DNA from: a virus
Taxonomy: Duplodnaviria > Heunggongvirae > Uroviricota > Caudoviricetes
IMG/VR virus record: IMGVR_UViG_647533158_000004
DNA length: 40,450 bases
Strand: one strand, 5' to 3'
Shown here: positions 1 through 40,450 of the stretch, in pieces
How the letters are laid out: the number at the start of each line of letters is the position of its first letter
How positions within the stretch are numbered: position 1 is the stretch's first letter
The notes under the pieces: generated by a model
The model's input: the letters and a program-made list of their open reading frames with translations, nothing else
Told to the model about the DNA's origin: nothing
Databases searched by the model: none
Position numbers and translations under genes: made by a program

Positions 1-1053
1 TCATAAGAATGCTTTAATCAGTTCTTTTGTGCGCGTGGTTCGTTGTGGTAGCTTGGTTGTTGATGATAAACAACTTGTTACATAGGCTGCATAAGGGCCA
101 TCTTCGTCCTGAATTTCATGGGCATCAGCCATCTCTAAGAGAATCGGAATTACACGGGAAGGATTTACATCAAAGTTTGGGTTAGCCGTGAAACCGAGTT
201 CATTTTCAAGTTCATCACTTCCGGGGAAACCAAATTTTAATGCGGTAATAGCACAAAATAATGAGTGAACAACATACGATTTCATCATAAATGAATTACG
301 TAATTCGGAAAAATCTTCCGCCAATAAATTGAAGAAATAATCAATTCTCTCGTTATAGATATTCTCTAAAGGAAAATCATCATCGTATTTTTTATAAATA
401 GCTTCGGTTGCAGGTGCCGACTTTGAACAAAGCCCTCTATCAATGAGTATTGCCATATCTGAGATAAATTCTGCATCACCCATTCTGGCTAATATTTTGG
501 GTGACAATATATTATAAATCTCTAAAAGCTCAGCGTGGGTATCTGCTTTTTCAACGATATACCACTTAAATGCACCTTGAAAAGTAGCATGCCGTTTTTC
601 TGCTGATGTTAGTGGAGATGTATAAGCATTCATTCGTCTAAACATTTCGAGTAATTCAGCCCTGCTTGCTGAATAAACTGTGGATGTTTCAACTTGATAA
701 CTAATAAAACATCTTTTTGCATCATCGGGCAAATCATTAAAATACATGCCAGAATACTTCTTCGATGCCGAAGTAAGTGCAAATTTGTTTTTATAAAAAT
801 CAACGAGAGTTGTTACTCGTTGCTGGCCATCAACAATTTCTTTAATTGGCCTTTCGTTTGTCCTGTCAAATGCTTGATATAAATATATTTTGGGGAAAGG
901 ATAATTTTCTAGAATAGTGTCTATGAAATAACTCTTTGCAAATGGTGGCCATATTCCATTTCCGCGCTGATAATCCTTGTTAATTATTAGTTCTTTTCTC
1001 TCAAGCATTGAAATTAGATCAATTAATGTGATCTGCCCTACATTTGTATTCAT
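1..1053 (-). CDS. DUF262 (ParB/sulfiredoxin-like, DGQQR motif) protein; accessory gene downstream of int, candidate defence gene
   Basis: 350-aa ORF with N-terminal KDYQRG ... IVDGQQRVTTL motif typical of DUF262 as found in GmrSD/SspE-type proteins; no recognisable HNH/DUF1524 C-terminal domain. AGGAG 7 nt upstream of ATG; AT-rich relative to neighbours. Confidence 0.75.
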   Translation of the reverse strand: MNTNVGQITLIDLISMLERKELIINKDYQRGNGIWPPFAKSYFIDTILENYPFPKIYLYQAFDRTNERPIKEIVDGQQRVTTLVDFYKNKFALTSASKKYSGMYFNDLPDDAKRCFISYQVETSTVYSASRAELLEMFRRMNAYTSPLTSAEKRHATFQGAFKWYIVEKADTHAELLEIYNILSPKILARMGDAEFISDMAILIDRGLCSKSAPATEAIYKKYDDDFPLENIYNERIDYFFNLLAEDFSELRNSFMMKSYVVHSLFCAITALKFGFPGSDELENELGFTANPNFDVNPSRVIPILLEMADAHEIQDEDGPYAAYVTSCLSSTTKLPQRTTRTKELIKAFL

Positions 1054-1084
1054 GACTATTCTCCTGACTATGAAAAGGAGGGTT

Positions 1085-1112
1085 ATTTTACATCAATAAT
1101 AAAATTGTTCAA
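1085..1112 (-). promoter_or_regulatory. Possible sigma70 promoter for the DUF262 gene
   Basis: On minus strand TTGAAC, ~16-nt spacer, TAAAAT in the int-DUF262 intergenic region. Confidence 0.25.
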
Positions 1113-1152
1113 TATTCATAGTTTATAGGGAGTCTTTTGAAGAGGTTCATAG

Positions 1153-2283
1153 TTAAAACTGGTGGATATACATCCAATCTTTTCCCCGATCATCATGATA
1201 ACGATCGGTTTGTTGTTGCGTTTTATGGCCAAGTAGTTTTTGTGTGTCTACCCCCTGTTCTTTGTACAGACGTTCAGATAAAGACCTTTGTTCATGGAAT
1301 GTTGCTGGTGAGCCATTACCCCAGTCAATTTCTGCCAAATCTCTCGCTCTACTAAAATTCGTCGTCAATGTATTGGATTTAACCTGCGCGCCACGTTCAG
1401 CCTGTGAAGTGGTACGAAAAAAATGCACAAGGTATGGGCTGACTGCATAGTCACGGCAGCGGGCGACTACATCGCGTAAACTCCAGTTAATCGCGTTGAG
1501 ACGAAGAGAAAGCGGGATGGCGATTTTGCTCCCGGTTTTTTCCTGGATGACATGGAGATGATCATCCCAAATATCGCTAAATTTCATACGCGAGATATCA
1601 CCTAACCTCTGGCCGGTAACCAGTGCTAACAGCATGGCATTCCCCATATAACGATGACTGGCATCTGCGATATCAAAGATTTTTTGCCATTCTTCAAGAC
1701 TTAACCGTTGTCGGGTAATTTTTCTTCTGGGTTGTTTGGTTGCCTGTGCTGGATTATAGCCCGGAGGGACTTCCCCATAGTGTTGTGCCTCCTTGAATAC
1801 ATCAATTAGAACGGAGCGGACTACTTGCGCCATCCTCGGTTGCCCGGCAGTGATATACTCGTCAAGCAATTGCGCTATATCCCTTACATCAACTGATGAA
1901 ATTAATTTCATTCCTGCTCGTTCCCTGAGCAAGGATACTGGTTTGGCTTTCTGTTTATAGGTGTTGAGCTTTATATCGCCACTTTCCAGTCTGTCATCCT
2001 GGATTGCTTGATAGCGATCTAACCAGGTTGACGTTGTGATTGCTTTTCCTTTGCTGGTTGCGATCCTGTCACTGATAGCCAGAATCTGCCGGGTTCTTTG
2101 CTCAGCCAGGCGTGAATTTGCCTCAGTGGCAATAGCAATGGCTTCAGCTTCGTTTGTGCCTAAAGAATGAAACTTCCCGGTCACTGGATGTTTATATCGC
2201 CAATAGACTTTATTTACTTTTCTACTATAAAGTGGATACAAGTTCGGGACTGAAACATTATTTTTACGTGGTCTGGCTGCCAT
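1153..2283 (-). CDS. int: Tyrosine integrase, lambda Int family
   Basis: 376 aa; N-terminal arm-binding-like region and C-terminal catalytic region (HEQRSLSERLY ... LLGHK ... RYHDDRG) closely resembling lambda Int. Confidence 0.95.
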   Translation of the reverse strand: MAARPRKNNVSVPNLYPLYSRKVNKVYWRYKHPVTGKFHSLGTNEAEAIAIATEANSRLAEQRTRQILAISDRIATSKGKAITTSTWLDRYQAIQDDRLESGDIKLNTYKQKAKPVSLLRERAGMKLISSVDVRDIAQLLDEYITAGQPRMAQVVRSVLIDVFKEAQHYGEVPPGYNPAQATKQPRRKITRQRLSLEEWQKIFDIADASHRYMGNAMLLALVTGQRLGDISRMKFSDIWDDHLHVIQEKTGSKIAIPLSLRLNAINWSLRDVVARCRDYAVSPYLVHFFRTTSQAERGAQVKSNTLTTNFSRARDLAEIDWGNGSPATFHEQRSLSERLYKEQGVDTQKLLGHKTQQQTDRYHDDRGKDWMYIHQF

Positions 2284-2500
2284 TACTTAAAATCCTTTGT
2301 AGAATAATAGAATCACTTTTCTTGATGACAGGAGTAACTAATTCCCCAACTAACTCTGCGTCCTCACGTACTCGCCATAGTCGACCTTGTTTCATTGCCG
2401 GTGGACAAAATAAATTCTGCTTAGCATAACGACGCAATGTGGACACACTTGGAGGATTACTCCTAAATTTTTCCGCAGCCCATTCCTCAAGTGTCAGCAT
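2264..2500 (-). CDS. xis: Excisionase (lambda Xis-like)
   Basis: MLTLEEW ... PP ... RLWRV resembles lambda Xis; overlaps int start. Start uncertain (in-frame ATGs at 2500, 2509, 2524). Confidence 0.7.
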   Translation of the reverse strand: MLTLEEWAAEKFRSNPPSVSTLRRYAKQNLFCPPAMKQGRLWRVREDAELVGELVTPVIKKSDSIILQRILSNGSQTT

Positions 2501-2564
2501 TTGAAGCATTTTTGATAACCTCATTTCTTTTGCTACAAAACTATTTCACTAGTTAATTTCGCTG

Positions 2565-3101
2565 TCAGGATTGCTTATGTATCTTATGCAGCTCTTTAAA
2601 ACGTTCCATAAATATCTCGTAGGCATGGCCAGGAGCCAGAGGAATAACTTCGAACATCTCTGTTGCTGGGATACCTTCCAATACTGGCCAGAAAGAGCCA
2701 TCATCAAGCCCGAGATCGCGGCGTTCGGTTGCCAGCATGATGAGATCGGCATATTTCACGGGCGTGCTCATAGCCTGAGGTAACCCGTATTTCTCACGGA
2801 TTACGGCGTCTATTTTTTCTTCCATCCGTTTATAGTCAGGAAGAAGGCGTTTCAGTGGTGCGGGAATGTCCTGGCAATACGCTTCTGTTGCATCATGCAT
2901 TAACGCTTCAAAAGCAAATTCCTGCGGCACCAGCTGGCTGCAAAGAACCGCATGTTGGGCGACGCTGTAGAAGTGCGAAAGATGACCGGCAAAGCGACAG
3001 ATATTTGAAAGGGAAACCGCGATATCGTTAATATCGATGTCGTCTTTATTTATCCTGCCATAATAAAAATGCTTCCCGGAAAAAGTTTTAATAAATGACA
3101 T
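2565..3101 (-). CDS. yfdR: HD-domain phosphohydrolase, YfdR-like
   Basis: 178 aa from ATG at 3101 with GGAG upstream; HD-type histidine/aspartate motifs (H..HD.TE); matches length and remembered sequence of KplE1 prophage YfdR. Confidence 0.75.
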   Translation of the reverse strand: MSFIKTFSGKHFYYGRINKDDIDINDIAVSLSNICRFAGHLSHFYSVAQHAVLCSQLVPQEFAFEALMHDATEAYCQDIPAPLKRLLPDYKRMEEKIDAVIREKYGLPQAMSTPVKYADLIMLATERRDLGLDDGSFWPVLEGIPATEMFEVIPLAPGHAYEIFMERFKELHKIHKQS

Positions 3102-3228
3102 TTTGTTCTCCACGTATATGCACTGCACCGCGCTGAATTCTGGTAAAAGGAAGCCCTCACCATCCGGCGATTATTGAGTTAATTACGTTTCCATAAATGC
3201 CCCCGCAGGGGCATTTGCAGTAATGAAA

Positions 3229-4053
3229 TCAGGCGGTGAAAGTACCAATAAAGGTTTCTACTTTGCTGTCTTTGAATTTCTCAACAAGCAGATCACGAAA
3301 TTCGTTAGCCATTTCTTCCTGCACTGCTTCCAGCTGAATAATGCGCAGAACCAGTACAGGACGATCGCCAGTGATAATGCTGAGGCGTAATTTAAACGGA
3401 CGTTCTTTCAGACCTTCAAACGGAACGCATTTAAATTCAAATGCCACTGGCATAATATCTTTGGTCTTCGCTTCGACAGACTCCATCAGGGAGCGTTTGC
3501 CGCTGAAGTCATTATCTTCAAAATCAGCGGTCTGGTTTGCTTCAATCGTGATTTTACGGACAGCCGCAGCCGCTTTTGTTGCCTGAATAGCGTCACCATT
3601 AGCATCAAAGCCCACAAGGTAGTCGGCCCAGTCTTCAATCCATTCTGCCAGTGACTTCTGGGAGTTACGCTCGCCATTAACAGACAACAGAGCAGAGAAC
3701 GGCGCTGCCTTTTTCAGTTTGAGAGTGGCGGTGTTATCTGCGTGACCTGGTTCATCAATAGTACCCAGGTTAAGCACACTGACGGCACGCATATTATCAG
3801 CATCGATAAAGCAGCGGGTGCCTTCATCTGCAAGATCTTTAGAATAACGGGTAAAGTCATCGATGCTGGCAGTGGAAAGCGCACCACGGAAACGGAAGCG
3901 ATTTAAATTAAATTTTTCCAGATCATGAATGCGGAAATTTTCAGGTAATGCCACTGCGTCGGCACCAATCTTACTGATAATTTCATTAACACCCTGAGCA
4001 GAAATAAGGGCATGGATTTGATTAATTGCGGTTGCGTCTAAGTTCTGAGACAT
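3229..4053 (-). CDS. yfdQ: DUF2303 family protein, YfdQ-like
   Basis: 274-aa ORF in leftward operon; length and position consistent with YfdQ of KplE1-type prophages (recognition from memory). Confidence 0.7.
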
Positions 4054-4118
4054 AATAAGTCCTCACTATACAAAGATATTCAGTGATGAGATAAATAATC
4101 AGTTTATTAAGAACGATA

Positions 4119-4481
4119 TTAACGACCTGCTGCGCGGAGTTTTCCGTCAGGTTCACCGGCAAGAGTCAGTAATTGTCCCTGGTCTTCCTGCAGAATAGTC
4201 AGGCGACCACCGCGATTGACATACATCGGCGTTTCGGTAGTGTCTTCTTCGGAAATTTTCCCGCGGTTAGTTGGGCGAACATATGAGAGTTTGTGTTTGA
4301 TTTTCACACGGTTCTCATCAAATGGTTCAATTTCCAGGTTGAGCGAGACCTTACCTTTGGTTTTCGTGTTCATCACACCGGAAGCGACTTCACTGAGAAC
4401 TGCGCCGATTTTGGTTTCAAATACGCCGCCGTCCAGCTCCCCGATAAATGCCTGTACATCAGTACTGCGTTCGCTAGCCAT
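4119..4481 (-). CDS. Hypothetical early-left protein, YfdP-like (120 aa)
   Basis: Internal ATG at 4481 preceded by AGGAG; the longer 196-aa reading of this frame is rejected. Confidence 0.65.
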   Translation of the reverse strand: MASERSTDVQAFIGELDGGVFETKIGAVLSEVASGVMNTKTKGKVSLNLEIEPFDENRVKIKHKLSYVRPTNRGKISEEDTTETPMYVNRGGRLTILQEDQGQLLTLAGEPDGKLRAAGR

Positions 4482-4529
4482 TTTGCTGCTCCTCATCATA
4501 TCGACCCTGCAAGGCCTATTAGTTTCTCC

Positions 4530-4618
4530 ACAAAACAGAGAAGAACACCTGTGGTGGCCGCCGCCCGGATGGATTGGGTTATGAGCCCGTCGTCCGGTGA
4601 TGCTCTTCTCTGTTTTGT
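4530..4618. repeat. Perfect 15-bp inverted repeat with 59-bp GC-rich spacer
   Basis: ACAAAACAGAGAAGA at 4530-4544 and its exact reverse complement TCTTCTCTGTTTTGT at 4604-4618. Confidence 0.8.
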
Positions 4619-4760
4619 AAAAAGGACGGTACCAGCCGGAAGCAAGGGTACAAGCTGGTACCGCCAAGACTACACACAGCAATGAAACTATTGCCTGTCT
4701 TTTCACCACTTCAGGCTCGGTGGTATGCTGGAGTTCTCACACAGCCAGCAAGGAAACCTA

Positions 4761-5102
4761 ATGAACCAGTTTTATGTTCACGTTCGTCTGTTTGAAGCAA
4801 CAGCCGAACAGACCAAAAAATTTGAAGAATTAATGCTTAACTTTCTGTACCAGAAAACAATCAAAGAGTCTGACGATAGCTGCTGCAGACTGATTCCAGA
4901 GGGATATATCCTCAAAAGCACAATGAACTGCCAACAAATCCTTGATCAAACTTTTTCCATTGCTAACAGTGCTGGTGTTGACGCAAATATATTTGTCTGC
5001 AAATTTGAACAAAGCGCATGCTTACTTCCGTCTGCTTCCTTAGTTGGCAACGATTTTGTTCATCACGATCTTACGCCTAAGCCCATCAAGCTCGATTCTT
5101 AA
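4761..5102 (+). CDS. Hypothetical protein (YmfI-like), antisense to the leftward operon
   Basis: 114 aa from ATG 4761 with AAGGAA upstream; overlaps 3' end of the convergent 5040..5348 gene by 63 bp. Confidence 0.4.
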   Translation: MNQFYVHVRLFEATAEQTKKFEELMLNFLYQKTIKESDDSCCRLIPEGYILKSTMNCQQILDQTFSIANSAGVDANIFVCKFEQSACLLPSASLVGNDFVHHDLTPKPIKLDS

Positions 5103-5348
5103 TGCCTTAACCATTGTGTCGTGATAAACACGGCTCACCCTCTCTCCATTGCATGGCAGGGGGGTGATCGTGTTAGCCATGAAATTCATGAACTTGGTTC
5201 GATCAGGATCTTGCGCCCCGCAAGTCTTTAATGCCTGTTTTGCTAACAAAATACGGGCCTCAGTGCCTGCATTTGGCTCTATCTGCTGCAAACGTTTAGC
5301 GTCTTCCAGCAACAATGCGATCACATGCTTCAAATCCTGCTCATTCAT
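5040..5348 (-). CDS. Hypothetical protein (YmfJ-like), first gene of leftward early operon
   Basis: 102 aa; GGAGAG upstream of ATG; immediately downstream (leftward) of OL region. Confidence 0.6.
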   Translation of the reverse strand: MNEQDLKHVIALLLEDAKRLQQIEPNAGTEARILLAKQALKTCGAQDPDRTKFMNFMANTITPLPCNGERVSRVYHDTMVKALRIELDGLRRKIVMNKIVAN

Positions 5349-5445
5349 CTATTCTCTCCACTGAAATCATCCGCTAACGAATCATCCCGGTCTTCGTACG
5401 TACCGGGCGGGCTACTTCGTGGGTGTCCTGCCTGTTCGTTGTCTT

Positions 5446-5503
5446 AACACCTTTAAGTTGTAATTTAGTTGTGGTTTTGAATGTTGTCAACAACTTTATG
5501 TGG
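5446..5503. promoter_or_regulatory. Putative OL operator cluster and PL region
   Basis: AACACCTTTAAGTTGT (5446-5461) and ACAACTTTATGT (5490-5501) are both repeated almost exactly in the cI-cro intergenic region. Confidence 0.5.
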
Positions 5504-5553
5504 TTTGAACGAGTAGCCAAGGAGTGCAAGGATTATCAAAAAAAGGAGGTTGT

Positions 5554-6444
5554 ATGGAAGACGCGCTTTACGCTTTTAATTACACACAGAACCGGGACAA
5601 GTTATTTGCTAACTTGATTAGCATCATTGATGGAATCATTGCAGATGGAGTTGTCCGTGAAGAGGAGGTTCTTTACTTAGATACATGGTTACTTGAAGCA
5701 AAGCAGATTATCAATAATGGAGTTATAAAAAGTCTATCTGCTCGGGTGTCGGATATTCTTGCGGATGGAATAATCACATCAGAAGAACGTGATGACCTTA
5801 AAAATAGCCTTCTCCAAATACAGAGGGAAATTCTTGATATCCCTGAAATTGATTTTTACTCCAAGGATGTAGATGTCCATTTACTTAATGGACTATGTAA
5901 AGGATTAATTGCTGATCGGAACTTAACTCAAGAAGAAATAAGATATCTTAATTGGTGGCTTGAGCAAAATGGAGCTTTGAAGAACAACTACCCAGGAAAA
6001 AAACTTTATGCACTTGTAAAGGAAATTCTTAAAGATGGTGTTATTACTGAAGATGAGAGTTTAACTCTACATAAGGCATTAGTAGACTTCACAGGATGTG
6101 ACTTGGAAAGTGGGGTGGTGGATGGTTTGGCGACCAGGCTGCCTATTGATGTAGGGGCTTCGATAGAGTTAGAGGGTAAAACCTATTGTCTTACAGGCAC
6201 TTTTGTTGCAGGAAAGAGAGCCGTAGTTGAAAATTTGATTAAAAATGCTGGTGGGAACATCAGTAGTGGAATTACTCAAAAGTTGGATTTTTTAGTAATT
6301 GGGACGCTTTCCTCCCGTGATTGGAAATTCTCTAGTCACGGAAGGAAGATCGAAAAGGCTATATCTTATAGGGATGATAATGGTGCAAAACTTAAAATTA
6401 TTTCTGAAGAAATGCTTTTCGATGCATTACCAAGTTCGCGATGA
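5554..6444 (+). CDS. Accessory protein with four tandem ADG-motif repeats (TerB-like) and a C-terminal BRCT-like domain
   Basis: AGGAGG then ATG at 5554. Four ~35-aa repeats (IIADGVVREEE / ILADGIITSEE / LIADRNLTQEE / ILKDGVITEDE). C-terminus GKTYCLTGTF ... LDFLVIGT ... KIEKA resembles the BRCT domain of NAD-dependent DNA ligase. AT-rich; convergent with cI and overlaps it by 18 bp. Confidence 0.8.
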   Translation: MEDALYAFNYTQNRDKLFANLISIIDGIIADGVVREEEVLYLDTWLLEAKQIINNGVIKSLSARVSDILADGIITSEERDDLKNSLLQIQREILDIPEIDFYSKDVDVHLLNGLCKGLIADRNLTQEEIRYLNWWLEQNGALKNNYPGKKLYALVKEILKDGVITEDESLTLHKALVDFTGCDLESGVVDGLATRLPIDVGASIELEGKTYCLTGTFVAGKRAVVENLIKNAGGNISSGITQKLDFLVIGTLSSRDWKFSSHGRKIEKAISYRDDNGAKLKIISEEMLFDALPSSR

Positions 6445-7113
6445 CCAGAATACCCTACCTATAACATGAATTCTGGCTCGTCTATCTTCAAAGGTGAGTA
6501 TTTCATCTGGGTACTCATCTTTGTTGAAGCTTCTAAGAATCAAGCCACCGTCAGGTAAGTTGATAAGTATTTTAACCCTTAGCAATACACCATCTCGTAC
6601 GGCATAAAGATCGCCATCACGAATAGGAACGGTTTGAGAAATATCAACGGCAACAAGATCTCCATTATTGAGAACCGGTAATAAACTGTTCCCCCATATT
6701 TGTACGATCTTGGCATTAGATGCACATACGCCAGATTTTCTCAAATCTGCTCTTCTTAACGGAAACCAGTCAATAGCTGATTCAACTATTTCAGCCAGAC
6801 ATCCGTTACCTGCCGATAACTCGACATCTAAAACAGGAATGTTTACGAAAATATCGGGGTCTAATGCGGTGCTTTCTGCTTCTTTTACAACAAGATCAGG
6901 TATGGATGCGTTGTCTTCAATACCAAGTTGTAACCACTTTTGTGATACACCTAAAACTTTTGCAATTTCTTTAATTTTGCGCGGTTGTAGAGTTTCGCCA
7001 TTCTCTATTTTGGCTACAGATTGTTGTGAAAGTCCAATTTTTTCAGCTAGTTGAGCTTGGCTCATGCCAGCTTTCTCTCTACCTATCTTTAATCGTTCTG
7101 CCAGTGTTTTCAC
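6427..7113 (-). CDS. cI: CI-type repressor (XRE HTH plus S24 LexA-like peptidase domain)
   Basis: GTG start with GAGGG RBS; N-terminal HTH (SQAQLAEKIGLSQQSVAKIE) and C-terminal S24 autocleavage domain. Confidence 0.9.
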   Translation of the reverse strand: MKTLAERLKIGREKAGMSQAQLAEKIGLSQQSVAKIENGETLQPRKIKEIAKVLGVSQKWLQLGIEDNASIPDLVVKEAESTALDPDIFVNIPVLDVELSAGNGCLAEIVESAIDWFPLRRADLRKSGVCASNAKIVQIWGNSLLPVLNNGDLVAVDISQTVPIRDGDLYAVRDGVLLRVKILINLPDGGLILRSFNKDEYPDEILTFEDRRARIHVIGRVFWSSRTW

Positions 7114-7138
7114 AACATATCCCTCTCTTTTTTGATGA

Positions 7139-7239
7139 GGTTACAACTTTATGTTTTAGCTTTCCAACACCTAAAAGTTGTGGTGAAAGTTGTTAATGTT
7201 GTATTCTTGCAGCTCGTAACAACTTAACTACCAAAAAAG
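7139..7239. promoter_or_regulatory. Putative OR operators with divergent PRM/PR
   Basis: ACAACTTTATGT (7143-7154), AACACCTAAAAGTTGT (7166-7181) and further AAGTTGT/ACAACTT half-sites between cI and cro. Confidence 0.55.
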
Positions 7240-7248
7240 GAGAAAGCT

Positions 7249-7497
7249 ATGACACCTGAGCAATTAGCCTTATCGGAGGCAATCGCTCTGGCTGGTGGTC
7301 AATCAGAATTGGCTCGGAAGCTCACAGCCAGCAGCGGTCATTTAGTAAAGCAACAACATGTCTGGAACTGGTTGAACAGAGAAAAGCGTCCCCCTGCAAA
7401 GCTCTCGATATTCATTGAAAAGACCACTGGCATATCAAAAGAAAAATTACGTCCAGATATTTTTCAAAAGATTAAAGATTCATCAGATGAAAAGTAA
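7249..7497 (+). CDS. cro: Cro-like repressor (YdaS/DUF1019-type HTH)
   Basis: 82 aa, AAGGAG RBS; HTH similar to Rac YdaS-type Cro proteins; divergent from cI. Confidence 0.85.
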   Translation: MTPEQLALSEAIALAGGQSELARKLTASSGHLVKQQHVWNWLNREKRPPAKLSIFIEKTTGISKEKLRPDIFQKIKDSSDEK

Positions 7498-7519
7498 CCA
7501 CAGTTTTAAGGAGATAGCC

Positions 7520-8077
7520 GTGGGTAAGCATCACTGGAAAATAGAAAAACAGCCTGAGTGGTACGTGAAAGCTGTCAGAAAAACTATCGCGGCGTTGCCG
7601 GGGGGTTACGCTGAAGCCGCTGACTGGCTGGATGTAACAGAGAACGCTTTATTCAACCGCCTTCGTGCAGATGGCGATCAGATTTTCCCGCTGGGATGGG
7701 CAATGGTTTTACAGCGTGCTGGTGGCACTCACTTCATTGCTGATGCTGTGGCGCAGTCTGCAAATGGCGTCTTTGTGTCTCTTCCTGACGTCGAGGATGT
7801 GGACAACGCCGATATTAACCAGCGTCTGCTGGAAGTCATTGAACAGATCGGCAGTTATTCAAAACAGATTCGTTCAGCAATCGAAGACGGCGTAGTGGAA
7901 CCGCATGAGAAGACAGCAATTAACGACGAGCTGTATCTCTCAATTTCGAAGCTGCAGGAGCATGCAGCACTTGTCTACAAAATTTTTTGCATTTCAGAAA
8001 GTAATGACGCCCGCGAGTGTGCAGCTCCGGGCGTCGTGGCGTCGATTGCTTCTGGTTGTGGAGAAACTAACGCATGA
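7520..8077 (+). CDS. CII-position regulatory protein (YdaT/YmfL-like)
   Basis: GTG start at 7520 preceded by AAGGAG; 186 aa; position directly after cro. Confidence 0.65.
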
Positions 8078-8412
8078 ACAGTTTAACAACACACTACCGT
8101 CGCTCGCAACTGATTGCGCTTCCTGTACCGGGTGGAAAAGCGAAGGTGGAATATTGCTATGCAGTGAATGTACCAGGTGACAGGGAAATTGTAACCCACA
8201 GCTTTGCAGAGTGGGCTGTGGGTGATTTCAACCGGCAGAAGGAGACAGTCCTTTGCGACAAGTTAACCGCTGGTTCAAAGATCACTACGGAGTGCTCGTC
8301 AGAGTCATTCGTTGGGAGCCGGAAACACAACGGGTTATCTACCTCCGCGAAGGTTATGAGCATGAATGCTTCAGTCCGCTCGAACAGTTTCGTCGTAAAT
8401 TCAGGGAAATAG
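8074..8412 (+). CDS. Hypothetical protein (YmfM-like)
   Basis: ATGA start/stop overlap with upstream gene suggests coupling; C-terminal half is low complexity and an alternative frame looks more protein-like (see findings). Confidence 0.45.
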
Positions 8413-8421
8413 AGGTCGGTC

Positions 8422-9363
8422 ATGAGCACTAAATTAACCGGCTATGTATGGGATGGTTGCGCTGCATCAGGCATGAAGTTATCCAGCGTGGCAATTATGG
8501 CCCGCCTGGCTGATTTCAGTAATGACGAAGGTGTGTGCTGGCCATCAATTGAAACCATTGCCCGTCAGATTGGCGCGGGGATGAGTACCGTCAGAACGGC
8601 TATCGCACGGCTGGAAGCAGAAGGCTGGTTAACGCGTAAGGCGCGTCGCCAGGGTAACCGCAATGCGTCGAATGTTTATCAGCTTAACGTTGCGAAGCTT
8701 CAGGCAGCGGCATTTTCTCAACTGTCAGATTCTGACCCGTCAAAATCTGACGCATCAAAATCTGACCCGTCAAAATTTGATGCGTCGAAATCTGGCAAAA
8801 AAGCGGGTTTTCACCCGTCAGAATCTGGCGGGGATCCGTCAGTAAAATCAAAACATGATCCGTCAGATAAAAAACCTTCTCGTCCGGACGCTTCGCAACC
8901 GGACACGCAGACGGATGAACAGGATTTTTTAACTCGCCATCCTGATGCGGTTGTATTCAGCCCTAAAAAGCGCCAGTGGGGGACGCAGGATGATTTGACC
9001 TGCGCACAGTGGCTCTGGAAAAAAATCATCGCCCTGTACGAGCATGCCGCCGAATGTGACGGCGAGGTGGTTCGTCCCAAAGAACCGAACTGGACAGCCT
9101 GGGCAAACGAAATTCGCCTGATGTGTGTGCAGGATGGTCGTACTCATAAACAAATCTGCGAGATGTACAGCCGCGTCAGTCGCGATCCGTTCTGGTGCCG
9201 TAACGTGCTCAGCCCGTCGAAGCTGCGGGAAAAATGGGATGAGCTTTCCCTGCGCTTATCGCCGTCCGTCAGCACGTACACCGAAAAACGCGAAGACCCG
9301 TACTTCAAAGCCAGTTACGACAACGTGGACTACAGCCAGATCCCAGCAGGATTCAGGGGGTGA
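8422..9363 (+). CDS. Replication initiation protein (O-like, N-terminal winged HTH)
   Basis: 313 aa; HTH N-terminus, low-complexity linker encoded by tandem DNA repeats, conserved C-terminal domain. Confidence 0.8.
   Translation: MSTKLTGYVWDGCAASGMKLSSVAIMARLADFSNDEGVCWPSIETIARQIGAGMSTVRTAIARLEAEGWLTRKARRQGNRNASNVYQLNVAKLQAAAFSQLSDSDPSKSDASKSDPSKFDASKSGKKAGFHPSESGGDPSVKSKHDPSDKKPSRPDASQPDTQTDEQDFLTRHPDAVVFSPKKRQWGTQDDLTCAQWLWKKIIALYEHAAECDGEVVRPKEPNWTAWANEIRLMCVQDGRTHKQICEMYSRVSRDPFWCRNVLSPSKLREKWDELSLRLSPSVSTYTEKREDPYFKASYDNVDYSQIPAGFRG
8722..8875 (+). repeat. Iteron-like tandem repeats inside the initiator gene (putative origin)
   Basis: About eight degenerate ~15-bp units (CCGTCAAAATCTGAC-like) in tandem, followed by A-rich sequence. 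Confidence 0.55.
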
Positions 9364-9854
9364 TTATGAGTCTTTTGAATGATGTTCAGAAATTCATTGA
9401 AGCCCATCCGGGGTGTACTTCCGGAGACATTGCGGATGCTTTTGCAGGTTACTCACGGCAGCGCGTTCTGCAGTCAGCAAGCAAGTTACGTCAGAGTGGG
9501 CGTGTGGCTCACCGTTGTGAAGGAGATACACGCAGACATTTCCCGCGCCTGACTGAGAGAGCGCAGGAGTCGGAACCACAACCAGTTCGTGAAACCAGAC
9601 CTGTGCGCAATTTCTATGTCGGCACTAACGATCCCCGGGTGATTTTGTGCCTGACCCGCCAGGCGGAAGAACTGGAGTCCAGGGGCTTATACCGTCGTGC
9701 TGCAACGGTGTGGATGGCGGCATTCCGTGAAAGCCACTCCCAGCCAGAACGAAACAATTTTCTGGCGCGTCGTGAGCAGTGTTTACGGAAAAGCAGCAAG
9801 CGCGCTGTATCGGGTGATGAGTGGTATCTGTCAGGGAATTACGTGGGGGCTTAA
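9360..9854 (+). CDS. Hypothetical protein in replication module
   Basis: 164-aa ORF overlapping the stops/starts of both flanking genes; N-terminus looks like a winged helix. Confidence 0.6.
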   Translation: MIMSLLNDVQKFIEAHPGCTSGDIADAFAGYSRQRVLQSASKLRQSGRVAHRCEGDTRRHFPRLTERAQESEPQPVRETRPVRNFYVGTNDPRVILCLTRQAEELESRGLYRRAATVWMAAFRESHSQPERNNFLARREQCLRKSSKRAVSGDEWYLSGNYVGA

Positions 9855-10507
9855 TGAGTAATAAATATTGCCAGGAGCTGGTGGAACTGCGGAACAAACC
9901 AGCCCATGAACTGAAGGAAGTGGGTGATCAGTGGCGCACGCCGGACAACATTTTCTGGGGAATTAACACCCTGTTTGGCCCGTTTGTTCTGGATCTGTTC
10001 ACTGACGGTGATAACGCCAAATGTGCCGCGTATTACACGGCGGAAGACAACGCGCTGGCGCATGACTGGTCAGAACGCCTTGCGGAGCTTAAAGGTGCTG
10101 CCTTTGGTAATCCTCCATACAGCCGCGCCAGTCAGCATGAGGGGCAATACATCACCGGCATGCGTTACATCATGAAACATGCCAGTGCCATGCGTGATAA
10201 GGGCGGGCGCTATGTTTTCCTGATCAAAGCTGCCACCAGCGAAGTGTGGTGGCCGGAAGATGCAGATCATATTGCTTTTATTCGCGGGCGTATTGGTTTT
10301 GAACTGCCTGTCTGGTTTATCCCGAAAGACGAGAAGCAGATACCGACAGGAGCTTTTTTCTCTGGTGCTATTGCTGTTTTTGACAAGACCTGGAAGGGAC
10401 CGGCAATCAGCTACATCGGGCGCGATGAACTTGAGGCATGTGGTGAGGCCTTTCTGGCGCAGGTTCGCCAGCAGGCGGAAAAACTGGTCAGGGAGATGGT
10501 GGCATGA
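9854..10507 (+). CDS. Phage N6-adenine DNA methyltransferase (Dam-like, orphan)
   Basis: FGNPPYS catalytic motif; ATG 9854 overlaps upstream stop (TAATG). Confidence 0.85.
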   Translation: MSNKYCQELVELRNKPAHELKEVGDQWRTPDNIFWGINTLFGPFVLDLFTDGDNAKCAAYYTAEDNALAHDWSERLAELKGAAFGNPPYSRASQHEGQYITGMRYIMKHASAMRDKGGRYVFLIKAATSEVWWPEDADHIAFIRGRIGFELPVWFIPKDEKQIPTGAFFSGAIAVFDKTWKGPAISYIGRDELEACGEAFLAQVRQQAEKLVREMVA

Positions 10508-10830
10508 CGACATTAACTCAATGCCAGCAGCAGGTGCTGGATATGCTGATTTCTTACCAGAAAGAACGAGGCTTCCCGCCAACCAATCAGGAGGTGGCAA
10601 CCATGCTGGGATACCGTTCAGTGAATGCAGCGGTGGAGCATCTTCGCGCACTGGAGAAAAAAGGCGTCATCACGATAAAGCGTGGCGTGGCCCGGGGGAT
10701 AACGCTTCATACCGCGGTGAAGGACGACGACAGCGAGGCTGTCTGGATTATCCGCTCACTGCTTGCCGGTGAGGAAAACGCCAGGCTGCGTGCAACCCAC
10801 TGGTTACATGAGAGAGGCCTGAAAGTATGA
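10504..10830 (+). CDS. LexA-N-terminal-like winged-helix DNA-binding protein
   Basis: 108 aa; resembles the LexA DNA-binding domain without a peptidase domain. Confidence 0.55.
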   Translation: MTTLTQCQQQVLDMLISYQKERGFPPTNQEVATMLGYRSVNAAVEHLRALEKKGVITIKRGVARGITLHTAVKDDDSEAVWIIRSLLAGEENARLRATHWLHERGLKV

Positions 10831-11216
10831 AACTGATCCTGCCTTTCCCGCCCAGCGTGAATACGTACTGGCGACACCCTAACAAAGGGGCGTTTGCTGG
10901 TAAAAGCCTGATAAGCGCGGCGGGGCGCAAATTCCAGAGCGCGGCGTGCGCAGCAATAGTTGAGCAGTTACGTCGTCTTCCGAAACCAACGTCGGCACCT
11001 GCTTCAGTGGAGATCGTGTTGTTTCCTCCGGATAACCGGATCCGCGATCTGGACAACTATAACAAGGCGCTGTTTGACGCCCTGACCCACGCGGGTGTGT
11101 GGGAAGACGACAGTCAGGTGAAAAGAATGCTGGTGGAGTGGGGACCGGTTATCCCGGAAGGGAAGGTCGAGATCACTATCAGTAAGTACGAGAAAACGGC
11201 GGGTGCAGCCGCCTGA
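10827..11216 (+). CDS. rusA: Holliday junction resolvase RusA
   Basis: 129 aa; LPFPPSVNTYW ... DLDNYNKALFDALT matches the RusA family. Confidence 0.9.
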   Translation: MKLILPFPPSVNTYWRHPNKGAFAGKSLISAAGRKFQSAACAAIVEQLRRLPKPTSAPASVEIVLFPPDNRIRDLDNYNKALFDALTHAGVWEDDSQVKRMLVEWGPVIPEGKVEITISKYEKTAGAAA

Positions 11217-11235
11217 TCAAGAGGAGAAACGAAGT

Positions 11236-12045
11236 ATGAATAATCTGATGGTCATTGATGGTATTGAAGTTCGTCGTGATGCTTATGGGCGTTACAGCCT
11301 GAACGATCTGCACAGGGCAGCCGGGGGAGAACAAAAAAACCGCCCGAAATACTGGCTCTCCAATAAGCAAACCTGTGAATTGATTGAACAACTTTTCACC
11401 GAGGGTGGAATTCCGCCTATGGAACAAAATCAACCAGTTAGCGTCATTAATGGCGGAAATAACCAGGGGACGTATGTCTGCAAAGAACTGGTGTATGCCT
11501 ATGCAATGTGGATCAGCTCGTCATTCCATCTGAAGGTGATCCGTACTTTCGATATGGTAACCAGCGCACCGGAAAAATTATCTGGGCAGGCTGCTGACAA
11601 GATGCAGGCTGGTGTGATCCTGCTGGACTTTATGCGCCGGGAATTAAACCTGTCTAACTCATCAGTGCTTGGTGCCTGTCAGAAACTCCAGGAGGCTGTT
11701 GGCTTACCGAATCTGGCACCGCGCTATGCCATTGATGCTCCTGCTGACGCGCCTGATGGCTCAAGTCGCCCCACGCTGTCGCTGAGTGCACTGCTGAAAC
11801 AGTATGGTATCCGCCTGACGGCTAATCAGGCATATCACCAGATGGTGAAGCTGGGGATCGTTGAACAACGCGAACGATACAGCCGTACCGCGATTAACAA
11901 CATCAAAAAATTCTGGTCGCTGACGGCGAAAGGCTGCATGTTCGGCAAGAACATCACCAGTCCCGCAAATCCGCGCGAGACGCAGCCGCATTTCTTCGAA
12001 TCCCGATTCCCCGAGCTGTTAAAGTTGCTCGATACCGTTCATTGA
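11236..12045 (+). CDS. KilA-N domain protein (antirepressor-like)
   Basis: GAGGAG RBS then ATG at 11236; N-terminal KilA-N-like region (VIDGIEVRRDAYGRYSLNDLHRAAGG). Confidence 0.75.
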   Translation: MNNLMVIDGIEVRRDAYGRYSLNDLHRAAGGEQKNRPKYWLSNKQTCELIEQLFTEGGIPPMEQNQPVSVINGGNNQGTYVCKELVYAYAMWISSSFHLKVIRTFDMVTSAPEKLSGQAADKMQAGVILLDFMRRELNLSNSSVLGACQKLQEAVGLPNLAPRYAIDAPADAPDGSSRPTLSLSALLKQYGIRLTANQAYHQMVKLGIVEQRERYSRTAINNIKKFWSLTAKGCMFGKNITSPANPRETQPHFFESRFPELLKLLDTVH

Positions 12046-12046
12046 G

Positions 12047-13042
12047 GTGACTGTGAGAGCACTACTGACCCCTGAAATTGCCCCGCGTATGGGGATCGTA
12101 TTGTTCAGGCCCGGTTCAGAGCTGATGCCCCTGTTTATGCAGGGGCGTGTCCTGCTGGAGCCTGAGCCGGAACGTTATTCATCTTTCGCCAGTGGTGCCG
12201 TTCCCGCGGCATCACAACCGCTGGCGGATGATCCTGCCGTTCGGGCCGTGTTCCGCAATGAGGCAGTGATCCGTCGTGCTGGTGGGGTGGAATGTCTTGA
12301 AAGCTGGTTACTTCGTGAAAAAGGCTGCCAGTGGCCTCATTCCGACTGGCACAGCGAGAACATGACCACAATGCGGCACGCTCCGGGCGCAATCCGTCTC
12401 TGCTGGCACTGCGATAACCAGCTGCGCGATCAGTTCACGGAACGGCTGGAATCAATGGCAACGGATAACTGTGCCCGTTGGGTGTTGTCTGTTGTGCGTC
12501 GGGATCTCGGTTTTGATGATAGTCACGTTGTGACAATGCCGGAACTGTGCTGGTGGCTGATTCGTAATGACCTGGCGGATGCCTTACCGGAAAGTGCAGC
12601 CCGTAAGGCACTGAGATTACCGAAGCCTGTTGTGCCGTCTGTCACCCGGGAAAGTGACCTTGTGCCTTCGGTTCCTGCCACCAGCATTATCCAGGATAAA
12701 GCGAAAAAGGTGCTGGCGCTGAAAGTGGATCCGGAGTCGCCGGAGTCTTTTATGTTACGCCCAAAACGTCGCCGCTGGGTTAATGAAAAGTACACGCGCT
12801 GGGTTAAGACACAGCCGTGTGCATGTTGTGGAAAGCTTGCTGATGATCCCCACCACCTGATAGGCCACGGTCAGGGGGGAATGGGTACAAAAGCGCATGA
12901 CCTCTTTGTGTTGCCTTTGTGCAGAAAGCATCACGACGAGCTGCATGCGGATACCGTGGCATTTGAAGAGATGTATGGCTCCCAGTTGGAGCTGATATTT
13001 CGTTTTATCGATCGTGCGCTGGCAATAGGCGTACTGGCGTAA
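12047..13042 (+). CDS. DUF968 family protein with C-terminal HNH-like Cys/His motif
   Basis: C-terminus CACCGK ... DPHHL ... CRKHHDELH; typical nin-region gene. Confidence 0.75.
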   Translation: MTVRALLTPEIAPRMGIVLFRPGSELMPLFMQGRVLLEPEPERYSSFASGAVPAASQPLADDPAVRAVFRNEAVIRRAGGVECLESWLLREKGCQWPHSDWHSENMTTMRHAPGAIRLCWHCDNQLRDQFTERLESMATDNCARWVLSVVRRDLGFDDSHVVTMPELCWWLIRNDLADALPESAARKALRLPKPVVPSVTRESDLVPSVPATSIIQDKAKKVLALKVDPESPESFMLRPKRRRWVNEKYTRWVKTQPCACCGKLADDPHHLIGHGQGGMGTKAHDLFVLPLCRKHHDELHADTVAFEEMYGSQLELIFRFIDRALAIGVLA

Positions 13043-13055
13043 GTGGAGAACGAGC

Positions 13056-13808
13056 ATGAACCTTGAAGCCTTACCAAAATATTACTCCCCAAAATCTCCA
13101 AAATTGAGTGATGACGCACCGGCGACAGGCTCAGGTGGTTTAACGATTACGGATGTGATGGCTGCACAGGGGATGGTGCAGTCGAAAGCACCGCTTGGGT
13201 TTACCTTATTCCTGGCAAAAGTTGGCGTTCAGGATCCTCAGTTTGCGATTGAAGGTCTGCTCAATTACGCGATGGCACTGGATAACCCGACATTGAACAA
13301 ATTGAGTGAAGAAATCCGGTTACAGATCATCCCTTACCTTGTGAATTTTGCCTTTGCTGATTATTCCAGGTCTGCGGCAAGTAAGGCTCGCTGTGAGCAT
13401 TGTGCTGGTACTGGATTTCATAATGTATTGCGCGAGGTGGTGAAACAATCCAGAAGCGGGGAATCTGTTATCAAGGAAGAGTGGGTAAAGGAACTATGTC
13501 AGCATTGTCATGGTAAGGGAGAAGTCAGCACAGCGTGCAGAGGGTGTAAGGGTAAAGGTATTGTCCTGGATGAAAAAAGGACCCGGCTTCATGGCACGCC
13601 TGTTTATAAGATTTGTGGGCGTTGCAATGGAAACCGGTTTAGCCGTTTACCAACCACACTGGCGCGGCATCATGTCCAGAAGCTGGTACCAGACCTGACG
13701 GATTATCAGTGGTACAAAGGATATGCAGATGTCATTGATAAACTGGTTACAAAGTGCTGGCAGGAAGAAGCATATGCTGAGACACAATTGAGGAGAGTGA
13801 CAAGATAA
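13056..13808 (+). CDS. Q: Late gene antiterminator Q
   Basis: 250 aa with Cys-rich zinc-binding motifs (CEHCAGTG, CQHCHGKG, CRGCKGKG, CGRCNG); followed by promoter-plus-terminator arrangement. Confidence 0.8.
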   Translation: MNLEALPKYYSPKSPKLSDDAPATGSGGLTITDVMAAQGMVQSKAPLGFTLFLAKVGVQDPQFAIEGLLNYAMALDNPTLNKLSEEIRLQIIPYLVNFAFADYSRSAASKARCEHCAGTGFHNVLREVVKQSRSGESVIKEEWVKELCQHCHGKGEVSTACRGCKGKGIVLDEKRTRLHGTPVYKICGRCNGNRFSRLPTTLARHHVQKLVPDLTDYQWYKGYADVIDKLVTKCWQEEAYAETQLRRVTR

Positions 13809-13839
13809 ATGATTTTCGCCGAAGATGGCGACATGATTC

Positions 13840-13876
13840 TTGCATTTTTCAAAAAATATGGTTAGGATTATCCTAA
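13840..13876 (+). promoter_or_regulatory. Candidate late promoter PR' with overlapping 15-bp perfect palindrome
   Basis: TTGCAT (13840-13845), 17-bp spacer, TAGGAT; palindrome TTAGGATTATCCTAA at 13862-13876. Confidence 0.35.
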
Positions 13877-13916
13877 CGATGGGCTTTGTGTGTCTACCGT
13901 TGATAATCTTCTTGAA

Positions 13917-13940
13917 CCCGCCATCGAGCGGGTTTTTTTT
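13917..13940 (+). terminator. Rho-independent terminator (tR'-like)
   Basis: CCCGC-CATCGA-GCGGG hairpin followed by eight T. Confidence 0.75.
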
Positions 13941-14011
13941 GTGCTCAAATTTCGAATAATGATTTGGTTATGCTATGTATTTATTTCCTTACTTACTGAG
14001 GGAGTGATGCA

Positions 14012-14191
14012 ATGAGCAATACAAGATGTAGTAATGAAAGTTGCAATAAAGAGTTTATTTATTGGGAGCACAGTGGAGGCTATCCAGGAGGAAAGGATAA
14101 AGAGCCAATTATTTGCCCTTACTGTGGCCACACAAACGGTTATGAAATGACCAGTGGATTGATTTCCAGTAAAAAAATAGAAGAACAGTAG
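14012..14191 (+). CDS. Small zinc-ribbon protein (59 aa) between tR' and lysis genes
   Basis: GAGGGAG RBS; CSNESC ... CPYCGH motifs; below the ORF-track length cutoff. Confidence 0.5.
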   Translation: MSNTRCSNESCNKEFIYWEHSGGYPGGKDKEPIICPYCGHTNGYEMTSGLISSKKIEEQ

Positions 14192-14414
14192 TATTCATAT
14201 CTGTCTAGCCCTGGTATTTGCTGGGGCTTTTTGTTGCCTTCGCCTGATGAATTGACATTGCTTAACCCTCTGTTGTCAGCCATATGCTGGCTTTTTTATT
14301 CAAGGCTTGCGGGGAGCATCAACTCCGTGCTTTGTCGTTAAATTAACCCGTGAGCCTGCATTCTGACATTTAACGTCCCGGCCTTTTGTCGGCGGCGAAA
14401 CATTGGCTATTCAT

Positions 14415-14720
14415 ATGCACGAAAAAGAGAGCCTTGCCGGAGCGTTCTGGCTCGTTTTGCTGATCATTGCAGGTTGGGGCGGTCTGGTCCGCTACCTGAT
14501 AGATGTGAAGCAGAGTAAAGCAACGTGGAGTTGGATAAATGCTCTGGCTCAAATAGTGGTATCAGGATTCACCGGTGTTATTGGTGGCCTGATTAGCATC
14601 GAAAGTGGATTCAGTATTTACATGATTCTCGCGACAGCGGGGATTAGCGGTGCGATGGGGTCGGTTGCACTGACGTACTTCTGGGAACGACTGACAGGGG
14701 TGAAAAATGCAAAATCTTAA
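14415..14720 (+). CDS. Holin
   Basis: Small protein with hydrophobic helices and charged C-terminus, immediately upstream of and overlapping the endolysin; start uncertain (14403 or 14415). Confidence 0.7.
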   Translation: MHEKESLAGAFWLVLLIIAGWGGLVRYLIDVKQSKATWSWINALAQIVVSGFTGVIGGLISIESGFSIYMILATAGISGAMGSVALTYFWERLTGVKNAKS

Positions 14721-15183
14721 TCCTCAGCGTAAAGCTTTCCTCGATATGGTGGCATGGTCAGAAGGAACGGATAACGGGCGACAACCGACACGTAACCACG
14801 GTTATGATGTTATTGTCGGTGGAGAACTCTTCACTGATTACTCCGATCACCCTCGCAAGCTTGTCACGCTAAACCCCAAACTCAAATCAACAGCAGCCGG
14901 ACGTTATCAGCTTCTTTCACGCTGGTGGGATGCTTACCGTAAGCAGCTTGGCCTGAAAGACTTCTCCCCCAAAAGCCAGGACGCAGTGGCATTGCAGCAG
15001 ATTAAAGAACGTGGCGCTTTACCGATGATTGATCGCGGTGATATCCGTCAGGCAATCGACCGTTGCAGCAATATCTGGGCTTCACTGCCGGGGGCTGGTT
15101 ATGGTCAGTTCGAGCATAAGGCTGACAACCTGATTGCAAAATTCAAAGAAGCTGGCGGAATGGTCAGAGAGATTGAGGTATGA
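14707..15183 (+). CDS. R: Endolysin, lambda R family (lytic transglycosylase)
   Basis: Near-identical to lambda R over most of its length (NQRKAFLDM ... [10 protein letters not shown] ... [10 protein letters not shown]). Confidence 0.95.
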
Positions 15184-15617
15184 GCAGAGTAACCGCGATT
15201 ATCTCCGCTCTGGTTATCTGCATCATCGTCTGCCTGTCATGGGCGGTTAATCATTACCGTGATAACGCCATTACCTACAAAGAGCAGCGCGATAAGGCCA
15301 CATCCACAATCGCTGACATGCAGAAGCGTCAACATGATGTAGCAGAACTCGATGCCAGATATACAAAGGAGCTTGCTGATGCTAACGCGACTATCGAAAG
15401 TCTCCGTGATGATGTTTCTGCTGGGCGTAAGCGGCTGCAAGTCGCCGCCACCTGTGCAAAGTCAACGACCGGAGCCAGCAGCATGGGCGATGGAGAAAGC
15501 CCAAGACTTACAGCAGATGCTGAACTCAATTATTACCGCCTCCGAAGTGGAATCGACAAGATAACTGCACAGGTTAATTACCTACAGGAATACATCAGAA
15601 CTCAATGCCTGGATTAA
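15180..15617 (+). CDS. Rz: Spanin inner-membrane subunit Rz
   Basis: N-terminus identical to lambda Rz ([34 protein letters not shown]). Confidence 0.9.
15379..15564 (+). CDS. Rz1: Spanin outer-membrane lipoprotein Rz1, embedded in Rz in the +1 frame
   Basis: AGGAG then ATG at 15379; signal peptide with lipobox LLGVSGC; proline-rich mature part. Confidence 0.8.
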
Positions 15618-16369
15618 CAGGGGCGGATTGAACGATAGCTTTTTTCGAATTGTTATTCCTAGCACATTCTGTTCAATCTGCTGAGATCTACTCTGATGTG
15701 GGAGCACAATGGGTATCGAAATGATTATCTTGCTAGCTGCTGCGTTTAGCACTGCTACCGCTAGGGTATTCGGTCTAGGATATTCATACGGTACTAGCGA
15801 AGTACAAATGAACGCTGATCAGAAGCGTTACGAATAGGAGGACTCAACATCTAGGCTATAGCAGAGCGCTGGATATAAGCAACGAAAGATACCAACAAGG
15901 TATAGCAAACTGTTAATCATATGTCTGATAGTGGCGTTGATCACGAACTGCGCACAAGTAGGACATGCAAGGTTGAGTTAATTGACACAGGGCGGGACCG
16001 GGTGAGACCTATCTGTGCGGCTGTTGATTACTTGGATGAGCTCGATAAGTAGTCAAAGAAAAATATACAGGCATACAGCAAAGTATGGATGGCAGCTGTA
16101 GATAATTGTCTGAAAATATGGTTCTTAGTTAAGTGATAATGAACTTTTAAAAAAGTTAAGCATCCTACATATGTGATGTGGGTGATAGTTGTTTGTTAGC
16201 TGTTGGGACACAACATATAGAAAGTTGAGGAGAATAATGCCTTGTTGTGCAAAAAAAGCTTGATTTGCAAGTGAGAAATATGGCTAATGGAAGAAGAGAT
16301 GTAGTAAGTGGATGTTTTATTTTGTTATTTATAGCTGTAGAATTTACCTAAAATCATAACCGCGGCTGG
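15618..16369. other. AT-rich, CTAG-rich non-coding leader of an accessory island
   Basis: ~750 bp with no ORF of 60 aa or more; at least six CTAG tetramers between 15659 and 15855, unusual for enterobacterial DNA. Confidence 0.5.
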
Positions 16370-16756
16370 ATGATAATGGGTAAGTCAAAGGGCAAAGGTG
16401 GAAAATCAGGTAAAGGGCAACATTCAGTAAGTTTTGCTCAGGCATGGCGAGATGTGATGCTCAAAGCCATGACAACCGGTCAACTAGTGCCTATAACTAT
16501 AAGTATTGTACTGATGATTGCAGCTTGGCGCATGCCATCAGAGGAATTAGGAATACTAGCGCATCGAATTATTGACGGCTTAGCAGATCACTCTCTAATT
16601 GGGTATGGACTTTGTGTCATTGTTATCCTAGCGTGGTCTTGGCATGCAAGTATGATGCGCAGATGTTTTAGCGTGGAAGCTCGTCGTATTGGAGCAGAAA
16701 AAACTCTGCATCAACAGGCGAGAACACAAGTGCCACTGGGATCAAGCGACAATTAA
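16370..16756 (+). CDS. Small membrane protein (128 aa, Lys/Gly-rich N-terminus, two predicted TM helices)
   Basis: MIMGKSKGKGGKSGKG then two hydrophobic segments; AT-rich. Confidence 0.6.
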   Translation: MIMGKSKGKGGKSGKGQHSVSFAQAWRDVMLKAMTTGQLVPITISIVLMIAAWRMPSEELGILAHRIIDGLADHSLIGYGLCVIVILAWSWHASMMRRCFSVEARRIGAEKTLHQQARTQVPLGSSDN

Positions 16757-16772
16757 TCCCTAAGGAGAAACT

Positions 16773-17351
16773 ATGCTGACAGTGCTTTTTTATGTGCTGT
16801 TATGTATGGCAGCAGTGCATTTTATTTACGAAAGGATACTACTTCCATCTGTTCGTTTGCATTACCGCAATAAGCTTTTTGAACTGAGAGATATAGTTAG
16901 AAATCAAATAATTTCGAATAAAAGTAAAGATGATGTACAAGCGGCTGAGCTTGTACATGAGGCCTTAAACAACGCAATCAATCGTTTGCACCTTATGACT
17001 TTGCCCAACAGAGTGAGGGCTCAAAGGCGGCTCAGTGCTAATCCAGAGATACAGGCAAGGATCAAACGTGAGGTTGAACTTTTTCAGAAATGTGATAACG
17101 GGAAGTTAATAGCAACGATACGAGAATCAGCTAAAATCTTGGATAAGGTTTTGCTTTTCAATAGTTTAATGTTGATTATATATTCTCTTCCAATTATGTT
17201 AACAATTTGGTCTGTGGCAAAAGTTCTGCAAACAGCCAACCAATTTTTAGAGTTACTCACTGAAAAACAAAGCCTAGAGCAGGCTGTTTTACTTCTTCCT
17301 GATAGACAGGTTGCAAAGCTTGTTGCAGAAGAAAATTATGCATATGCATGA
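16773..17351 (+). CDS. Membrane protein (192 aa, N- and C-terminal TM helices, charged helical middle)
   Basis: Strong AAGGAG RBS; followed by tandem terminators. Confidence 0.7.
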   Translation: MLTVLFYVLLCMAAVHFIYERILLPSVRLHYRNKLFELRDIVRNQIISNKSKDDVQAAELVHEALNNAINRLHLMTLPNRVRAQRRLSANPEIQARIKREVELFQKCDNGKLIATIRESAKILDKVLLFNSLMLIIYSLPIMLTIWSVAKVLQTANQFLELLTEKQSLEQAVLLLPDRQVAKLVAEENYAYA

Positions 17352-17354
17352 TGT

Positions 17355-17382
17355 AAAAACCGCCTTCGGGCGGTTTTTTATT
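17355..17382. terminator. Bidirectional rho-independent terminator
   Basis: AAAAACCGCC-TTCG-GGCGGTTTTTT. Confidence 0.75.
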
Positions 17383-17432
17383 GCTTGTCCAATGGACGGA
17401 ATCGCCTCTATATTTCCCTTCATGGGATAGAC

Positions 17433-17460
17433 TGAGCCTCGCTGATGCGAGGCTTTTTTA
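17433..17460 (+). terminator. Second rho-independent terminator
   Basis: AGCCTCG-CTGATG-CGAGGCT hairpin followed by TTTTTT. Confidence 0.6.
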
Positions 17461-17490
17461 TGCATTGATAAGCGTAAAGAGAGTCGATTA

Positions 17491-17841
17491 ATGCCACCAC
17501 GAACCCCAAAAGCCTGCCGTGTTCGCGGCTGCCGCCATACCACAACTGACCCGTCAGGCTATTGCGAAAGCCACAAAAGTGAAGGCTGGAAGCAATACAA
17601 GCCGGGCCAGTCCAGACACCAGCGCGGTTATGGTTCGAAATGGGATGTTATCCGTGAACGTGTGCTCAAGCGTGACAAAGGACTGTGTCAGCTATGTCTG
17701 CGTGGTGGTGTGGTACGTGAGGCGAAAACCGTTGACCACATCATCCCTAAAGCGCATGGCGGCACTGATGCCGACAGCAATCTGCAGAGCCTGTGCTGGC
17801 CGTGTCATAAGGCGAAGACGGCCCGTGAACGGTTGAAGTAA
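17491..17841 (+). CDS. HNH endonuclease (terminase-associated)
   Basis: 116 aa; Cys-rich N-terminus and HNH motif (DHIIPKAHGGTD ... NLQSLCWPCH); precedes terminase small subunit as in HK97-like phages. Confidence 0.85.
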   Translation: MPPRTPKACRVRGCRHTTTDPSGYCESHKSEGWKQYKPGQSRHQRGYGSKWDVIRERVLKRDKGLCQLCLRGGVVREAKTVDHIIPKAHGGTDADSNLQSLCWPCHKAKTARERLK

Positions 17842-17966
17842 GAACCAGCTCCCACTGCCACAGGGGAGGGGCGGGTCAAATCCCTGTGACCTGACGTCTT
17901 CCGGACTGCCCGCCCCATCGTTTTTTTATACCCGCGAAAAATGAAATTTAACCAGGAGTGCCGCAT

Positions 17967-18461
17967 ATGGCTGGAACGGCGGGGCGTTCCGGGCGTCGCC
18001 CCAAGCCAACGGCGCGCAAGGCGCTGGCCGGAAACCCCGGCAAGCGAGCCCTGAATAAAGATGAACCTGTTTTTACGCCCATCAAAGGTGTTGAGCCACC
18101 GGAGTGGTTCGCTGAAGAAGATCTCCCTCTCGCTACGATCATGTGGCAACTGACAACTAAAGAACTCTGCGGTCAGGGCCTGCTGTGCGTGACTGACCTC
18201 GCGGTGCTTGAGCGGTGGTGCGTGGCCTACGAGTTCTGGCGACGTGCCGTGAAAAATATTGCCAGACAGGGCAACACCATCACCGGTGCAATGGGCGGTA
18301 TGGTCAAAAATCCGGAGCTGACCGCCAAAAAAGAACAGGAGTCCGAGATGAGCAGTACGGGGGCAATGCTCGGACTCGACCCCAGCAGCCGCCAGCGTCT
18401 GATTGGCCTGGCGGGGCAGAAGAAAGCCACTAACCCGTTTCTGAAAATCATCGAATCATGA
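17967..18461 (+). CDS. Terminase small subunit
   Basis: AGGAG then ATG at 17967; Arg-rich N-terminus; directly upstream of and overlapping the terminase large subunit. Confidence 0.8.
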
Positions 18462-20191
18462 GCCGGAAATCTTACCCCAACGTAAATGCTGCCAATCAGT
18501 ATGCCCGTGATGTCGTGCGCGGAAATATTGTGGCCTGCCAGTTTGTGATTCAGGCCTGCCAGCGCCATCTTGATGACCTGATGGCGGAAAAAAGTAAGTC
18601 GTTTCGTTACCGCTTCGACAAGGACCTGGCTGAACGGGCCGCCAAATTTATTCAGCTGTTGCCACACACCAAGGGGGAGTGGGCATTCAAGAGGATGCCC
18701 ATCACGCTGGAGCCGTGGCAGCTCTTTGTGATCTGCTGTGCGTTTGGCTGGGTCAATAAAGGTACCCGGCTGCGCCGCTTCCGGGAGGTGTATACCGAAA
18801 TCCCCCGTAAGAACGGCAAATCGGCAATCTCTGCCGGTGTCGCCCTGTATTGTTTTGCCTGTGATAACGAGTTTGGCGCGGAAGTGTATTCCGGTGCCAC
18901 GACAGAGAAACAGGCGTGGGAAGTCTTTCGCCCGGCGCGACTGATGTGTAAACGCACACCCATGCTGACGGAAGCGTTCGGGATTGAGGTTAACGCCTCA
19001 AACATGAACCGTCCGGAGGATGGCGCGCGGTTTGAACCGCTGATCGGTAACCCCGGTGATGGTTCATCACCCCACTGTGCGGTGGTGGATGAATATCACG
19101 AGCACGCCACCGATGCGCTTTACACCACGATGCTTACCGGGATGGGGGCGCGACGTCAGCCACTGATGTGGGCCATTACTACTGCAGGGTACAACATTGA
19201 GGGGCCGTGCTACGACAAGCGACGGGAAGTTATCGAGATGCTCAACGGGTCGGTACCCAACGATGAACTGTTCGGGATCATCTATACCGTTGACGAAGGC
19301 GATGACTGGACCGACCCGCAGGTGCTGGAAAAAGCCAACCCGAATATTGGCGTGTCGGTTTATCGCGAATTTTTGTTAAGTCAGCAGCAGCGTGCGAAAA
19401 ATAACGCCCGTCTGGCAAACGTCTTTAAAACAAAACACCTCAATATCTGGGTGTCGGCGCGTTCGGCGTATTTCAACCTGGTGAGCTGGCAGAGCTGCGA
19501 GGATAAATCACTGACCCTTGAGCAGTTCGAGGGGCAGCCGTGCATTCTGGCCTTTGACCTGGCGCGTAAGCTGGATATGAACAGTATTGCGCGACTTTAT
19601 ACCCGCGAGATTGATGGTAAAACGCATTACTACAGTGTGGCTCCGCGCTTCTGGGTACCGTATGACACGGTGTACAGCGTCGAGAAAAATGAAGATCGCC
19701 GGACAGCCGAACGCTTTCAGAAATGGGTGGAAATGGGCGTTCTGACCGTTACCGCTGGTGCGGAGGTGGATTATCGCTACATCCTCGAGGAGGCCAAAGC
19801 GGCGAACAAAATCAGCCCGGTCAGCGAGTCACCCATCGACCCCTTCGGGGCGACCGGGCTCTCACATGACCTTGCTGATGAAGACCTGAACCCCATCACT
19901 ATCATTCAGAACTACACCAACATGTCCGACCCGATGAAAGAGCTGGAAGCGGCAATTGAATCGGGGCGCTTTCATCATGATGGCAATCCCATCATGACCT
20001 GGTGTATCGGCAACGTGGTCGGCAAAACCATTCCGGGTAACGATGATGTGGTGAAGCCCGTCAAAGAGCAGGCGGAAAACAAAATCGATGGTGCAGTTGC
20101 GCTGATTATGGCGGTTGGCAGAGCCATGCTGTACGAGAAAGAAGACACGTTGTCTGACCACATTGAGTCCTACGGGATCCGCTCGCTTTAA
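18458..20191 (+). CDS. Terminase large subunit
   Basis: 577 aa in the canonical position between terminase small subunit and portal; acidic nuclease-type motifs in the C-terminal half. Confidence 0.9.
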
Positions 20192-20202
20192 CTGAGGTAA
20201 TT

Positions 20203-20385
20203 ATGAACATGCTGATTCTCGCGCCTCTGGTGGGCGTGCTGGGGGCGCTTTTGCTGGCGTATGGTGCCTGGCTGATTTATCCCCCGGCGGGGTTTGTTGT
20301 TGCCGGGGCGTTGTGCCTGTTCTGGTCGTGGCTGGTGGCGCGATATCTTGACCGTACACAGTCGTCTGTCGGCGGAGGTAAATAG
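20203..20385 (+). CDS. Small hydrophobic protein (60 aa)
   Basis: Two hydrophobic helices; stop overlaps the portal GTG start. Confidence 0.5.
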
Positions 20386-21626
20386 TGTTCTTTTCGGGAT
20401 TATTTCAACGAAAAAGTGACGCACCGATGACCACGCCAGCAGAGCTGGCGGATGCTATCGGGTTGTCCTACGACACCTATACCGGAAAGCAGATCAGCAG
20501 CCAGCGGGCCATGCGACTGACGGCGGTTTTTTCCTGTGTCAGGGTGCTGGCGGAGTCGGTCGGGATGTTGCCCTGCAACCTGTATCACCTGAACGGCAGC
20601 CTGAAGCTGAGAGCCACTGGCGAACGTCTGCATAAGCTGATCTCCACGCATCCCAATGGCTATATGACGCCGCAGGAGTTCTGGGAGCTGGTGGTCACCT
20701 GTCTGTGCCTGCGGGGAAACTTTTACGCCTACAAAGTGAAAGCATTTGGCGAAGTGGCTGAACTGCTGCCCGTCGATCCCGGCTGTGTGGTACCGAAGCT
20801 TAACAGTAGCTGGGAGCCGATCTATCAGGTCACATTCCCGGATGGCTCCACGGATGTACTGAGCCAGGAGGATATCTGGCATGTGCGCACGCTGACGCTG
20901 GACGGACTGGTGGGGCTGAATCCCATCGCCTATGCCCGCGAGGCAATATCGCTGGCAGCTGCGACCGAAGAGCACGGGGCCAGACTGTTCAGCAATGGCG
21001 CGGTGACGTCGGGTGTGTTGCGTACAGAGCAGACGCTGTCAGATCAGGCTTATGAGCGCCTGAAGAAAGATTTTGAGGAGCGTCACACCGGGCTTGGTAA
21101 TGCTCACCGCCCGATGATCCTTGAGATGGGGCTGGACTGGAAGTCGATGGCGCTGAACGCCGAGGACAGCCAGTTCCTGGAAACCCGCAAGTTTCAGCTT
21201 GAAGAAATCTGTCGTCTGTTCCGGGTGCCGTTGCACATGGTGCAGAACACCGATCGCGCCACCTTCAACAATATTGAAGAGCTGGGGCTGGGATTTATCA
21301 ACTATTCACTGGTGCCGTATCTGACCCGCATCGAACAGCGGATCAACACCGGACTGGTACGAAAAAGTAAGCAGGGCGTTTATTACGCCAAATTTAACGC
21401 CGGGGCGTTACTGCGCGGGGATATGAAGTCCCGTTTTGAAGCCTACGCCACCGGGATCAACTGGGGAATTTACTCTCCCAATGACTGCCGCGACCTGGAA
21501 GATATGAATCCGCGTCCCGGTGGTGATGTCTATCTCACACCGATGAACATGACCACGAAACCCTCCGATGGCAGTAAGGCCGGTAAGCAGAAGGATAACG
21601 CCAATGCAGACGAAACAACGTCTTGA
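20385..21626 (+). CDS. Portal protein (HK97 family)
   Basis: GTG start preceded by GGAGG; 413 aa in the canonical position. Confidence 0.9.
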   Translation: MFFSGLFQRKSDAPMTTPAELADAIGLSYDTYTGKQISSQRAMRLTAVFSCVRVLAESVGMLPCNLYHLNGSLKLRATGERLHKLISTHPNGYMTPQEFWELVVTCLCLRGNFYAYKVKAFGEVAELLPVDPGCVVPKLNSSWEPIYQVTFPDGSTDVLSQEDIWHVRTLTLDGLVGLNPIAYAREAISLAAATEEHGARLFSNGAVTSGVLRTEQTLSDQAYERLKKDFEERHTGLGNAHRPMILEMGLDWKSMALNAEDSQFLETRKFQLEEICRLFRVPLHMVQNTDRATFNNIEELGLGFINYSLVPYLTRIEQRINTGLVRKSKQGVYYAKFNAGALLRGDMKSRFEAYATGINWGIYSPNDCRDLEDMNPRPGGDVYLTPMNMTTKPSDGSKAGKQKDNANADETTS

Positions 21627-22254
21627 TGTACCGCTGAGTCTGAAATCTGTCAGTGACTCCGGTGAGTTTGAAGGGTATGGCTCCGTCTTTGGTGTAAAGG
21701 ACAGCCACGATGATGTGGTGATGTCCGGGGCATTTGCTGCTTCCCTGCGGGCGTGGAGTGACAGAAAAGCGTTACCTGCGCTGCTCTGGCAGCACCGCAT
21801 GGATGAACCCATCGGTGTTTACACCGAAATGAAGGAAGACGATGTCGGGCTTTACGTCAGGGGACGGTTGCTTATTGATGATGATCCCCTCGCAAAACGC
21901 GCACATGCACACATGAAGGCCGGTTCGTTAACCGGCCTTTCTATTGGGTACGTCCTGAAAGACTGGGAATACGACCGGAGCAAAGAAGCCTTTCTGCTGA
22001 AAGAAATCGACCTCTGGGAAGTCAGCCTGGTGACGTTCCCGTCTAACGACGAGGCGCGGATCAGCGACGTCAAGAACGCACTGGCCCGCGGGGAAATCCC
22101 CGAACAGAAAAAAATCGAAAGAGTCCTGCGTGATGTCGGACTCTCCCGTACCCAGGCCAAAGCATTCATGGCCGGGGGCTATGGCGCACTGTCCCTGCGC
22201 GACGCTGAGGATGTGGGCTCTGCACTGAATGCACTGAAAAATCTGAACTTCTAA
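21604..22254 (+). CDS. Prohead protease (HK97 family)
   Basis: AAGGA then ATG at 21604; canonical position between portal and capsid. Confidence 0.8.
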   Translation: MQTKQRLDVPLSLKSVSDSGEFEGYGSVFGVKDSHDDVVMSGAFAASLRAWSDRKALPALLWQHRMDEPIGVYTEMKEDDVGLYVRGRLLIDDDPLAKRAHAHMKAGSLTGLSIGYVLKDWEYDRSKEAFLLKEIDLWEVSLVTFPSNDEARISDVKNALARGEIPEQKKIERVLRDVGLSRTQAKAFMAGGYGALSLRDAEDVGSALNALKNLNF

Positions 22255-22268
22255 TCAGGAGAAATACG

Positions 22269-23474
22269 ATGGCGGTTGATATTAAAGATGTCGAACAGGT
22301 CGCGCAGGAGCTGCAGCAGAAGTTTGACGACTTCAAAGCAAAGAACGACAAGCGCGTGGATGCGATTGAGCAGGAAAAAGGCAAGCTTGCCGGGCAGGTG
22401 GAAACCCTGAACGGGAAACTCAGCGAGCTGGAAAATCTCAAAAGCGACCTTGAAAAAGAGCTGCTTGAGCTGAAACGTCCGGCAGGTGGAGCGCAAAATA
22501 AACTGGCCACCGAGCATAAAGAGGCGTTTGTGGGCTTCCTGCGTAAAGGCCGTGAAGACGGTCTGCGCGATCTGGAGCGTAAGGCATTGCAGGTGGGTAC
22601 CGATGAAGACGGTGGCTACGCCGTGCCGGAAGAACTGGATCGCAACATTCTTAACCTGCTGAAAGATGAAGTGGTGATGCGTCAGGAAGCCACGGTGATC
22701 ACCGTTGGCGGTTCCGACTACAAAAAACTGGTGAATCTGGGCGGTACGGCTTCCGGATGGGTGGGGGAAACGGATACGCGATCCCAGACTGCCACCTCCA
22801 GACTGGAGCTGATTGAACCTCTCATGGGGGAAATCTACGGCAACCCGCAGGCTACCCAGAAAATGCTGGACGATGCCTTCTTCAACGTGGAGGCCTGGAT
22901 CAACAGCGAGCTGGCAACCGAATTTGCCGAACAGGAAGAAATTGCCTTTACCTCAGGCGATGGCACCAAGAAGCCGAAAGGGTTCCTGGCGTATGAATCC
23001 ACTGATGAAACCGACAAGGTCCGGGCGTTCGGCAAACTTCAGCATATTGTATCCGGCGAAGCGACCGCGGTGACCGCAGACGCCATTATCAAACTGATTT
23101 ACACGCTGCGTAAGGCACACCGCACTGGCGCGAAGTTCATGATGAACAACAACAGCCTGTTTGCCATCCGTCTGCTGAAAGACACCGAGGGTAACTATCT
23201 GTGGCGTCCGGGGCTGGAACTGGGGCAGCCGTCCTCTCTGGCGGGTTACGGTATCGCTGAAAACGAACAGATGCCGGATATCGCCGCTGATGCGAAAGCC
23301 ATTGCATTTGGTAACTTCAAACGGGGTTACACCATCGTTGACCGTATCGGCACCCGCATTCTGCGTGACCCGTACACCAATAAACCGTTTGTCGGTTTTT
23401 ATACCACCAAGCGCACCGGCGGGATGCTGGTCGATTCGCAGGCCATCAAACTGCTGAAGATTGCAGCGGCGTAA
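22269..23474 (+). CDS. Major capsid protein (HK97 fold)
   Basis: 401 aa; AGGAG RBS; coiled-coil N-terminal delta-like region then capsid domain. Confidence 0.9.
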   Translation: MAVDIKDVEQVAQELQQKFDDFKAKNDKRVDAIEQEKGKLAGQVETLNGKLSELENLKSDLEKELLELKRPAGGAQNKLATEHKEAFVGFLRKGREDGLRDLERKALQVGTDEDGGYAVPEELDRNILNLLKDEVVMRQEATVITVGGSDYKKLVNLGGTASGWVGETDTRSQTATSRLELIEPLMGEIYGNPQATQKMLDDAFFNVEAWINSELATEFAEQEEIAFTSGDGTKKPKGFLAYESTDETDKVRAFGKLQHIVSGEATAVTADAIIKLIYTLRKAHRTGAKFMMNNNSLFAIRLLKDTEGNYLWRPGLELGQPSSLAGYGIAENEQMPDIAADAKAIAFGNFKRGYTIVDRIGTRILRDPYTNKPFVGFYTTKRTGGMLVDSQAIKLLKIAAA

Positions 23475-23522
23475 TCACTCAGGGGCGCGGAACCGCGCCC
23501 CTGTTCTGACGAGTGAAGAATC

Positions 23523-23723
23523 ATGATCCTGAAACAAGATCTGAAATGGTCACCGGACGGTATGCGTGTTGAGGTCATTCAGGCCGGTGAGTATGACGAC
23601 GGGGCGCTTCCTGCCCGGGTGCAGGAGATTGCACTTCAGGCCGGGTTAGCAGAGCGCGGAATCAGTGCAAAAAGCAGTAAAGCGGCAAAAGAGAAAAAAG
23701 CCACGACCAGTAAAGAGGGCTGA
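23523..23723 (+). CDS. Small head-associated hypothetical protein
   Basis: 66-aa ORF between capsid and connector genes. Confidence 0.45.
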   Translation: MILKQDLKWSPDGMRVEVIQAGEYDDGALPARVQEIALQAGLAERGISAKSSKAAKEKKATTSKEG

Positions 23724-23725
23724 GT

Positions 23726-24049
23726 ATGCTTCTGACAATGGAAGAGATTAAAGCCCAACTCCGGCTGGATGAGGATTTCGATACTGATGACCGCCATCTG
23801 CAACTGCTGGCATGTGCGGCACAAAAGCGGACGGAAACGTATCTGAACCGGAAGCTCTATGCACCAGATGAAACCATTCCGGACAGCGATCCGGACGGGC
23901 TGCACCTGCCGGATGATATTCGTCTGGGGATGCTGATGCTTATCAGCCATTTTTACGAAAACCGCTCGTCGGTTACGGAAGTGGAGAAACTCGACATGCC
24001 GCAGAGTTTTGGCTGGCTTGTCAGCCCGTACAGGTACTTTCCGCAATGA
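23726..24049 (+). CDS. Head-tail connector (gp6-like)
   Basis: 107 aa in the canonical position after the capsid gene. Confidence 0.7.
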   Translation: MLLTMEEIKAQLRLDEDFDTDDRHLQLLACAAQKRTETYLNRKLYAPDETIPDSDPDGLHLPDDIRLGMLMLISHFYENRSSVTEVEKLDMPQSFGWLVSPYRYFPQ

Positions 24050-24456
24050 AAATTCGTCAGGCGCAGACCAGCGCAACCTACATTCTGCCGGACCCCGGTG
24101 AACTGAATAAACGCGTCCTGATCCGCCTGCGGGTGGATATGCCCGCGGATAACTTTGGCGTGGAGCCTCAATACCCGGTTACGTTCCGGACATGGGCGAA
24201 GGTTATCCAGACCAGTGCCACCACCTGGCAGGAAACCGCGCAGACCGGGGACGCCATCACCCATTACATCACCATTCGTTACCGCCGGGGGATCACCGCT
24301 GATTATGAGGTGGTCTGCGGTGACAGTGTGTACCGGGTGAAACGTCAGCGCGATCTGAACGGGGCGCGGCGCTTTCTGCTGCTGGAGTGTACGGAGCTGG
24401 GCGAATGTAGGCAGAGTCACGGAGGCAACAATGACGACTTCCTTTTTGCACGTTGA
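24046..24456 (+). CDS. Head closure / head-tail adaptor protein
   Basis: Translationally coupled to neighbours; position. Confidence 0.65.
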   Translation: MKIRQAQTSATYILPDPGELNKRVLIRLRVDMPADNFGVEPQYPVTFRTWAKVIQTSATTWQETAQTGDAITHYITIRYRRGITADYEVVCGDSVYRVKRQRDLNGARRFLLLECTELGECRQSHGGNNDDFLFAR

Positions 24457-24937
24457 TTTTCAGCAGCCCGCGGAGATGCGCTTTAACCGCGCCCGTGTCC
24501 GGCGGGCGTTTGTCACGATTGGTCAGCGTCATATGCGTGATGCCCGTCGGCTGGTGATGCGCCGTGCGCGGTCGGCACCGGGTGAAAACCCCGGTTATCA
24601 GACCGGACGCCTGGCTCGTTCGATTGGTTACATGGTACCCAGAGCCAGTAAACATCGCCCTGGTTTTATGGCACGTATAGCCCCTAACCAGCGTAATGGA
24701 GAGGGAAACCGCCGTATCACCGGTGATTTTTATCCGGCTTTTTTGTTCTATGGCGTGAGGCGAGGGGCAAAGCGTCGTCGCAGCCATCATCGTGGTGCAT
24801 CCGGTGGCAGCGGCTGGCGACTGGCTCCACGTAATAACTTCATGGTGGAAACGCTTGAAAAGAACCGCAGTTGGACACGCTATTTTCTGGCGCGGGAATT
24901 GCGTAAATCACTGAAGCCGGAGCGACGACACAGATGA
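24431..24937 (+). CDS. Virion morphogenesis / tail completion protein
   Basis: Basic 168-aa protein in the head-tail joining block. Confidence 0.55.
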   Translation: MTTSFLHVDFQQPAEMRFNRARVRRAFVTIGQRHMRDARRLVMRRARSAPGENPGYQTGRLARSIGYMVPRASKHRPGFMARIAPNQRNGEGNRRITGDFYPAFLFYGVRRGAKRRRSHHRGASGGSGWRLAPRNNFMVETLEKNRSWTRYFLARELRKSLKPERRHR

Positions 24938-25494
24938 AACTGACGCCTGTTATTGCTGCACTGCGTGCCCGCTGTCCGTATTTTGAAAACCGGGTGGCAG
25001 GCGCGGCCCAGTTCAAAAATCTGCCGGAGGTCGGAAAGCTGAGACTCCCGGCGGCGTATGTGGTACCGGGTGATGACTCTCCGGGAGAAAACAAAAGCCA
25101 GACCGACTACTGGCAGGAGCTGAAAGAGGGCTTCTCCGTGGTTGTCATACTGAGTAACGGGCGTGATGAGCGCGGTCAGTTTGCCTCGTATGATGTGGTG
25201 GACGATGTCCGGCAGATGCTCTTTAAGGCTCTGCTGGGCTGGAACCCGGAGGCGTGCGGTAACCCGATTACCTATGACGGCGGCACGCTGCTGGATCTGA
25301 ATCGTCATGAGCTGATTTATCAGTTCGATTTTTCGGTCATCAGCGAGCTGACTGAAGACGATACCCGCCAGCAGGATGATCTGAACAGTCTGGATGAACT
25401 GCAAACGCTGGCGATTGATGTTGATTATCTCGAGCCCGGTAACGGGCCTGACGGCGATATCGAACATCACACCGAAATAACCCTTCCTTCCTGA
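24934..25494 (+). CDS. Tail completion / sheath-terminator-like protein
   Basis: 186 aa, coupled to upstream gene, precedes sheath gene. Confidence 0.6.
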   Translation: MKLTPVIAALRARCPYFENRVAGAAQFKNLPEVGKLRLPAAYVVPGDDSPGENKSQTDYWQELKEGFSVVVILSNGRDERGQFASYDVVDDVRQMLFKALLGWNPEACGNPITYDGGTLLDLNRHELIYQFDFSVISELTEDDTRQQDDLNSLDELQTLAIDVDYLEPGNGPDGDIEHHTEITLPS

Positions 25495-25502
25495 GGATCC
25501 TC

Positions 25503-25673
25503 ATGTTTGTCAAACCTGTTAAAGGGCGGTCAGTTCCTGATCCTGCCCGCGGCGACCTTTTGCCCGCCGAAGGGCGAAATGTTGACGAGAACAACTACTG
25601 GCTGCGCCGTGAAGCAGCGGGTGATATCCGGCGCGTGAATAAAAAGGTGAATACCGATGACGATAAGCTTTAA
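25503..25673 (+). CDS. Small conserved phage protein (56 aa)
   Basis: MFVKPVKGRSVPDPARGDLLPAEGRNVDENNYWLRR; overlaps the sheath start; below the ORF-track cutoff. Confidence 0.45.
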   Translation: MFVKPVKGRSVPDPARGDLLPAEGRNVDENNYWLRREAAGDIRRVNKKVNTDDDKL

Positions 25674-27153
25674 CACCATTCCGTCGAATACGCTGGTTCC
25701 GTTGTTTTATGCGGAAATGGATAACCAGGCGGCGAATACTGCACAGGACAGCGGAGCATCGCTGCTGATTGGTCATGCCAATAACGGTGCAGAGATTGTT
25801 GCCAACAGTCTGGTACTGATGCCGTCGGCAGACTATGCACGCCAGATTTGTGGTGCGGGAAGTCAGCTGGCGCGTATGGTCGAGGCTTATCGCCAGACTG
25901 ACCCGTTTGGCGAGCTGTATGTGATTGCCGTTCCTGAATCCACAGGCGCGGCGGCAACGGTTACGCTGACGGTGACCGGGGCGGCAACCGAAACCGGCAC
26001 GGTGAATGTGTATGTGGGACGTACCCGCGTGCAGGCACCGGTGACTAACGGCGATAACGTCACGATGATTGCCAGCAGTATCCAGGATGCCATCAATGCC
26101 GTTCCGACCCTGCCGTTTACGGCTTCATCTTCGGCAGGCGTGGTCACACTGACCGCGCGTCATAAGGGGCTTTGCGGGAATGAAATTCCTGTCAGCCTCA
26201 ATTACTACGGCTTTGGTGGGGGCGAAGTGCTGCCAGCGGGCGTACAGATTGCCGTGGCGACGGGTACCGCCGGAACGGGTGCTCCGGTTCTCACCGGCGC
26301 GGTGGCTGCAATGGCGGATGAGCCGTTTGATTATATCGGCCTGCCGTTCAACGACACGGCCTCCGTTAACACGCTGGTGACCGAGATGAACGATACCAGC
26401 GGTCGCTGGAGCTATGCGCGTCAGCTGTATGGTCATGTGTATACGGCAAAGATCGGCACGCTGTCAGAACTGGTGACCGCAGGTGACCAGTTTAACCAGC
26501 AGCACATTACCCTGGCGGGGTACGAAAAAGACACCCAGACGCCTGCCGACGAGCTGGCGGCAAGCCGTACCGCCCGCGCAGCGGTGTTTATCCGCAACGA
26601 TCCGGCACGTCCCACGCAGACCGGTGAGCTGGTGGGTATGCAGCCTGCGCCGAAGGGGAAACGGTTCACGATGACCGAACAACAGACCTTGCTGTCTCAT
26701 GGCGTGGCAACGGCGTATGTCGAAAGCGGGGTACTGCGCATTCAGCGTGATGTCACCACGTACAGGAAAAACGCTTACGGGGTTGCGGATAACAGCTACC
26801 TCGACAGCGAGACGCTGCATACCAGTGCGTATGTACTGCGCAAACTGAAATCCGTCATTACCAGTAAGTACGGGCGTCACAAGCTTGCCAGCGACGGTAC
26901 CCGCTTTGGTCCCGGTCAGGCGATTGTCACCCCGGCGGTGATCAAAGGGGAACTGCTGGCAACCTACCGTCAGCTTGAGCGTGCGGGGATCGTGGAAAAC
27001 TACGAACTTTTTAAGCAGTACCTGGTTGTGGAGCGTGATGCCAGCGATCCGAACCGCCTGAACACGCTGTTCCCGCCTGACTATGTTAACCAGTTGCGTG
27101 TCTTTGCCGTGGTTAACCAGTTCCGTCTTCAGTATTCAGAGGAGTCCGCATAA
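25657..27153 (+). CDS. Contractile tail sheath protein (Mu gpL-like)
   Basis: 498 aa immediately followed by the tube gene. Confidence 0.85.
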   Translation: MTISFNTIPSNTLVPLFYAEMDNQAANTAQDSGASLLIGHANNGAEIVANSLVLMPSADYARQICGAGSQLARMVEAYRQTDPFGELYVIAVPESTGAAATVTLTVTGAATETGTVNVYVGRTRVQAPVTNGDNVTMIASSIQDAINAVPTLPFTASSSAGVVTLTARHKGLCGNEIPVSLNYYGFGGGEVLPAGVQIAVATGTAGTGAPVLTGAVAAMADEPFDYIGLPFNDTASVNTLVTEMNDTSGRWSYARQLYGHVYTAKIGTLSELVTAGDQFNQQHITLAGYEKDTQTPADELAASRTARAAVFIRNDPARPTQTGELVGMQPAPKGKRFTMTEQQTLLSHGVATAYVESGVLRIQRDVTTYRKNAYGVADNSYLDSETLHTSAYVLRKLKSVITSKYGRHKLASDGTRFGPGQAIVTPAVIKGELLATYRQLERAGIVENYELFKQYLVVERDASDPNRLNTLFPPDYVNQLRVFAVVNQFRLQYSEESA

Positions 27154-27509
27154 TGGCCCGTATCGGGGGAACCTGTTATTTCAAAATTGACGGTCAGCAG
27201 CTATCGCTGACCGGCGGCATTGAGGTGCCCATGAACAGGACGGTCAATGATGACATCATCGGCCTGGACGGTTCAGTGGACCGCAAGGAAACTCACCGTG
27301 CGCCTTATGTTAAAGGGACCTTCAAGGTGCCGAAGAATTTTCCGGTGAGCAAAATCACCTCGTCTGATGAGATGACCATCACTGCCGAGCTGGCGAACGG
27401 TCAGGTCTATGTACTGTCGTCTGCCTGGCTGCACGGCGAAGCGAACCATAATGCCGAAGAAGGGACGGTTGATCTTGAGTTCCACGGTGAAGAAGGGGAT
27501 TACCAGTAA
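27153..27509 (+). CDS. Tail tube protein (Mu gpM-like)
   Basis: 118 aa, coupled to the sheath gene. Confidence 0.8.
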   Translation: MARIGGTCYFKIDGQQLSLTGGIEVPMNRTVNDDIIGLDGSVDRKETHRAPYVKGTFKVPKNFPVSKITSSDEMTITAELANGQVYVLSSAWLHGEANHNAEEGTVDLEFHGEEGDYQ

Positions 27510-27778
27510 TGAAAGAGCTTGAGTTAAAGAAACCGATTACCGCTCATGGCGAGACACTCTCCGTACTGGAGTTTGATGAGCCCACCGGGAAAGATGTCCG
27601 CGAGCTGGGGTATCCCTACCAGATGAATCAGGATGAGTCCGTCAGACTTCTGGCGCATGTGGTATCGAAATACATTGTGCGGCTGGCGAAAGTGCCGCAA
27701 AACTCTGTCGACCAGATGTCTCCGGCAGACCTGAATGCAGCGGCGTGGCTTGTGGCTGGTTTTTTCCTCCAAGCCTGA
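27509..27778 (+). CDS. Tail assembly chaperone (short form)
   Basis: 89 aa upstream of tape measure; contains slippery heptamer near its 3' end. Confidence 0.75.
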   Translation: MKELELKKPITAHGETLSVLEFDEPTGKDVRELGYPYQMNQDESVRLLAHVVSKYIVRLAKVPQNSVDQMSPADLNAAAWLVAGFFLQA

Positions 27779-27927
27779 CGGCTGAATACCTCACTGATCG
27801 CTTCTTTGACTGCGCCAGCTACTGGCGCATTAATCCCTTCGAATTGCTGAATATGCCGATCAGTGAAATTCCCTTGCTGGTCAGTCAGGCAAACAGGATA
27901 GAGCAGGAGAAACGCACACATGGCTGA
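27766..27927 (+). CDS. -1 frame extension of the tail assembly chaperone (frameshift product C-terminus)
   Basis: -1 frame ORF continues from slippery T_TTT_TTC (27760-27766) to a stop at 27925-27927 overlapping the tape measure start. Confidence 0.6.
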   Translation, partial: PPSLTAEYLTDRFFDCASYWRINPFELLNMPISEIPLLVSQANRIEQEKRTHG

Positions 27928-29755
27928 ATTTGAGCTTAAGGCGTTGATCACCGGTGTCGACAGGCTTTCTCCCGCGCTGTCGAAAATGCAAAAGAAAATC
28001 CGGGGATTTAAACGCCAGGCGGAAGAAGCGTCACAGGGTGGGCTGGCGCTTGGTGGCGGACTGGCAGCGGGTCTGACGCTTTCCCTGAAATCTTATGCCG
28101 ATCAGGAAAACGCCGCCACCGGGCTGAAAGTCGCCATGATGGATGCGAACGGCGAGGTTGGAAAGCGCTTTCAGGACATCAATAAACTGGCTATTGGCCT
28201 GGGTAACCAGCTACCCGGTACAACAGCTGATTTTCAGAACATGATGCAGATGCTGGTGCGTCAGGGGATCCCGGCAGAAAACATTCTTGGCGGTGTGGGT
28301 AAAGCGACAGCTTATCTTGCGGTACAACTGAAAAAAACACCGGAAGCGGCTGCCGAGTTTGCCGCAAAGATGCAGGATGCTACCGGAACGGTCTCAGAAG
28401 ACATGATGGGGCTGTTCGACACAATTCAGAAGGCGTTTTATCTGGGCGTTGACGACACCAACATGCTGTCATTCTTCACTAAAACCAGCTCTGTTCTGAA
28501 GATGGTGAACAAGGACGGTCTTCAGGCTGCACAGAGTCTTGCCCCCATCAGTGTCATGATGGATCAGATGGGGATGAACGGGGAGTCGGCAGGTAATGCC
28601 CTGCGAAAAGTTATCCAGTCCGGATTAAGCGTTAAGAAAATCAGGGACGTCAATAAAGTCATGGCCCGCCAGAAACTCGGGGTACAGCTCGATTTTACTG
28701 ACGGCAAAGGAAGTTTTGGCGGTCTTGATAACATGTTCAGGCAACTGGCAAAGCTGCGAAAACTGACCGACGTTAAGCGAACAGGTGTACTTAAGGCAAT
28801 ATTTGGTGATGATGCCGAAACCCTTCAGGTGGTCAATGCACTGATCGATAAAGGAAAGGATGGCTACGATCAGATCCAGCAGAAGATGAATAAACAGGCC
28901 AGCCTGAATAAACGTGTTCAGGCCCAGCTTGGTACGCTGTCCAACCTGTGGGAGGCAATGACGGGGACCGCAACTAACGGCCTTGCGGCTATTGGCGGCG
29001 CATTTTCTGGTGACGCCAAAAATATCACGCAATGGCTGGGGGAGTTGGGGGAAAAATTCACGAAGTTTGCGGATGAAAATCCCCGGGTTATTCGCGGCGT
29101 CGTCGGGCTTGCTGCCGGTCTTGCGATTCTGAAACTGGGATTGATGGGCGTTGGCGGTGCCATCAGTATTGTCAGCAGGATCATGTCGATGACGCCGATT
29201 GGAATGATTGCGACGGCGATAGCCCTGGCTGCGGGATTAATTATCACTAACTGGGATGTTGTAGGACCTTATTTCAAGAAGCTCTGGGAAACCATTGGTC
29301 CTTATTTTGAGGCTGGCCGGGAACTTCTGAAGAAGGTTTTTGCCTGGTCGCCGCTGGGGATGGTAATCAATAACTGGGGACCGGTTGTTAAGTGGTTTCA
29401 GGATATGTGGGACAAGCTGAAGCCAATTATTGAGTGGTTTACCGACAGTTCCGGTGACACGGTCGATGCCATTAACTCTGCGCAGTGGGGCGCGGGTGCT
29501 TATGATGCTTATGGGACGGGAATACCGGCGCGGGGATACACACCTTATCCGGTGGTGGATCCGGCTCAGTCAAACAACGCCTCCGGTGCCACAGGCCCGA
29601 ATCCCTTCATGATTAACAAAGCTTCTGCGCCAAAAGTTGATGGTGAGATCAAGGTCTCTTTTGTGAATTCGCCTCCGGGTATGCGGGTTATGGAAACGCG
29701 ATCCAGCGGTTTTGATGTCAGCCATGATGTTGGCTATACGCGCTTTGGCAGGTAA
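27920..29755 (+). CDS. Tail tape measure protein
   Basis: 611 aa, Ala/Gly-rich helical protein with hydrophobic segment, after the chaperone pair. Confidence 0.9.
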   Translation: MAEFELKALITGVDRLSPALSKMQKKIRGFKRQAEEASQGGLALGGGLAAGLTLSLKSYADQENAATGLKVAMMDANGEVGKRFQDINKLAIGLGNQLPGTTADFQNMMQMLVRQGIPAENILGGVGKATAYLAVQLKKTPEAAAEFAAKMQDATGTVSEDMMGLFDTIQKAFYLGVDDTNMLSFFTKTSSVLKMVNKDGLQAAQSLAPISVMMDQMGMNGESAGNALRKVIQSGLSVKKIRDVNKVMARQKLGVQLDFTDGKGSFGGLDNMFRQLAKLRKLTDVKRTGVLKAIFGDDAETLQVVNALIDKGKDGYDQIQQKMNKQASLNKRVQAQLGTLSNLWEAMTGTATNGLAAIGGAFSGDAKNITQWLGELGEKFTKFADENPRVIRGVVGLAAGLAILKLGLMGVGGAISIVSRIMSMTPIGMIATAIALAAGLIITNWDVVGPYFKKLWETIGPYFEAGRELLKKVFAWSPLGMVINNWGPVVKWFQDMWDKLKPIIEWFTDSSGDTVDAINSAQWGAGAYDAYGTGIPARGYTPYPVVDPAQSNNASGATGPNPFMINKASAPKVDGEIKVSFVNSPPGMRVMETRSSGFDVSHDVGYTRFGR

Positions 29756-29815
29756 TGAAAAATTAATCTGTTAATGAGTCCCACTCCGGTGGGATTTTTT
29801 ATGTACGGAGTTTAT

Positions 29816-31144
29816 ATGACGTGGAAAGACAGACTTCAGGACGCGTCATTTCGCGGTGTGCCGTTTAAGGTTGAAGAAGAAAGTGCGGGAACCGGTCGTC
29901 GTGTGGAAACGCACGAATACCCGAACCGCGACAAACCCTATACCGAAGACCTGGGGAAAATCACTTTCCGCCCGTCCATCACAGCTTATGTGGTGGGAGA
30001 TGACTGCTTTGACCAGCGCGATCGCCTGATTGACGCGCTGAATAAACCCGGTCCCGGCACGCTTGTCCATCCGACTTACGGTGAGCTGAAAGTCTGTGTT
30101 GATGGGGAAGTTCGGGTCAGCACATCGAAGAGTGAAGGGCGTATTGTCCGCTTTGACCTGAAGTTTGTCGAAGCGGGAGAACTCTCTTACCCCACTTCAG
30201 GTGCGGCGACGGCGCAGACGCTGATGTCATCCTGTTCTGCACTGGATGACTGCATCAGTGACAGCTTCAGTGGTTTCAGTATCGATGGCGTGGCAGATTT
30301 TGTGCAGAACGACGTCGTCGGTAATGCCAGCACAATGCTTGGGTATGTTTCTGATGCGATGAAAGTGGTGGATTCTGCCGTATCGGATGCCGCCAGGCTG
30401 TTGCAGGGGGATATCTCGGTACTTCTGCCGCCGCCATCGTCAGGCAAAAATTTCGTTGAGCAGGTGCAGAAAATGTGGCGTACCGGGAAACGCCTTTATG
30501 GTAACGCCAGCGACCTGGTCACCATGATCAAAACGCTTTCCGGTGTCAGCCTCGGCAGCGATCTGCAACCGCGCGGCGTCTGGAAAACGGACAGTAAAAC
30601 CACCGCTACGGCGACGCAGCAGCGTAACGTGGTTGCCAGCACCCTTCGTACGACCGCAATCAGCGAAGCGGCGTATGCCGTCACCCGATTGCCTGCGCCA
30701 ACAACTTCCGCGGTGATGCAGAATGCCACAGTGGGGCAGGCAACAACACCTGCGCAGAGCACTGGCTGGCCTTCCGTCACGCATCCGGCACTGAACAATG
30801 CACCGGCGGTGAAAAACACGGTTGACCTGCCGACGTGGGAAGAACTGACTGACATTCGCGACACACTGAATACGGCAATTGATAAGGAGTTGTCCCGAAC
30901 AACCAGTGATGCGCTGTTTCTGGCGCTGCGCCGGGTGAAAGCGGATCTGAATGCGGATATCAACACGCGCCTTGAACAGTCTGCACGGATTATTCAGCGC
31001 ACACCGGATGAGGTTTTACCCGCGCTGGTGCTGGCGGCGACCTGGTTTGATAACGCGGCGCGTGACGCGGACATTATCCGGCGTAATGCCATTACGCATC
31101 CCGGATTTGTGCCGGTGATCCCTCTGAAGGTGCCAGTGCAATGA
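29816..31144 (+). CDS. DNA circularisation protein (Mu gpN-like)
   Basis: GGAG then ATG at 29816; position after tape measure. Confidence 0.8.
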   Translation: MTWKDRLQDASFRGVPFKVEEESAGTGRRVETHEYPNRDKPYTEDLGKITFRPSITAYVVGDDCFDQRDRLIDALNKPGPGTLVHPTYGELKVCVDGEVRVSTSKSEGRIVRFDLKFVEAGELSYPTSGAATAQTLMSSCSALDDCISDSFSGFSIDGVADFVQNDVVGNASTMLGYVSDAMKVVDSAVSDAARLLQGDISVLLPPPSSGKNFVEQVQKMWRTGKRLYGNASDLVTMIKTLSGVSLGSDLQPRGVWKTDSKTTATATQQRNVVASTLRTTAISEAAYAVTRLPAPTTSAVMQNATVGQATTPAQSTGWPSVTHPALNNAPAVKNTVDLPTWEELTDIRDTLNTAIDKELSRTTSDALFLALRRVKADLNADINTRLEQSARIIQRTPDEVLPALVLAATWFDNAARDADIIRRNAITHPGFVPVIPLKVPVQ

Positions 31145-32220
31145 ACGACAATGTCACGCTACGGGTAAATGGCCGGGAGTGGAATGGCTGGACATCGGTG
31201 CGCATCGGTGCCGGTATTGAACGGCTGGCGCGGGATTTCAGTGTGGAGATCACCCGCCAGTGGCCGGGAGATGAGGGTATCACCACGCTTCAGCCGCGCA
31301 TTAAAAACGGTTCAAAAGTGGAGGTGCTGATTGGTGATGAGCTGGTGATCACCGGCTGGGTGGAGGCGACGCCCGTTCGTTACGATGCCCGTTCGGTCAG
31401 CACCGGTATTGCCGGACGCAGTCTGACCGCTGACCTGATTGACTGTGCAGCCAAACCGACACAGTTTAACGGACGATCGCTGGTACAGATTGCGCAGGCG
31501 CTTGCTGCGCCTTTCGGCATTGAGGTGGTGAACAACGGTGCGCCGTCGGGTGTTATTCCTGACGTCCAGCCTGATCACGGTGAAACGGTGATTGAGGTAA
31601 TCAACAAAATACTCGGTCAGCAGCAGGCACTGGCTTACGACGACCCGCACGGCAGGCTGGTGATTGGCGGTATTGGCTCAACGCGGGCACATACTGCGCT
31701 GGTACTTGGGGAAAACATCCTTTCCTGCGATACGGAGAAGAGTATCCGGGAGCGGTTTTCTGTTTACCAGGTGGCGGGGCAGCGTGCCGGAAACGACGAT
31801 GATTTCGGTGAGGCCACCACCACCGCGCTGCGGGCCCGCACAGAGGACGCATTTATTTCCCGTTACCGTCCGATGTATATCAGGCAGACAGGGCAGGCCA
31901 CGGGGGCAGGCTGTATTGCCCGTGCTGACTTTGAAGCCCGACAACGGGCGGCGCGGACGGATGAAACCACCTATGTGGTGCAGGGCTGGCGACAGGGTAA
32001 CGGTACGCTGTGGCAGCCCAACCAGCGGGTGATTGTCTTTGATCCGGTCTGTGGTTTCGACAATACCGAACTGCTTGTCTCGGAAGTCACGTTTACTCAG
32101 GACCAGAACGGCACCCTGACGGAAATCCGTGTCGGCCCACCTGATGCTTATCTGCCTGAACCCGAAGCCCCCGGCGCGCGGAAAAAGAAAAAAGCCAGAG
32201 TACAGGAGGACCCGTTCTGA
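31141..32220 (+). CDS. Baseplate hub protein (Mu gpP/gp44-like)
   Basis: 359 aa in Mu-type baseplate gene order. Confidence 0.8.
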   Translation: MNDNVTLRVNGREWNGWTSVRIGAGIERLARDFSVEITRQWPGDEGITTLQPRIKNGSKVEVLIGDELVITGWVEATPVRYDARSVSTGIAGRSLTADLIDCAAKPTQFNGRSLVQIAQALAAPFGIEVVNNGAPSGVIPDVQPDHGETVIEVINKILGQQQALAYDDPHGRLVIGGIGSTRAHTALVLGENILSCDTEKSIRERFSVYQVAGQRAGNDDDFGEATTTALRARTEDAFISRYRPMYIRQTGQATGAGCIARADFEARQRAARTDETTYVVQGWRQGNGTLWQPNQRVIVFDPVCGFDNTELLVSEVTFTQDQNGTLTEIRVGPPDAYLPEPEAPGARKKKKARVQEDPF

Positions 32221-32768
32221 TGAGGACGATTGAAGCCATGCAGCGACAACTCCTCGGCCTGATTGGGCGGGCCGTGGTGAAAAGCATCAGTGCCGCCACG
32301 AAATGTCAGACCGTGGATGTGTCCCTGATTGCCGGTGAACCCAATGCCGGGGTTGAACATCTTGAACCCTACGGTTTTACCGCAAGGGCAAACAGCGGTG
32401 CGGAAGCGGTGGTGTTGTTTCCGGATGGTGACCGTTCTCATGCGGTAGTTGTTACGGTGTCGGACCGGCGCTACCGCCTGAAAGGGCTGCAGACGGGTGA
32501 GGTGGCGGTCTATGACGATCAGGGGCAGTCCGTGACGCTGACCCGGGAGGGGATCGTGGTGGATGGTGCAGGTAAAACGATCACGTTTCGCAATGCACCT
32601 GAAGCACGTTTTGAAATGGACCTGGAAGTGACAGGACAGGTGAAAGACCTGTGCGACTCCGGCGGCACCACCATGTCAGCGATGCGGCTTGCCTATAACG
32701 GGCATCGTCACAGAGAGAACGGTCAGGGCAGTAACACCGACAAACCTGATAAAGCGATGGAGGCATGA
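32220..32768 (+). CDS. Baseplate assembly/spike protein (Mu gp45-like)
   Basis: 182 aa, coupled within the baseplate operon. Confidence 0.75.
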   Translation: MRTIEAMQRQLLGLIGRAVVKSISAATKCQTVDVSLIAGEPNAGVEHLEPYGFTARANSGAEAVVLFPDGDRSHAVVVTVSDRRYRLKGLQTGEVAVYDDQGQSVTLTREGIVVDGAGKTITFRNAPEARFEMDLEVTGQVKDLCDSGGTTMSAMRLAYNGHRHRENGQGSNTDKPDKAMEA

Positions 32769-33193
32769 TGGAACTGTGGCTGACGGTGAACGGTAAACGC
32801 ACCTGCGCCAGCGCACCGCTGGATCCGCTGACCCGCGCCGTGGTGATTTCCCTGTTTACCTGGCGGCGGGCGGAGCCTGATGACAACGCCGACGTCCCGA
32901 TGGGATGGTGGGGGGATACCTGGCCTGCGGTACAGAATGACCGTTACGGCTCCCGACTGTGGCTGCTTCAGCGCAGCAAACTGACCAATCAGCTGGTGCA
33001 GACGGTAAGGGGTTATATCCGCGAATGCCTGCAATGGATGATTGATGACGGCGTGGTGTCCCGTATTGATCTGGATATCCGTCGCACCGGGATTAATGAA
33101 CTGGGTAACAGTATCACTCTCTGGCGTCGTGACGGACCGGTAATGATTTCTTTTGATGATCTGTGGAGTGCGATAACGCATGGCGGACAGTGA
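32765..33193 (+). CDS. Baseplate protein (Mu gp46-like)
   Basis: 142 aa; position. Confidence 0.75.
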   Translation: MMELWLTVNGKRTCASAPLDPLTRAVVISLFTWRRAEPDDNADVPMGWWGDTWPAVQNDRYGSRLWLLQRSKLTNQLVQTVRGYIRECLQWMIDDGVVSRIDLDIRRTGINELGNSITLWRRDGPVMISFDDLWSAITHGGQ

Positions 33194-34238
33194 ATTTCAG
33201 CGCCCGACGCTGGCAGAAAATATCAGTATGCTCCGTAACGATTTATTCGCCAGGCTGGACGTCAGCGACACGCTCCGGCGCATGGATGAAGACGTGCGGG
33301 CAAAGGTGTATGCGGCGGCGCTGCATACGGTCTACGGTTACATCGATTATCTGGCAATGAATATGCTGCCTGACCTGTGCGATGAGTCCTGGCTGGCGCG
33401 ACATGCTGCGATGAAACGGTGTCCGCGCAAGGGAGCCACGGTTGCCAGCGGGTATATGCGCTGGGAAGGTGTCAGCGATGGCCTGAAGGTGACTGCCGGG
33501 AGTGTTATTCAGCGCGATGACCTGGTGCAGTACACGACAACTGACGATGCAATCAGCTCCGGTGGTGTCCTGCGCGTGCCGATCGCCTGCTCAAGTGCAG
33601 GTGCGGTCGGTAACGCTGACGACGGTACGGCATTAATCCTGGTCACGCCGGTGAATGGTCTGCCGTCTTCCGGTGTGGCTGACACCCTGACAGGCGGATT
33701 TGATACTGAAGAGCTGGAAACGTGGCGCGCCCGCGTCATTGAGCGGTATTACTGGACGCCGCAGGGCGGGGCTGACGGGGACTATGTCGTCTGGGCTAAA
33801 GAAGTGCCTGGCATTACCCGCGCATGGACATACCGACACTGGATGGGAACGGGGACTGTCGGTGTGATGATTGCCAGCAGTGACCTGATTAATCCCATTC
33901 CGGAAGAATCAACGGAAACGGCGGCAAGACAACATATCGGGCCACTGGCCCCGGTGGCAGGCTCTGATTTGTATGTGTTCAGGCCGGTGGCACATACGGT
34001 GGATTTTCATATCCGTGTGACGCCGGACACACCGGAAATACGGGCTGCCATCACCGCGGAGTTGCGTTCGTTCCTGCTGCGTGATGGTTATCCGCAGGGA
34101 GAACTGAAGGTGTCACGTATTAGTGAAGCGATTTCCGGTGCGAACGGGGAATACAGCCATCAGTTGCTTGCACCGGCGGACAATATCACCATTGCGAAAA
34201 ATGAACTGGCGGTTCTGGGGGCGATTTCATGGACGTGA
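33180..34238 (+). CDS. Baseplate J-like wedge protein (Mu gp47-like)
   Basis: 352 aa; position. Confidence 0.85.
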
Positions 34239-34813
34239 CAAACGATGATTACATCCGTCTGTTGTCAGCACTGTTGCCGCCCGGTCCGGCGTGGTCAGCC
34301 AGCGATCCGGCGATTGCCGGTGCGGCACCGTCATTAACCCGCGTTCATCAGCGTGCGGATGCCCTGATGCGGGAGCTGGATCCGCGCACCACCACTGAAC
34401 TGATAAATCGCTGGGAGCGTCTGTGCGGCCTGCCGGATGAATGTATTCCTACAGGGACACAGACCCTTCGCCAGCGTCAGCAACGGCTGGATGCGAAGGT
34501 TAACCTGGCGGGCGGCATCAACGAGAATTTTTATCTTGCACAGCTTGCTGCCCTGGGCAGACCGGATGCCAACATCACGCGATACGACAAAAGCACATTC
34601 ACCTGCTCATCGGCCTGTACTGACGCGGTGAATGCGCCTGAATGGCGGTATTACTGGCAGGTCAACATGCCAGCCGCCACCAACACCACCTGGATGACAT
34701 GTGGCGATCCCTGTGATTCCGCGCTGCGTATATGGGGCGACACCGTTGTCGAGTGTGTGCTTAACAAACTCTGCCCGTCGCATACCTATGTGATTTTTAA
34801 ATATCCGGAGTAA
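34229..34813 (+). CDS. ymfQ: Tail protein (Mu gp48 / YmfQ-like)
   Basis: 194 aa directly upstream of the tail fibre gene, as ymfQ is in e14. Confidence 0.75.
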
Positions 34814-34816
34814 TCC

Positions 34817-35599
34817 ATGCATCGTATAGACACGAAAACCGCGCAGAAGGATAAGTTCGGCGCGGGTAAGAACGGTTTTACCCGTGGTAACCCCCAGACC
34901 GGCACGCCTGCCACCGATCTGGATGATGACTACTTTGACATGTTGCAGGAGGAGCTTTGCAGCGTTGTGGAGGCATCCGGTGCCAGCCTGGAGAAGGGGC
35001 GGCATGACCAGCTGCTTACCGCGCTTCGTGCGCTGCTGTTAAGCCGCAAGAATCCGTTTGGCGATATCAAATCGGATGGCACGGTGAAAACAGCTCTCGA
35101 AAACCTTGGTTTGGGAGAAGGCTCAGCATTACCCGTTGGTGTGCCTGTTCCGTGGCCTTCAGCCACTCCGCCAACAGGCTGGCTGAAATGCAACGGAGCA
35201 GCTTTTTCTGCTGAAGAATACCCGGAACTGGCAAAGGCTTATCCGACAAATAAATTACCTGATTTACGCGGTGAGTTTATTCGTGGCTGGGATGACGGAC
35301 GTGGAGTGGATAACGGAAGGGGATTATTAACGCTTCAGGACGGTGCGATTGTCAGTCATAACCACTATTGGGGAATCTGGACTTCACGAACTAACGACCA
35401 GACTCTGGGAAGTTTTACAGGCACCACGATTTTAAAACAAATCACGCCCCTGTCTCCAGCCATTGACTTCGATAATTACCCAATTCCCAACCCGGCTATT
35501 ACAGAGGGTGGTGTTGTTGCGGCAACGACTAAACCTGCAGGTGCGAATGAAACACGCCCACGAAATGTCGCTTTTAACTATATTGTGAGGGCTGCATAA
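34817..35599 (+). CDS. Tail fibre protein: constant N-terminus fused to currently expressed variable C-terminus
   Basis: 260 aa; crossover site at 35100-35120 separates constant from variable part. Confidence 0.85.
35100..35120 (+). repeat. Left inverted repeat / recombination site of the invertible segment
   Basis: AAAACCTTGGTTTGGGAGAAG; its reverse complement occurs at 36951-36971 with one mismatch. Confidence 0.85.
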
Positions 35600-36201
35600 T
35601 GAATAACGCAGAATTAAACAGTGAATTAATTGCCACTATGGCAGGAGAAATTACTGTTTATAACTTTGACGTCATGAGTCGGGAGTATATTTCAGCTTCA
35701 ACTGAATATCTTGCTGTTGGTGTCGGCATTCCGGCATATTCCTGTTTAGATGCTCCAGGCACCTACAAAGCTGGTTATGCAATCTGCCGCTCTGCAGATT
35801 TTAACTCATGGGAATATGTACCAGACCATCGCGGTGAAATCGTCTATAACACCGAAACGGGAGACGCCAAAGAAATCACAACTCCGGGTGATTACCCCGA
35901 AAAAACAACCACTATCGCCCCGTTAACGCCATACGATAAATGGGATGGTGAGAAATGGGTGACGGATACTGAGACACAGCATAGCGCCGCAGTAGACGCG
36001 GCAGAAGCACAACGTCAGTCACTGATTGATACTGCAATGGCTTCCATTAGTCTGATTCAACTGAAATTGCAGGCCGGGCGGAAGCTGATGCAGGCAGAGA
36101 CCACCCGACTTAACACTGTGCTGGATTACATTGACGCGGTGACGGCAACAGATATCAGCACCGCGCCGGATGTCATCTGGCCTGTACTGCCGGAGGCGTA
36201 G
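35599..36201 (+). CDS. Tail fibre assembly protein (orientation currently coupled to expressed fibre)
   Basis: 200 aa, coupled to the tail fibre gene; C-terminal region resembles that of the oppositely oriented chaperone. Confidence 0.85.
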   Translation: MNNAELNSELIATMAGEITVYNFDVMSREYISASTEYLAVGVGIPAYSCLDAPGTYKAGYAICRSADFNSWEYVPDHRGEIVYNTETGDAKEITTPGDYPEKTTTIAPLTPYDKWDGEKWVTDTETQHSAAVDAAEAQRQSLIDTAMASISLIQLKLQAGRKLMQAETTRLNTVLDYIDAVTATDISTAPDVIWPVLPEA

Positions 36202-36604
36202 GCCATTCAATATCTGGCGCACTGGAAGTATCGACCATTTCCAGTGCGTCCAGGTAATCCAGCCACAAATTATATTGCGCCAGTTCCTCACCTTTCAGAC
36301 GACCAATCGCCGCTTTACCAGGCCATTGTTTGCTGTTCATGTATTCGTTGGCCTGATTAACTAATCGCTGTTTATTTGATTCAGCGATTGAGATTAATTC
36401 TTCGCTGGTAAGTGGTGGCGCATCCTGCCATGCTGGAAAACCATTTTTATCTGAACCAAGTATTTTACCATCAGGCCATGCAACTCCTGCGAACTCAGAA
36501 TAAATAGTAAAGTTTATTTTCGTAGCGTTCTCAGGAATGGTTTGGCTATCTGGTGAAATATAAAATCCCGAATCAGAGGGATTAAAATAATATGTCTTTT
36601 CCAT
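36173..36604 (-). CDS. Alternative tail fibre assembly protein (inverted orientation)
   Basis: 143 aa on minus strand within invertible segment; conserved C-terminal motif (WPTPP). Confidence 0.8.
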   Translation of the reverse strand: MEKTYYFNPSDSGFYISPDSQTIPENATKINFTIYSEFAGVAWPDGKILGSDKNGFPAWQDAPPLTSEELISIAESNKQRLVNQANEYMNSKQWPGKAAIGRLKGEELAQYNLWLDYLDALEMVDTSSAPDIEWPTPPAVQAR

Positions 36605-36606
36605 AG

Positions 36607-36950
36607 TTAATACCCCACAGCCATCCAGTAAATTGAATTTGTTGTAGCAGAAGTGTAAGTAAATCTGATTTTAGTTCTGTTGGTACTTCCAATATCAAAG
36701 CCCACAGAACGGGCAGAAGGATCATTAGTTGAAATAAGAGCGTTTACCGAACGACAAGCAGCAGGGAAAGCTACAGGTAATGTTATATCAACTGTTCCAA
36801 CACTTCCTCCGGTTGGTGAGACAGAAAAACTCCCCCATTGAATAATCATCCCCCCAGGTAATTTCTGGTATCCATTGGCGGTCAATGAGTTACCAAAGCT
36901 GTTCATATCCGGTACCTGATTTTCTCCTGTCCCCACATTCCTCTTTGCCG
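36607..36950 (-). CDS. Alternative tail fibre variable C-terminal segment (expressed only after inversion)
   Basis: Minus-strand frame begins at the right inverted repeat, encoding GLGE in the same frame as the constant fibre part; lacks its own N-terminus. Confidence 0.7.
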
Positions 36951-36971
36951 CTTCTCCCAAACCAACGTTTA
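36951..36971 (-). repeat. Right inverted repeat / recombination site
   Basis: CTTCTCCCAAACCAACGTTTT, reverse complement of the left site. Confidence 0.85.
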
Positions 36972-37031
36972 TGAAAATGCAGAAATAACGAGCAAATGGC
37001 ATCATTCCTGCTTTTGTCAGGGAGATCTACC

Positions 37032-37586
37032 ATGCTTATTGGCTATGTACGTGTGTCAACAAATGACCAGAACACAGATCTACAACGTAATGCGCTGAAC
37101 TGTGCAGGATGCGAGCTGATTTTTGAAGACAAGATAAGCGGTACAAAGTCCGAAAGGCCGGGACTGAAAAAACTGCTCAGGACATTATCGGCAGGTGATA
37201 CGCTGGTGGTCTGGAAACTGGACCGACTGGGGCGCAGTATGCGGCATCTTGTCGTGCTGGTGGAGGAGTTGCGCGAACGAGGCATCAACTTTCGTAGTCT
37301 GACGGATTCAATTGATACCAGTACCCCAATGGGGCGCTTTTTCTTTCATGTGATGGGTGCCCTGGCTGAAATGGAGCGTGAACTGATTGTTGAAAGAACA
37401 AAAGCTGGACTGGAAGCTGCTCGCGCACAGGGACGAATTGGTGGACGTCGTCCCAAACTTACACCAGAACAATGGGAACAGGCCGGACGATTAATTGCAT
37501 CAGGAGTTCCTCGCCAGAAGGTGGCGATTATCTATGATGTTGGTGTGTCAACTTTGTATAAGAGGTTTCCTGCAGGGGATAAATAA
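37032..37586 (+). CDS. pin: Serine DNA invertase (Pin/Gin/Hin family)
   Basis: GGGAG then ATG at 37032; 184 aa with catalytic serine context (MLIGYVRVSTNDQ) and C-terminal HTH. Confidence 0.9.
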   Translation: MLIGYVRVSTNDQNTDLQRNALNCAGCELIFEDKISGTKSERPGLKKLLRTLSAGDTLVVWKLDRLGRSMRHLVVLVEELRERGINFRSLTDSIDTSTPMGRFFFHVMGALAEMERELIVERTKAGLEAARAQGRIGGRRPKLTPEQWEQAGRLIASGVPRQKVAIIYDVGVSTLYKRFPAGDK

Positions 37587-37692
37587 AGTTAAAGACACTT
37601 TGTGTACAAAAGAAAGTAAAACAACAGCAACTTGTTGCAATTTTATCAATAAAAGTAGTATTGTCGTGAAAAATTGATTAAAGATTAATATT

Positions 37693-38526
37693 ATGCATGT
37701 TTTTGATAATAATGGAATTGAACTGAAAGCTGAGTGTTCGATAGGTGAAGAGGATGGTGTTTATGGTCTAATCCTTGAGTCGTGGGGGCCGGGTGACAGA
37801 AACAAAGATTACAATATCGCTCTTGATTATATCATTGAACGGTTGGTTGATTCTGGTGTATCCCAAGTCGTAGTATATCTGGCGTCATCATCAGTCAGAA
37901 AACATATGCATTCTTTGGATGAAAGAAAAATCCATCCTGGTGAATATTTTACTTTGATTGGTAATAGCCCCCGCGATATACGCTTGAAGATGTGTGGTTA
38001 TCAGGCTTATTTTAGTCGTACGGGGAGAAAGGAAATTCCTTCCGGCAATAGAACGAAACGAATATTGATAAATGTTCCAGGTATTTATAGTGACAGTTTT
38101 TGGGCGTCTATAATACGTGGAGAACTATCAGAGCTTTCACAGCCTACAGATGATGAATCGCTTCTGAATATGAGGGTTAGTAAATTAATTAAGAAAACGT
38201 TGAGTCAACCCGAGGGCTCTAGGAAACCAGTTGAGGTAGAAAGACTACAAAAAGTTTATGTCCGAGACCCGATGGTAAAAGCTTGGATTTTACAGCAAAG
38301 TAAAGGTATATGTGAAAACTGTGGTAAAAATGCTCCGTTTTATTTAAATGATGGAAACCCATATTTGGAAGTGCATCATGTAATTCCCCTGTCTTCAGGT
38401 GGTGCTGATACAACAGATAACTGTGTTGCCCTTTGTCCGAATTGCCATAGAGAATTGCACTATAGTAAAAATGCAAAAGAACTAATCGAGATGCTTTACG
38501 TTAATATAAACCGATTACAGAAATAA
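37693..38526 (+). CDS. mcrA: HNH-type restriction endonuclease McrA
   Basis: 277 aa; C-terminal HNH motif (CENCG ... HHVIPLSSGG ... CPNCH); length, pin-adjacent position and remembered sequence match e14 McrA. Confidence 0.85.
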   Translation: MHVFDNNGIELKAECSIGEEDGVYGLILESWGPGDRNKDYNIALDYIIERLVDSGVSQVVVYLASSSVRKHMHSLDERKIHPGEYFTLIGNSPRDIRLKMCGYQAYFSRTGRKEIPSGNRTKRILINVPGIYSDSFWASIIRGELSELSQPTDDESLLNMRVSKLIKKTLSQPEGSRKPVEVERLQKVYVRDPMVKAWILQQSKGICENCGKNAPFYLNDGNPYLEVHHVIPLSSGGADTTDNCVALCPNCHRELHYSKNAKELIEMLYVNINRLQK

Positions 38527-38759
38527 AATTATTTATTAAAGTCACATTTAAGACGTAATACCCTACAGGGTAAAATTTTTCTCTGATCTTAACTTCTGCA
38601 AATGTTAACTGCTATTTTTATGCTAAAAATGGTTATCAAAACTCAAAAACACATGTTTATAATCAATGAGTTATAGAAATGCTAAGGGCTAATGAGTTAT
38701 ATGCAAATTAGTAAAATTATGTTGCTATGTCAAATAGTTACGATTTAGTCATCTAACTA

Positions 38760-38924
38760 ATGTTACGCCATATGGGCTGGACTGAAGCCGCAGACCTGAT
38801 TGTTAAAGGTATGGAAGGCGCAATCAATGCGAAGACCGTAACCTATGACTTCGAGCGTCTGATGGAAGGCGCTAAACTGCTGAAATGTTCAGAATTTGGT
38901 GATGCGATCATCAAGAACATGTAA
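38760..38924 (+). pseudogene. icdC: Displaced 3' fragment of isocitrate dehydrogenase gene (icdC-like) marking the prophage right junction
   Basis: Encodes [51 protein letters not shown], the Icd C-terminus, with no upstream icd body. Confidence 0.8.
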
Positions 38925-38947
38925 TCACTACATGTGTTTAATATTGC

Positions 38948-38978
38948 AACGGGCGTATAACACGCCCGTTGTTTTATT
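38948..38978 (+). terminator. icd rho-independent terminator
   Basis: AACGGGCGT-ATAAC-ACGCCCGTT hairpin followed by a T-run. Confidence 0.75.
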
Positions 38979-39026
38979 TATGTAGGTATTATTAATAGCA
39001 TATCGAGCATATTTATATAAAACCCT

Positions 39027-39350
39027 TTACTTGAGCCCATATGGGCATATTTTTATAATGCAACTATTATGCAAACATTTATTTGTTATTTTGCTTTCTC
39101 CTGGAGGACACTCTTGACTGCTTTTGAGTAGACTCCATAAATCCTTGTTGAATGGTGCGATGTTATAAATAGTAATAGGATATTCTTTATCTTTAAGGAT
39201 AATTCCAGATTTAACCGGTGTAAATATACTGCCAGGAGGGAGAAATATAGTAGATTGATACCAGATGATCATTTTCATATTACCCCATATGGCTGAAAAA
39301 GATATGCCGCATGAAGGTTGAATTATCGTGTCAATTACTATCCACTTCAT
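39027..39350 (-). CDS. iraM: IraM-like anti-adaptor protein (host gene)
   Basis: 107 aa, AT-rich; position after icdC and remembered sequence are consistent with E. coli IraM. Confidence 0.65.
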
Positions 39351-39807
39351 TTGTTATGTCTTATCCCACGGTATTTAATATAGTTCATTTGGATGTTCAT
39401 TTCTTTATTTTGCATATGAGTATATTACCCCTTCAAAAAATAAATTAATTAAAACGATTGCTTATATAAAACAAAATTTAAAGCAAGGAATCTCAATGGA
39501 TGTTAAACAAAATGAGATTTAGTGAAAACAATAAATTATTCACTTCGTTTTAGATTTGTTTAGCTATAATGTTATACATTCAAATGACTGAACATCCTGT
39601 AATTAAAACATAGCCTTTATGCTACTTTGTGCCAATTTGCTAAACATTATGGTTGCCTTTTTATATAACGATAATAATGAATATAAGCATGACATGAGAA
39701 TAAGGTTTCAATTTTTGAGTTATATAGGAAAGGTTTAACCTGTTCCTGGCTAAAATACATATAACTGGATGATGACTAAACCAAAACACATGTGCGTTAA
39801 GTATTGA

Positions 39808-39837
39808 AACGGGCGTATGGCACACCCGTTGTTTTTA
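39808..39837 (+). repeat. Diverged second copy of the icd downstream terminator region
   Basis: 39781-39837 aligns with 38928-38975 at ~75% identity (ACATGTG ... AACGGGCGTAT ... CCCGTTGTTTT). Confidence 0.55.
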
Positions 39838-40045
39838 TAAATATATTAACCGTTATAAAATAACGTATAGAAAGTCAAGTGATCACATTTCAAATATCAA
39901 TTTGATAGTATTGGCATGGTGATTATTTATGGGTAGCAATAAAAGGACAGTATTTATCATCCATAGGGATAGTCTCTGTACTTTTATTCCCATTATGCTA
40001 ATGCCTTACTGAATTATGAAGCATTTCTTAAGCATCCAACTTTAG

Positions 40046-40450
40046 CTAGATTAATGGTTTATTATTTTCTACATCTTCAATATATAAAAGCGTATTATCA
40101 ATGGCGTAGTAACTGCGTTTGTTATGATTAACATCAGTAACCCACCGGAAAACGCCCGCGCCTGCTAGTGTTGAACAGTATTCCCGAAATGTAGATTTTC
40201 CGCAAATATGAAGCAATGCGGCCTCTTTTATTTTAGCAGGGTTCTTGGTCGTACTAACTTTTAACAGGTTCCTGGTTCCTCTTAATAACAAAACCGTGTC
40301 ATCGTGAGTAATAATTCTGATGTTATCCGTAGCCAGATAATAAATGTAATGTGCAATACGGTGATGTTTTAATTCTGAATAAAACCAGGAGAAGTTTTGC
40401 TCTTTTCTCACTTGCTCAAACATCTTTTGAAAAACAACGACCTGATCCAT
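40046..40450 (-). CDS. ycgX: YcgX-like DUF1398 protein (host gene)
   Basis: 134-aa ORF starting at the window edge; length and position after iraM match E. coli ycgX (from memory). Confidence 0.6.
   Translation of the reverse strand: MDQVVVFQKMFEQVRKEQNFSWFYSELKHHRIAHYIYYLATDNIRIITHDDTVLLLRGTRNLLKVSTTKNPAKIKEAALLHICGKSTFREYCSTLAGAGVFRWVTDVNHNKRSYYAIDNTLLYIEDVENNKPLI

Follow-up and report, generated by a model that had tools for sequence, protein, structure and literature searches.

The DUF262 gene at the left end of the window is the first gene of a two-gene operon. This operon represents a diverged form of the already known DUF262+HEPN defence architecture and resides in a prophage defence hotspot. 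The window is the whole stretch of DNA analysed here, 40,450 nucleotides from the IMG/VR virus record IMGVR_UViG_647533158_000004. Its leftmost gene, here called gene A, encodes a DUF262/ParB-like protein of 350 aa. The second gene, gene B, lies just to the left of the window and encodes a protein of 216 aa with a predicted HEPN fold. It is probable that the pair constitutes a self-contained anti-phage cassette, carried as moron cargo, in which a sensor is combined with a HEPN RNase effector. The preliminary description, made from the window only, had presented gene A as a standalone DUF262 protein, with the caveat that a partner further left was possible. The caveat was justified, as the leftward extension of the sequence revealed gene B. 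The word standalone has to be withdrawn, because in every identical locus only 8 nt separate the end of gene A from the start of gene B. Gene B, located just outside the window, would supply the "missing" effector, and the locus is placed in the PD-T4-2 architecture, not in a new standalone class. The coordinates of the features are collected in Table 1.

Table 1. Features of the cassette and of the prophage that carries it. Positions are those of the window unless another locus is named; negative positions are to the left of it.
Feature	Position	Strand	Remarks
Gene B (216-aa HEPN-fold protein, predicted RNase effector)	-8..-658 = L001 7992..7342	-	Off window
Gene A (DUF262/ParB-like, NTPase-type, helical C-terminal domain, predicted sensor/regulator)	1..1053	-	ORF, 350 aa
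Gene A stop codon	1..3	-	Operon junction with gene B
C-terminal all-helical domain of gene A, ~aa 159-350	4..579	-	Without Pfam match, without nuclease motif
DUF262 (ParB/Srx-fold) domain of gene A, aa 15-158	580..1011	-	Pfam envelope
DUF262 motif II of gene A, aa 75-79	817..831
Intergenic region 5' of gene A	1054..1152	-	99 bp
AGGAG Shine-Dalgarno sequence of gene A	1061..1065	-	7 nt before ATG
Promoter-like sequence	1112..1085	-	TTGAAC (1112..1107) and TAAAAT (1090..1085), spacer 16; 9/12 consensus positions
intE, lambda-type integrase	1153..2283	-	Right boundary of variable slot; Pfam Arm-DNA-bind_1 7.3e-37, Phage_integrase 4.4e-18; RefSeq annotation
BRCT domain protein gene	5554..6444		Annotated
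XRE-family regulator gene	6427..7113		Prophage immunity region
Phage N-6-adenine methyltransferase	9854..10507
HNH endonuclease	17491..17841		Just upstream of terminase small subunit
Tail-fibre region	34816..37575
pinE	37021..37575		Right end of prophage
mcrA, 5-methylcytosine-specific endonuclease	37682..38515		Right end of prophage
Displaced icd 3' fragment	38747..38914		Marks attR

Gene A starts with ATG, and the window begins at its stop codon, as had been described. It is full length, not a fragment of a larger disrupted gene, since hundreds of homologues of 347–350 aa align over 100% of it. Many homologues of this length are present among the 927 found in a search of 5.8 billion proteins. 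With a GC content of 35.6%, gene A is poorer in GC than intE (45%) and the window as a whole (49.5%), in agreement with the AT richness reported for it earlier. The candidate promoter attributed to gene A is indeed present as a sequence, but it carries little weight; in a scan, promoter-like matches were no commoner than in shuffled sequence (7 found versus 9.4 expected). The scan of the stretch from intE to gene A revealed nothing that resembles a terminator.

The DUF262 fold, proposed at first from the DGQQR signature, was recognized by profile search. Pfam GmrSD_N/DUF262 (PF03235) matches aa 15–158 of gene A with E = 6.7e-20 and a score of 72.5 bits, above the cutoff of 33.2, and there is no second Pfam domain in the protein. 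The DUF262 motifs are defined as QR..W, DGxQR, and FxxxN (PMC12065111). They correspond to Q29 R30 ... W35 (motif I), D75 G76 Q77 Q78 R79 (motif II), and F138 ... N142 (motif III) in gene A, and all of these residues are invariant in an alignment of 47 gene A sequences. In the AlphaFold model of gene A (pLDDT 88), the N-domain is alpha/beta, and the C-terminal half contains helices only (pLDDT 90–98). In the fold search, the best matches among solved structures were BrxU, SspE, ParB-like PadC, KorB, DndI, and sulfiredoxin. The CTPase folds of ParB, KorB, and Noc were also among the matches. The gene A family profile had no match among the PDB sequences.

The C-terminal helical domain of gene A is probably the counterpart of the "ParBDB" DNA-binding domain, known as NsnA-C, GmrSD-M, or SspE-M. 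The DUF1524/HNH nuclease domain of the GmrSD or SspE type, already reported as missing, was found neither by Pfam or PADLOC nor in the predicted structure. The best PADLOC match of gene A was NsnA (8.5e-32; aa 7–255; model positions 50–281 of 385). PD-T4-2_A gave a weaker match, restricted to the N-domain (9.5e-14; model positions 42–220 of 363). Pfam, PADLOC, and NCBIfam searches with the C-terminal half of gene A, and likewise with gene B, were uninformative.

Gene B is 651 bp in length and is encoded on the same strand as gene A. Its GAGG Shine-Dalgarno sequence overlaps the stop codon of gene A, and the next gene is icd. Of 5426 complete E. coli genomes, 9 contain the first 2.3 kb of the window without any difference, and so does the phage record ON470584. 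The arrangement of gene A and gene B is the same in all nine of these loci and in the phage record.

The predicted structure of gene B is a helical bundle of the HEPN type, and its nearest solved folds are the HEPN toxins of HEPN-MNT toxin-antitoxin systems. The protein contains the motif R152-N-A-C-A-H157, in which R, N, A, and H are fully conserved across the alignment of gene B. There was no match of gene B to Pfam or PADLOC models, including PD-T4-2_B, even at E ≤ 10, and the family profile of gene B had no match among the PDB sequences. When the gene B family was compared with RiboL-PSP-type partners by hhalign, the aligned part was a 14-column Rx4H stretch only (E = 0.087). Because the sequence evidence is limited to this stretch, the HEPN assignment rests on the predicted fold, the motif, and the synteny. 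For the same reason, we do not assign the gene B family to Pfam HEPN_RiboL-PSP at the sequence level. The family is composed of standalone proteins of ~215 aa; 38 clusters were found by a word-indexed search, while an exhaustive profile search, with clustering at 50% identity, gave 726, of which 272 had E ≤ 1e-10. We take gene B as a HEPN-fold protein with an invariant Rx4H motif and as the likely RNase effector. The strict conservation of Rx4H argues for a catalytically active gene B.

The association of the two genes is observed far beyond E. coli. The synteny scan used one genome per species, and at least 80 loci with DUF262 relatives, mostly distant, were among the matches listed. In these loci, from many phyla, a DUF262 ORF of ~330–415 aa is followed nearly always by an ORF of ~170–245 aa. 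With few exceptions among the loci listed, the gap between the two lies in the range from -40 to +14 nt, and the downstream ORFs have an RxxxxH motif, mostly RNxxxH, at around residue 125–185. A DUF262 protein of ~350 aa with an ORF of 170–245 aa a few nucleotides on is seen in at least ~45 loci from many phyla.

In 19 loci, the downstream ORF was matched by the gene B profile without iteration. Three rounds of iteration raised this to 44 of 50 ORFs, with E-values that are relative to a small, position-selected ORF set. In an alignment of 46 downstream ORFs with a mean identity of 18%, the invariant columns are only those of R152 and H157. Some of the aligned ORFs match HEPN domains in Pfam: seven match HEPN_RiboL-PSP (best 2.4e-17), three HEPN_MAE_28990, and three HEPN_Apea. 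These matches come from the syntenic partners more distant from gene B, and the ten closer partners were all below the Pfam thresholds. The PD-T4-2_B model reached 0.0067 with one of the 46 syntenic partners and with none of the others. The two proteins diverge together. The pairwise identities of A and B in 41 loci are correlated with r = 0.84, and none of 2000 permutations in a Mantel test was as high. The mean identity in these loci is 17% for B and 30% for A, indicating that B is the faster-evolving one.

Mobility of the pair is observed on chromosome 2 of V. cholerae (L089 5795..7826). A DUF262 gene 55% identical to gene A and a 216-aa HEPN partner form one cassette of the superintegron. 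This cassette is bounded by 125-nt VCR (attC) repeats with a spacing of 1907 nt and contains the two genes alone. Since the pair alone fills one integron cassette, it is a complete mobile unit. GrwAB and TgvAB of V. cholerae, and the systems in the integron "biobank" preprint, were considered and are different systems from the gene A–B pair.

The partner gene is easily overlooked in annotation. In P. protegens (L092 7047..7773), no gene is called for the partner, although its reading frame is uninterrupted and the family profile matches it at 5e-70. This pair adjoins a phage tail/lysis cluster. In Klebsiella quasipneumoniae (L091 7037..7711), the annotated partner is shortened to 175 aa, whereas the intact frame gives a profile match at 2e-96. 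The second gene of PD-T4-2 is likewise listed with "No ID" (Vassallo et al. 2022). Partners left uncalled or shortened by gene callers explain why DUF262 genes of this type look standalone.

The host element of the cassette is an e14-like prophage of the Mu-tail type integrated in icd, and the cassette is at its left (icd/attL) end. In blastn against K-12, the homology to e14 ends at L001 7319, ~100 bp past icd, and resumes at L001 9173 (window 1173), within the 3' end of intE. The two-gene cassette of 1.85 kb stands there in place of 3.2 kb of e14 with C0293, ymfD, ymfE, and lit. Gene A had been placed in the slot between the integrase and the left attachment site, where e14 carries Lit. This location is correct; the e14 of K-12 has ymfD-ymfE-lit in the slot (K-12 is among the slot loci L083 1855..4494, L084 2371..4457, L085 1844..4218, and L082 2368..5089). 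Lit is a protease that cleaves EF-Tu, and lit is an abortive-infection gene against T4. It occupies the same icd–intE position as gene A–B, but the proteins are unrelated.

Other e14-like prophages carry different cargo in this slot. The cargo is PtuA (2e-239) with PDC-M01B, a Septu-like pair, in one of them, an ATPase with a PD-Lambda-5_B methyltransferase (1e-108) in another, and an AriA/PD-T4-4_A-like ATPase with a 188-aa hypothetical protein without PADLOC match in a third. An intE of this type is present in ~500 of 5426 E. coli genomes, but the DUF262 cassette in only 9. The icd–intE slot of e14-like prophages is a defence hotspot, a site where cargo is swapped. A plausible defence gene in an integrase-adjacent slot, as first described, stands in both its location and its plausibility, with the standalone headline given up.

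Several other features of the prophage were observed. It has genes for a contractile tail like that of Mu and P2, whereas the e14 of K-12 is a remnant without them. The tail-fibre region contains a shortened stfP pseudogene, and opposed tail-fibre/assembly genes adjoin the pinE invertase; this organization is consistent with an invertible host-range segment. In the immunity region, the BRCT gene is an unusual cargo, convergent with the XRE-family gene and slightly overlapping it. Nucleic-acid-targeting defence genes are found at both ends of the prophage, the predicted DUF262–HEPN pair by attL and McrA by attR.

The closest known system in organization is PD-T4-2 from E. coli ECOR65, a DUF262 + HEPN system of 1540 bp (QOYX01000002 338334-339873; protein RCO39066.1) (Vassallo et al. 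2022). The cloned system gives protection against T4, and the native strain becomes more sensitive when PD-T4-2 is deleted; its B protein was related to HEPN_RiboL-PSP by HHpred with 97.8% (Vassallo et al. 2022). We compared gene A and gene B with PD-T4-2 through the PADLOC models and the proxy loci L070, L075, and L080. Like gene A–B, PD-T4-2 is a two-gene operon in which a DUF262 gene for ~340–350 aa precedes a small HEPN gene with Rx4H. Both are without DUF1524, ATPase, and methylase, and both are from E. coli accessory DNA.

The two differ in sequence and size. PD-T4-2 B is ~165–170 aa, as estimated from the 1540-bp system and the HHpred ranges, whereas gene B is 216 aa. The PD-T4-2_A model matches the A proteins of L070, L075, and L080 end to end (1e-43 to 1e-45), whereas only the N-domain of gene A is matched. 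Gene A is 28% identical to the A protein of L080, over the N-domain alone. In L070 and L080, the B protein is a bona fide member of RiboL-PSP-HEPN. Gene B matches neither PD-T4-2_B nor Pfam HEPN_RiboL-PSP, and its family aligns with these proteins at the catalytic motif only. Judged from their sequences, L070, L075, and L080 look like PD-T4-2 proper, and gene A–B, whose component B is unmatched in PADLOC, appears to fall outside PD-T4-2 in the narrow sense. It has the DUF262 + HEPN two-gene architecture of the PD-T4-2-like class, with no other conserved component.

Gene A has the same architecture as NsnA of Menshen (NsnABC), a ParB-DUF262 domain followed by a helical "ParBDB" domain (PMC12065111), and a sensor role of gene A is proposed by analogy with NsnA. 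However, the locus of gene A has neither the NsnB ABC-ATPase nor the NsnC inPIN-nuclease, and its neighbours are the HEPN gene, icd, and intE. The effector of Menshen is a BECR or other NsnC-type nuclease, instead of the HEPN protein predicted here. As NsnB and NsnC are absent, the locus is not a Menshen system.

HEPN genes "in operon with ParB" have been predicted as conflict systems (Anantharaman et al. 2013; PMC3710099). The families in that study, RiboL-PSP-HEPN and MAE_28990, are exactly those matched by the distant syntenic partners here, but the gene B family with its 726 clusters is not covered by those Pfam models. The P2-like phage P24B2 (NC_049387 30104..31979 = L087 140..2015) has in its variable region a 381-aa DUF262 gene followed by a 239-aa gene, adjacent to a DNA methyltransferase. 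In PADLOC, the 381-aa protein matches NsnA (4.9e-55) and PD-T4-2_A (9.2e-35). This Peduovirus was rejected as a bridge, as the 239-aa partner matches neither HEPN profiles nor PADLOC; the pair could represent a further DUF262 module whose effector differs. DARNA was also rejected as a relative, being a single-protein HEPN system.

In the favoured scheme, gene A would be a likely sensor that binds nucleotide through its ParB/DUF262 fold, with a helical domain that probably binds DNA. It would recognize incoming phage DNA, possibly modified DNA, and the binding or hydrolysis of NTP would serve as the switch. Gene B, released or activated by gene A, would then cleave RNA (tRNA, mRNA, or rRNA), and this cleavage would stop phage growth, probably via abortive infection or growth arrest. 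What is proposed here on the function in defence, on the roles of sensor and effector, on the trigger, and on the RNA that is cleaved is inferred from the analogy to GmrSD, BrxU, SspE, and NsnA, and to HEPN RNases in general. The scheme has to be an analogy, since no mechanistic study of PD-T4-2 was found in the literature searched.

A different function could be considered for the pair. It might be an addiction module similar to toxin-antitoxin systems, in which the HEPN toxin is checked by the DUF262 protein and which mainly stabilizes the prophage or the integron cassette with no role in phage defence. The similarity of gene B to the HEPN toxins of HEPN-MNT systems, the tight coupling with an 8-nt gap, and the presence of the pair in the superintegron of V. 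cholerae, where toxin-antitoxin cassettes abound, all suit such a module. We nevertheless regard it as unlikely. The gene order and sizes fit the validated PD-T4-2, not HEPN-MNT, and gene A, a 350-aa NTPase-type protein with the full set of catalytic motifs, is unlike a simple antitoxin. The slot otherwise holds defence systems. Moreover, toxin-antitoxin behaviour and abortive-infection defence are compatible with each other.

Alternatively, gene A itself could be the effector, a ParB-like nuclease or a GmrS-like enzyme against phage DNA, perhaps modified, with the HEPN protein as an accessory or a second effector. ParB-fold domains are among the endoDNase domains of restriction-modification-like systems (PMC3710099), and the best fold matches of gene A include the type IV restriction enzymes BrxU and SspE. 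The mcrA gene shows that modification-dependent restriction exists at the opposite end of the same element. However, GmrSD, BrxU, and SspE are proteins of 560–770 aa with a C-terminal DUF1524 His-Me nuclease, against 350 aa in gene A. Cleavage is assigned to this DUF1524 domain, and DUF262 acts as NTPase/sensor (PMC12065111). As DUF1524 is absent, gene A is not a member of GmrSD, and the effector here is modelled as a separate RNase-type protein. The strictly conserved Rx4H of the partner also speaks for an active gene B, and cleavage by gene A is improbable.

A DUF262 defence protein that works without a partner is suggested by the window, where no partner is visible, and the frequency with which gene callers miss the partner may seem to agree with it; it is very improbable, as all identical loci have the partner 8 nt downstream, almost every homologous locus examined has one too, and the partner co-diverges with gene A. 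A role in partition or regulation of the prophage, as a ParB-like protein outside any conflict, recalls the ParB/KorB/Noc fold matches of gene A but is scarcely credible for an integrated element, for a protein that is without ParA and an HTH domain, is paired with a HEPN protein, is encoded by AT-rich cargo in a variable slot, and has its closest profiles among defence proteins.

Within the defence reading, the pair may found a distinct, widespread family, in which a ParB-like NTP switch would respond to some feature of phage DNA by licensing a separate HEPN RNase; this is possible, but we hold it as doubtful. The feature read by gene A could be a base modification, complementing McrA at the other end of the prophage.

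The gene A–B pair is a reasonable experimental target, although it is not very surprising to specialists. If active, it would add a second lineage, distinct in sequence, to the DUF262+HEPN architecture, of which PD-T4-2 is the sole one tested so far. It is a further entry in the cargo hotspot between icd and intE of e14-like prophages. As a compact E. coli cassette of 1.85 kb, it offers a handle on the control of an RNase by a ParB-fold NTPase. The family of the HEPN partner has no Pfam or PADLOC model and is often uncalled, so DUF262 genes look standalone and censuses undercount such pairs. If the reading as a distinct family is true, the family would extend over Proteobacteria, Firmicutes, Chloroflexota, Bacteroidota, and others, unseen by models of the PADLOC type. 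It would then represent abortive infection that senses DNA and cleaves RNA, which is not yet described for DUF262 systems.

What the first reader, a model, noticed from the sequence alone, without database searches (positions are those of the whole stretch)
5349..6444. Repeat-plus-BRCT protein inserted between OL and cI: candidate undescribed immunity-region system
A 296-aa protein has four tandem ~35-aa repeats with a conserved ADG-x-(I/V)T-x-EE core, as in TerB-like domains, and a C-terminal BRCT-like domain resembling that of NAD-dependent ligase. BRCT domains bind nicked or phosphorylated DNA or phosphoproteins and I know of no characterised phage immunity-region protein of this type. It sits in the classic accessory slot beside cI (where lambda has rexAB), is AT-rich, and is an insertion relative to e14, where the ymfJ equivalent directly abuts the repressor. 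It is transcribed convergently with cI (18-bp overlap) and starts ~50 bp from the OL operator motifs, so it may be CI-controlled.
Basis: partly seen in the sequence, partly recalled or inferred. Interest (0 to 1): 0.8.

Follow-up and report, generated by a model that had tools for sequence, protein, structure and literature searches.

The report
Prophage BRCT protein paired with cI
A real, well-conserved prophage gene beside the cI repressor encodes two small helical bundles plus a BRCT domain of the DNA-end-binding type. Its relatives lie in the lysogeny operons of other temperate phages (for example orf2 of Vibrio phage K139), so it is most likely a lysogen-made protein that blocks superinfecting phages, by a mechanism nobody has worked out.

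Summary
Window 5554-6444 (+) encodes a 296-aa protein with four DG-x-[IV]-[TS]-x-x-E helix units, arranged as two duplicated four-helix bundles, followed by a genuine BRCT domain. The BRCT domain is closest to RFC1 and LigA and keeps their 5'-phosphate pocket residues. The gene ends 18 bp inside cI and starts 50 bp from a conserved CI-type operator.

Three corrections:
- The TerB likeness is only weakly supported.
- The gene is not an insertion into e14. The whole immunity module (5443-7518) is swapped.
- It is not without precedent. It is 33% identical over its full length to orf2 of Vibrio phage K139, which lies in the mapped lysogenic operon cI-orf2-glo-int. That slot is a published defence hotspot.

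In Enterobacterales the gene is convergent with cI in 15/15 genome loci and 77/80 viral loci. In 24 E. coli genomes the same module carries an internally deleted copy, so the gene is accessory. A conserved upstream promoter copies the geometry of this phage's PRM, which suggests CI activates it.

Relatives fused to a DEDDh exonuclease match the PADLOC candidate PDC-S48. Other relatives are chromosomal singletons.

Best reading: a lysogen-expressed protein that binds DNA termini and excludes superinfecting phages. The mechanism is untested. Novelty: new member of a known kind.

The parts
5447..5461 (.). CI-type operator in the OL region: 15-bp near-palindrome ACACCTTTAAGTTGT
   Evidence: Invariant block in the alignment of upstream regions from five genera. 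The same 15-mer class occurs at OR, 7167-7181. Six of the ten AAGTTGT heptamers in the window lie in OL or OR.
5462..5490 (-). PL, the leftward early promoter: -35 TTGACA (5490-5485), 17-nt spacer, -10 TAAATT (5467-5462)
   Evidence: 10/12 consensus match. Both hexamers lie in invariant columns.
5490..5504 (.). Second operator, ACAACTTTATGTGGT. It sits between the PL -35 and the candidate promoter of the BRCT gene.
   Evidence: Invariant across Escherichia, Citrobacter, Serratia, Providencia and Rosenbergiella. Nearly identical to the OR site at 7143-7157.
5505..5533 (+). Candidate promoter of the BRCT gene: -35 TTGAAC, 17-nt spacer ending in TG-n, -10 AAGGAT. The operator is centred near -43.
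   Evidence: GTTTGA and AGGAT are invariant while the spacer varies. The geometry matches the predicted PRM. It was not picked up by the consensus scan because the -10 matches only 3/6. Inferred, not shown.
5543..5549 (+). Shine-Dalgarno sequence AAGGAGG
   Evidence: Sequence; conserved.
5554..6444 (+). CDS for the 296-aa repeat-plus-BRCT protein (WP_000389078.1)
5581..5835 (+). First four-helix bundle (aa 10-94; repeat units 1 and 2; conserved D31/E38 and D71/E78)
   Evidence: AF2 model of aa 1-200: pLDDT 85.9, pTM 0.85. Conservation. Duplication statistics.
5863..6093 (+). Second four-helix bundle (aa 104-180; repeat units 3 and 4; conserved D121/E128 and D161/E168)
6166..6426 (+). BRCT domain (aa 205-291). 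T214, G215, R222 and the S254-R255-D256-W257 loop form the putative phosphate pocket.
   Evidence: Pfam, Foldseek and the HMM alignment to the RFC1 BRCT. Invariant G215, W257, G263 and K265. Domain pI is 9.2.
6427..6444 (.). 18-bp overlap of the convergent 3' ends of the BRCT gene and cI
   Evidence: Overlaps of 9, 15 or 18 nt occur in 76 of 80 viral loci.
6427..7113 (-). cI repressor (228 aa; HTH_3 plus Peptidase_S24), the constant partner of the gene in Enterobacterales
7138..7181 (-). Predicted PRM with its activating operator: ACAACTTTTAGGTGT (7181-7167), -35 TGGAAA (7166-7161), 17-nt spacer, -10 TAACCT (7143-7138). A second operator at 7143-7157 lies inside the spacer and -10.
   Evidence: Sequence; invariant across genera. 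Used as the internal comparison for the BRCT-gene promoter.

Best explanation
The gene encodes a soluble 33-kDa protein with two parts.

**Acidic N-terminal half.** It consists of two duplicated four-helix bundles. Each bundle carries two DG-x-[IV]-[TS]-x-x-E loops, whose Asp and Glu are the best-conserved residues. I infer a metal- or ligand-binding or partner-binding module, only distantly TerB-like.

**Basic C-terminal BRCT domain.** It belongs to the RFC1/LigA class and retains the Thr-Gly...Arg...(Lys/Arg) pocket. In RFC1 that pocket grips the 5'-phosphate of a DNA end or nick.

**Proposed role.** It is an accessory gene of the lysogeny control module and is made in the lysogen. In this lambdoid type it would be transcribed from its own weak promoter, which CI bound at 5490-5504 probably activates as it does PRM. 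In K139-like and Aeromonas P2-like phages it is simply co-transcribed after cI.

I propose that it protects the lysogen against superinfecting phages. It would bind 5'-phosphorylated termini or nicks of incoming or replicating phage DNA and prevent their processing (sealing or circularisation, or replication). It could do this by occlusion or by recruiting a host factor.

**What is shown:** gene reality, domain identity, conservation of pocket residues, constant linkage to repressors, dispensability, and membership of the K139 orf2 family.

**What is inferred:** expression in the lysogen of this phage, activation by CI, DNA-terminus binding, and the exclusion phenotype and its mechanism.
For: **Domains**
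- Pfam BRCT scores above the gathering cut-off.
- Foldseek top hits are the LigA, RFC1 p140 and XRCC1/Lig3 BRCT domains.
- In the profile alignment to the RFC1 BRCT, T214, G215, R222 and R255 fall on RFC1 T415, G416, R423 and K458.
- The BRCT half has pI 9.2 and the N-terminal half pI 4.4; there is no transmembrane segment.
- The N-terminal model is confident and shows two four-helix bundles. Internal duplication is highly significant. E38 and E128 are invariant, and D31, D121, D161 and E168 are at least 90% conserved across 51 diverse members.

**Lysogeny-module context in three unrelated phage types**
- Convergent with and overlapping cI in 15/15 enterobacterial genome loci and 77/80 IMG/VR loci, although the replication modules differ.
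- Directly downstream of cI and upstream of int in Aeromonas P2-like prophages.
- cI-orf2-glo-int in K139 and kappa, with a mapped lysogenic PL start and Glo annotated as a phage-exclusion protein.
- Next to int in Pseudomonas phages.
- The cI-int slot of K139-like phages is a published defence hotspot (PMC9122126).
- K139 CI is of the 186 type and has no S24 domain. The link is therefore to lysogenic expression and not to repressor self-cleavage.

**Promoter**
- The operator, TTGA -35, 17-nt spacer and AGGAT -10 are conserved across genera.
- They are laid out like the conserved PRM of the same phage.

**Accessory nature**
- Twenty-four E. coli genomes keep the module with a 714-bp internal deletion of the gene.

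**Targeting-module logic**
- Relatives carry a DEDDh exonuclease in front of the same bundle-plus-BRCT unit and match the PADLOC candidate PDC-S48.

**Selection**
- dN is 0.14-0.39 with saturated dS.

**From memory, unverified**
- Nesper et al. 1999 (J Bacteriol 181:2902) reported that K139 Orf2 is involved in preventing superinfection.
Against: - There is no enzymatic or membrane effector domain and no phenotype data for this protein.
- The window protein matches no validated defence model. Its only PADLOC hit is partial (profile positions 239-377 of 411 of PDC-S48), and PDC-S48 is itself only a candidate.
- Many family members are chromosomal singletons among housekeeping genes. One set lies in conserved synteny in SAR86/Pseudomonadales MAGs (TonB receptor, SPFH/NfeD, hydrolase). 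Others are in Vibrio and Aeromonas (BCCT transporter, LacI). These hint at a cellular DNA-metabolism role.
- The proposed promoter has a weak -10 and was not found by the consensus scan.
- Whether CI activates, ignores or represses that promoter cannot be told from sequence.
- The K139 Orf2 phenotype could not be checked, because the paper is not held.
- Pocket conservation does not separate DNA 5'-phosphate from a phosphoprotein or nucleotide ligand.
Confidence: 0.42

Rival explanations
1. Modulator of the lysis-lysogeny switch. The protein senses DNA damage (nicks, gaps or ends) through its BRCT domain and tunes repressor level or induction. Convergent transcription into the 3' end of cI could contribute.
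For: - It is constantly adjacent to repressor genes.
- The convergent genes overlap with no intervening terminator. The only terminator-like hairpin lies inside cI, at 6476-6499.
- A 2026 preprint notes, without data, prophage regulatory modules containing cI and BRCT genes and suggests they respond to DNA damage (PMC13345283).
- The BRCT gene and cI have diverged to similar extents, which suggests co-inheritance.
Against: - The partner repressors are of unrelated kinds: S24 type in two different orientations, and 186 type without S24.
- In K139 and Aeromonas the gene is co-directional with cI, so antisense interference is not a conserved feature.
- The switch survives without the gene in 24 E. 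coli genomes.
- Many homologues have no repressor nearby.
Confidence: 0.2
2. Cellular DNA-maintenance accessory factor, such as a nick or gap sensor or adaptor, that phages have picked up. As prophage cargo it improves host fitness or stress tolerance and does not act against other phages.
For: - Orthologues lie in conserved chromosomal synteny in streamlined SAR86-type genomes and as singletons among housekeeping genes in Vibrio and Aeromonas.
- Relatives are fused to a DnaQ-like exonuclease. There is weak similarity to the C-terminus of an epsilon-subunit-plus-BRCT protein, PRK06195.
Against: - Phage-borne copies sit specifically in lysogeny or exclusion slots, next to the known exclusion gene glo and in a published defence hotspot.
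- The gene is patchy: 47 of 5426 complete E. coli genomes have it, always on prophages.
Confidence: 0.15
3. Early lytic or establishment function. The promoter is repressed by CI, like PL. The protein acts just after infection or induction on the phage's own DNA ends or nicks, for example by protecting them or helping to seal them.
For: - The promoter shares the OL operator cluster with PL.
- The BRCT domain resembles that of the ligase that seals cohesive ends.
Against: - In K139 and Aeromonas the homologue is transcribed with cI from the lysogenic promoter.
- The operator is centred at about -43 and abuts the -35 without covering it, exactly as at the predicted PRM.
- The gene is dispensable in 24 genomes.
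Confidence: 0.1

Closest known systems
Orf2 of Vibrio cholerae phage K139 (= Kp3 of phage kappa; PHROG 3989)
   Same: Full-length homologue: 33% identity, BLASTP E 3e-48. It has the same two bundles plus BRCT, including the SRDW...GRKIE motif. The window protein matches phrog_3989 end to end (E 1.5e-128). Both are encoded in the lysogeny control module beside the repressor.
   Different: K139 orf2 is co-transcribed downstream of a 186-type CI, followed by glo and int. The window gene is convergent with an S24-type cI and has its own promoter at OL. The K139 phenotype (helps prevent superinfection) is recalled from the 1999 paper and was not verified here. No mechanism is known for either protein.
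PADLOC candidate PDC-S48 (DEDDh exonuclease + helical bundle + BRCT)
   Same: Shares the C-terminal half, one bundle plus BRCT (E 2.4e-7, profile positions 239-377 of 411). Relatives found with the N-terminal domain as query match PDC-S48 from the exonuclease onward: P0173 across profile positions 18-379 of 411 into the BRCT, P0164 and P0229 over the exonuclease and helical bundle.
   Different: The window protein has no exonuclease and has two bundles instead of one. PDC-S48 is itself only a computational candidate.
BRCT domains of RFC1 (p140) and NAD-dependent ligase LigA
   Same: Best sequence and fold matches. The residues that bind the DNA 5'-phosphate in RFC1 align with T214, G215, R222 and R255.
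   Different: No clamp-loader or ligase catalytic domains. NCBIfam LigA scores are 20-30 bits against cut-offs of 369-1051. The family has its own conserved SRDW loop insertion.
Lysogen-expressed exclusion genes in repressor-linked slots (lambda rexAB, P2 old/tin, K139 glo)
   Same: Same genomic logic: AT-rich accessory gene tied to the repressor region, dispensable for the switch, probably expressed in the lysogen.
   Different: No sequence or domain relationship. It is a single soluble protein with no membrane partner and no nuclease or ATPase domain.
TerB (PF05099) / DUF533 helical metal-binding domains
   Same: Recurrent DG......E helix-start motif. Nine of 51 family members hit TerB (best E 9.5e-5) and two hit DUF533.

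Membership tests
BRCT domain (Pfam PF00533) | Profile match above the curated cut-off | tested here: met
   29.0 bits against a cut-off of 21.3, aa 206-290. 46 of 51 diverse family members also match.
BRCT domain (Pfam PF00533) | BRCT alpha/beta fold | tested here: met
   The AF2 model has strand-helix-strand-strand-helix-strand-helix over aa 210-291. Foldseek probability is 1.0 to the RFC1, XRCC1, Lig3 and Rad4 BRCT domains, with target-normalised TM 0.57-0.61.
BRCT domain, phosphate-binding subclass (RFC1/LigA/BRCA1-like pocket) | Thr/Ser-Gly after strand 1, plus basic residues in helix 1 and at the start of helix 2 | tested here: met
   T214-G215, R222 and R255 align with RFC1 T415-G416, R423 and K458. 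G215 is invariant, T214 and R222 are at least 90% conserved in 51 diverse members, and R255 is invariant or nearly so in the A3 and A4 alignments. The roles of the RFC1 residues are from memory of the RFC1 BRCT-DNA studies.
BRCT domain, phosphate-binding subclass (RFC1/LigA/BRCA1-like pocket) | Actual binding of 5'-phosphorylated DNA or of a phospho-ligand | not testable with these tools
   Needs EMSA or fluorescence anisotropy with purified protein.
K139 Orf2 / PHROG 3989 family | Full-length homology with the same domain order | tested here: met
   phrog_3989 E 1.5e-128, positions 2-295 of 296. K139 Orf2 BLASTP E 3e-48 over aa 6-286.
K139 Orf2 / PHROG 3989 family | Encoded in the lysogeny control module next to the repressor | tested here: met
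K139 Orf2 / PHROG 3989 family | Contributes to preventing superinfection | not testable with these tools
   The phenotype is recalled from Nesper et al. 1999, and the paper could not be read here. Needs plaque and lysogenisation assays.
PADLOC PDC-S48 | N-terminal DEDDh (RNase T-like) exonuclease domain | tested here: not met
   No RNase_T or DEDDh hit. The match covers only profile positions 239-377 of 411. True members P0164, P0173 and P0229 have the exonuclease.
NAD-dependent DNA ligase LigA (a name some databases give to homologues) | Adenylation, OB-fold, zinc-finger and HhH domains; full-length equivalog score | tested here: not met
   Only the BRCT region matches, at 20-30 bits against cut-offs of 369-1051.
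TerB (PF05099) | Profile match of the protein itself | tested here: not met
   No TerB hit at E <= 1.
TerB (PF05099) | Family-level or fold-level relationship | tested here: inconclusive
lambda RexAB-type abortive-infection pair | Two-gene unit with a polytopic membrane protein | tested here: not met
   It is a single gene. The maximum 19-residue Kyte-Doolittle hydropathy is 1.52, in a segment that contains Asp. There is no conserved co-oriented partner.

The most novel reading that the evidence does not exclude
The two-bundle-plus-BRCT proteins are a widespread single-gene immunity factor with no nuclease. They recognise the 5'-phosphorylated cohesive ends or nicks of injected phage DNA and block sealing or circularisation, competing with the BRCT domain of host LigA. 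In lambdoid prophages the factor is wired to the repressor through a second, PRM-like, CI-activated promoter at OL.
Probability: 0.15. Interest if true: 0.8.

Novelty: new member of a known kind. Interest (0 to 1): 0.5.

Why it matters
The finding gives a domain-level identity to a 25-year-old orphan, K139 orf2: two acidic helical bundles plus a BRCT domain with a 5'-phosphate-type pocket. The same protein is fixed beside cI in a large group of enterobacterial prophages, in E. coli (including STEC strains), Citrobacter, Serratia, Klebsiella and Salmonella.

If it excludes phages by binding DNA termini without any nuclease, that would be an unusual defence principle. It would also explain why the same module is fused to an exonuclease in the PADLOC candidate PDC-S48.

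The predicted PRM-like promoter at OL is directly testable. If confirmed, it would be a second CI-activated promoter in a lambdoid immunity region.

Several databases label homologues 'NAD-dependent DNA ligase', and this is wrong.

Tried and rejected
- **Translation start.** My first coordinates (5555) were one base out of frame. I corrected them to 5554.
- **Nucleotide search of phage records.** Megablast of the region against INPHARED phages found nothing. Only the protein-level search found K139 and kappa.
- **Literature.** Searches for BRCT with prophage, anti-phage, defence, immunity region, TerB, PDC-S48 and the protein accession found no characterised function. One 'BRCT' hit was a false match to 'Brc_T12A'. 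GiPD474, a Gifsy immunity-region defence protein, is an ATPase and unrelated. DefensePredictor does not mention BRCT.
- **Papers not held.** Brenes & Laub 2025, Nesper 1999 and Kapfhammer 2002 could not be read. A Vibrio phage review does not mention K139.
- **The search for related loci with the 51-sequence alignment** failed because no stretch was conserved enough. It worked with a 12-sequence subset.
- **Conserved partner genes around distant homologues.** Short forms have heterogeneous, mostly unannotated, mobile-element-like neighbours (HTH, CI, AlpA, ParE, BrnT, Cas1, RadC), with no recurrent partner.
- **Inverted-repeat finder on OL and OR** returned nothing at its thresholds. I defined the operators from cross-genus alignment instead.
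- **dN/dS.** It could not be given as a ratio because dS is saturated.
- **Rejected readings.** A LigA fragment, a PDC-S48 member, a RexAB-like pair, and a simple insertion into e14.
Full report
**What is there.** The ORF runs from ATG 5554 to TGA 6444 on the + strand and encodes 296 aa. It follows AAGGAGG at 5543-5549. PGAP annotates the identical gene in E. coli FHI_NMBU_10 as 'BRCT domain-containing protein' WP_000389078.1. That prophage is e14-like and sits at icd, with the gene order int-xis-HD hydrolase-yfdQ-yfdP-ymfI/ymfJ-like | BRCT gene | cI | cro-like | ymfL. The stop codon lies 18 bp inside the 3' end of the convergent cI gene (6427-7113). GC is 38% against 49.5% for the window, and cI is 40%.

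The gene is real. There are 354 close homologues at 68-100% identity in Escherichia, Citrobacter, Serratia, Klebsiella, Salmonella, Enterobacter, Cronobacter and Plesiomonas. A search of 50%-identity cluster representatives with aa 1-200 finds 1097 at E <= 1e-3. Against orthologues, dN is 0.14-0.39 while synonymous sites are saturated.

**Domains.** Pfam BRCT scores 29 bits against a cut-off of 21.3, over aa 206-290. The first AF2 model (pLDDT 71.8) places a BRCT fold at aa 205-291. Foldseek against PDB returns LigA, the RFC1 p140 BRCT (alone and DNA-bound), and XRCC1/Lig3 and Rad4 BRCT domains.

A family profile aligns to the human RFC1 BRCT so that T214-G215, R222 and R255 fall on T415-G416, R423 and K458. 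To my knowledge of the RFC1 BRCT-DNA work, those residues hold the 5'-phosphate of DNA. G215, W257, G263 and K265 are invariant and T214 and R222 nearly so in 51 members at 27-45% identity. A family-specific loop, L(A/S)SRDW...S.GRKIE.A, is strongly conserved. The BRCT half is basic (pI 9.2) and the N-terminal half acidic (pI 4.4). There is no transmembrane segment.

The four repeats are real but are better described as a duplicated pair. Half against half scores 108 against 26 +/- 4.9 in shuffles (0 of 2000 reach it). Unit 1 resembles unit 3, and unit 2 resembles unit 4.

A second AF2 model of aa 1-200, built from a more diverse alignment, is confident (pLDDT 85.9, pTM 0.85). It shows two four-helix bundles. 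Their most conserved residues are the Asp and Glu of each DG-x-[IV]-[TS]-x-x-E motif.

**Relation to e14.** K-12 e14 matches window 4692-5442 (96%) and 7519-8655 (99%). The 2076 bp in between replace 1088 bp of e14, and the repressors are 24% identical. The gene is therefore part of an alternative immunity module and not an insertion.

**Linkage to repressors.** Every enterobacterial or morganellacean locus has the gene convergent with, and overlapping, a 228-aa-class HTH+S24 repressor. This holds although the replication modules differ (O/P-like in some, helicase-primase in others). The counts are 15/15 genome loci and 77/80 IMG/VR loci, with overlaps of 9, 15 or 18 nt. Two of the three exceptions are truncated copies that still have cI beside them. 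The BRCT gene and cI have diverged to similar extents.

The gene is dispensable. Of the 71 complete E. coli genomes with this cI type:
- 47 have the intact gene;
- one has a divergent intact copy;
- 24 share an allele in which window 5587-6300 is deleted. OL, the upstream promoter region (its -10 hexamer changed from AAGGAT to AAGGGT), the first codons and the last ~48 codons remain.

**Other phage types.**
- In Aeromonas P2-like prophages a 35%-identical homologue follows an S24-type cI directly and precedes a 232-aa ORF and int.
- A protein search of sequenced phages finds orf2 of Vibrio cholerae phage K139, kp3 of kappa, and their relatives VcP032, 919TP and VPUSM 8 (33% identity, 95% coverage, BLASTP E 3e-48).
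- The K139 record places orf2 in the lysogenic operon cI-orf2-glo-int. That operon starts at the PL promoter, whose transcription start is annotated, and Glo is annotated as a periplasmic phage-exclusion protein.
- K139 CI is of the 186 type and has no S24 domain.
- Rousset et al. 2022 describe the slot between cI and int of K139/PhiO18P-like phages as a defence hotspot in Vibrionaceae (PMC9122126).
- Pseudomonas phages carry a 217-aa form, one bundle plus BRCT, next to int.
- From memory only, the 1999 paper on the K139 control region stated that Orf2 is involved in preventing superinfection. I could not open it.

**Wider family.** Most members are about 290-305 aa. Other architectures are:
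- Short forms of about 205-225 aa with one bundle. They occur in many phyla, with heterogeneous, mobile-element-like neighbours.
- Shewanella proteins of 396 aa with an extra N-terminal BRCT, beside an integrase and an AAA+HNH pair.
- Proteins of 445-502 aa with an N-terminal DEDDh/RNase T exonuclease, which match the PADLOC candidate PDC-S48 from the exonuclease onward (P0173 across nearly the whole profile, 18-379 of 411). The window protein matches only the C-terminal third of that profile.
- Giants of about 1060-1070 aa with no other Pfam domain.

Not all members are phage-borne. SAR86/Pseudomonadales MAGs have the gene in conserved chromosomal synteny with a TonB receptor, SPFH/NfeD and a hydrolase. 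Vibrio and Aeromonas have singletons between a BCCT transporter or a LacI regulator and unrelated genes.

**Regulation (inferred from sequence).** I aligned the upstream region from five genera. It shows:
- two invariant 15-mers of one near-palindromic class, ACACCTTTAAGTTGT at 5447-5461 and ACAACTTTATGTGGT at 5490-5504. The same class occurs at OR, at 7143-7157 and 7167-7181;
- an invariant leftward PL, with -35 TTGACA at 5490-5485 and -10 TAAATT at 5467-5462;
- immediately right of the second operator, an invariant GTTTGA (-35 TTGAAC, 5505-5510), a variable 17-nt spacer, and an invariant AGGAT (-10 AAGGAT, 5528-5533; preceded by TG-n in most sequences). The leader is ATCAAAAAAAGGAGG.

The predicted PRM of the same phage is also invariant across genera and has the same layout. 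It has an operator at 7181-7167, -35 TGGAAA, a 17-nt spacer, -10 TAACCT, and the leader ATCAAAAAAGAGAGGG. In both promoters the operator is centred near -43, which is the position of lambda OR2 relative to PRM. By this analogy, CI bound at 5490-5504 would shut PL and stimulate the BRCT gene. That fits the in-operon arrangement in K139 and Aeromonas. The consensus scan did not detect this promoter, because its -10 matches only 3/6.

**Interpretation.** The best-supported reading is a lysogen-expressed accessory protein that binds DNA termini or nicks and interferes with superinfecting phage DNA (confidence about 0.4).

The rivals are:
- a modulator of induction or of the switch (0.2);
- a cellular DNA-maintenance factor carried as cargo (0.15);
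- a CI-repressed early function acting on the phage's own DNA (0.1).

The association with three unrelated repressor arrangements, the deletion allele and the repressor-free chromosomal copies argue against a dedicated switch component. The chromosomal orthologues and the absence of any effector domain are the main weaknesses of the defence reading.

**Novelty.** The protein belongs to the K139 orf2 / PHROG 3989 family, so it is a new member of a known kind. Three things seem not to have been described in anything I could search: the domain assignment, the near-obligate convergent pairing with cI in enterobacterial lambdoids, and the PRM-like promoter.

Noticed in passing
window 1-1053 (-), and L001 2994-3644: The gene between the icd attachment site and int encodes a DUF262 protein. 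It matches the PADLOC models NsnA (E 9e-32) and PD-T4-2_A (E 9e-14). With an adjacent 215-aa hypothetical just outside the window, it occupies the position where e14 carries lit. This is a second defence-type cargo slot in the same prophage.
   Followed up: partly
L094 3674-3990 (equivalent to window 5375-5586 joined to 6301 onward): Twenty-four complete E. coli genomes share one allele in which 714 bp inside the BRCT gene are deleted, while OL, cI and OR stay intact. The remnant's -10 hexamer has changed from AAGGAT to AAGGGT.
   Followed up: yes
window 5725-5829 (aa 58-92) and window 7519-8077 (ymfL): The second repeat unit weakly matches the NCBIfam YmfL family (E 1.6e-4) and PHROG CII-like or transcriptional-regulator families. 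The prophage's own YmfL contains a similar [10 protein letters not shown]...L segment. The DG....E helix unit may be shared with the CII-like protein of the same module.
   Followed up: no
window 6476-6499 (+): A terminator-like hairpin lies 32 nt past the BRCT stop codon, inside the cI coding region. No terminator lies between the convergent genes, so the two transcripts probably overlap as antisense.
   Followed up: no
L090 7913-8611 (Aeromonas P2-like prophage): A 232-aa ORF with no Pfam or PADLOC match follows the BRCT homologue and precedes int, in the position that glo holds in K139.
   Followed up: partly
L093 1-562 and 7001-8191 (Shewanella halifaxensis): There are two copies of a 396-aa variant with an extra N-terminal BRCT. 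One abuts an integrase, with an SMC_N/AAA_21 ATPase plus HNH pair nearby.
   Followed up: no
proteins P0185, P0197, P0254: Proteins of about 1060-1070 aa begin with the same double-bundle domain. P0185, the one scanned, has no Pfam or PADLOC match in its remaining ~900 residues.
   Followed up: no
L024-L041, L089 and related loci: SAR86/Pseudomonadales MAGs keep a ~297-aa orthologue in conserved chromosomal synteny with a TonB-dependent receptor, SPFH/NfeD, ABA4-like and hydrolase genes. No phage genes were recognised among the neighbours examined.
   Followed up: partly
database names of P0012, P0042, P0059, P0103-P0107 and phage kappa kp3: Several sources name members of this family 'NAD-dependent DNA ligase (LigA)'. 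Only the BRCT domain is shared, so the name is an annotation error.
   Followed up: yes

What the first reader, a model, noticed from the sequence alone, without database searches (positions are those of the whole stretch)
15618..17460. CTAG-rich, AT-rich accessory island with two membrane proteins after the lysis cassette
A 750-bp ORF-free stretch with at least six CTAG tetramers (normally depleted in enterobacteria) leads into two small predicted membrane proteins, followed by two tandem terminators, between Rz/Rz1 and the HNH-terminase block. This is a classic accessory-gene slot (lambda bor/lom-like). The composition indicates foreign origin; the pair may be a superinfection-exclusion or abortive-infection module, and the long leader could hold a regulatory RNA or promoter.
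Basis: partly seen in the sequence, partly recalled or inferred. Interest (0 to 1): 0.6.

Follow-up and report, generated by a model that had tools for sequence, protein, structure and literature searches.

The report
TIR-less two-membrane-protein phage-defence moron
The two small membrane proteins are relatives of two of the three genes of a published anti-phage system (2TM-1TM-TIR of phage P2_AC1), carried here without the TIR gene as a self-contained cassette in a cargo slot of an E. coli prophage, and the "empty leader" in front of them is mostly a dead second copy of lysis genes.

Summary
The interval 15618-17460 is AT-rich and carries 10 of the window's 19 CTAGs. It has no ORF above 43 aa before 16370, then two membrane-protein genes and two intrinsic terminators. 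It lies between Rz/Rz1 and the HNH-terminase block.

The two genes match, over their full length, the PADLOC models 2TM-TIR and 1TM-TIR. They are 62% and 53% identical to the two membrane components of the P2_AC1 "2TM+1TM+TIR" defence system (Rousset 2022). No TIR gene is present in the window.

Comparison shows that the TIR-less pair is the norm. It recurs in lysis-to-HNH slots, in the P2 gpA-to-portal hotspot, in a satellite-like element and in about 80 metagenomic loci. It always has its own terminator and has no recurrent third gene. In AC1 the TIR lies in a 2.8-kb block downstream of that terminator.

About 400 bp of the "leader" is a decayed mEp390-type Rz/Rz1 pair. Only the last roughly 160 bp travel with the cassette, and they hold promoter-like elements. 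No RNA family or conserved RNA structure was found.

Most likely this is an autonomous, lysogen-expressed membrane module for phage exclusion or abortive infection. That function is inferred, not shown. I file it as a new variant of a known kind, of moderate interest.

The parts
15608..15708 (.). Left junction. Homology with sibling E. coli prophages ends at about 15607, just before the Rz stop at 15617. This is followed by about 90 bp of unmatched sequence holding one CTAG.
   Evidence: blastn against L026 and L027; CTAG positions.
15709..15953 (+). Relic i-spanin pseudogene of the mEp390 Rz type. The first 42 codons are intact, followed by a stop, a frameshift and two further in-frame stops.
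   Evidence: phrog_1026 Rz-like spanin, E 6e-5. blastn to mEp390, HK639 and SaltyDalty spanin genes at 68-78% identity. tblastn gives 50% and 61% identity in two different frames, combined E 1e-15.
15978..16115 (+). Relic o-spanin pseudogene of the mEp390 Rz1 type, interrupted by a stop at 16050-16052.
   Evidence: tblastn at 39% identity, E 3e-9 in the pairwise search; E 6e-5.
16116..16209 (.). AT-rich spacer (GC 0.33) with no homologue found and no CTAG.
16210..16375 (+). Upstream region that travels with the cassette. It is 84% identical in the Klebsiella aerogenes prophage; the P2-like copies match only from 16347. Candidate promoter elements are TTGATT (16260-16265), a 17-nt spacer, then GCTAAT (16283-16288). 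There is also a family-conserved -10-like TGTAGAAT, with TAGAAT at 16338-16343. A conserved block AAATCATAACCGCGGCTGGATGATAATGGG runs into the start codon.
   Evidence: blastn; upstream alignments A3 and A7. The strict promoter scan found nothing significant here, so the promoter is inferred. The 34-aa ORF 16247-16351 is not conserved in K. aerogenes.
16376..16756 (+). '2TM' gene, 126 aa (128 aa if the start is ATG 16370). The protein has a basic N-terminus (+6), hydrophobic segments at about residues 31-49 and 68-86, and a strongly conserved basic C-terminal tail (HA..MRRCFS.EA.RIG.EKT..QQ..T..LG.SD).
   Evidence: PADLOC PDLC02978 '2TM-TIR', E 6e-57, full length. 62% identity to P2_AC1 gp04. 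phrog_33772. Topology. Alignment A4. PGAP start as. dN/dS 0.085 against K. aerogenes.
16773..17351 (+). '1TM' gene, 192 aa. The protein has an N-terminal TM helix carrying the family motif H16..Y19E..P25S.R28...R32...F36..R39D40..R43. This is followed by a basic helical domain (residues 20-124, net +7) and a second hydrophobic segment (about 125-150).
   Evidence: PADLOC PDLC02977 '1TM-TIR', E 7e-79, full length. 53% identity to P2_AC1 gp03. phrog_24550. Alignments A1, A2 and A5. AF2 model with pLDDT 83.6, all-helical. dN/dS 0.080.
17355..17384 (+). Intrinsic terminator 1, which is part of the cassette. Homology with the K. aerogenes and P2-like copies ends at 17379-17384.
   Evidence: -15.6 kcal/mol, z -4.2. 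Equivalent terminators follow the 1TM stop in K. aerogenes, Cronobacter and P2_AC1.
17434..17461 (+). Intrinsic terminator 2, in lineage-specific sequence between the cassette and the backbone, which resumes at 17490.
   Evidence: -17.2 kcal/mol, z -4.7.

Best explanation
Shown:
- Window 16210-17384 is a compact mobile cassette. It consists of an upstream region, the 2TM gene, the 1TM gene and an intrinsic terminator.
- The cassette sits as a moron in the Rz-to-HNH cargo slot of an HK97-like E. coli prophage with a P27-type terminase.
- The two proteins are orthologue-level relatives of the two membrane components of the P2_AC1 '2TM+1TM+TIR' anti-phage system.
- The TIR gene is absent here.
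- The TIR-less pair is the common, selectively maintained form of the module. Its conserved transcription unit ends before the position where AC1 carries its TIR.
- About 400 bp of the region in front of the cassette is a decayed mEp390-type Rz/Rz1 pair, left behind when the lysis cassette was replaced.

Inferred:
- The two proteins form an inner-membrane complex. The 2TM protein would be N-in and C-in. The '1TM' protein would have its basic helical domain in the cytoplasm.
- The complex is expressed from the cassette's own promoter in the lysogen and acts on its own against superinfecting phages.
- My preferred mechanism is infection-triggered loss of membrane integrity or potential (abortive infection), with roughly 0.35 absolute probability.
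- The main alternative within this explanation is a block of genome entry at the inner membrane (superinfection exclusion), at roughly 0.2.
For: Homology to the validated system:
- Both proteins match the PADLOC models over their full length (E 6e-57 and 7e-79).
- They are 62% and 53% identical to the AC1 proteins.
- The cloned three-gene AC1 locus protects against lambda, LF82_P8 and P2 (PMC9122126).

Absence of a TIR gene:
- No AC1-type TIR is found anywhere in the window (tblastn best E = 1).
- The pair lacks a TIR in K. aerogenes prophages in the same lysis-to-HNH slot.
- It also lacks a TIR in Xenorhabdus and Chania phage contexts.
- The same holds in about 11 P2-like prophage loci, where the pair lies between gpA/DinI and the portal gene.
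- It holds too in an Avibacterium satellite-like element and in a metagenomic phage carrying a reverse-transcriptase gene.

Breadth of the family:
- A profile search finds 973 clusters at 50% identity with E <= 1e-3.
- In 80 distinct metagenomic or viral loci, the 2TM partner lies directly upstream in 69.
- A TIR-TM homologue appears in only one of these loci, which is AC1-like.
- The 96 nearest neighbours share no recurrent Pfam family.

Selection and gene organisation:
- dN/dS is about 0.08 for both genes between the two TIR-less copies from E. coli and K. aerogenes.
- An intrinsic terminator follows the 1TM stop in all copies examined, including AC1, where it lies between 1TM and TIR.
- In AC1 the TIR and gp01 genes lie in a 2.8-kb block that is absent from TIR-less siblings, whose flanks are contiguous.
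- A TIR-TM homologue stands alone in mEp390.
- A DefenseFinder survey reports that the complete three-gene system was not detected in its set of bacterial genomes (bioRxiv 10.1101/2024.10.26.620412).

Location:
- The sites are known cargo or defence sites, namely the P2 hotspot of Rousset 2022 and the slot that holds iss/bor in sibling prophages.
- About 10% of nearest neighbours hit defence models such as AriA, NsnB, HEC and mREase_IV.
Against: - Anti-phage activity has been shown only for the three-gene AC1 clone. No single-gene deletions are reported in the text or supplements that I could read. The pair alone may therefore be inactive, and the AC1 phenotype might come from the TIR gene alone.
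- The -35 element is degenerate in this copy, and the strict promoter scan found no significant site in the leader. Expression in the lysogen is therefore unproven.
- Many distant family members lie next to housekeeping genes.
- The defence enrichment among neighbours is modest and has no control.
- A TIR protein supplied in trans elsewhere in the host genome cannot be excluded.
Confidence: 0.6

Rival explanations
1. The pair is an orphaned effector module. The two membrane proteins are TIR-activated effectors, as Rousset et al. speculated for AC1. Without the TIR gene they are inert here, or they depend on a TIR or other signal-producing enzyme encoded elsewhere in the host.
For: The only functional test used all three genes, and the authors proposed that the TIR makes a messenger that activates the TM proteins (PMC9122126). 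TM effectors driven by nucleotide signals are common in CBASS, Pycsar and Thoeris (established knowledge). PADLOC groups the three models under one system.
Against: - The TIR-less state is the rule across about 95 loci and many lineages.
- Both genes are under strong purifying selection between TIR-less copies (dN/dS about 0.08).
- The cassette's terminator separates it from the TIR in AC1, where TIR and gp01 form a separate 2.8-kb insertion.
- A TIR-TM homologue exists alone in mEp390.
- No recognisable nucleotide-binding domain is found in either protein.
Confidence: 0.15
2. The pair is a membrane toxin/antitoxin-like or otherwise selfish stabilisation module, or a membrane-homeostasis pair, whose primary role is not phage defence. 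Its presence in phage cargo slots would reflect hitch-hiking.
For: - The two small genes are tightly coupled and often overlap by 4 bp.
- The module is very widely scattered, including beside housekeeping genes, transposases and recombinases.
- No conserved partner exists.
- Only a minority of neighbours look defence-related.
Against: In enterobacterial phages the pair sits specifically in slots known for defence or host-benefit cargo (PMC9122126). The only experimental datum for the family is an anti-phage phenotype. Toxin-antitoxin behaviour and abortive infection are not mutually exclusive.
Confidence: 0.15
3. The pair is a lysis accessory. The two membrane proteins would modulate holin timing or spanin function, since they follow the lysis cassette.
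For: The pair lies immediately downstream of Rz/Rz1 here and in K. aerogenes, and close to the lysis genes in a Chania phage. Both proteins are small and membrane-embedded.
Against: - Neither protein matches any holin, antiholin or spanin family.
- In P2-like phages the pair is in the gpA-to-portal hotspot, far from the lysis genes.
- It also occurs in a satellite-like element and in chromosomal contexts.
- Sibling prophages with the same lysis genes lack it.
- It carries its own terminator and has a foreign composition.
Confidence: 0.07

Closest known systems
2TM+1TM+TIR system of Escherichia phage P2_AC1 (Rousset et al. 2022; DefenseFinder Rst_2TM_1TM_TIR; PADLOC models 2TM-TIR, 1TM-TIR and TIR-TM)
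   Same: Both membrane proteins are full-length homologues (62% and 53% identity). The gene order, orientation and short intergenic gap are the same. The -10-like element and 5' block are conserved, and an intrinsic terminator follows the 1TM stop. Both are carried as prophage cargo.
   Different: There is no TIR gene and no AC1 gp01. The host phage type and insertion site differ (lambdoid Rz-to-HNH slot rather than the P2 gpA-to-portal hotspot). Activity of the pair alone is untested.
TIR-less 2TM-1TM pairs in Klebsiella aerogenes HK97-like prophages (loci L017-L019) and in P2-like prophages of Cronobacter, E. coli, Serratia and others
   Same: The two-gene cassette and terminator are the same. 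The K. aerogenes copy is 84% identical in DNA over 16210-17384 and sits in the same lysis-to-HNH slot.
   Different: These copies are unannotated hypothetical proteins with no experimental data. The P2-like copies share DNA homology only from 16347, so their upstream regions differ.
Lambda bor / E. coli iss and other morons of lambdoid late operons
   Same: The slot is the same: sibling prophages carry iss between Rz and HNH. The architecture is moron-like, with foreign composition and its own terminator.
   Different: There is no sequence or family relationship. Bor/Iss is an outer-membrane lipoprotein for serum resistance, encoded on the opposite strand.
Prophage membrane exclusion or abortive-infection pairs such as lambda RexAB, and TM effectors of CBASS, Pycsar and Thoeris (functional analogy from general knowledge, not tested here)
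   Same: These are small inner-membrane proteins encoded by prophages or defence loci that protect the lysogen or population from other phages.
   Different: No detectable homology was found in Pfam, PADLOC, NCBIfam or by fold search. There is no adjacent sensor or signal-synthase gene.
mEp390 / HK639-type Rz and Rz1 spanins
   Same: Window 15709-16115 is homologous to both genes, in the same order and spacing.
   Different: Here both genes are broken by a frameshift and stops. The working spanins of this prophage are the unrelated lambda-type Rz/Rz1 at 15180-15617.

Membership tests
2TM-1TM-TIR defence system (Rousset 2022 / PADLOC / DefenseFinder) | A homologue of the 2TM component is present. 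| tested here: met
   PDLC02978, E 6e-57, model positions 2-124 of 124. 62% identity to AC1 gp04.
2TM-1TM-TIR defence system (Rousset 2022 / PADLOC / DefenseFinder) | A homologue of the 1TM component lies immediately downstream on the same strand. | tested here: met
   PDLC02977, E 7e-79, model positions 1-185 of 186. 53% identity to AC1 gp03. The gap between the two genes is 16 bp.
2TM-1TM-TIR defence system (Rousset 2022 / PADLOC / DefenseFinder) | A TIR-domain component (PADLOC TIR-TM, Pfam TIR_2) lies adjacent to the pair. | tested here: not met
   After the 1TM gene come two terminators and then the HNH gene. tblastn with the AC1 TIR against the whole window gives a best E of 1. As a positive control, the AC1 TIR hits PDLC03016 at E 3e-118 and TIR_2 at E 7.5e-10.
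2TM-1TM-TIR defence system (Rousset 2022 / PADLOC / DefenseFinder) | Protects cells against phage infection. | not testable with these tools
   Only the three-gene AC1 clone has been tested (PMC9122126).
Moron (autonomous cargo unit in a phage late operon) | Lies between genes that are neighbours, or hold other cargo, in related phages. | tested here: met
   Backbone homology ends at 15607 and resumes at 17490. Siblings carry iss or other genes in the slot.
Moron (autonomous cargo unit in a phage late operon) | Nucleotide composition differs from that of the backbone. | tested here: met
   GC is 0.41 against about 0.50. CTAG observed/expected is 1.54 against 0.06.
Moron (autonomous cargo unit in a phage late operon) | Has its own terminator. 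| tested here: met
   The terminator at 17355-17384 is conserved with the cassette in other hosts.
Moron (autonomous cargo unit in a phage late operon) | Has its own promoter that is active in the lysogen. | tested here: inconclusive
   A -10-like TGTAGAAT is conserved, and other copies have TTGACT at -35. In this copy the -35 is degenerate, and the strict scan found no site above chance. No expression data are available.
Holin / antiholin / spanin lysis proteins | Family-level homology, or constant linkage to lysis cassettes. | tested here: not met
   Neither ORF hits a holin or spanin family in Pfam or PHROGs. The pair occurs far from the lysis genes in P2-like phages.
Nucleotide-signalling defence (Thoeris / CBASS / Pycsar type) with TM effectors | A signal-producing enzyme is encoded next to the effector, and the effector has a recognisable ligand-binding domain. 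| tested here: not met
   No such gene is found in the window's island or among 96 nearest neighbours, apart from the single AC1-like locus. Neither protein has a domain hit.
Rz/Rz1 two-component spanin (for 15709-16115) | Homology to an i-spanin and an o-spanin, in order. | tested here: met
Rz/Rz1 two-component spanin (for 15709-16115) | Intact reading frames. | tested here: not met
   There is a stop after codon 42, a frameshift, two more stops in Rz, and one stop in Rz1. Both are pseudogenes.
Known RNA families / structured leader | A match above the Rfam gathering score, or a conserved covarying structure. | tested here: not met
   Only sub-threshold hits driven by the terminators were found. 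RNAalifold gives a consensus energy of -0.19 kcal/mol.

The most novel reading that the evidence does not exclude
The 2TM-1TM pair is an autonomous, widespread two-gene membrane defence system, with about 1,000 clusters at 50% identity in phages, satellites and chromosomes. The published '2TM-1TM-TIR' system would then be a chance juxtaposition, in a single phage, of this pair with an independent stand-alone TIR defence gene of the kind that mEp390 carries alone. Current defence finders, which I recall (not verified here) expect all three genes, would then miss essentially every natural instance.
Probability: 0.4. Interest if true: 0.6.

Novelty: new variant of a known kind. Interest (0 to 1): 0.45.

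Why it matters
If the pair works alone, a catalogued defence system has been defined around an accessory gene. Its real core would then be a very compact module of about 320 aa in total, with no recognisable domains. That module is common in prophage cargo slots and in environmental bacteria, and present tools do not annotate it.

The finding yields a directly testable dissection: the pair against the TIR in AC1, and this E. coli cassette on its own. It also adds a new class of small membrane proteins to phage exclusion and abortive-infection biology.

The relic spanin pair is a clean fossil of lysis-cassette replacement in lambdoid phages. It explains why an apparently empty 'leader' exists.

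Tried and rejected
- Megablast of the island against 50,697 phage records found nothing. Only six E. coli chromosomes carry it, at 99.7% identity or more.
- Pfam, NCBIfam and PDB sequence searches gave no family for either protein.
- The AF2 model of the 2TM protein was too poor to use (pLDDT 60).
- The afdb50 fold library was unavailable.
- The Rfam scan returned only sub-threshold, terminator-driven matches.
- No conserved RNA structure was found in the 5' region.
- The small ORFs in the leader were rejected as genes. ORF 15709-15837 is the N-terminal stump of the dead i-spanin. ORF 15921-16052 spans the tail of the dead i-spanin and the start of the dead o-spanin. ORF 16247-16351 is not conserved in K. 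aerogenes.
- The strict sigma-70 scan found no more promoter-like sites in the scanned region than shuffled sequence gives, and none in the leader.
- I looked for a degraded TIR gene on either side of the pair and anywhere in the window; none was found.
- I looked for a substitute third gene. The Avibacterium 306-aa neighbour is unrelated to the AC1 TIR or gp01, and no recurrent neighbour family exists.
- The genome-contig scan returned only one locus.
- Cluster look-ups gave no organism names for distant members.
Full report
**1. The observation**

- CTAG occurs 19 times in the 40,450-bp window. Ten of these lie in 15618-17460 and six in 15618-16369.
- CTAG observed/expected is 1.54 in the island and 0.06 in the remaining 38.6 kb. 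Fisher P is 2e-9.
- Against the island's own composition, 10 observed versus 6.5 expected is unremarkable (P = 0.12). The island simply lacks the strong CTAG avoidance of its backbone. That fits recent foreign origin.
- GC is 0.41, falling to 0.33 at 16050-16349, against about 0.5-0.58 in the flanks.
- No ORF above 43 aa lies between the Rz stop (15617) and 16370.
- Two ORFs follow, at 16370/16376-16756 and 16773-17351. Each has two hydrophobic segments.
- Two strong intrinsic terminators follow, at 17355-17378 and 17434-17455.
- The flanks are holin, a GH24 endolysin and Rz/Rz1 on the left. On the right are HNH, a P27-family small terminase and the large terminase.

**2. What the two genes are**

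- Pfam and NCBIfam give nothing for either protein.
- PADLOC matches both over their full length. The 126/128-aa protein hits '2TM-TIR' (PDLC02978, E 6e-57). The 192-aa protein hits '1TM-TIR' (PDLC02977, E 7e-79).
- PHROGs places both in families of unknown function.
- The only phage record with a relative is Escherichia phage P2_AC1. There, gp04 (2TM), gp03 (1TM) and gp02 (TIR) lie in that order on one strand. The window's proteins are 62% and 53% identical to gp04 and gp03.
- Rousset et al. [quoted passage not shown]
- The authors speculated that the TIR makes a messenger that activates the membrane proteins.
- I found no single-gene dissection in the text or the supplements.

**3. The TIR gene is missing, and that is the normal state**

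No TIR is present in the window:
- The AC1 TIR (PADLOC TIR-TM E 3e-118; Pfam TIR_2) has no homologue anywhere in the window. The tblastn best E is 1.

The enterobacterial relatives of the pair also lack it:
- Klebsiella aerogenes HK97-like prophages carry the pair between the lysis genes and HNH-terminase, exactly as in the window, with no TIR.
- A Xenorhabdus locus has the pair upstream of HNH-terminase.
- A Chania phage has it upstream of a methylase and the lysis genes.
- About eleven P2-like prophage loci (Cronobacter, E. coli and others) have it between gpA/DinI and the portal gene, with nothing after the 1TM gene.
- Only AC1 and near-identical contigs carry the TIR.

The family is much larger than the enterobacterial set:
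- A profile of the 1TM family finds 973 clusters at 50% identity (E <= 1e-3), all about 175-190 aa long.
- Distant members still hit both PADLOC models and keep the roughly 125-aa partner directly upstream. This holds in an Avibacterium satellite-like element, in a metagenomic phage carrying a reverse-transcriptase gene, and in a chromosomal context beside a transposase.
- Among 80 distinct viral or metagenomic loci, the partner is adjacent in 69, often with a 4-bp overlap. Most exceptions lie at contig ends.
- A TIR-TM homologue occurs in just one of these loci, which is AC1-like.
- The 96 nearest neighbours share no recurrent Pfam family. The maximum is 3 of 96, for IS1 transposase.
- One survey preprint states that the complete Rst_2TM_1TM_TIR system was not detected in its bacterial genome set.

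**4. The cassette and its limits**

- DNA homology with the K. aerogenes copy covers 16210-17384 at 84% identity. Homology with the P2-like copies covers 16347-17382.
- The conserved unit is therefore the 5' block, the 2TM gene, the 1TM gene and terminator 1.
- Every copy examined has an intrinsic terminator right after the 1TM stop. This includes AC1, where the terminator (-17.8 kcal/mol) lies between the 1TM and TIR genes.
- In the AC1-like locus L014, the TIR and gp01 genes lie in a 2.8-kb block (about 5587-8442). TIR-less siblings lack this block, and their flanks are contiguous.
- A TIR-TM homologue stands alone between Q and holin in mEp390.
- Both membrane genes are under strong purifying selection between the TIR-less E. 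coli and K. aerogenes copies. dN/dS is 0.085 and 0.080, with dS of 0.7-1.0.
- Together these results make loss of function after TIR loss unlikely. They suggest that the TIR is an add-on or an independent neighbour.

**5. The 'leader'**

- Backbone homology with sibling E. coli prophages ends at 15607 and resumes at 17490. Those siblings carry other cargo there, including iss, the bor homologue.
- Positions 15709-15953 and 15978-16115 are homologous to the separate Rz and Rz1 genes of mEp390, HK639 and SaltyDalty.
- The Rz copy has a stop after codon 42, a frameshift and two more stops. The Rz1 copy has one stop.
- This is a dead second spanin pair. It was probably left behind when a lambda-type S-R-Rz/Rz1 cassette replaced an mEp390-type lysis cassette upstream of it (inference).
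- mEp390 itself carries cargo (a glycosyltransferase) between its spanins and HNH.
- Five of the six 'leader' CTAGs lie in this relic.
- Positions 16116-16209 are an unmatched AT-rich spacer.
- Positions 16210-16375 travel with the cassette. Alignment of upstream regions shows a conserved -10-like TGTAGAAT / TGTACTAT. Many copies have TTGACT at a distance of 17-18 nt, but that element is degenerate in the window. A conserved block AAATCATAACCGCGGCTGG runs into the start codon.
- The likely start codon is ATG 16376, the start annotated in the RefSeq record.
- Rfam gives only sub-threshold hits caused by the terminators.
- RNAalifold finds no conserved structure.
- The 34-aa ORF 16247-16351 is not conserved.

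**6. The proteins**

- The 2TM protein has a Lys/Gly-rich basic N-terminus (+6) and an acidic loop between its two hydrophobic segments. It also has a highly conserved basic C-terminal helix. By the positive-inside rule, both ends are probably cytoplasmic (inference).
- The '1TM' protein has an N-terminal TM helix that ends in the family's most conserved motif (H16, Y19, P25, R28, R32, F36, R39, D40, R43).
- It continues with a basic helical region (residues 20-124, net +7) and a second long hydrophobic segment with conserved N130 and P140.
- The AF2 model is all-helical (pLDDT 83.6).
- No specific fold relative exists.
- The conserved residues cluster at the cytoplasmic face of the membrane. 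This hints at a specific interaction between the two proteins or with a cytoplasmic cue, rather than a simple pore (inference).

**7. Interpretation**

Identity and architecture are well supported. This is a TIR-less copy of the two-gene membrane core of the AC1 system, carried as a moron in a known cargo slot.

Function is inferred from three lines:
- homology to a validated defence locus;
- location in defence or cargo hotspots;
- a modest defence signal among neighbours (about 10% hit PADLOC models, no control).

I commit to an autonomous module for phage exclusion or abortive infection that acts at the inner membrane. Overall confidence is about 0.6. Within that, infection-triggered membrane failure is the preferred mechanism, at about 0.35. 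A block of DNA entry is the alternative, at about 0.2.

The rivals are:
- an effector pair that needs a TIR in trans or is inert (0.15);
- a toxin-antitoxin-like or other non-defence membrane module (0.15);
- a lysis accessory (0.07).

**8. Novelty and score**

The family is known, through PADLOC and DefenseFinder models and one validated locus. The window adds a new member in a new phage type and slot.

What is new is the variant and what it implies. The TIR-less pair is the dominant, conserved and separately terminated form. The named three-gene system is essentially confined to AC1. This is a testable correction to how the system is defined, not a new kind of biology.

Interest is 0.45. Classification: new variant of a known kind.

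**Caveats**

- Neighbour analysis used naive ORF calling on short metagenomic contigs.
- TIR detection relied on tblastn with two queries, plus Pfam and PADLOC on nearest neighbours only.
- Partners acting in trans cannot be seen with these methods.
- No expression or phenotype data exist for the pair alone.

Noticed in passing
window 13809-14402: A second AT-rich gap (GC about 0.37-0.38) lies between the Q antiterminator and the holin gene. It holds a 59-aa CxxC...CxxC zinc-ribbon ORF (14012-14191), with only weak zinc-ribbon family hits. In mEp390 the equivalent Q-to-holin gap holds a stand-alone TIR gene, so this may be another cargo slot.
   Followed up: partly
L003 (mEp390, NC_019721) 142-960, minus strand (gp47): A TIR-domain protein homologous to the AC1 TIR (PADLOC TIR-TM E 2e-57; 37-41% identity) is encoded alone, without any 2TM or 1TM gene. 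This suggests that this TIR family can act independently.
   Followed up: partly
L014 5587-8442 (AC1-like IMG/VR contig); L002 3798-6416: In AC1 the TIR gene and an unannotated 305-aa gene (gp01) form a 2.8-kb block that is absent from TIR-less P2-like siblings. gp01 has no Pfam or PADLOC hit and was not part of the cloned system. It could be the real partner of the TIR.
   Followed up: partly
L001 (E. coli FHI_NMBU_10, NZ_CP046539) 7874-9485: In this otherwise identical prophage, the HNH endonuclease gene after the island is split by an IS3 insertion. The gene is intact in the window (17491-17841).
   Followed up: no
L028/L029 (Avibacterium gallinarum) 5602-7650: An element that looks like a capsid-forming phage satellite (capsid, protease, portal, HNH, small terminase, AlpA, primase, integrase) carries the 2TM-1TM pair. 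The pair is followed by an unknown 306-333-aa gene that is unrelated to the AC1 TIR or gp01.
   Followed up: partly
window 38272-38490: There is a weak second HNH-like match (27% identity to the C-terminal half of the 17491-17841 HNH protein) near the right end of the window.
   Followed up: no
L010 2969-4088; L011 3130-4262: The P2-like hotspots that hold the pair also hold other small cargo genes upstream. These include a WapI-like immunity-family protein and a DUF3850/ASCH protein. They may be further defence or counter-defence genes.
   Followed up: no
L090 417-1208: In one metagenomic locus a single ORF hits both the 2TM and 1TM HMMs. This is either a natural fusion of the two proteins or an artefact of ORF calling. 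A real fusion would support physical interaction between the pair.
   Followed up: no

What the first reader, a model, noticed from the sequence alone, without database searches (positions are those of the whole stretch)
35100..36971. Invertible tail-fibre segment with defined crossover sites and adjacent Pin invertase
A 21-bp inverted repeat (AAAACCTTGGTTTGGGAGAAG, one mismatch between copies) lies inside the tail fibre gene and just upstream of the invertase gene. It brackets two oppositely oriented sets of fibre C-terminus plus assembly chaperone, and both fibre readings pass through the repeat in frame (ENLGLGE versus INVGLGE). This is the Mu G / P1 C / e14 P host-range switch design.
Basis: partly seen in the sequence, partly recalled or inferred. 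Interest (0 to 1): 0.5.

Follow-up and report, generated by a model that had tools for sequence, protein, structure and literature searches.

The report
e14 prophage Pin tail-fibre inversion switch
This is the long-known invertible "P" segment of the E. coli e14 prophage family, which its neighbouring Pin invertase flips to swap the tip of the phage tail fibre; it is real and intact here but ordinary.

Summary
An inverted repeat (35101-35120 / 36951-36970; 20 nt, one mismatch) brackets a 1.86-kb segment. The segment carries two opposed sets of fibre tip plus assembly chaperone. An intact serine invertase gene lies 54 nt outside it.

The window is a near-complete e14-like prophage at icd in E. 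coli. It is 100% identical to strain JNEC-KY176. PinE is 97.8% and McrA 100% identical to K-12, and the crossover sites are identical to K-12's. Each repeat is the core of a 26-bp Hin/Gin-type site (12-2-12).

Inversion is shown in silico:
- The window flipped between the core dinucleotides matches strain FHI_NMBU_10, with 2 mismatches in 11,634 nt, both outside the segment.
- Two near-clonal pig isolates differ over 22.8 kb only by the exact flip.

Published PCR, qPCR and sequencing data show the K-12 segment inverting.

What differs from K-12 is the cargo: the fibre tips are 65% and 42% identical. The window also sits in the opposite orientation to the MG1655 reference.

The Fis enhancer expected inside pin is only inferred, from position and conservation at synonymous sites.

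The parts
34817..35599 (+). Tail-fibre gene as currently assembled (260 aa). It consists of the constant N-terminal part (34817-35105, about 96 aa), then GLGE, then a Collar-domain tip of the StfE type.
   Evidence: ORF. Pfam Collar, E = 1.6e-15. Annotated as tail fiber protein WP_000554690.1. Residues 1-105 are 97% identical to K-12 StfP, and the tip is 65% identical to K-12 StfE.
35094..35119 (.). Left crossover site (pixL-equivalent): CTCTCGAAAACC-TT-GGTTTGGGAGAA. The 2-bp core is at 35106-35107. The inner half-site encodes G-L-G-E.
   Evidence: Identical to the site in K-12 e14, and same layout as Mu gix TTATCCAAAACC-TC-GGTTTACAGGAA.
35106..36965 (.). Invertible segment, from core dinucleotide to core dinucleotide (cores 1858 bp apart).
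   Evidence: The in-silico flip of exactly this interval gives a 100% match over 2770 nt to NZ_CP046539.1. It gives 2 mismatches in 11,634 nt with the flanks included. A near-clonal pair differs only by this flip.
35599..36201 (+). Tail-fibre assembly chaperone for the currently expressed tip (TfaE type, 200 aa).
   Evidence: Pfam Caudo_TAP, E = 3.6e-29. 85% identical to K-12 TfaE.
36173..36604 (-). Tail-fibre assembly chaperone of the silent cassette (TfaP type, 143 aa). Its 3' end overlaps the other tfa gene by 29 bp.
   Evidence: Pfam Caudo_TAP, E = 4.7e-30. The C-terminal half is 67% identical to K-12 TfaP.
36607..36963 (-). Silent alternative fibre tip (Gp53-like_C, StfP type). After inversion it joins the constant part to give a 215-aa fibre. 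In the present orientation an ORF runs on to an ATG at 37005.
   Evidence: Pfam Gp53-like_C, E = 9e-19. A 648-nt (215-codon) CDS at the same position is annotated in the flipped strain FHI_NMBU_10, whose DNA here matches the in-silico flip 100%.
36952..36977 (.). Right crossover site (pixR-equivalent): TTCTCCCAAACC-AA-CGTTTATGAAAA. The core is at 36964-36965. The site ends 54 nt upstream of the pin start codon.
   Evidence: The same site lies 54-55 nt upstream of pin in about 75 of 79 related loci, and 48 of them carry the identical sequence.
37032..37586 (+). pinE: DNA invertase, a small serine recombinase of 184 aa.
   Evidence: Pfam Resolvase, E = 1.5e-51, plus HTH_7, E = 1.4e-13. Phmmer E = 5.5e-95 to the Gin structure 3UJ3. 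79.6% identical to Mu Gin. Y5, R7, S9, D64, R65 and R68 are present. 97.8% identical to K-12 PinE.
37053..37116 (.). Candidate Fis-dependent recombinational enhancer inside the 5' end of pin (inferred). It consists of two G-N13-C 15-mers, at 37053-37067 and 37102-37116, forming the ends of a 64-bp stretch.
   Evidence: Nucleotides 25-33 and 35-41 of pin (window 37056-37064, 37066-37072) are invariant in 64 distinct homologues, Mu gin included, with nt 34 conserved in at least 90%. Synonymous diversity is lower in codons 1-40 (0.21 against 0.31). The consensus scan listed only the second 15-mer (0 deviations in pin and gin); the first 15-mer was read from the printed sequence and deviates from the inner consensus at four positions. 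The published Hin enhancer is 65 bp, has a Fis site at each end, and lies about 100 bp from hixL (PMC3798978). Not demonstrated here.

Best explanation
**What it is.** The region is the P-inversion switch of an e14-family prophage.

**Layout.** The fibre gene is split by a 26-bp recombination site. The first ~96 codons (34817-35105) lie outside the invertible segment and are always transcribed from the late tail operon. Inside the 1.86-kb segment sit two alternative tips, each followed by its own Tfa assembly chaperone, in opposite orientations.

**Mechanism (inferred from the Hin/Gin family).** PinE is encoded just outside the right-hand site. PinE dimers bind the two sites. Together with host Fis bound to an enhancer in the 5' end of pin, they form an invertasome. 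The catalytic Ser9 makes staggered cuts at the 2-bp core (TT/AA at 35106-7 and 36964-5). One subunit pair rotates by 180 degrees and the DNA is religated with the segment inverted.

**Consequence.** The inner half-site GGTTTGGGAGAA is in frame as Gly-Leu-Gly-Glu in both cassettes. Either orientation therefore yields a complete fibre:
- 260 aa with a Collar-domain tip, plus the 200-aa chaperone (the present state).
- 215 aa with a Gp53-like tip, plus the 143-aa chaperone (the flipped state).

A lysogen population therefore produces particles with two receptor specificities.

**Shown here:** the anatomy, the intact enzyme, both orientations in nature, and exact flipping between near-clonal genomes.

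**Inferred:** the Fis/enhancer dependence, the cleavage position within the 15-nt identical stretch, and the host-range consequence.
For: **Anatomy.**
- The repeat is far beyond chance (0 of 100 shuffles gave any match).
- The sites have the same 12-2-12 layout as Mu gix and are identical to those of K-12 e14.
- They are the only two such sites in the 40-kb window.
- Pfam assigns every gene as expected.

**Enzyme.**
- PinE matches the Gin crystal structures with E = 5.5e-95 and carries the catalytic serine.
- It differs from experimentally active K-12 PinE at 4 residues, and at 2 of these it carries the Gin residue.

**Identity with e14.**
- Same chromosomal locus: icd ... mcrA - icd' - iraM.
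- McrA is 100% identical to K-12.

**Inversion.**
- 23 complete E. coli genomes hold at least 80% of the region in the window's orientation. 13 hold the in-silico flipped version, one of them at 100% identity over 2770 nt.
- The flipped window against FHI_NMBU_10 gives 2 mismatches in 11,634 nt, both outside the segment.
- Pig isolates LCP30S3_I5 and HCP5S3_I2 are identical over 22,768 nt once the segment is flipped between the cores.
- Among the 61 IMG/VR loci where both sites were found (of 80 fetched), the commonest cassette pairing has the Collar tip expressed in 19 loci and the Gp53 tip expressed in 9.
- Partner sites covary in their core and inner half-site: AA/TT in some loci, GA/TC in others.

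**Literature.**
- PCR and sequencing show both orientations coexisting in clonal K-12 cultures (PMC4272514).
- qPCR shows about 30% inversion in wild type. PinE overproduction raises this to 49%. pinE and pinE pinQ mutants are locked (PMC12529663).
Against: - No reads or cultures of this strain were available, so switching in this particular lysogen is inferred from other genomes.
- The enhancer is not demonstrated. A degenerate Fis-consensus scan gives many hits and is uninformative. The lower synonymous diversity at the 5' end could have other causes, and the sequences compared are not independent.
- In K-12 another invertase, PinQ from prophage Qin, inverts the same segment more efficiently than PinE. 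The adjacent gene need not be the main driver.
- An IS3 interrupts an HNH endonuclease gene next to the terminase genes. This prophage may not make infectious particles, in which case host range would be moot.
Confidence: 0.95

Rival explanations
1. The repeat is only a conserved fibre-module junction motif (the 'GLGE' box), retained by descent and by cassette shuffling. The segment no longer inverts in this element.
For: Shigella phage SfII keeps the left site inside its fibre gene but has no right site and no invertase. Megablast homology between the window and the Sf phages ends at about window 35120, the inner edge of the site. The motif therefore does mark a module boundary.
Against: This window has two sites in inverted orientation and an intact invertase. 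The identical allele exists in both orientations. A near-clonal pair differs only by the flip.
Confidence: 0.02
2. The inversion is carried out by host homologous recombination (RecA) between the short inverted repeats, not by site-specific recombination.
For: Sequence comparison alone only places the exchange somewhere within the 15-nt identical stretch 35106-35120.
Against: From established knowledge, 15 nt of identity is below the minimum usually needed for efficient RecA recombination. The sites have the full 26-bp invertase architecture, extending beyond the identical stretch. Core and inner half-site covary across loci. K-12 pinE and pinE pinQ mutants are locked in one orientation (PMC12529663).
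Confidence: 0.01
3. The segment inverts, but mainly through a Pin-family invertase encoded elsewhere in the genome (PinQ/PinR type) acting in trans. Its selected role in the lysogen is host defence rather than phage host range. In the present orientation the outside-in ORF 36607-37005 is the positional equivalent of K-12 'StfE2', which is reported to block phage T2 adsorption.
For: - PMC12529663 reports that PinQ gives 88% inversion against 49% for PinE.
- The same paper reports that the inverted state protects K-12 from T2 through StfE2.
- The window is in that 'inverted' state relative to MG1655.
- The window has the equivalent 132-aa ORF, starting MMPFARYFCIFINVGLGE.
Against: - The tip of the window's ORF is only 42% identical to the K-12 StfP tip.
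- No promoter-like site was found for it on the minus strand near 37005-37100.
- Unlike K-12 e14, this prophage keeps a full structural module, so the classical host-range role is still available.
- Nothing about other invertases can be seen from this window.
Confidence: 0.1

Closest known systems
e14 prophage P segment / PinE of E. coli K-12 (stfP-tfaP / tfaE-stfE, pinE; Plasterk & van de Putte 1985, as cited in PMC4272514 and PMC12529663)
   Same: - Same chromosomal locus: icd attachment site, with mcrA, icd' and iraM downstream.
- Identical 26-bp crossover sites.
- PinE 97.8% and McrA 100% identical; constant fibre part 97% identical.
- Same gene order, including the 29-bp convergent overlap of the two tfa genes.
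   Different: - The cargo alleles differ: Collar tip 65%, Gp53-like tip 42%, TfaE 85% identical, and TfaP 67% over its C-terminal half only.
- The cores are 1858 bp apart, against 1827 in K-12.
- The window is in the opposite orientation to the MG1655 reference.
- The surrounding prophage is nearly full length, with head, tail and lysis genes. K-12 e14 is a 15-kb remnant.
Phage Mu G segment / Gin
   Same: - Same design: Sc-Sv-U / U'-Sv' with gin adjacent.
- Gin is 79.6% identical to this Pin.
- gix and the window's sites share the 12-2-12 layout and the AAACC-NN-GGTTT centre.
- The tail and baseplate genes are Mu-like: Mu Gp48, Baseplate_J, Gp46.
   Different: - The G segment is about 3 kb and its fibres are about 500 aa. 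Here the segment is 1.86 kb and the fibres are 215 and 260 aa.
- The core dinucleotide differs: TC/GA in Mu, TT/AA here.
- The fibre tips were not compared with Mu S/S'.
Salmonella Hin / hix H-inversion system
   Same: Same recombinase subfamily. Both have 26-bp sites and an enhancer inside the recombinase gene about 100 bp from the nearest site (PMC3798978). The Hin DNA-binding domain matches Pin residues 139-182.
   Different: Hin inverts a promoter, and hin itself, to switch flagellin expression. Here the invertase gene lies outside the segment and the switch works by gene fusion within a coding sequence.
Shigella flexneri serotype-converting phages SfII / SfI / SfIV / SfV
   Same: The structural module is 97-98% identical to the window up to about 35120. 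The fibre N-terminus and the left site are the same. The SfII fibre is 67% identical to the predicted flipped fibre.
   Different: In SfII there is a single fixed tip-plus-chaperone cassette, no right site and no invertase.

Membership tests
Hin/Gin/Cin/Pin DNA invertases (enhancer-dependent small serine recombinases) | Protein of about 180-190 aa with an N-terminal serine-recombinase catalytic domain (Ser9/10 nucleophile) and a C-terminal HTH. | tested here: met
   Pfam Resolvase, E = 1.5e-51, plus HTH_7, E = 1.4e-13. E = 5.5e-95 to Gin structures 3UJ3/4M6F over residues 1-181. Y5, R7, S9, D64, R65 and R68 are present.
Hin/Gin/Cin/Pin DNA invertases (enhancer-dependent small serine recombinases) | Two 26-bp sites in inverted orientation. 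Each has two imperfect 12-bp half-sites around a 2-bp core, and the cores match. | tested here: met
   35094-35119 is CTCTCGAAAACC-TT-GGTTTGGGAGAA. 36952-36977 is TTCTCCCAAACC-AA-CGTTTATGAAAA. The layout equals that of Mu gix. Core and inner half-site covary across related loci.
Hin/Gin/Cin/Pin DNA invertases (enhancer-dependent small serine recombinases) | A cis-acting recombinational enhancer with two Fis sites, in the 5' part of the invertase gene about 100 bp from the nearest site. | tested here: inconclusive
   The candidate is 37053-37116. Its nearer 15-mer is centred about 95 bp from the core. Nucleotides 25-33 and 35-41 of pin are invariant across 64 distinct homologues. Synonymous diversity is 0.21 in codons 1-40 against 0.31 elsewhere (Mann-Whitney p = 0.002; the sequences are not independent). 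The Fis-consensus scan is too degenerate to decide.
Hin/Gin/Cin/Pin DNA invertases (enhancer-dependent small serine recombinases) | The segment actually inverts, exactly at the sites. | tested here: met
   Comparative evidence only. The flipped allele exists at 100% identity. A near-clonal pair differs solely by the exact flip. The K-12 allele has been shown to invert experimentally. Not tested in this strain.
Phage tail-fibre host-range inversion cassettes (Mu G, P1 C, e14 P) | A constant fibre N-terminus outside the segment, fused in frame to either of two opposed variable C-termini inside it. | tested here: met
   The fibre is 260 aa as found and 215 aa after the flip, both open through GLGE. 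A CDS of each length is annotated at this position in a natural genome of the corresponding orientation.
Phage tail-fibre host-range inversion cassettes (Mu G, P1 C, e14 P) | Each variable tip is followed by its own tail-fibre assembly chaperone. | tested here: met
   Two Caudo_TAP proteins, one per orientation.
Phage tail-fibre host-range inversion cassettes (Mu G, P1 C, e14 P) | The two orientations give different adsorption specificity. | not testable with these tools
   The tips belong to different Pfam families, Collar and Gp53-like_C. This is suggestive only.
e14 prophage (E. coli, icd-integrated) | Integration in icd with a duplicated icd 3' end, and pinE-mcrA at the right end. | tested here: met
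   The icd' fragment is at 38760-38924, and iraM, ymgK, ymgL and ycgX follow. The order is the same in MG1655. McrA is 100% and PinE 97.8% identical to K-12.

The most novel reading that the evidence does not exclude
In this lysogen the switch may serve the host as well as the phage. The window is in the orientation that, in K-12, creates the chimeric 'StfE2' protein reported to block T2 adsorption. Here the equivalent 132-aa ORF (36607-37005, minus strand) carries a strongly diverged tip, 42% identical. It could therefore mask a different receptor and protect against a different set of phages. On that reading, the many cassette alleles would be a phase-variable repertoire of adsorption blockers.
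Probability: 0.08. Interest if true: 0.45.

Novelty: already known. Interest (0 to 1): 0.1.

Why it matters
The main value is correct annotation.
- The 132-aa 'gp53-like' ORF and the 260-aa fibre are two states of one phase-variable fibre gene.
- The orientation recorded in an assembly is a snapshot, not a fixed property of the strain.
- The locus shows how diverse the tip cassettes are within the e14/SfV phage group, with segments of 1.5-3.5 kb between conserved sites. This is relevant to predicting or engineering host range.
- It bears on the recent claim that the inverted state of e14 protects K-12 from phage T2.

No open question becomes newly testable through this window.

Tried and rejected
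- **Fis-consensus scan** (GNNYRNNWNNYRNNC, up to 2 deviations) over the pin and gin 5' regions. It gave many hits in both and cannot locate the enhancer. I replaced it with a test of conservation at synonymous sites, which is supportive but not decisive.
- **Primary papers** with the published pix, cix and hix sequences and Fis sites: Plasterk & van de Putte 1985 (PMC554175), Johnson 2015 (PMC4384473), Hengen 1997 (PMC147151), Hübner & Arber 1989 (PMC400844) and Mehta 2004 (PMC331406). None is held. As a result cix and hix were not aligned. Only gix from Mu and the K-12 sites were compared.
- **Additional internal crossover sites**, which would indicate a multiple-inversion system of the p15B/Min type. 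None was found in the window or in related loci.
- **NCBIfam** has no model at cut-off for Pin or the fibre proteins, so it was uninformative.
- **Promoter scan**. It found 12 sites against 8.2 +/- 2.7 in shuffles, with no convincing promoter for pin or for the minus-strand ORF. No conclusion was drawn.
- **RecA-mediated inversion and 'fossil motif'** readings were considered and rejected; see the rival explanations.
Full report
**1. The observation**

The quoted 21-mer AAAACCTTGGTTTGGGAGAAG lies at 35100-35120. Its only other near-match in the 40,450-nt window is on the opposite strand at 36951-36971, with two mismatches. None of 100 dinucleotide-preserving shuffles produced any match. The repeat finder reports it as a 20-nt inverted repeat, 35101-35120 / 36951-36970, 95% complementary, with 1830 nt between the arms.

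Both quoted peptide readings exist:
- ...[16 protein letters not shown]... in the + strand ORF 34817-35599 (260 aa).
- ...FINVGLGEAAKRNV... in the - strand ORF 36607-37005 (132 aa).

**2. What the genes are**

Pfam assigns the following:
- The 260-aa protein has a phage tail Collar domain.
- 35599-36201 (+) is a Caudo_TAP tail-fibre assembly protein.
- 36173-36604 (-) is also a Caudo_TAP tail-fibre assembly protein.
- 36607-37005 (-) has a Gp53-like fibre C-terminal domain.
- 37032-37586 (+) has Resolvase plus HTH_7.
- The genes upstream are Mu-like baseplate proteins (Baseplate_J, Mu Gp48).

The invertase matches the crystal structures of Mu Gin (3UJ3, 4M6F) with E = 5.5e-95 over residues 1-181. 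It is 79.6% identical to Gin in the Mu genome. The serine nucleophile S9 is present, as are Y5, R7, D64, R65 and R68. There is no frameshift or premature stop.

**3. Where the window comes from**

The region is 100% identical to E. coli JNEC-KY176. The annotated record shows a nearly complete prophage running from intE through regulatory, replication, lysis, terminase, HK97-type head and Mu-type contractile tail genes to the fibre, pinE and mcrA. A truncated icd copy follows, then iraM, ymgK, ymgL and ycgX. That is the position and right-end gene order of prophage e14 in K-12 MG1655.

Compared with K-12:
- PinE is 97.8% identical.
- McrA is 100% identical.
- The constant fibre part is 97% identical.
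- Both crossover sites are identical.

The cargo is diverged:
- The Collar-type tip is 65% identical to StfE.
- The Gp53-type tip is 42% identical to the StfP tip.
- TfaE is 85% identical.
- TfaP is 67% identical over its C-terminal half only.
- The cores are 1858 bp apart, against 1827 in K-12.

MG1655 is recorded with stfP-tfaP in the expressed position. The window has the StfE-type tip and TfaE-type chaperone expressed, which is the opposite orientation.

**4. The sites**

Extending the repeat outward gives two 26-bp sites:
- 35094-35119: CTCTCGAAAACC-TT-GGTTTGGGAGAA.
- 36952-36977: TTCTCCCAAACC-AA-CGTTTATGAAAA.

The G-segment boundaries annotated in phage Mu fall in sites of the same 12-2-12 form:
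- TTATCCAAAACC-TC-GGTTTACAGGAA.
- TTCCTGTAAACC-GA-GGTTTTGGATAA.

The AAACC-NN-(G/C)GTTT centre occurs nowhere else in the window, so this is a simple two-site switch and not a multiple-inversion system. The inner half-site GGT TTG GGA GAA is read as G-L-G-E in both cassettes. That is why either orientation stays in frame.

**5. Does it invert?**

I reverse-complemented 35106-36965 in silico and searched the 5,426 complete E. coli genomes.
- The native arrangement is held at 80% coverage or more by 23 genomes.
- The flipped arrangement is held by 13 genomes. One of them, FHI_NMBU_10, matches at 100.0% over all 2770 nt in one piece.

FHI_NMBU_10 carries the same prophage at the same locus, with identical protein accessions for the flanking genes, including PinE WP_000905000.1. 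Over the 11,634 nt that overlap, the flipped window differs from it at 2 positions, both outside the segment (32345 and 39935). The unflipped window differs at 1398 positions.

Two pig faecal isolates from one study have chromosomes of 5,270,552 and 5,270,553 bp and carry a related prophage. They are identical over 22,768 nt once the segment is flipped between the core dinucleotides.

The mismatched outer positions, 35105 C against G, stay with the flanks. The exchange therefore lies within the 15-nt identical stretch 35106-35120. That is consistent with cleavage at the core, though the sequence data cannot resolve it to the core.

**6. The wider family**

I fetched eighty IMG/VR loci encoding Pin relatives at 87-100% identity.
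- Nearly all have the proximal site 54-55 nt upstream of the pin start codon. 48 carry the identical 26-mer.
- An inverted partner lies 1.5-3.5 kb upstream.
- Where the proximal core is GA, the distal core is TC, and the inner half-sites change together.
- Both orientations are common. In the commonest cassette pairing the Collar tip is expressed in 19 loci and the Gp53-type tip in 9. Many other tip alleles occur.

**7. The enhancer (inferred)**

Invertases of this subfamily need a 65-bp enhancer with a Fis site at each end. In Salmonella it lies about 100 bp from hixL, inside hin (PMC3798978).

A degenerate Fis-consensus scan was uninformative. Across 64 distinct pin/gin sequences, pairwise synonymous diversity is 0.21 in codons 1-40 against 0.31 in the rest (Mann-Whitney p = 0.002; the sequences are phylogenetically related, so this is indicative only). 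Nucleotides 25-33 and 35-41 of pin (window 37056-37064 and 37066-37072) are invariant, third codon positions included, and nt 34 is conserved in at least 90%.

Two G-N13-C 15-mers, at 37053-37067 and 37102-37116, bracket a 64-bp stretch whose near end is about 95 bp from the core. Only the second was returned by the scan; the first I read from the printed sequence, and it deviates from the inner consensus at four positions. I list this as a candidate enhancer. It is not demonstrated.

**8. Comparison with what is known**

The e14 invertible P segment and Pin have been known since the 1980s (Plasterk & van de Putte 1985, cited).
- Coexistence of both orientations in clonal K-12 cultures has been shown by sequencing and PCR (PMC4272514).
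- A 2025 paper measured about 30% inversion in wild type, 49% with PinE overproduced and 88% with PinQ overproduced. It found locked orientation in pinE and pinE pinQ mutants, and inversions in 33% of 562 deposited genomes. It attributes T2 resistance to a chimeric protein, StfE2, made in the inverted state (PMC12529663).

The window's 132-aa ORF is the positional equivalent of StfE2, but its tip is 42% identical. I found no promoter-like site for it. I keep this only as the low-probability novel reading.

**9. Rivals**

- *Fossil module-junction motif.* Shigella phage SfII retains only the left site and has no invertase, and homology with the Sf phages stops at about 35120. Here, however, both sites, the enzyme and both orientations are present.
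- *RecA-mediated inversion.* This is unlikely with 15 nt of identity. It is also contradicted by the locked K-12 invertase mutants.
- *Action in trans by other Pin paralogues.* This is plausible and complements PinE rather than replacing it.

**10. Verdict**

The feature is an allele of a textbook system, in the opposite orientation to the K-12 reference and with diverged fibre tips. Novelty: already known. Interest: low.

Noticed in passing
window 16231-17842 (L001 1415-3026): An IS3-family element (transposase at about 16455-17617) splits an HNH endonuclease gene immediately upstream of the P27-family small terminase gene. In HK97-like phages such HNH proteins usually assist terminase in cos cleavage (from general knowledge). 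This otherwise complete-looking prophage may therefore be packaging-defective.
   Followed up: no
window 35120; L088 (SfII) 1755-1780: Megablast homology to Shigella phages SfII, SfI, SfIV and SfV (97-98%) ends at about 35120, the inner edge of the left crossover site. SfII keeps that site inside its fibre gene but has one fixed tip-plus-chaperone cassette, no right site and no invertase. The site therefore doubles as a module-exchange boundary.
   Followed up: partly
window 36607-37005 (-): In the present orientation the silent Gp53-type tip is part of a 132-aa ORF. The ORF starts at an ATG-ATG in the pin-proximal flank, with AGGA directly upstream. It is the positional equivalent of K-12 'StfE2', reported to block T2 adsorption (PMC12529663). 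RefSeq annotates it as a separate 'gp53-like domain-containing protein'.
   Followed up: partly
window 36173-36201; 36120-36137 / 36246-36263: The two convergent tfa genes overlap by 29 bp at their 3' ends, as in K-12. An 18-nt inverted repeat (89% complementary) flanks the overlap. It appears to reflect the conserved Tfa C-terminal motif (LDYIDA / LDYLDA) encoded on opposite strands.
   Followed up: no
window 37693-38526 and 38760-38924: mcrA (Type IV 5-methylcytosine restriction endonuclease, HNH) is 100% identical at protein level to K-12 McrA. The truncated icd 3' copy (icdC) marks the right prophage-host junction.
   Followed up: partly
L005 / L006 (NZ_CM149862.1, NZ_CM149870.1), locus positions 8077-13604: A related prophage sits at a different chromosomal site, near paoCD and ykgR. 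It has an IS3 inside ymfQ and a GIY-YIG (LEM-3-like) gene where mcrA sits here. Its fibre segment still differs by an exact flip between two near-clonal isolates, so the switch keeps flipping in a prophage with a disrupted baseplate gene.
   Followed up: partly
L014, L029, L038, L045, L046, L066, L076: Six Pin-encoding IMG/VR loci have the proximal site but no partner with 2 or fewer mismatches within about 3.9 kb upstream. They may have larger segments, a diverged partner or a lost partner. L076 has no recognisable proximal site despite 4 kb of upstream sequence.
   Followed up: no
L089 (ON470584.1, Escherichia phage vB_EcoM-689R6) 1-4500: A deposited phage record covers 77% of window 14000-37600 at 97.4% identity and encodes a Pin 96.7% identical, with mcrA alongside. 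This suggests that e14-like elements of this kind can be recovered as phage. The record is partial and its fibre region is arranged differently around the record ends.
   Followed up: no

Follow-up and report, generated by a model that had tools for sequence, protein, structure and literature searches.

The right end of the prophage examined here raises the question of how iraM, a gene for an anti-adaptor, came to stand between two copies of the terminator of the icd gene, and whether the prophage that now lies beside it had any part in this. The window, i.e., the whole stretch of 40,450 nucleotides that was analysed, extends from a cargo gene in the left part of an e14-type prophage to the ycgX gene in the flanking chromosome (Table 1). 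We consider it likely that elements integrated into the 3' end of icd on at least two separate occasions and that iraM was the cargo of the older one, a reading that is based on sequence comparisons throughout.

The right junction of the present prophage

The phages of the e14 family carry a tyrosine integrase that recombines inside the last 165 bp of icd, and each of them supplies a new 3' end for icd, followed by a terminator and, beyond it, an arm. Integration leaves icd intact and shifts the resident icd 3' end and its terminator to the right end of the prophage. The right junction in the window is itself a textbook arrangement. The displaced host icd 3' end forms a plus-strand open reading frame of 54 codons and a stop (54 aa, MLRHMGW...AIIKNM), which in RefSeq is labelled, on identical DNA, as a partial isocitrate dehydrogenase pseudogene, i.e., icdC. 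The initial annotation had placed both an icd 3' fragment and a prophage junction here, and both were borne out: the left part of the window holds intE and xisE and the right part pinE and mcrA, and in the alignment with the unoccupied icd locus of RM8385 the identity is 100% from 38760 rightwards, with no homology left of this position. The comparison with an uninterrupted locus, which it had also suggested, made it possible to delimit the core. A three-way alignment of attB (RM8385), attL (RM7190) and attR (the window) confined the crossover to 38760-38776, ATGTTACGCCATATGGG, with the identity between arm and host starting at 38760 and the earliest phage-type SNP in attL mapping to 38777; in RM7190, these SNPs begin 17 nt into the homology and in RM10466 62 nt into it. 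attL itself is outside the window, approximately 0.8-1 kb left of its start. In RM7190 and RM10466, which bear attL, icd is annotated as full length, and in the attL of the matching prophages a diverged icd 3' end is followed by a terminator of its own and by the arm GCTAACGGTTATCAAAATTTTATCAAAA.

At its left end, the window matches E. coli O91 RM7190 at 100%, where the gene in question is annotated as encoding a DUF262 domain protein downstream of icd, and 1153-2283 together with the downstream xis is likewise 100% identical to RM7190 DNA annotated as intE/xisE beside icd. The nucleotide identity of intE to the intE region of RM10466 is 91.6%. An identity of the window with RM10466 was rejected, as the 100% match is limited to 36951-40450; the segment 35101-36970 has the opposite orientation in that genome. 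mcrA matched the K-12-like e14 copy in L018 at 100% (tblastn), and the right arm of the prophage contains a direct repeat, AATGAGTTATA, at 38665 and 38691.

The e14 element of K-12 shares intE, xisE, pinE, mcrA and the 165-bp host icd 3' fragment with the prophage in the window as well as the phage-supplied replacement icd end, and the K-12 locus is approximately 96% identical to the window across mcrA-icdC-iraM-ycgX. However, e14 is a 15-kb remnant, whereas the prophage in the window is full-length (approximately 39 kb) with Mu-like tail genes; ymfD, ymfE and lit are replaced in it by the DUF262 cargo gene. In K-12, attL is inside icd and attR carries the icdC pseudogene (PMC13626634), and the Int/Xis-mediated loss of e14, which restores a chimeric icd, has been reported (PMC13626634).

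Table 1. Features of the window and the basis on which each was assigned
Feature	Position	Strand	Basis
DUF262 protein gene, prophage cargo between attL and the integrase	1..1053	-	ORF; identical DNA in RM7190
intE, tyrosine integrase of the e14-family prophage; xisE next	1153..2283	-	RefSeq, RM7190 DNA
pinE, DNA invertase; adjoins the invertible tail-fibre segment	36996..37586	+	ORF; pinE in identical RM10466 DNA
mcrA, HNH restriction endonuclease; last prophage gene	37693..38526	+	ORF; annotation
Prophage right arm (P arm)	38527..38759	+	No homology to the unoccupied locus; attB identity from 38760
Crossover (core) interval of the present prophage	38760..38776	+	Three-way att alignment
Displaced host icd 3' end, icdC pseudogene	38760..38924	+	Identity to the unoccupied locus
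C1, predicted icd intrinsic terminator (stem 38946-38972)	38933..38975	+	Hairpin fold; stem-loop invariant
iraM cassette, probable remnant of an earlier icd-integrated element	38976..39792	.	Absent from single-terminator loci
iraM, anti-adaptor	39027..39350	-	97% to K-12 IraM; NF007393
ymgK, small annotated ORF in the iraM upstream region	39603..39647	-	RefSeq on identical DNA, coordinates mapped
C2, putative relic copy of the icd terminator	39793..39835	+	84% to C1
Native right flank of the terminator, common to single-terminator loci	39836..39875	+	Alignment
ymgL, small ORF	39883..39993	-	Pfam YmgL, E 1.2e-22
ycgX (DUF1398), first gene right of the scar	40046..40450	-	ORF; annotation

Two copies of the icd terminator around iraM

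A second copy of the icd terminator, C2, lies beyond iraM, 860 bp to the right of the first, C1, when measured from start to start. The two are 84% identical over 43 nt without gaps and 85% identical over 48 nt in a gapped BLAST alignment (E 1.9e-7), and their homology of approximately 48 nt includes 20 nt outside the hairpin, upstream of it. A duplicate approximately 850 bp further right had been noted earlier, and its place was essentially correct, but the identity of about 75% given for it was too low. A terminator pattern with 25 specified bases occurs at exactly two sites in the window, C1 and C2, with 0 expected from 100 shuffles, and among 185,579 species genomes it matched only 13 stretches, all of them immediately downstream of the 3' end of icd, which confirms the second copy as icd-specific.

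The initial annotation had considered that the second copy might be a widespread REP-like terminator. Dispersal of the hairpin of the REP/BIME type was not found, given the two copies in the window and the 13 stretches in the species genomes, all of which follow icd. It is true that GC-rich hairpins with T-runs are common and that an Rfam scan of 38400-40200 returned two sub-threshold matches, tpke11 (on C1) and SNORD72. Nevertheless, it is extremely improbable that C2 is an unrelated terminator or a REP-like repeat that resembles the icd terminator by chance or convergence: none of the 100 shuffles gave any match to the pattern, the similarity reaches upstream of the hairpin, the pattern occurs only after icd and the flank of C2 is the native flank of the single terminator in genomes that have only one.

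The folding of the two copies differs. C1 has an 11-pair stem and a U-run (-26.2 kcal/mol, z -6.9), and its stem-loop is invariant across all of the lineages examined; it is predicted to be the functional icd intrinsic terminator and is probably bidirectional, also ending the iraM transcripts on the other strand. The plus strand of C2 in the window fails as a terminator hairpin (-11.4 kcal/mol, z 0.08) and its minus strand folds into a marginal one (-16 kcal/mol, z -2.4). The changes that break the C2 stem differ between the lineage of the window and K-12, and C2 is intact in 19KM1831. C1 probably remains under selection as the working terminator of icd, and C2, with no conserved role, is degenerating. 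The possibility that ACATGT-N7-ACATGT, which follows the icd stop, represents the core of a recombinase site was rejected by inspection, since the spacer sequences of C1 and C2 differ.

A repeat of AAAACACATGT on both sides of iraM had also been pointed out. It does occur twice, at 38646-38656, within the right arm of the prophage, and at 39783-39793 (the second had been placed at 39784), but it carries no evidence: at least one repeated 11-mer appeared in 68% of the dinucleotide shuffles of 38400-40100, which places the repeat at chance level. The copy at 39783 is cassette DNA rather than icd-derived, and in K-12 the copy on the C2 side is inexact, AAAATACATGT. A role as an att-related repeat was rejected, the repeat being at chance level and not conserved.

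The same arrangement of C1, iraM and C2 is present in the prophage-free RM8385 and, because prophage-free loci carry it, the duplication is independent of the present prophage. An uninterrupted locus with iraM and a single terminator, which had been named as an observation that would speak against successive integrations, was not encountered, as the prophage-free loci with iraM have both copies. The iraM region was present in 3,939 of the 5,426 E. coli genomes, while approximately 1,037 of them, including Nissle 1917, have one terminator and no iraM. Roughly 430 of the E. coli genomes match neither of these forms nor the long one described below. The left side of this single terminator corresponds to C1 through the T-run and its right flank to the flank of C2; in GN02050 and N41, the cassette is missing exactly between the two terminators. 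The cassette (3.6-6.6%) and the flank (5.7-9.6%) show similar diversity, and therefore the cassette is old. The terminator duplication is old, fixed in all of the iraM-bearing lineages examined and unrelated to the present prophage. The single-terminator (B2-type) genomes either lost the old element via recombination between the repeats or never received it; a deletion between C1 and C2 is possible, provided that the crossover fell within the final 15 nt of identity.

Outside E. coli, the readable sequence beside icd in E. albertii and Escherichia sp. MOD1-EC7003 is the attL side of a prophage only, and MOD1-EC7003 and a contaminated MAG have, within the little DNA at hand, the same non-e14 arm. 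The pattern matches in Citrobacter and Yokenella are e14-type attL sites, and no match was found in E. fergusonii. When outgroup loci were approached through YcgX, the 89-90% matches alone were informative, and the homologues at 70-77% were rejected, being paralogues in a lambdoid prophage or at yedE/yedF.

The long allele and a probable older integration

From the window alone, without the long allele, the case for an earlier integration would be weak. This rare long form of the locus was found in 19 genomes (R32_14_1F and 18 others), with the same order in L042. In it, icd is followed by a terminator (T1), an e14-type P' arm, hyp455, an IS5 fragment, an Rz fragment with trkG, a hairpin and iraM, and then by a ymgB-like gene, a decayed icd 3' end with a terminator (T2), ycgX and bluR. 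The sequence after T1, GCTAACGGTTATCAAAATTTTATCAAAA, is 88-93% identical to the arms of other e14-type prophages; the right flank of C1 in the window showed no significant similarity to an e14-type arm. In the relic, the final icd codons are preserved exactly, as ATCAAGAATATGT, at 24 nt before the hairpin, compared with a native spacing of 25 nt, and a gapped local alignment revealed collinear traces of ...GCTGAAATGTTCAGAGTTTGGTG... (p = 0.012). Moreover, the single-terminator locus and L042 form one uninterrupted BLAST alignment (90.7%) that begins with the final 15 nt of icd and extends via T2 as far as bluR. This gene order places iraM between an attL-like end and a relic attR.

The longer island of R32_14_1F and L042 contains a collinear counterpart of the iraM cassette, and the common form in E. 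coli corresponds to the long form minus three deletions. As 39702-39792 of the window aligns to L042 DNA approximately 190 nt upstream of the icd relic, a deletion appears to have removed the relic from E. coli. Left of C2 in the window and in ordinary E. coli, no significant icd homology was found (local alignment against shuffles, p = 0.78), and the candidate ACCAAAACACATGT as a decayed ATCAAGAACATGT was rejected, the stretch being orthologous to cassette DNA in L042. The two forms are 72-80% identical around iraM (79% nucleotide identity for iraM itself), so their relationship is old, and the order of events given below is a putative one. The 455-aa island protein, hyp455, gave nothing significant in Pfam or PADLOC, and neither the short nor the long interval yielded an integrase-like ORF or domain. 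Because no recombination gene survives, the type of the earlier element is read from the arm sequence and the relic alone.

The idea of the initial annotation that there were successive integrations at icd, with iraM inside a decayed earlier element, is supported by the long allele. The first layer is the present prophage of approximately 39 kb, from intE to mcrA, with the displaced host icd end and C1. The second would be an earlier element of the same kind that entered by the same route with iraM near its right end and decayed by deletion. The long allele would retain its left arm, hyp455, trkG, iraM, the ymgB-like gene and the decayed icd 3' end and terminator, while ordinary E. coli would have lost approximately 4.8 kb on the left, the ymgB-like gene and approximately 215 bp with the icd relic, and be left with 0.8 kb in which iraM is bounded by C1 on one side and the relic terminator on the other. 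Of the older icd 3' end and terminator that were displaced, E. coli would retain nothing but C2. With C2 as what is left, after decay, of a previous integration at this site, the probable route of iraM into the chromosome is as cargo of an older mobile element.

Other histories of the cassette have to be weighed against this one. It is quite unlikely that iraM was inserted beside the icd terminator by a non-phage mechanism, whether by homologous or microhomology-mediated insertion of a terminator-ended fragment or by duplication of the terminator followed by insertion between the copies. In ordinary E. coli, the repeat is indeed approximately 48 nt of intergenic DNA and hairpin with no icd coding sequence beside C2, and a single terminator that runs as C1 to the T-run and then continues as the flank of C2 fits a simple insertion at the T-run. 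However, in the long form, the corresponding copy is still preceded by the final icd codons, natively spaced, and by the collinear traces, which are expected from displacement by an icd-integrating element and not from duplication of a terminator only; the long form also starts with an e14-type arm, and the mapped deletion of approximately 215 bp accounts for the absence of the relic in E. coli.

It is likewise unlikely that the relic of C2 and T2 stems from an old icd integration but that iraM arrived later, e.g., from a lambdoid phage, landing between the repeats, or that the left part of the long form is separate and newer. The closest relatives of IraM belong to the Q-to-lysis cargo region of lambdoid phages rather than to the neighbourhood of attachment sites, and no DNA homology to these phages extends past the iraM coding sequence. 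Furthermore, trkG, which is 90% identical to the trkG of Rac, forms with the Rz fragment a Rac-like lambdoid piece, which makes the long island a mosaic. Against a later arrival, the long form has only two copies of the icd terminator, with iraM between them and no third scar, and such a history needs an extra independent insertion into the same 1-5 kb interval. The long form might also be secondary and reflect the later arrival of an e14-type element in that lineage and its truncation as far as iraM; T1 and the arm would then not stem from the element that brought iraM.

More tentatively, and doubtful in our view, the DNA downstream of icd may be a readable stack of scars in which iraM is the domesticated cargo of the second layer and the flank of C2 possibly belongs to a third, older one. 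With each e14-type integration, the icd end and terminator already present would move one place further right. The third layer, marked by 39836-39875, which bears a weak likeness, in register, to an e14-type P' arm, would have brought ycgX and perhaps also the neighbouring bluR/bluF/ymgAB stress and biofilm genes.

IraM as probable cargo retained by the host

IraM is an anti-adaptor that protects RpoS from RssB/ClpXP and is known from work on K-12, and in E. coli iraM is a PhoP-controlled regulator of RpoS stability. The IraM of the window is 97% identical to that of K-12 and scored 172 bits against NCBIfam NF007393 (cut-off 121). Its relatives at 57-74% identity are all cargo genes of lambdoid phages. 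A close orthologue of iraM was not found in the sequenced phages of the collection, in which the best match reached 65%, and between the flanks of the cassette and those of the iraM paralogue of Stx phages there was no DNA homology beyond the coding sequence. We propose that iraM was retained because it is useful as an RpoS-stabilising anti-adaptor. Among the horizontally acquired anti-adaptors IraM, IraL and RssC, iraM is likewise taxon-limited and patchy, with phage-borne relatives; IraL lies in the potB island of CFT073 (PMC4045071), and iraM has been reported from Escherichia and Shigella only (PMC4045071). In that work, iraM was placed 'on the e14 prophage' (PMC4045071), whereas in the genomes compared here it is outside attR and is present in prophage-free loci. 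The location can thus be corrected: iraM belongs not to e14 but to an older scar, one that has become fixed in most lineages of E. coli but that genomes of the Nissle/CFT073 type lack. Within the literature that was searched, this scar appears to be undescribed.

The scar is an ordinary kind of prophage decay and needs no new mechanism. As in the prophage remnants ('grounded' prophages) and the tandem or nested integrations known from shared attachment hotspots, an attL-like arm and a relic attR bracket a few retained cargo genes, and the recombination and structural genes are lost. In contrast to these prophages, its attachment site is inside a housekeeping gene, so each layer leaves a gene 3' end and a terminator from which the order of events can be read, and the retained iraM is now part of the stress-response network of the host. 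In practice, the direct repeats formed by the icdC fragment and the two terminator copies can mislead assembly, the prediction of prophage boundaries and SNP calling at icd, which is an MLST locus. For the biology of E. coli, the findings make the origin of iraM concrete, as this RpoS anti-adaptor apparently began as mobile-element cargo that was retained by the host, and genomes with no, a short or a long cassette offer a natural comparison for the wiring of an acquired regulator into the stress response.

The prophage and its junction in icd

Nearly the whole window is one e14-family prophage, as judged from the ORF calls and the annotation of matching DNA. Its right junction in icd, which the initial annotation had proposed, is textbook; the window is identical to the unoccupied icd locus of RM8385 (attB) from 38760, where the displaced icd 3' end begins, rightwards, and no homology to RM8385 was found left of this position. 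In the matching attL of RM7190, the icd 3' end is supplied by the phage, and phage-type SNPs first appear at the equivalent of window 38777, which confines the crossover to 38760-38776, ATGTTACGCCATATGGG; the less closely related attL of RM10466 bounds it to 38760-38821. The phage copy of icd runs beyond the stop codon into its own diverged terminator, AACGGGAGTGT(A/T)ACGCTCCCG(C/T)TGTTTT in two prophages, and the arm that follows contains GCTAACGGTTATCAAAATTTTATCAAAA. The icd/icdC arrangement of e14 has been described (PMC13626634), and the attR, the phage-supplied icd end, the terminator and the arm all agree with the known e14 pattern.

The left 2.6 kb of the window showed 100% identity to nine genomes, one of them E. 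coli O91 RM7190; in these, it follows icd at a distance of about 0.8 kb. The right 3.5 kb showed 100% identity to RM10466. That the window equals RM10466 overall was rejected, as identity at the left end falls to 91.6% and the tail-fibre segment beside pinE has the opposite orientation in the otherwise near-identical RM10466 prophage (99.5% identity on the other strand). Active or recent switching by Pin would fit this inversion. The cargo between attL and intE varies among related prophages: a DUF262 protein in the window, a 775-aa TPR protein in RM10466 (L004:2707-5034; PADLOC candidate-defence match PDC-M34B, E 6e-10) and lit in K-12. This slot looks like a defence-gene hotspot. Repeats in the arms, AATGAGTTATA twice at 26 bp apart on the right (38665-38701) and TTATCAAAA three times on the left (L004:2355-2400), are candidate integrase arm-binding sites.

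The site at icd is targeted by more than one phage family. In E. albertii (L017:3866-4492), a different element with the arm ATGATGATGTAAAATCTTCCCCAAAAC has its integrase directly adjoining the terminator, and this arm is common to E. albertii, Escherichia sp. MOD1-EC7003 and one contaminated MAG. Inside iraM, ATATTACCCCATATGGCTG (39277-39295, plus strand) agrees with the crossover sequence ATGTTACGCCATATGGGCTG at 17/20 positions (local p ~0.03); the resemblance is probably due to chance, aided by Ile-Trp codons, and a secondary attachment-like site is possible.

Features of the prophage and of the icd-side flank in the window
Feature	Position	Strand	Remarks
DUF262 cargo gene	1-1053	-	leftmost
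intE	1153-2283	-	then xisE
Regulatory, head and Mu-like tail genes			between xisE and the Pin-invertible segment
Pin-invertible tail-fibre segment	35101-36970		before pinE
pinE	36996-37586
mcrA	37693-38526
Displaced host icd 3' end	38760-38924		54-codon ORF; icdC in K-12
Terminator copy C1	38933-38975		11-bp stem and U-run; -26.2 kcal/mol, z -6.9; stem-loop invariant in all lineages examined
Terminator copy C2	39793-39835		plus-strand fold -11.4 kcal/mol, z 0.08; stem-breaking changes differ by lineage

Two copies of the icd terminator

The icd terminator is indeed duplicated on both sides of iraM, as had been noted initially. The copy to the right, C2, lies 860 bp from C1 and is 84% identical to it ungapped over 43 nt (85% gapped over 48 nt), and because the likeness extends for about 20 nt into the sequence before the hairpin, it is more than that of two GC hairpins. 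A 21-base degenerate pattern that covers C1, C2 and the phage version was searched in one genome per species (185,579 species) and matched 13 stretches. These come from Escherichia, Shigella, Citrobacter, Yokenella and two contaminated MAGs, and 13/13 stand directly behind an icd 3' end; the pattern had no match in E. fergusonii. This specificity for icd ends excludes the reading of C2 as a REP-like repeat. E. coli-type icd ends on contigs of MAGs labelled Sutterella and Veillonella (L014 and L015) are likely bin contamination.

The copies have diverged in the manner expected when one is under selection and the other is a relic. In the window lineage, G has become A in the 3' arm of C2, which breaks the hairpin on the plus strand but keeps a G-U pair in RNA of the minus strand (39808-39835; -16 kcal/mol, z -2.4). 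In K-12, two changes affect the same stem pair, which, as read from the sequence, is mismatched on either strand (only the plus strand was folded), and in 19KM1831 the stem is intact and the loop is changed. The C2 of the window lineage might slow ycgX-ymgL read-through into iraM. A sub-threshold match of the Rfam sRNA family tpke11 to the icd terminator (38929-38999; 26 bits, where the gathering score is 43) is most likely a matter of hairpin similarity alone.

The sequence flanking C2 on its right (39836-39875, TATAAATATATTAACCGTTATAAAATAACG) resembles, in register, the e14-type left arm GCTAACGGTTATCAAAAT, with 19-20/40 matches at equal distance from the terminator (empirical p mostly < 0.04). 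This likeness could stem from a still older, third round of integration, or from the capture of the phage arm from a host at some time.

The long form and the age of the iraM cassette

Left of C2 in the window, alignment to icd was no better than that of shuffled sequence (p = 0.78). A rare long form of the locus, found via 89-90% YcgX homologues and present also in the complete genome R32_14_1F and 18 others, runs from rluE and icd through terminator T1, an e14-type left (P') arm, a 455-aa gene of no assigned function, an IS5 fragment, an Rz fragment and trkG (~90% identity with trkG of the Rac prophage), a hairpin unlike the others, iraM (79% nt identity; NF007393 145 bits) and a ymgB-like gene to a relic and terminator T2, followed by the right flank as in the common form, ycgX and bluR. 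In the relic, an exact ATCAAGAATATGT (codons IKNM and the first stop base) stands 24 nt ahead of the hairpin, against a native spacing of 25 nt, and the 40 nt of icd that precede these codons have left collinear traces (gapped alignment, p = 0.012). BLAST of a single-terminator locus (icd, terminator, ymgL and ycgX, without iraM) against the long form gave one unbroken alignment (90.7%), which begins with the last 15 nt of icd, passes through T2 and reaches bluR. With the e14-type arm after T1 and the icd relic before T2, iraM of the long form is thus bracketed by an attL-type end and a relic attR. The island contains no third icd-terminator scar, which would suit an origin of its left part and iraM from one element, yet it is a mosaic; no integrase survives in it.

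The common form is collinear with the long form over 38989-39355, 39379-39740 and 39797-40450. At its left join, the T-run of C1 stands in place of the block from the P' arm through trkG and its hairpin, homology restarting at ~38982 (GTAG...) by eye and at 38989 by BLAST, and the ymgB-like gene is missing. The cassette ends in CAAAACACAT at 39792, which aligns ~190 nt upstream of the long-form relic, so ~215 bp including the icd remnant were deleted from the common form. The repeat AAAACACATGT, initially offered as part of the pattern, was discarded: at least one 11-mer repeat occurs in 68% of shuffles, the K-12 copy is not conserved, and the copy at 39783 is cassette DNA by the long-form alignment.

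Without a prophage at icd, RM8385 carries C1, iraM, C2, ymgL and ycgX exactly as in the window. Of 5,426 complete E. coli genomes, 3,939 carry the iraM region; 1,037 have the single-terminator junction, Nissle 1917 among them, and CFT073 was reported to be without iraM (PMC4045071). The single terminator has the ancestral C1 form as far as the T-run and thereafter the right flank of C2, which is compatible with a never-occupied site, early excision or later deletion between C1 and C2. Diversity in the cassette reaches 6.6%, similar to that of the flank (5.7-9.6%), which dates the cassette to roughly the time of the E. coli radiation. In E. albertii, the sequence reached is confined to the attL side of a prophage and stops short of the native downstream state, and the little DNA available from MOD1-EC7003 has a non-e14 arm of the E. 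albertii type.

Origin of iraM and ycgX

The attL-type arm, the icd relic and T2 around iraM in the long form support the proposal that this gene lies within the remains of an earlier icd-integrated element, a reading we consider to be quite probable. Contrary to its placement 'on the e14 prophage' (PMC4045071), iraM is outside attR and independent of e14. No paper in the literature searched mentions both icdC and iraM. The window IraM is 97% identical to that of K-12, and all of the more distant relatives (57-74%) that could be placed are opposite-strand cargo genes in lambdoid phages, between Q or stx2AB and nanS-p; other relatives are plasmid-borne. Such genes were observed in Stx2 and other lambdoid phages (L006:5001-5324, L007:5001-5324, L021-L026), with stx2AB or Q as their direct neighbour upstream. 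Outside the coding sequence, no DNA homology was found between the cassette and the phage relatives. Previously, iraM and iraL were reported from Escherichia and Shigella only (PMC4045071).

Outside E. coli, the nearest relatives of ycgX (70-77%) occupy other loci (L031:6001-6405, L027:6001-6405). One lies between Rz and Nu1 of a lambdoid prophage in E. albertii and another adjoins yedE/yedF in an Escherichia sp., and ycgX thus also resembles former phage cargo. The iraM scar is a further example of a familiar process, and, given the IraM-family gene after stx2AB, a Shiga-toxin phage may deliver an RpoS anti-adaptor as well.
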